In this document: positions 1 to 15,660 of the stretch, in pieces
Numbering within the stretch: position 1 is the stretch's first letter
How the letters are laid out: each line of letters begins with the position of its first letter
Translations under genes and position numbers: made by a program
Notes under the pieces: model-generated
The model's input: the letters and a program-made list of their open reading frames with translations, nothing else
The model's database searches: none
Told to the model about the DNA's origin: nothing
Assembly (NCBI GenBank): GCA_964493715.1
Contig: CAZBPC010000079.1
Span: 1 to 15,660 of the forward strand
From: an uncultured archaeon
GTDB lineage: Archaea > Asgardarchaeota > Lokiarchaeia > Sigyniarchaeales > SOKP01
DNA: 15,660 nt
Reading direction: 5' to 3'

Positions 1-1
1 T

Positions 2-1261
2 GCTATTGACATCACGGAGCGCAAGCAAGCAGAACGGGAATTAAAAAAATCTGAAGAAAAATATAGAAACATTCTTGAAACTATTAAAGAAGGGTATTTC
101 GAGGTCGATTTAGACGGAAACTTTACTTTTTTTAATGATGCGTTTTGTGAAATTTTTGGGTATTCTCGGCAAGAACTATTAAAGATGAATTATGGTGAAT
201 TAAGCGATGAAGATATAAAGCAATATCTATTTGAAGAATATAATAAAATGTTCAAAACTAAAAAGGAATTTGAGTTTTTTGAATATCCAATGAAAATGAA
301 GGATGGAGGATACGTGCATATCGAATCTTCTGCTTACTTAAGGTATGATGATAAAGATCGTATTATAGGATTTAAAGGAATTTCTAGAGATGTATCAGAG
401 AGAAAGAAAGGAGAAGCATTAAGACGGAATTTTAGCAAGAAGCTTGAAGAAGAAGTCGATTTAAGGACAAATCAACTTACTGAGGCACTTGAAAAACAGA
501 AACTGTATCTTGATCAAATTATTGAAAGTTCCCATTTTAAGACGGAATTTTTAGCTACCATGTCCCATGAATTACGAACACCTTTAAATAGCATCATAGG
601 ATTTACTGACTTACTTCTAGAAGGTACACACGGAAGTCTAAATAACGCTCAATTAGAATTTCTTAAGGATATTAAAAGTTCAGCAGAGCATCAATTTGAT
701 ATGATCTCTCAGATACTGGATATTTCTAAAATCGAGTCAGGTCAAAGCTCCTTGAAAATCGAAGATATTTTACTATATAATTTCATAAATAATATAATAT
801 CAACCTTAAGACCTTTAATTAACGAAAAAAAGTTAACATTAGAAATGAGGGGTATAAAAAAGAAACTAGTAGTTAGAGCAGATCCCATCAAATTTAAAAG
901 TATATTAGAAAACATTTTGGGTAATGCAATTAAATTTACTGAAAAAGGATATATTATCATTGAATTTTTATATTACAAAGAGGGGTGGGAATTGCTGATA
1001 AAAGATTCTGGTATTGGTATAGCAGAAGAGAATTTTGGGCTAATTTTTAAAGATTTTCAAAGGATTGAATCAACCTTTATAGATTCGACACCAGGTTCTG
1101 GTTTAGGTTTAACTCTAACTAAGAGAATTGTAGAGCTTCATGGTGGGAGGATTTCATTTAACAGTAAATTAGGAGAAGGTACAACATTCAGGATTAGGAT
1201 ACCTAAGGATCCTATAAATAAAGAAGTGTTTGAAGTAGAAAACTTTTTAAAATCATTATAA
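2..1261 (+). CDS. Soluble multi-PAS sensor histidine kinase (PAS-PAC/HisKA/HATPase_c), 5'-truncated by the window edge
   Basis: The frame is open from base 2 (AIDITERKQAERELKKSEEKYRNILETIKEGYFEVDLDGNFTFFNDAFCEIFGYSRQELLK-MNYG), i.e. the end of one PAC (DITERK) and the start of another PAS, so ATG 185 is internal. H-box FLATMSHELRTPLNSIIGF, N-box NILGNAIKFT, G1 DSGIGI, F-box IFKDF, G2 GSGLGL. Stop TAA at 1259-1261. No transmembrane segment in the visible part. Confidence 0.95.
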   Translation, partial: AIDITERKQAERELKKSEEKYRNILETIKEGYFEVDLDGNFTFFNDAFCEIFGYSRQELLKMNYGELSDEDIKQYLFEEYNKMFKTKKEFEFFEYPMKMKDGGYVHIESSAYLRYDDKDRIIGFKGISRDVSERKKGEALRRNFSKKLEEEVDLRTNQLTEALEKQKLYLDQIIESSHFKTEFLATMSHELRTPLNSIIGFTDLLLEGTHGSLNNAQLEFLKDIKSSAEHQFDMISQILDISKIESGQSSLKIEDILLYNFINNIISTLRPLINEKKLTLEMRGIKKKLVVRADPIKFKSILENILGNAIKFTEKGYIIIEFLYYKEGWELLIKDSGIGIAEENFGLIFKDFQRIESTFIDSTPGSGLGLTLTKRIVELHGGRISFNSKLGEGTTFRIRIPKDPINKEVFEVENFLKSL

Positions 1262-1278
1262 ATTTAAACGTAATTAAA

Positions 1279-3408
1279 ATGTTGGAGAATAAAGAAGAGA
1301 TTTTATTAGATAATAAGGAAAACGTAAAGGAAACAACTGAATTATATGAGTTTTGGCTGAATCTTGAAACTGTAATATCTACCATATCATCAAGATTTCT
1401 TGGAAACTTTAATATTCATGAGGTTATTAATGCAACGTTACGGGATATCGGTATTTTAAGTGCCGTGAGCCGTAGTTATATTTTTTCAATTAGTAATGAT
1501 GCCAAATATATCAGTAATACTTATGAGTGGAATGAAGAAAATGTAAGTCCAAGAGTCCATAAACTCCAAAATGTGGAATTAAGCAGATTCCCATGGTTAA
1601 TCGATCAACTTTTGAATGGAAAAATTATCCATATATCAAATATTAAAAATCTTCCCAAGAATGCTATTGCAACAAGGGAATTTTTTGAATTACAAAATAT
1701 CAAATCAGTGTTAATATTTCCTATTTATGTAAAATCTAATTTATTTGGTTTTTTAGGTTTTGACTCTGTAAACGTTGCGAGAGAATGGAGAGAGACAGAT
1801 TTCTCACTACTTCGTATCACATCACAAATTATTGGGAACGCGTTTGAACGAGAAAAATTTGAAGAATTAATAAAGGAATCAGAAGCAAGCTACAGATTAA
1901 TTTTAGAAAATATCAATGATCTAGTTGTTATTATAAACTCAAATTATAAATTCGAGTATCTAAATGAGGAAACTTTAGTCAAGCTATTAGGTTACCGGAA
2001 TGAAGAAGTTTTAGGTTATTCTTGTTTAGATTTCATACATAATGATGAAATTGAACAGTTTACTCAAGCATTTAAAAATAACTACAATGTAAAAGATAAT
2101 GTTTCAGAATTAAGATTTCAGCATAAAAATGGAGAATGGTTATGGTTTGAATGCAGAGGGCAGTCTTTTGTTGATAGAGATAATAACCAAAAATGGTTAC
2201 TTGTTTTAAGAGATATAACTGAGAGAAAGTTGATTGAGGAAAGATATAAGACTCTATTCGAAAATTCTCCTAATGCCATAATATTAATTAATTTTAAGGG
2301 AGAAATACTGGAATGTAATTCAACTACAAGTAAAATATTTGGATATGGTATTGAATTTTTAAAAGGAAAAACTATTGATGATCTTAATAATCTATTCCCA
2401 ATAGAGATAAAGGCTTACTTCAAAAAAATATTTCAGGCATCATTTAACAACAAATTTCCAAAACCAATTGACATTCAAATTAATAATCAACAAAATAACC
2501 AAATTTGGGTCAAGATTCAAGCCTCTTTAGTTAAACAATACGGTAGTAGTATAATACAGTTAATTTTTCAAGATATTACGGAAAAAAAAAAAATTGAGCT
2601 TTTCGAAGCCAAATTTAAGGAAGAAATTGAAGAAGAGGTTGAATTAAGAACTAAAGAATTAAACAATGCACTTGAACAACAAAAACTATACTTAGATCAG
2701 ATTGTCAAATCCTCTCAATTTAAAACAGAATTTATGGCAACGATGTCACATGAATTACGTACTCCGTTAAATGCTATCATAGGGTTTGCTGATTTACTTT
2801 TAGAAGATGTGGATGGTGATTTAAGCGATGAGCAAAAGGAATTTGTCGTAGATATAAAAAGTTCAGCTGAACACCAATTTGAGATGATCAAACACATACT
2901 TAATATTACCAAAATAGAATCCGGGCAATTAACATTAAATATTCAGAAATTTTCACTAAATTCATTATTAGATCAAATTAAATCAAGTTTAAGACCACTA
3001 TATAACCCAAAGAATTTGAATTTGAAAATAAAGGGGATTGGGGAAGAACTTGAGATTTGGGCAGATCCAATTCGATTAAAAGAAATTATATTAAATCTTC
3101 TGAGCAATGCGATAAAGTTTACCATTGACGGAACCGTTAGATTAAAGATTACGCAAAATTATTATAATTGGATTTTTAAAATAGTAGATACGGGGATCGG
3201 GATAGCTAAAAAAGATTTTCCCCTTGTATTTAAAGAATTTGCCAGAGTTGACTCCCCGTTTGTCCGATCTGTACCAGGTACAGGTTTAGGTTTGTCTTTA
3301 ACGAAAAGACTGATTGAATTGCATGGTGGAGAAATCAATTTTACTAGCTTATTAGGTGTCGGAAGTATCTTCACATTTAATATCCCTAAAAAATTAGAAA
3401 GAATTTAG
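1279..3408 (+). CDS. Soluble GAF-PAS-PAS sensor histidine kinase
   Basis: N-terminal GAF (SRSYIF..NTYEW..FPW..IKSVLIFPI..GFLGFDSV..REW). Two PAS/PAC units ending in RDITERK and QDITEKK. H-box FMATMSHELRTPLNAIIGF, N-box NLLSNAIKFT, DTGIGI, VFKEF, GTGLGL. No hydrophobic helix. Starts 17 bp after the preceding kinase. Confidence 0.95.
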   Translation: MLENKEEILLDNKENVKETTELYEFWLNLETVISTISSRFLGNFNIHEVINATLRDIGILSAVSRSYIFSISNDAKYISNTYEWNEENVSPRVHKLQNVELSRFPWLIDQLLNGKIIHISNIKNLPKNAIATREFFELQNIKSVLIFPIYVKSNLFGFLGFDSVNVAREWRETDFSLLRITSQIIGNAFEREKFEELIKESEASYRLILENINDLVVIINSNYKFEYLNEETLVKLLGYRNEEVLGYSCLDFIHNDEIEQFTQAFKNNYNVKDNVSELRFQHKNGEWLWFECRGQSFVDRDNNQKWLLVLRDITERKLIEERYKTLFENSPNAIILINFKGEILECNSTTSKIFGYGIEFLKGKTIDDLNNLFPIEIKAYFKKIFQASFNNKFPKPIDIQINNQQNNQIWVKIQASLVKQYGSSIIQLIFQDITEKKKIELFEAKFKEEIEEEVELRTKELNNALEQQKLYLDQIVKSSQFKTEFMATMSHELRTPLNAIIGFADLLLEDVDGDLSDEQKEFVVDIKSSAEHQFEMIKHILNITKIESGQLTLNIQKFSLNSLLDQIKSSLRPLYNPKNLNLKIKGIGEELEIWADPIRLKEIILNLLSNAIKFTIDGTVRLKITQNYYNWIFKIVDTGIGIAKKDFPLVFKEFARVDSPFVRSVPGTGLGLSLTKRLIELHGGEINFTSLLGVGSIFTFNIPKKLERI

Positions 3409-3426
3409 TGCCCTTACTCATGGGAA

Positions 3427-4941
3427 TTACAAGAATTTTGCGCTTAAATTTTGTGTAATTTGAGCAATTTTTTTTAACTCCTCAAAATCATTCTCTAATA
3501 TAGCCTTCATCAAATTGATTTTCAATTTCTTGATTCGCTCTAGTGTTACAGAATAATTATTGTTAATTCTATTGAATAAATCATCAAGATCATTATATAA
3601 TTGTTGAGCATTTTCTAAATCATAAATTTCTAATTTGATAATCATATCATTATAGGTTTCATTCAAATCTTTAAGCCAAATCTGCCCTAGTTTCATTAAA
3701 GGAAAAAGTCCATCGATTTGACCAGTTGTTAGGCTATGTTCAAATTCCTCTTTATTTTCTTCAAATAAATTTTTAAAAAAATTATCAATTTTATTAATAA
3801 CGGGGTCTATATTTACATTAGGGTTCATAAAAAATGTTATGGTAAAATTTTCATAAGTTAAGATATGCATTCCTAAATTACTTCCCTTTAAACCAAATCC
3901 TGATAAATCTTGAATATTCAATTCTACTGAAAATTTCTCTAATGCACTAATAAACATTGGAATCAAATCTAAATCTACTGGAATAAAGTTAGGATCTTTT
4001 GAGACTTCAGAAACAAGAAATTTTTCAAGGGCATTATCGAATAATTCAATTTTTAATAAAGTACGACCATCTTTGTCAGCTATAAATGCGCCTATGAAAG
4101 GGGGGATTATTTCGTCAAGATTTAATTGTATTATGTTTATACTAGCGTTAGAAAATGATTTTAAAATATCTTTAAAATAATCTTGACCCTTTTCTGTTAG
4201 ACTAATTAATTCTTGATTTTTAGAATTTTCTATCTTAAGATGACCCTTTAAAACAAGACTCTTGATCAAATAATTGACTAACTTTGGAGGGCGATTTAAT
4301 TTTTCAAATAATTTCTCTCTTGTTATGATAATTTGTTCATCAATAGATTGTATCAATTTCACGGATTCATCTATAACATTAAACATTAAAGCTTCTTCAG
4401 ATGTTTCATCAATAAAACAAGATTTCATAATTTCAATGAAGTAAGACAAAGTCCGTGTTAGATATTTCTTTTTCAAACTGGTAAATAAGAATTTTATTAA
4501 TTTCTCAGAAGGAAATTTATATTTTATTCCATCATTGAGATCATTTATTCGCTTCTGAGTAATTAAATCGATTTTATGAAGTAAAACATAAATTTTTGCT
4601 TCGGGGGTTAATTTGTTACGTATTTCGATTATTCGAATGACAAAATTTATAATATCTTCTAAACTAGCTGAAACGTCGATAACTACAATGATCACCTTTG
4701 TTTCATAAAAAATCGAATTCGCTTCAGGTGTTAGCCATCTTTCGTTTTCTTGCCCTGCTAAATCAAAGATTCCAATCTCTTCTTTTAGTCCAGGTAATCT
4801 CATAATGAGAGACTCTTCACCATAGGTCGGTTCTAAAGCATATTCTAACAATTTAGTTGAATTCTCACCTTCAAAAAAAAGCTTCCTTAAAGTAGTTTTA
4901 CCTGCACCTGAAGGTCCTACAAAAATTATTTTTTTACTCAA
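3427..4941 (-). CDS. Rag/Gtr-like small GTPase fused to a winged helix, a longin/roadblock-like domain and a helical tail
   Basis: G1 GPSGAGKTT, switch I LEPTYG, G3 DLAGQE, G4 LHKID (His as in Rag GTPases), G5 FTSL. Residues ~190-262 look like a wHTH (LVNYLIKSLVLKGHL..ISLTEKG). Residues ~282-430 look longin/roadblock-like (GAFIADKDGRTLL..DLIPMFISALEKFSVEL). The TTG start overlaps the upstream gene's TGA (TTGA at 4938-4941). GTPase call is strong; accessory domains are less certain. Confidence 0.85.
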   Translation of the reverse strand: MSKKIIFVGPSGAGKTTLRKLFFEGENSTKLLEYALEPTYGEESLIMRLPGLKEEIGIFDLAGQENERWLTPEANSIFYETKVIIVVIDVSASLEDIINFVIRIIEIRNKLTPEAKIYVLLHKIDLITQKRINDLNDGIKYKFPSEKLIKFLFTSLKKKYLTRTLSYFIEIMKSCFIDETSEEALMFNVIDESVKLIQSIDEQIIITREKLFEKLNRPPKLVNYLIKSLVLKGHLKIENSKNQELISLTEKGQDYFKDILKSFSNASINIIQLNLDEIIPPFIGAFIADKDGRTLLKIELFDNALEKFLVSEVSKDPNFIPVDLDLIPMFISALEKFSVELNIQDLSGFGLKGSNLGMHILTYENFTITFFMNPNVNIDPVINKIDNFFKNLFEENKEEFEHSLTTGQIDGLFPLMKLGQIWLKDLNETYNDMIIKLEIYDLENAQQLYNDLDDLFNRINNNYSVTLERIKKLKINLMKAILENDFEELKKIAQITQNLSAKFL

Positions 4942-6257
4942 TTTGAACTCTTTTCCTTTATGTTAAAATAGAATAAATTCTTTATTTTTAATCTAATTTG
5001 CCCTATCATCCAAATTAATTTGTTTGCACTAAGAGTTTCAGATATACAAATTAAATTCTTAATTTCAAATTGACTTAAATTAAGATTGTTCAAAATAATG
5101 TTTAAATCATTTTGTCCTGAAATTATAAGATGTTCAATTTTACTATTACTCGACATATCTTCAAATGATTGAGTAATTTGAGCTATTAATTTATGAGCAT
5201 GGTTAACATTACTGAAATTAAAATCTTTGGAAGTAGATTGCGATATTATACTATTATTTTGATTTGTAATGAAAAACATTGATTTAGCAGATTCATTAGT
5301 AAAATCATCCAATATCTTTTTTAGTTGAAAGGTCTCGTTTGAATAGCTAGCTAAAATTTCATAAAAAGCATTATAAGTACTAAAAATAAATTCAGGATGA
5401 ATGCTCGTATAGAAAATTGAAAACGAAAATTTATCTTTTAAGGCATTGGTGATCTCACTAAGTATATTTTTACGATTTTCATTGTTGATCAAATCAATTT
5501 TATGAATGAAAATTATAATTCTCGCTGAATATGAATCGCCATCAATTATTTTTTGAATTTTTTGAATTTCAGAAACAATTTCGCTAGGATTTCTAATCCA
5601 TGTTGTATAATCAAAGATATATATTATTACATCAGTGTTATAAAATGCTAGATCATATTCGTCTTTGTTATTTAATAGGGCTTCTAATTCCTGACCGGAA
5701 GAGTCAAATAATCCGATTTTTAAATCTAACCATGAATAAACAGATGGACTTAATCCCCGAGTGGGATCTAATGGATTAACCAATAATTTTTTAGGATCAA
5801 AACCTTCAAAAATTATTTTTTTAACGGTTGTTTTTCCTGTACCTGCTCTACCAAGTAACAGAATTTTTTGAGCTGAAGTGGATTTAAAGAAACTTTCAAT
5901 ATTATTTTGAAAATACTTATTCCGCTCTGATTTTTCAATGTTGAAAATATCTTGTCCAAAATTAATCAAATTTTTTTTAAAACTGTATGAATTAATTGCT
6001 TCTTTTTCCTCTAAAAAAAGACTCACAATTTCATATCCAACTTTAGGCACTCTTGTTTTATCGCAATAAGATAAGATAGTTAGGTTACTGTAACTAGTTT
6101 CAATTAATTCTTGTTTACTAAAATCTTCGCTGTAAGCAAATGTCATATAAATTTTATTAATCAGATCCTCTTGGATTTCAAAACCGTGAGGATATTTGAT
6201 ATCCAAAACTGAACCCATTTTATTATCCCAACTAAAGAGTACGATACCAACGACCAA
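4938..6257 (-). CDS. Rag/Gtr-like small GTPase with an N-terminal uDENN/longin-like domain and a C-terminal roadblock-like domain
   Basis: KILLLGRAGTGKTTVKKIIF (G1), LDPTRG (switch I), DSSGQE (G3), IIYIFD, FIHKIDL (G4), YTSI (G5), closely following the RagA/Gtr1 pattern. N-terminal ~125 aa begin GIVLFSWDNKMGSVLDIKYP. C-terminal ~120 aa (LKKILDDF..MFFITNQNNSIISQS) have a helix-strand-strand-helix roadblock pattern. TTG start, with an in-frame stop 7 codons upstream. Confidence 0.85.
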   Translation of the reverse strand: MVVGIVLFSWDNKMGSVLDIKYPHGFEIQEDLINKIYMTFAYSEDFSKQELIETSYSNLTILSYCDKTRVPKVGYEIVSLFLEEKEAINSYSFKKNLINFGQDIFNIEKSERNKYFQNNIESFFKSTSAQKILLLGRAGTGKTTVKKIIFEGFDPKKLLVNPLDPTRGLSPSVYSWLDLKIGLFDSSGQELEALLNNKDEYDLAFYNTDVIIYIFDYTTWIRNPSEIVSEIQKIQKIIDGDSYSARIIIFIHKIDLINNENRKNILSEITNALKDKFSFSIFYTSIHPEFIFSTYNAFYEILASYSNETFQLKKILDDFTNESAKSMFFITNQNNSIISQSTSKDFNFSNVNHAHKLIAQITQSFEDMSSNSKIEHLIISGQNDLNIILNNLNLSQFEIKNLICISETLSANKLIWMIGQIRLKIKNLFYFNIKEKSSN

Positions 6258-6426
6258 GATCAGAACACTAATTACTTAAGATTTTGTACTTTTCGCGAAG
6301 AATTAAATTTAAATAATAAATAAAAAATGTTATATATAAACATATCTAAATACTAATAGAGATTTAACACGATTATAATAATAGAGAACAGATAAAGAGA
6401 ATTTATAACAATTTATAGTGAATAAA
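6258..6426. promoter_or_regulatory. Divergent promoter region between the GTPase operon (-) and the response regulator (+)
   Basis: Very AT-rich ~170-bp spacer between head-to-head genes. TATA-like boxes: TTTAAA 6308-6313, TTATATATAAA 6330-6340, and TTTATAA 6402-6408 preceded by a purine-rich BRE-like run. Exact boxes cannot be assigned. Confidence 0.5.
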
Positions 6427-6801
6427 ATGAAAAAAGTTTTCGTTGTCGAGGATAATGAGAAGAATATGAAATTATTCCGCGCGATTTTGAAAATCATACC
6501 GGATATTGAAGTTTTTGAAGAAACTCGAGGAGATTTAGGATTTGAGCTAATAAAATCCGGGGATCCTGATATAGTAATTTTGGACATTCAATTACCAGAA
6601 ATGAATGGAATCGAAATATGCAGTGAATTAAGAAAGTTAGATAAATTTAAGGATACTCCAATAATTGCAGTAACTTCCTTCGCCATGAAGGGAGATAAAG
6701 AACGCATTATGGATGCTGGTTTTACCCAATACGTTTCAAAACCTATTAAAGTTCAAGAATTTAGAGAAGTTGTAAAAAATTATCTAAATCTTGAAAATTA
6801 A
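6427..6801 (+). CDS. Single-domain response regulator (CheY-like receiver, DivK-like subtype)
   Basis: VVEDN acidic pocket, phospho-Asp in ILDIQLPEMNG, AVTSFAMKGDKERI and YVSKPI; no output domain. ATG 6427 is preferred over the in-frame GTG 6418 because the receiver fold begins MKKVFVVED. Confidence 0.95.
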   Translation: MKKVFVVEDNEKNMKLFRAILKIIPDIEVFEETRGDLGFELIKSGDPDIVILDIQLPEMNGIEICSELRKLDKFKDTPIIAVTSFAMKGDKERIMDAGFTQYVSKPIKVQEFREVVKNYLNLEN

Positions 6802-6822
6802 TATTCTTTTTATCTATTAAAT

Positions 6823-6835
6823 AAAAAGTTTATAA
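6823..6835 (+). promoter_or_regulatory. Candidate archaeal BRE-TATA promoter for the 6904 gene
   Basis: A purine run (AAAAAG) directly followed by TTTATAA, about 70 bp upstream of TTG 6904 and just after a T-run (6807-6811) following the response regulator stop. The AT-rich background limits specificity. Confidence 0.4.
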
Positions 6836-6903
6836 TAATATAGCTATTAATACACTTAATTCTAAGAGTTCTCTATTTGATTTAAAAAAAATATCTGATC
6901 AAT

Positions 6904-8109
6904 TTGAAAGGTATTATAATTATTGGTTATAATGAAGAATCTAAAGCTTTTATTGATAAACAATTTCCAAGTAATATTGCTGAATTTCTAAAAATTTCAC
7001 CACAAATTCTCAAGGAACTATCAGATCACCACTTTAGAAAGAAAATGGAACCAAATTATCTAGAAGTAGTGTTAGAGGGTGATATAAATGTTGCGAGCTT
7101 TTACTCCGGATTTTCTTTTAGGCATTACGTGGGAACCCCAAATTTTACCGTTGTTGTTTTTCTTTCAGAAGATGATTTTCTTTCTATAGATTTTGAAGGA
7201 ATGATGCGCTGTATATCTCACGAATTACTTCCAAAACGAGAAGCTCTTAATTTCGATGACATTCTGGGAAAATATTATACGATGTTAAAAAATGAAGAAT
7301 TAACTCCTTATTGGGAGGAAATTATTGAAGGTGAAACGAGTTTGATTGAAAGAGAATTAAAAAAGAATGAGGATGCACCTAGGACGAAACAGGAAGATGG
7401 TCAAATAGAAACTTTTGTTAAAGACAAATTAGAAAAAGATATAGTCAATTCTGATTTAGCCTTAAAAAATTCTGAGCTTGAAAATTTATTAACAGAGAAG
7501 AAAGGAAAAATCAGGGAATTATCTATAAAATTCACGGATTTAGCTTCTCAAAACGCTCTAAAAGAAGAAGAAATCGATACTTTAAAAAATGAAATTAGCG
7601 AACAATACATTACATTAGAAAAATGGGGTCAACAATTAGCTGAATTAAACGAAAATAATTCAACATTGTTGATTGAAGTAAACAAACTTACAGAAAAGCT
7701 CAATGAAAAAGAAATGAAGTTAACTGAAAATGAATCAATTCTCTCTCAATTAAAAAATGAATCACTCGAAATAAAAAATATTGAAAAAGAAGCAGAAAAT
7801 ATTTTACAAGAAATGGAGGATCTAAAGAATATCAATCTCGGATTACACTCCGAAATTAAATCGTTAGAAACGCAAAATGCAATGCTCAAAGAAGAGATTG
7901 AAAAGTCAAAAATGTCAAGAAATTTAAATATCGATTCAATGACTACCCTTAAATTTAAAATCAAGAATTTTAAAGAACAGCTTTCCACTAAAGCTTTACG
8001 TGAAGAAGAAATTAATGAACAAATCTTTGATTTAAAAAAAGAAATAAAAGTCTTAAGACGCGAAAGGGACCATTATTTACAAATCGTGAAAGATAATAAT
8101 CTCATTTGA
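6904..8109 (+). CDS. uDENN/longin-like N-terminal domain plus long coiled-coil protein
   Basis: Residues 1-~135 have an alpha/beta pattern (MKGIIIIGYNEESKAFIDKQFP..INVASFYSG..FTVVVFL) resembling the N-termini of the 6257(-) and 15027(+) proteins. Residues ~170-401 are E/K/L/N-rich heptads with no Pro and no Walker motifs. TTG start. Confidence 0.7.
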   Translation: MKGIIIIGYNEESKAFIDKQFPSNIAEFLKISPQILKELSDHHFRKKMEPNYLEVVLEGDINVASFYSGFSFRHYVGTPNFTVVVFLSEDDFLSIDFEGMMRCISHELLPKREALNFDDILGKYYTMLKNEELTPYWEEIIEGETSLIERELKKNEDAPRTKQEDGQIETFVKDKLEKDIVNSDLALKNSELENLLTEKKGKIRELSIKFTDLASQNALKEEEIDTLKNEISEQYITLEKWGQQLAELNENNSTLLIEVNKLTEKLNEKEMKLTENESILSQLKNESLEIKNIEKEAENILQEMEDLKNINLGLHSEIKSLETQNAMLKEEIEKSKMSRNLNIDSMTTLKFKIKNFKEQLSTKALREEEINEQIFDLKKEIKVLRRERDHYLQIVKDNNLI

Positions 8110-8282
8110 TTTTAATTTCTATATATCTTGTTATGAATAAGCTAATTGATAAATTTCCCTTTTATCTCGTGCTAATATTGATGATCCTTAACAAAAAACA
8201 TATACTTTTAAACATATATTTTTTTATTTATGATAATAGTTTTAAACATGAAATACTAATATAATATATAAAATTCAAATTT

Positions 8283-8287
8283 AGGTG
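8283..8287 (+). promoter_or_regulatory. Shine-Dalgarno (AGGTG) of the roadblock gene
   Basis: AGGTG lies 7 nt before ATG 8295 and matches the archaeal GGAGGTGA consensus. Confidence 0.6.
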
Positions 8288-8294
8288 TATTAGA

Positions 8295-8750
8295 ATGTCA
8301 CTTGATACCAAATCATTCGATAACATTTTATCAAAAATTATCAAATCTGAAAGTGGAATTAAAAAAGTAATATTAGTTGATAGAACAGGATTGACAATCG
8401 CGAGTGTTTCAAAATTTTCGTATTTTCCAGCTGATGTTGATGGGATCGGTGCTATCGCGAGTGCGGTGTTCTGTGCGAGCGAAGAACAAGGAAAGAACCT
8501 GGAACTTGGCGATCTGGAGATAGTTACGTCAGAATTTGGCGGCGGCAAAATTTTTGCATCTAGTTGTGGTCCAAAGGGGGTATTGACACTGATTTCTGAT
8601 CCTGAAATTAATATTGGTTTGATTCGACTCATATTAAAACGTTCAGGAGACGAATTAAAGGAGATTTTAGATGAGTTCTTGGCAGATATTCCAGATACGT
8701 TAGATAGTGGCTTGGATCTCTCTGATTTAGATTCCCTTACACCCGATTAA
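8295..8750 (+). CDS. Roadblock/LC7 (MglB/LAMTOR2-like) domain protein with an acidic C-terminal tail
   Basis: Classic roadblock pattern: GIKKVILVDRTGLTIAS, IGAIASAVF..SEEQGKNLELGDLEIVTSEF..GKIF, VLTLISDPEINIGLIRLIL. Tail DIPDTLDSGLDLSDLDSLTPD. Good RBS. Confidence 0.93.
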   Translation: MSLDTKSFDNILSKIIKSESGIKKVILVDRTGLTIASVSKFSYFPADVDGIGAIASAVFCASEEQGKNLELGDLEIVTSEFGGGKIFASSCGPKGVLTLISDPEINIGLIRLILKRSGDELKEILDEFLADIPDTLDSGLDLSDLDSLTPD

Positions 8751-8758
8751 ATACGAGC

Positions 8759-8776
8759 TTTTTATTTCTCATTTTC
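8759..8776 (+). terminator. Possible archaeal oligo-T terminator after the roadblock gene
   Basis: TTTTTATTTCTCATTTTC begins 8 nt after the stop codon. Pyrimidine/T tract with no hairpin. Confidence 0.35.
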
Positions 8777-8962
8777 ATATCAATAAATAATTTTTAAATG
8801 AATTTTTAATCCAAAGATTTGTATTCTTTAATCCTCTGTAATGTTTTCATATAAAATAATTATTAAATCTTTTATCACTCTTAGATTGAAATAGTCATTT
8901 TTCGCTCTCTAGAAGAACATTATCTTTTTTAGCCTGATTTTCCATTATTCATATGACAAATT

Positions 8963-9250
8963 ATGTTTAATCATGATGATGATACCAAACACGCAATTAG
9001 CGTGGCAGCTTATTTATTTGCTGAAAAAGGAATACCTTTTGATGATTTATGCTGGATGTTAGCCGAAAGACAACTATACCTTCAGAATGATTTTCAAAAG
9101 GTAGATGAGAACTCAATCGCGCAAAGAGCAGCTGAGATTTATTATACTTCCCCTTCTTATGATATTCTCTGTTGGTTAATTTCAGAAGTAGATTTAACTT
9201 TGAAGCGTGCCAATTATCTAGGTCATCCAAAACCATACTTTATACTATAA
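8963..9250 (+). CDS. Small helical protein with two internal DUF2934-like repeats
   Basis: Internal duplication: AISVAAYLFAEKGIPFDDLCWMLAERQL versus SIAQRAAEIYYTSPSYDILCWLISEVDL. The pattern I-x3-AY-x3-E..W-x2-AE-x2-L recalls DUF2934. Confidence 0.7.
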   Translation: MFNHDDDTKHAISVAAYLFAEKGIPFDDLCWMLAERQLYLQNDFQKVDENSIAQRAAEIYYTSPSYDILCWLISEVDLTLKRANYLGHPKPYFIL

Positions 9251-9256
9251 GAAATC

Positions 9257-9433
9257 ATGCGTTTTGAAATAGAAAAGAGATTACATAGAGTAAAAATAAG
9301 CTTCAAGAAAGGAGAAGTGAAATGCCCCAAAGCTTCTCAGTGTGATAAAGCTGAAAGTAGTATGAGATGCAACTTATATTTTTCCAAGTGTAGCAGGTTT
9401 AAAATATATTATGATGATAATCATAAGAGATAA
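9257..9433 (+). CDS. Unannotated 58-aa basic four-cysteine protein (putative Zn or Fe-S binding)
   Basis: Manual translation: MRFEIEKRLHRVKISFKKGEVKCPKASQCDKAESSMRCNLYFSKCSRFKIYYDDNHKR*. The ATG is 6 nt after the previous stop and the ORF fills most of the gap before the SDR. Spacing C-x5-C-x8-C-x6-C. Absent from the ORF track, probably because of its length. Confidence 0.6.
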   Translation: MRFEIEKRLHRVKISFKKGEVKCPKASQCDKAESSMRCNLYFSKCSRFKIYYDDNHKR

Positions 9434-9491
9434 AATTCATAAGAAATAACTATCTGAATTATTTTAAATAATATGATTAAATGATAAAATT

Positions 9492-10292
9492 ATGGACTTA
9501 GGATTATCAAATAAAGTAGTACTGGTTTTAGCAGCAAGTAAAGGATTGGGCTTAGCTTGTGCTAAAAGTTTTTATAAAGAGGGAGCAAGTGTCGTTATCT
9601 GCAGTCGTTCGAGAGTAAATTTAGATCTTGCAAGAAAGGAAATCGAAAAGATAAATTCGAACAATTCTAACAGTATTATTGCAATCGAAGCAGATCTAAA
9701 TGATAAAGAACAGATCAAGTCTTTGATAGACTCTACAATTAAAGAATATGGTACAATAGATGTTTTGGTTCACAATGCGGGAGGACCTCCTTCAGCACCG
9801 ATCGACAATATTACTGAAAAAATGTGGCAAGATTCGATAAATTTGAACCTGCTATCTTTCATTAGAATATGTAAATCTATCATCCCAATAATGGAATCAC
9901 AACAATCCGGAAGAATTATTGCAATTACTTCCGTATCGGTAAAACAACCGCTTGAGAATTTAGTATTATCCAATACTGCACGTTTGGGTGTTGTTGGATA
10001 TGCCAAAACTTTAGCAAATGCATACGCGAAAGATAATATTCTTGTAAATGTTGTGTGTCCCGGTCCTACTCTTACTAATAGAATGAAAGAATTAATAAAA
10101 AAACAAGTAGATGAAACAGGTAAATCGGAAGGAGAAATTATGAGAAAGTGGGTTGATTCCATCCCTTTAGGTAGATTAGGAACCCCAGAAGAATTAGCTA
10201 ATCTTGTAGTATTTCTTTCATCTGCGAGAGCGAGTTATATCACTGGAACTGTAATCCAAGTCGATGGAGGATTTGTAAAAAGCTCACTTTAG
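9492..10292 (+). CDS. Short-chain dehydrogenase/reductase, FabG-like subfamily lacking the catalytic Tyr
   Basis: Rossmann variant VLAASKGLG, then CSRS, ADL, HNAGGPP, GRIIAITS, VNVVCPG..T, IPLGRLGTPEE, YITGTVIQVDGG. The YxxxK position reads SNTAR. Confidence 0.92.
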   Translation: MDLGLSNKVVLVLAASKGLGLACAKSFYKEGASVVICSRSRVNLDLARKEIEKINSNNSNSIIAIEADLNDKEQIKSLIDSTIKEYGTIDVLVHNAGGPPSAPIDNITEKMWQDSINLNLLSFIRICKSIIPIMESQQSGRIIAITSVSVKQPLENLVLSNTARLGVVGYAKTLANAYAKDNILVNVVCPGPTLTNRMKELIKKQVDETGKSEGEIMRKWVDSIPLGRLGTPEELANLVVFLSSARASYITGTVIQVDGGFVKSSL

Positions 10293-10485
10293 AATGTTAA
10301 GAAAATATCACTTCAATATTCCCGTAGTTTTTATTCGATAAATATTACATAGTATCAAATCGTTATAAAGAACATTTTTATACATTTACTATTATTATTG
10401 AATTATAATTTCGTTAACTATATAGTTACTTCATTAAATTAAATTAATTGAGTTATATTTATTATTATATAATTTAAAAGAGAGA

Positions 10486-12759
10486 TTGCTATTGAACGAG
10501 AAAAAGGAAAGATTTAACATTCTATTATTATCATTTACACTCATTTCCTTGGTAATTTTTCAATTCACTTTTACTACTTCTAATTATCAGATAATTAATG
10601 AACAAAAAAACGAAGAAATTTCTGATATAAATACTTCACTTCAAAATACCATTACAAAACAATGGATTAACAATTCTGCTTTCGAATCTCCAATAGAACC
10701 AACATGGTTTTGGGAAAATGGCGCTGAGGGAGATAATTCTGATTTGGATGCAATTACCACCCCAGGACAAGCCAATTTTCGCGTGCTTGGAGAAAAATTA
10801 ACTTTTACGCTAGTTTCGGGAGTTGTGAATTCAACCACATCACTAGGATGGAAACAATTTCGAAATGGGGATTTCCAATATCCTACTACGGCAGAAATAA
10901 CTTCAGTGGGTTGTGAAGTATATCACTATTGGCATGATGATACTAATCAAGCTCCAAGCGTCCATTGGAAAAAAAATGTGAGCGTTCCTGTAGATATGTC
11001 TGATTACGTTATTTCTTCAGCATCATTAGAGATTATATATAATGCTAGTGTTAATGCAGATATAGACACCCCAAACGACCCGGTTACTAACTTTGCAATT
11101 GGAGATTCTGTAACTTTTTATTCCCAAATTTCTGATTTAGGCTATAACCCACCAATCTATACAGTAGCAGAAAATAAAACAAAATATTTGGGTCAAGATT
11201 CACCTTCATTCTTGAGTTTTTCAGATCGAACCTTGGAAACTGCTAGTGAATTGGATTTGATAACTGCCCTTAATTCTGCATTTGAAAAAGATCCAGATCA
11301 TTCCAATTTTACTCTTACATTAGGAATGGATATCTATAGCGAGGATAATGAACCCGGAACTGATAATGATCATTTTGATTCTCTAATTATTAAATCTTGC
11401 AATTTAACTCTAACTGTAGAGAAAAAAATAGATCAATCGACTTCGTTATCATGGAATCAGATAGGAAATCAAATAAGTGGAAGTAATATTCAAATTACTG
11501 GGGCGAATTTTAATTTTAAATATAAAGTTGATAAAAATTGGCCCTCTCAAGCACCACTTTCGGAGATAAGATTTTATATAAACGATAAAGTTTACACTGA
11601 AGGTATAACAAAAATAAGTTCAGCAACAACCTCATTTCAAGAAGCTAAATTAGGTGGGTTTAATGTATTGGGATTTATTGAAAAAGATATAAACATTACA
11701 GTATCTATTGAGGTTTTTTTAAAAGATAATTTCGATTTGAATGAAACTATTGACATCTCGATTGATGATGTATATTTAAATATTACATATATTGAAACAC
11801 TTCCCGATTATGAAAGTGATTATGTATTATTTTTTAACTCAGTTGATAAGACTCTTGATCCCCTGCTCGAGGTTCCAATTGGGGAAGTAATAAATTTAAC
11901 TCTCAAATTCACGGATATCATGGGGACTCATTTAAGTGGGGCAGAAATTTTAATCACAGGAATTAGATTAAGAGAAAATTTAACTGAAAATGTAGCTTTA
12001 GAACAATATACAATTATGCTCAATACAACAGAAAGACTAGATTTAGGTGCGAATTTATTAACACTTACAGCTTTATATCCTGATTATCAAACAAAATTAG
12101 TATACCCAAGAATAACAGTTAGAAAAATAAATGCTGAAATTATCCCTACTTCAGGTTTAAATGTCGTTAACATTAAACCTGGAGAAAATGTGCCTTTGCA
12201 AATATGGTTGAATGATACTGATTATGGAAATAATATAACTGGGGCTGTTGTTACCTATTCATATTCAAATGGAGATGGAGTTCTCTCCGATCCTGATAAT
12301 GATGGAATATATGAAGGAATTATTCAAAATTTACTTCCTGGTTCCCATGTGGTCACTATAAATGCCCTTGTTGGAGATGATTATCAAGTTCAAAGTTTTC
12401 AATTAACTATAAATGCGCTTTCACCCCCAAATCCTCTTTTAGATTTGTTGATATATATTTTATTGGGAGCTATCGTGGTTGTGTCTGGAGGTATAGTATT
12501 ATACCAAACTCACTTTAAATATCCCCCAACTATCAGAAAGATCAGGAAATTAAAGAAGAAAATAAGAAAAGAGAAGAAATTGAAAAAAATCGAAATCAGT
12601 AATAGAGGAAATATTATTAGTAATAGAATAACGGAAAAAACTGCCCTAATTTATGTAGAACCTTCATTACCAATAATTAAAAAAGGACAATCAGATCAAA
12701 AGGGGATCAATACCAAAGATGCTCAGAATTTAAAAAATAAGGGGGGAGATTTTAAGTAA
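10486..12759 (+). CDS. Large secreted, C-terminally membrane-anchored cell-surface glycoprotein (paralog 1)
   Basis: Basic N-terminus plus hydrophobic helix (ILLLSFTLISLVIFQFTF). Acidic, beta-strand-rich ectodomain with more than 15 N-x-S/T sequons by eye and a DPDNDGIY motif. TM LLIYILLGAIVVVSGGIVLY, then QTHFKYPPTIRKIRKLKKKIRK. TTG start. Confidence 0.85.
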   Translation: MLLNEKKERFNILLLSFTLISLVIFQFTFTTSNYQIINEQKNEEISDINTSLQNTITKQWINNSAFESPIEPTWFWENGAEGDNSDLDAITTPGQANFRVLGEKLTFTLVSGVVNSTTSLGWKQFRNGDFQYPTTAEITSVGCEVYHYWHDDTNQAPSVHWKKNVSVPVDMSDYVISSASLEIIYNASVNADIDTPNDPVTNFAIGDSVTFYSQISDLGYNPPIYTVAENKTKYLGQDSPSFLSFSDRTLETASELDLITALNSAFEKDPDHSNFTLTLGMDIYSEDNEPGTDNDHFDSLIIKSCNLTLTVEKKIDQSTSLSWNQIGNQISGSNIQITGANFNFKYKVDKNWPSQAPLSEIRFYINDKVYTEGITKISSATTSFQEAKLGGFNVLGFIEKDINITVSIEVFLKDNFDLNETIDISIDDVYLNITYIETLPDYESDYVLFFNSVDKTLDPLLEVPIGEVINLTLKFTDIMGTHLSGAEILITGIRLRENLTENVALEQYTIMLNTTERLDLGANLLTLTALYPDYQTKLVYPRITVRKINAEIIPTSGLNVVNIKPGENVPLQIWLNDTDYGNNITGAVVTYSYSNGDGVLSDPDNDGIYEGIIQNLLPGSHVVTINALVGDDYQVQSFQLTINALSPPNPLLDLLIYILLGAIVVVSGGIVLYQTHFKYPPTIRKIRKLKKKIRKEKKLKKIEISNRGNIISNRITEKTALIYVEPSLPIIKKGQSDQKGINTKDAQNLKNKGGDFK

Positions 12760-12769
12760 CTCCATTAAG

Positions 12770-14980
12770 GTGAATATCGTGAATCGAAAACAAATAATTA
12801 GCACGTTATTACTGGGAATTTTAATAATTCAAATTTCTATGTTGGAGACTTATCCCCTAAATAGAAATGCTGTCTCTTATAATGAATCTATTGATGTTTT
12901 AAAACCATCTGGGTCGGATATTATTGAAACGCAATGGTTAAAGAACACGGATTTTTCTACTTTAGATGATTGGTTTATCTTAAAGGGAGAACAAGGTGAT
13001 AATTCGAGTATTGATGCAAATATAGATAACGGTCAAGCAAATTATGTCGTTATTGGAGATATTTATAATTTTCAAGTAACTTCCGGAAGTGCCAATTCCT
13101 CAACTTGGGATGGATGGGGAATTTATAATAACAGTGATTTTCTTTTACCCGATGTGGTTGAAATAAATAGCACTGGGTGTTATGTCTACCATTTCTTAGA
13201 TGAGGGTGAAAGCGGAGGAGCTGGTCAAGTACACAATTTCCCAAGTGTTCATTTCAGAAAAAATGTAAGTTTGCCTCATGATATGTCAGATTATAAAATT
13301 ACAACAGCTTCTCTAGAAGTGATTTTTAATGCAACTGTGGATTCTAATGTCGATGCTCCAGGTGACATAGTAGATCAATCAGCAATTTGGGATTCTGCTA
13401 CATTTTATGTCGAAATCGCGGATTTAAATATTAGTTATGCTTTCAGAGTCGCTGAAAATAAAACTTCTACTCTAGGTCAGGATTCTCCCCCAATTTTAAC
13501 TATTTCAGATCAGGAATTGACATATGTTAGTGAGAATGACTTAATTACAGCACTCAACTTAGCACTTGAAAAAGATCCAAACCATTCAGATTTTACTATT
13601 ACCATAGGTATTGATATTTATTGTGAAGATAACTTGTATACAGGAGTTGGTGATCTAGATAAATGGGATGCTCTCATAATTAATTCATTTAATTTAACAA
13701 TGAATTATGAGAGGAAAATTGAACAATTTACATCTTTATCGTGGAATCAAATCGGAAATCAATTAACGGGGGTAGATATAGAATTAATCAACGCAACTTT
13801 TAATTTTAATTATAAAATCGATGAATTGTGGCCTACAGCCTCCTCTCCGTTTTCTGAAATTGCTGTAATCATCAATAATAACAAACATTCTGAAACGATT
13901 AGATTAGATACAGCAAATACTACATTTCAAGAAGCAAAACAAGGAGGATTTGACGTCACTTCCTTAATTTCAAAAGATGTAAATATTTCCATCTCAATTC
14001 AAGTGTTAATAGCAAATACTTTTGGATTAGGAAAAAATATTACCTTATCAATTGATGATGTTGAATTAAACATTACTTACAGTCATGCATTTCCTGATAT
14101 CGAACCAGATCTACAAATATTCATCAATGGTGAAAATAAGACTACAGATCCTTTTATTGAAGTCCCTATTGGTGCGATTGTGAATGTTACAATTAGATAT
14201 TCTGATGATGTAGGGTCATTTATAGAAGGGGGGTTAGTCCGGTTAACAGGCATTGGGATATTAGAGGATTTAGAAGAAAACTCAATTCATCAACACTACA
14301 GCTATTTGATTAATTCAACAGAAAAACTCAGCCAAGGAACGAATCTTCTTACAATCACTACTCAAAAAATTAATTTTCAACCAAAAAATTTAGAATTTTC
14401 GATAGTTGTAAGGAAAATTGAAACGAAGGTTCAAAGTACTACCGGGAATGATATAATAAATATAAATCCTGGAGGTAATGTTAATTTACAAGTATATTTG
14501 AATGATACAGATATTAATCAACCAATCATTGGTGCTCTTGTATTATATGACTGGGATTTTGGTCAAGGGATTCTGAGAGATGATAATAATGATGGAACTT
14601 ACGTAGTAAATTTGTTGAACGTACCTGCAGGTTCTTACATTGTAACTATTTCCGTTTTTGGAAGTGAAGATTATGTATTCCATGAATATCAAATAACAAT
14701 AAATGCTATTAGTGGAATTACTACAGATTGGATTCCACTTATCATTATTCTCTCAGTTGGAATTTTAGGAATTATTGGCTTTTTTACATTATATCAAACT
14801 TACTTAAAATATCCTCCTTTAGTAAGAAAAATAAGGAAATTAAGAAAGAAAATAAGCAAGGGTAAAAAAATAAAACCGACAAATTCTATGAACAGAGAAT
14901 TACTTGTTGCAAAAAATCTACAAGATAAAATAAATCTCGCAGAATTTGAATCTATTCCAATAGAAAAGAGAAAAGAGTAA
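12770..14980 (+). CDS. Large secreted, C-terminally membrane-anchored cell-surface glycoprotein (paralog 2)
   Basis: Colinear with paralog 1 (GDNS..A..GQAN, PSVH.[KR]KNVS.P.DMSDY, VAENKT..LGQDSP, LITALN.A.EKDP.HS.FT, TSLSWNQIGNQ, FQEAK.GGF, DP..EVPIG). Signal-like N-terminus, DDNNDGTY motif, C-terminal TM plus KYPPLVRKIRKLRKKISK. The true start may be GTG 12779, since AGGTGA at 12768-12773 looks like its RBS. Confidence 0.85.
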   Translation: MNIVNRKQIISTLLLGILIIQISMLETYPLNRNAVSYNESIDVLKPSGSDIIETQWLKNTDFSTLDDWFILKGEQGDNSSIDANIDNGQANYVVIGDIYNFQVTSGSANSSTWDGWGIYNNSDFLLPDVVEINSTGCYVYHFLDEGESGGAGQVHNFPSVHFRKNVSLPHDMSDYKITTASLEVIFNATVDSNVDAPGDIVDQSAIWDSATFYVEIADLNISYAFRVAENKTSTLGQDSPPILTISDQELTYVSENDLITALNLALEKDPNHSDFTITIGIDIYCEDNLYTGVGDLDKWDALIINSFNLTMNYERKIEQFTSLSWNQIGNQLTGVDIELINATFNFNYKIDELWPTASSPFSEIAVIINNNKHSETIRLDTANTTFQEAKQGGFDVTSLISKDVNISISIQVLIANTFGLGKNITLSIDDVELNITYSHAFPDIEPDLQIFINGENKTTDPFIEVPIGAIVNVTIRYSDDVGSFIEGGLVRLTGIGILEDLEENSIHQHYSYLINSTEKLSQGTNLLTITTQKINFQPKNLEFSIVVRKIETKVQSTTGNDIININPGGNVNLQVYLNDTDINQPIIGALVLYDWDFGQGILRDDNNDGTYVVNLLNVPAGSYIVTISVFGSEDYVFHEYQITINAISGITTDWIPLIIILSVGILGIIGFFTLYQTYLKYPPLVRKIRKLRKKISKGKKIKPTNSMNRELLVAKNLQDKINLAEFESIPIEKRKE

Positions 14981-15026
14981 GAATTTAATTATTAAATAGA
15001 AATTATTAAAATAAAAGTGACAAATT

Positions 15027-15660
15027 ATGCCAAAAGGTTTCGTAATTACAAAATGGACTGAAGACCAAGGATTAATATTATATTTAAAATACCCAGATAG
15101 CATCGAAGTAGACTTAGACGATATGATGCGGATTTTTTACGCTCATATTACAGGAGCTGGAGAAGCTGGAAACGTGATGGTGAGACTTGAAAAAGCGCGA
15201 TCAAATGTATCTAGCTATTTTACTGGTATGGAATCAGACTCGCCCTTGATGATAAATTTAATATTACAATTAGGCGAGGAACCAGAAATGTTTGGTGAAA
15301 CGGTAATTTCGGACATAAATAAAACTATCGTTAAATATCTCTCCCATATTAACGCAAATCCATCAAATCAATATGATTTAACACAAGAATTAAAAGGCTA
15401 TCTCAAAAATTCATTAATTTTGTTAGAACGTTTAGAACATCTTTCTAAAGAACAAAGGATGGCTCAAATATACACTAATGAAAAAGGAAGAGCAATTCTC
15501 GAGTTGTTGCGAGAAAGACCATATACAAGAAAAGAGCTTCAAGGATTATTAGAAGACAAACTAGATCGTATCATAACCAACCTTGAAATATCATTAGATC
15601 CATTTATAAAAACCGATCTTGTCAGGCAAGATTGGATGGAAGGAGATTCAGATATAAGTC
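15027..15660 (+). CDS. uDENN/longin-like domain protein followed by a probable winged helix; 3'-truncated by the window edge
   Basis: Not in the ORF track. Manual translation from ATG 15027 is open to the window end (211 codons): MPKGFVITKWTEDQGLILYLKYPDSIEVDLDDMMRIFYAHITGAGEAGNVMVRLEKARSNVSSYFTGMESDSPLMINLILQLGEEPEMFGE..EQRMAQIYTNEKGRAILELLRERPYTRKELQGLLEDK..LDPFIKTDLVRQDW. The CDS is secure; domain names are inferred. Confidence 0.8.
   Translation, partial: MPKGFVITKWTEDQGLILYLKYPDSIEVDLDDMMRIFYAHITGAGEAGNVMVRLEKARSNVSSYFTGMESDSPLMINLILQLGEEPEMFGETVISDINKTIVKYLSHINANPSNQYDLTQELKGYLKNSLILLERLEHLSKEQRMAQIYTNEKGRAILELLRERPYTRKELQGLLEDKLDRIITNLEISLDPFIKTDLVRQDWMEGDSDIS

Follow-up and report, generated by a model that had tools for sequence, protein, structure and literature searches.

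We describe a pair of adjacent and tightly coupled genes for Rag-type GTPases, here called A and B, in a 15,660-nucleotide stretch of Lokiarchaeal (Promethearchaeota) DNA (the window). In our preferred reading, which we consider probable but by no means secure, these are co-transcribed Rag/Gtr paralogues within a kinase-receiver module, and they represent a lineage-specific parallel of the eukaryotic Rag heterodimer rather than its direct ancestor. The features of the window on which the argument draws are the following:

2..1261, plus strand: second PAS histidine kinase (HisKA, HATPase_c, PAS), running off the 5' end of the window
1279..3408, plus strand: GAF-PAS-PAS histidine kinase (HisKA, HATPase_c, PAS and GAF domains), convergent with gene B
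3427-4941, minus strand: gene B, open reading frame of 504 aa with a TTG start; G domain, winged helix, longin-order domain, helical tail
3430..3747, minus strand: helical tail of B, residues 399-504, with long helices at 414-435, 442-483 and 486-503
3748..4113, minus strand: domain of B with the element order b-b-a-b-b-b-a (longin order), residues 277-398, from the AlphaFold2 model
4144..4401, minus strand: MarR/PadR-like winged helix-turn-helix of B, residues 181-266, inserted after the G domain, from VIA-align
4414..4941, minus strand: G domain of B, residues 1-176, from its motifs and VIA-align
4938-4941, minus strand: TTGA junction, in which the TGA stop of A (4938-4940) overlaps the TTG start of B (4939-4941)
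4938-6257, minus strand: gene A, open reading frame of 439 aa with a TTG start; longin, G domain, roadblock
4950..5345, minus strand: roadblock domain of A, residues 305-436, order a-b-b-a-b-b-b-a in the AlphaFold2 model
5346..5876, minus strand: G domain of A, residues 128-304, from its motifs and the PF04670 match
5883..6257, minus strand: longin-fold domain of A, residues 1-125, order b-b-a-b-b-b-a-a in the AlphaFold2 model
6258..6417, no strand: AT-rich 160-nt region between the divergent gene A and receiver gene, presumably holding both promoters
6418..6801, plus strand: DivK-like single-domain response regulator, receiver only (PF00072, 6e-26)
6904..8109, plus strand: 401-aa protein that combines a globular N-terminal part with a long coiled coil; its gene follows the receiver gene
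8295..8750, plus strand: MglB-like roadblock protein of 151 aa (Robl_LC7 5e-10; MAPKK1_Int 1e-6, a weak LAMTOR3-type match)

An earlier note on this DNA had described a 4-nt overlap of two paralogous genes, and both parts of that description are borne out. The open reading frames overlap at the TTGA junction, where the minus strand reads ...caaaTTGAgt..., and the sequence AAGGA lies about 12 nt upstream of the B start, within A. The TTG starts themselves agree with those of related proteins, with 20 of 22 homologue rows beginning at the same alignment column as A and 19 of 25 at the same column as B; at the position of the B start, 28 related loci carry ATG (23), TTG (3), GTG (1) or ATA (1). 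When the two G domains are compared profile to profile they match with a probability of 99.9, by which measure A and B are paralogues. No fused A-B protein was found, a result that weighs only a little against the preferred reading.

Judged from their sequences, both proteins are members of the Rag/Gtr family. Gtr1_RagA (PF04670) is the best Pfam match of A (2e-22, residues 131-347) and of B (5.2e-18, residues 4-141), with scores of 80.2 and 65.8 bits, respectively, where the cut-off is 22; Arf comes second for A (29.6 bits) and Ras for B (35.4 bits), and PF04670 is likewise the best match in 22 of 22 homologues of A and 25 of 25 homologues of B. The preference for PF04670 over Arf, Ras and Roc, together with Gtr1 and RagA as the best solved relatives of both proteins by sequence and by fold (top Foldseek matches of B at 7e-10), upholds the assignment to Rag-type GTPases made before us, and the motifs quoted in its favour are all present. 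These are the P-loop GRAGTGKT (136-143), DSSGQ (185-189), HKID (252-255) and TSI (284-286) in A, and GPSGAGKT (9-16), T39, DLAGQ (60-64), HKID (122-125) and TSL (154-156) in B, along with the shared switch-I stretch FEG-x4-KLL-x3-L[DE]PTxG, which reads FEGFDPKKLLVNPLDPTRG in A and FEGENSTKLLEYALEPTYG in B. Across the 22 A and 25 B homologues, the residues of G1, G3, G4 and G5 vary little or not at all, and the H, K and D of HKID are invariant in both alignments. Since A and B each keep all nucleotide-binding and catalytic motifs, they should bind and hydrolyse GTP. An HKxD in place of NKxD at G4 is typical of Rags. Rags are described as not lipid-modified (PMC4917890), and a lipid-anchor motif is absent from both proteins, which end in ...KEKSSN (A) and ...SAKFL (B) with no C-terminal cysteine.

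The domains around the G domains set A and B apart from each other. A downstream roadblock/longin-like domain had been proposed for each protein, and the AlphaFold2 models (mean pLDDT 80.9 for A and 74.3 for B) retain this claim while specifying it as a roadblock order in A (residues 307-432) and a longin order in B (residues 282-395); the N-terminal longin of A (1-125) and the winged helix and C-terminal helices (397-503) of B had escaped the earlier note. The A longin carries a conserved F-x-W-D-x-K-x-G, in which W10 and G15 are invariant and D11 and K13 are present in at least 90% of 22 homologues; in the model, W10 and D11 end strand 1 and G15 begins strand 2. By VIA-align, residues 1-127 of A resemble a Lokiarchaeal longin (8yqg_B, Z 11.8, 125 aligned), C9orf72-SMCR8 (7o2w_A, Z 11.3), the SEA complex (8adl_S, Z 10.6) and the VAMP7 longin (Z 10.4), and residues 130-435 resemble Gtr2 (Z 17.9) and RagC (Z 17.6), the full-length range for Gtr2, RagC and Gtr1 being Z 14.7-17.9. 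The alignment of A to Gtr1 by sequence extends to residues 370-405, and the A roadblock is matched by MglB (3t1r_A, Z 12.2), MglC (Z 12.0), MP1/p14 (Z 11.5) and Roadblock3 of MK-D1 (9jue_D, Z 11.2).

The G domain of B is closest by VIA-align to RagD (2q3f_B, Z 16.1, rmsd 2.9, 157 aligned), and its winged helix to a PadR-like factor (5h20_A, Z 12.5, 92 aligned) and to MarR with operator DNA (5h3r_A, Z 11.9, rmsd 1.2 over 74 residues). Pfam matches of the winged helix are weak in the 25 B family members (DUF6293_C in 4, HTH_45 in 3 with a best value of 3.8e-4, TFIIE_alpha in 2 and HTH_34 in 1), and this domain could bind protein rather than DNA. The longin-order domain occupies the place of the C-terminal roadblock domain of Rags; over residues 2-400, B matches LokiRagO (Z 14.3), Gtr2 (Z 12.2) and RagC (Z 11.7), with an rmsd of 10-12 in all three. 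A profile-profile comparison of this domain with the longin and with the roadblock of A detected no similarity. Because the non-G domains of A and B are thus dissimilar in profile and B has the longin order, a Rag-type dimer that is symmetric, roadblock to roadblock, cannot be taken for granted. The helical tail of B, which is without a family match, is conserved in the 25 homologues.

The coupling of the two genes recurs among related genomes. In 28 of the 34 related loci that we compared, B comes after A on the same strand, the spacing ranging from -8 to +37 nt; it is no more than 17 nt in 26 of the 28, and the genes overlap in five. This order occurs more often than expected by chance, in line with the tight coupling claimed in the earlier note and against the prospect, raised there, that the genes usually stand apart. 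Four loci have A without an adjacent B, and in one locus A is followed by a different GTPase. Tight adjacency is seen only in loci with a close orthologue of A; in a sister family (f3), A-like and B-like genes lie 2-5 kb apart in four of five genomes examined, often in divergent orientation. From the homology to Rag dimers and from the coupling of the genes, we infer that a heterodimer of A and B is plausible.

The earlier note had gone further and suggested an ancestral, or proto-Rag, heterodimer, and our results do not support the view that A and B are the direct ancestor of the eukaryotic Rag pair. In its strong form this view sees in A and B the archaeal equivalents of RagA/B and RagC/D and dates the Rag heterodimer to before the eukaryotes. 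It draws on the family membership of both proteins, the collinearity of A with Gtr1 through the C-terminal domain, the fold matches of A to Gtr2 and RagC and of the B G domain to RagD, and the LAMTOR3-type match, albeit weak, of a roadblock protein encoded 2 kb away. By sequence, however, both proteins side with RagA/Gtr1 over RagC/Gtr2 by 5 to 8 orders of magnitude: the solved relatives of A are Gtr1 (3e-13) and RagA (5e-12), with RagC at 1e-6 to 7e-5, and those of B are Gtr1 (7e-11) and RagA (4e-10), with Gtr2 at 1e-3, while the nearest non-Rag GTPases of solved structure reach 3e-3 for A and 4e-4 for B. In a G-domain tree of 37 rows, all Lokiarchaeal Rag-like proteins, A, B and one small paralogue form a single clade (support 95/90) apart from nine other Rag-like rows, eight of which are paralogues from the source genome itself, and several of these paralogues outscore both A and B on PF04670 (best 96.6 bits, against 81.9 for A and 58.7 for B in this comparison). 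Full-length B was found in at least 62 of 398 Asgard genomes, each of them from families f1-f4 and thus from this archaeal order, and the additional longin, winged-helix and helical domains, like the restriction of tight adjacency to close A orthologues, also speak against the strong form, which we regard as highly improbable. A different alternative dispenses with the heterodimer, so that A and B would act as separate homo-oligomers or monomers in successive steps of a pathway and the operon would serve co-expression only. Lokiarchaeal Rag-like proteins bear the words homotetramer (8yl2) and monomer (8zla, 9m28) in their PDB titles, which indicates that heterodimers are not the rule among such proteins. 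Furthermore, A persists without B in at least three genomes: no full-length B was found at E <= 1e-20 in three assemblies that keep A with its receiver and kinase genes, where the best matches of the B search are proteins of about 300 aa with a G domain and a winged helix. The separate and often divergent genes of the sister family point the same way. Against this stand the tight coupling in 28 of 34 loci, overlaps included, the dimerisation-type longin and roadblock domains borne by both proteins, and a published AlphaFold2 heterodimer of an operonic Rag-like pair in MK-D1, possibly another pair (PMC10933270); on balance, we find the absence of a heterodimer rather unlikely.

The longin of A suggests another possibility, namely that this domain, alone or with the longin-order domain of B, forms a built-in platform of the GAP or GEF type serving the G domain of either protein, by analogy with the longin pairs C9orf72-SMCR8, FLCN-FNIP and NPRL2-NPRL3 that act on Arf and Rag GTPases. 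The GAP activity of C9orf72 reportedly depends on W33-D34, and GAP-type longins, Asgard ones included, are reported to be marked by a GP motif immediately ahead of the second strand (PMC12290439). The fold matches of A 1-127 to C9orf72-SMCR8 and the SEA-complex chain are consistent with such a role, as are the invariant W10, the nearly invariant D11 and the invariant G15 of A at the strand positions given above, and the longin-order domain of B has an invariant G292 just before its second strand. Yet the proline of the GP motif occurs in only 2 of 22 A homologues (serine in 14, alanine in 6), which places A outside the GP definition, and neither A 1-125 nor B 277-398 contains an invariant arginine; R112 of A, situated in a helix, is present in at least 90% of homologues. 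A lead from a language model to an NPR2-bearing cluster is weak as well, for its score of 0.80 is reached by shuffled proteins one third of the time. We treat a regulator and its client within one gene pair as possible though doubtful, and return to the lineage-specific parallel of the Rag heterodimer as the preferred reading.

The strongest functional clue is the two-component context of the pair, on which the earlier note was silent. The receiver protein, whose best solved relative is DivK (2.2e-28), is encoded divergently from A in 22 of 34 loci, its gene lying upstream at a distance of 145-251 nt. With a threshold of at least 60% identity, 24 loci have a receiver orthologue (65-91% identity) no more than 400 nt from the pair, and 27 have one somewhere in the locus; only 15 receiver-domain matches exist in the whole source genome (3.68 Mb). 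On the other side, the stop codons of B and of the convergent GAF-PAS-PAS kinase are 18 nt apart; a histidine kinase gene is no further than 400 nt from the pair in 23 of 34 loci, both kinase and receiver in 16, and five loci have a kinase immediately upstream of A in the same orientation, separated from it by 25-29 nt. Many related loci have a second kinase after the first. Among the B-like genes of the sister family, a receiver gene is directly upstream in three of ten loci examined. The surroundings of the receiver gene are in part shared too, several loci having the 401-aa protein (30-77% identity) encoded between receiver gene and roadblock gene, and the 151-aa roadblock protein (90-98% identical) 2-3 kb from the pair in 9 of 34. 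The best solved relatives of the latter are Roadblock3 of MK-D1 (9jue, 1.5e-6) and MglB, and it is a possible platform partner.

With a sensor kinase and a receiver encoded next to it in related genomes, the pair has the look of a GTPase switch connected to a phosphorelay, in a conserved module that comprises the DivK-like receiver and one or two soluble PAS/GAF histidine kinases. A and B would be produced at about 1:1 and would assemble, by way of their longin/roadblock-type domains, into a switch of two GTPases like Gtr1-Gtr2 and RagA-RagC. Upon a cytoplasmic signal, the kinase would phosphorylate the receiver, which has no output domain and would presumably act on the GTPase pair by binding, and the nucleotide state of the pair might then set the activity of the B winged helix in binding DNA or a partner. 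Proximity of the genes does not prove that the GTPases are acted on by kinase or receiver. A more specific proposal is that the pair is the output stage of a phosphorelay, in which the PAS/GAF kinase and the DivK-like receiver control a Rag-like switch whose C9orf72-like longin and MarR-type domain make it a GTP-gated transcription factor; we think this unlikely, but if true, such a factor would connect, in Asgard archaea, His-Asp signalling of the bacterial kind with Rag/longin/roadblock signalling of the eukaryotic kind, and the link from phosphorelay through GTPase to winged helix is a testable idea.

Compared with eukaryotic Rag/Gtr proteins, A and B share the PF04670 family, HKxD for NKxD, the production of two paralogues together, the absence of a C-terminal lipid-anchor cysteine and, in the case of A, a roadblock-type domain after the G domain. 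They differ in the additional N-terminal longin of A, in the winged helix, the longin-order domain for roadblock and the 100-residue helical tail of B, in being both RagA/Gtr1-like in sequence, and in having a histidine kinase and a receiver as neighbours instead of TOR-pathway genes; moreover, the dimer here is a prediction.

Longin- and roadblock-fused Rag-like GTPases of Asgard archaea, and an operonic pair with a predicted Gtr1/Gtr2-like dimer, have already been published. In Promethearchaeum syntrophicum MK-D1, one Rag-like GTPase gene pair is reported to form an operon, with a heterodimer predicted by AlphaFold2 through the roadblock domains as in Gtr1/Gtr2; the same account lists GTPase plus longin, GTPase plus roadblock and longin-GTPase-roadblock architectures, and states that GTPase genes are generally not in operons with regulators (Tran et al. 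2024, PMC10933270). Kinase and receiver neighbours, as seen for A and B, are not mentioned in the available portion of that paper, and no MK-D1 record is among the 37 loci found with conserved peptides of A. LokiRagO (8yl2) and LokiRagM (8zla, 9m28) are similar in fold over the G and C-terminal domains (8yl2_A, Z 17.1 for A and Z 14.3 for B) but are titled homotetramer and monomer, and since they miss E <= 0.01 in sequence searches with A or B, they are evidently other paralogues. Liu et al. 2020 (10.1101/2020.10.19.343400) describe fusions of Asgard NPRL2-like longin domains to two-component domains, and of Rag-family GTPases to longin; these resemble the present case in wiring eukaryote-type longin/Rag parts to prokaryotic two-component signalling, but here the link is a conserved gene order (receiver, A, B, kinase) and not a fusion, a cassette that the accessible text of that study does not describe. 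In the polarity module MglA-MglB-RomR of Myxococcus, a small GTPase is described as acting together with a roadblock-type partner and a protein that has a receiver domain. A and B are of the Rag and not the MglA type, they carry their roadblock and longin domains within the GTPase chains, and no motility context was seen in their surroundings, but the likeness extends to the roadblock gene of the window, which is closest to MglB and to Asgard roadblock proteins.

The two paralogous Rag-like GTPase genes, designated A and B, lie among two-component and roadblock genes in a window with a GC content of about 29% across its 15,660 nt:

1279-3408, plus strand: GAF-PAS-PAS histidine kinase, by domain matches; convergent with B
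3427-4941, minus strand: gene B, an ORF of 504 aa
4938-6257, minus strand: gene A, an ORF of 439 aa
6418-6801, plus strand: single-domain receiver, divergent from A; best solved relative DivK (2.2e-28)
6904-8109, plus strand: 401-aa protein between the receiver and roadblock genes and on their strand; no Pfam match
8295-8750, plus strand: MglB-like roadblock protein; best solved relative MK-D1 Roadblock3 (9jue)

Comparison with the Arf and Roc models upholds the assignment of both proteins to the Rag-type GTPases. The top Pfam match of both is Gtr1_RagA (PF04670), which covers residues 131-347 of A at 2e-22 and residues 4-141 of B at 5.2e-18, outscores the Arf, Ras and Roc models, and is matched by all 22 A homologues and all 25 B homologues. 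By sequence, the best solved structures are Gtr1 and RagA (3e-13 and 5e-12 for A; 7e-11 and 4e-10 for B), with RagC, RagD and Gtr2 coming next for the two queries (1e-6 to 2e-3); outside the Rag family, the best GTPases score 3e-3 (A) and 4e-4 (B). Foldseek likewise places Gtr1, RagA and RagC chains on top for the models of A (2.8e-15, about 320 columns) and B (6.9e-10, about 400 columns); two other Lokiarchaeal Rag-like proteins have structures in the PDB. All the GTPase motifs quoted in the earlier note are found in A and B, and because the G1, G3, G4 and G5 residues are invariant or nearly so in the two families, both look like active GTPases.

The overlap that had been described between the two genes is borne out by the junction, which reads caaaTTGAgt on the minus strand, with four bases common to the TGA stop of A and the TTG start of B; an AAGGA stretch lies inside A about 12 nt before the start of B. 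The TTG starts are supported by the homologues, most of which start at the same alignment column (20 of 22 for A, 19 of 25 for B), and the codon at this position of B in 28 related loci is ATG in 23, TTG in three, GTG in one and ATA in one. Scanning species-representative genomes with the conserved peptides of A gave 37 loci, 34 of them with an A orthologue, and in 28 of these 34 A is followed by B on the same strand, so that the pairing is conserved and the genes are not usually apart. The two genes overlap by 8 nt in three of these 28 loci and by 4 nt in two; in the others they are separated by 1 to 17 nt (21 loci), 29 nt (one) or 37 nt (one). We take the observation as confirmed: A and B form a genuine, conserved operon of the Rag family.

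Among the six exceptions, one locus stops inside A (L029), one has a different GTPase after A and two convergent B-like genes (L030), and four have no B adjoining A (L016, L017, L019 and L034). For L016, L017 and L034, no full-length B was found elsewhere in the genome either; the best matches there are proteins of about 300 aa that span the G domain and winged helix of B. A B-like gene (37% identity) does occur elsewhere in the L019 genome. The presence of A in genomes where full-length B was not found indicates that B is not indispensable to A. In f3, the sister family, B-like genes (28-40% identity) occur without A directly upstream, and a full-length A-like gene (27-33% identity) lies 2.1-4.9 kb from the B-like gene in four of the five genomes examined; the A and B families are therefore linked beyond the tight operon. 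A fused A-B protein of 770-2195 aa was not found at E <= 1e-10, which is weak evidence.

The distribution of both families is narrow. More than 200 homologues were found for each protein, and among the best 120 of each, all labels that name an organism are Promethearchaeota, Promethearchaeia or Lokiarchaeia/Lokiarchaeota, with one additional label reading 'marine sediment metagenome'. At least 62 of 398 Asgard genomes match B at E <= 1e-30, a lower bound because only three candidates per genome were scored, and all 62 belong to the order of the source organism (families f1-f4), with none in other families. The source genome itself (3.68 Mb, 160 contigs) matches the Rag model 39 times, with about 15 strong matches. 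DNA nearly identical to positions 3300-6900 occurs in runs labelled as salt marsh metagenome; in nine of the 24 matches listed, at least half of the sampled words are present, and two of these nine may be the source sample. Two records carry unexpected titles, an Odinarchaeota bin for an A-B locus (L004) and a Nanopelagicaceae bacterium bin for a Rag-like paralogue locus (L036); as the identity levels are Lokiarchaeal, mistakes in binning or labelling seem likelier than gene transfer.

AlphaFold2 models divide A into three parts (mean pLDDT 80.9) and B into four (mean pLDDT 74.3):

A, residues 1-122: longin-order domain
A, residues 130-303: G domain
A, residues 307-432: roadblock domain
B, residues 1-174: G domain (RagD by VIA-align, Z 16.1)
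B, residues 181-266: winged helix
B, residues 282-395: b-b-a-b-b-b-a domain
B, residues 397-503: tail of long helices

Since the models show a domain of this kind downstream of each G domain (A 307-432, B 282-395), the roadblock/longin-like domains claimed for both proteins were rightly recognized; the longin of A and the winged helix and tail of B are parts that the earlier note did not contain. In VIA-align, the A longin resembles a Lokiarchaeal longin (8yqg_B, Z 11.8, 125 aligned), C9orf72-SMCR8 (Z 11.3), a SEA-complex chain (Z 10.6) and the VAMP7 longin (Z 10.4), and the A roadblock resembles MglB (Z 12.2), MglC (Z 12.0) and MP1/p14 (Z 11.5). Residues 130-435 of A align with Gtr2 (Z 17.9), RagC (Z 17.6), LokiRagO, a solved Lokiarchaeal Rag-like protein (Z 17.1), and Gtr1 (Z 14.7). 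The winged helix of B aligns with a PadR-like factor (Z 12.5) and a MarR-operator complex (Z 11.9, rmsd 1.2, 74 residues), and weak Pfam winged-helix matches occur in a few members of the B family. Profile-profile comparison of the non-G domains (longin and roadblock of A; longin-order domain, winged helix and tail of B) gave probabilities below 5 throughout, so that these fold assignments rest on the models. A language-model atlas offered a weak lead (score 0.80) from residues 1-125 of A to a cluster with NPR2 in 19% of its members, and no usable match for residues 178-504 of B.

Are A and B forerunners of the eukaryotic RagA/RagC pair, as had been proposed, or did they arise separately? We reconstructed a maximum-likelihood tree from 42 G domains: 10 A orthologues, 11 B orthologues, seven rows from retrieved loci that are A-like, B-like or otherwise Rag-like, and 14 source-genome paralogues, five of which (small GTPases) formed the outer group. 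The A clade (support 100/99) and the B clade (99/95) belong to a larger clade (95/90) that also takes in a 293-aa paralogue and a B-like protein of f3 and stands apart from nine other Rag-like rows, eight of which are source-genome paralogues; several of the nine exceed A (81.9 bits) and B (58.7) on the Rag Pfam model, reaching up to 96.6. A search of a library of 1.84 billion proteins with the best PF04670 paralogue of the source genome returned 1655 matches at E <= 0.001, and among the 20 looked up from the 150 listed, nine had archaeal labels, 11 had no organism and none was eukaryotic. Taken together, this tree of Lokiarchaeal G domains, the closer sequence match of both proteins to RagA/Gtr1, their restricted distribution and the added domains suggest that A and B probably arose by duplication within a Lokiarchaeal subfamily. 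These observations do not support proto-Rag ancestry, and a coupled Rag-like pair in Lokiarchaeia is more readily understood as a lineage-specific parallel development than as the RagA/RagC ancestor. This reading cautions against giving such pairs too much weight when the origin of eukaryotes is reconstructed.

The pair keeps two-component company, and this gene context gives the strongest hint of its function. A receiver orthologous to that of the window (65-91% identity) is found no more than 400 nt from the pair in 24 of the 34 loci (divergent and upstream in 22, downstream in two) and at any distance within the locus in 27. For a kinase the corresponding counts are 23 and 28, and 16 loci have both genes inside the 400-nt limit; contig ends account for several of the misses. 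In five loci (L006, L010, L012, L013 and L026) the kinase precedes A on its strand by 25-29 nt, forming a kinase-A-B operon, and the three loci in whose genomes full-length B was not found (L016, L017 and L034) retain receiver, A and kinase. A receiver gene lies directly upstream of the B-like gene in three of the 10 f3/f4 loci examined. Because the source genome has only 15 receiver-domain matches, the receiver is not a chance neighbour. In the window, a second PAS kinase precedes the GAF-PAS-PAS kinase. Two f3 loci (L039 and L046) place the B-like gene between a same-strand upstream receiver gene and a DRG-type GTPase gene (MMR_HSR1_Xtn and TGS), with a second, divergent receiver gene nearby. 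The source genome has a second neighbourhood of GTPase and two-component genes (L049, G000:C21:29500-42000): it encodes the 293-aa paralogue nearest the B clade, which has a G domain and a short C-terminal part, and about 10 kb of its contig carry a Ras-like GTPase, two hybrid kinase-receiver genes, a receiver and a further kinase.

Beyond the receiver, the MglB-like roadblock protein is 90-98% identical in nine of the 34 loci, 2-3 kb from the pair, where A is just 49-86% identical; the roadblock protein is thus unusually conserved. The 401-aa protein combines about 150 aa of globular N-terminal sequence with a coiled coil of some 230 aa, is kept at 30-77% identity in several loci, and shows no BLASTP similarity to A. 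Two large adjoining plus-strand ORFs at 10486-14980 (757 and 736 aa) have no Pfam match, with weak similarity in one locus (L008, 36-50% identity). We rejected minus-strand ORFs at 6330-6587 and 8228-8632 as genes, since they run antisense to the receiver and roadblock genes, respectively, lack Pfam matches, and their 'conservation' mirrors that of the genes they oppose.

We know of no Asgard Rag-like GTPase whose partners or function have been tested. A 2016 review asked whether Rag-like GTPases give a handle on archaeal nutrient sensing and described those of Lokiarchaeum as fused to roadblock or longin domains (PMC4917890). Such fusions were reported across Asgard archaea in a preprint that proposes growth control centred on two-component systems with eukaryote-type regulators (Liu et al. 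2020). Tran et al. 2024 (PMC10933270) list the longin-GTPase-roadblock layout and present one operonic MK-D1 Rag-like pair predicted by AlphaFold2 to form a Gtr1/Gtr2-like heterodimer. In the literature searched, no description of the receiver-A-B-kinase cassette was found; the papers listed for Asgard links between two-component systems, small GTPases and longins concern Myxococcus MglA, and none was found on LokiRag.

An A-B heterodimer is plausible. Complex prediction with full-length A and B and alignments, run without controls, scored 0.00 against a mark of 0.32, and speaks neither for nor against binding. We propose that A and B would assemble via their longin/roadblock-type domains, that the phosphorylated receiver, having no output domain, would act on them through binding, and that nucleotide state would set the action of the winged helix of B. 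The most useful new angle is this phosphorelay link together with the winged helix, and the cassette supplies concrete, jointly testable candidates: two GTPases, a receiver, one or two sensor kinases and a nearby roadblock protein.

In a variant of this proposal, the longin of A may serve as a built-in regulator. Its W10 is invariant and D11 nearly so at the end of strand 1, and G15 is invariant at the start of strand 2. In C9orf72 a WD pair is needed for GAP activity, and a GP motif at the strand-2 position marks GAP-type longins, Asgard ones included (PMC12290439, 2025). In contrast to these, proline follows G15 in only two of 22 A homologues and the domain has no invariant arginine, which argues against counting the longin of A as a full member of the GAP-type longins.
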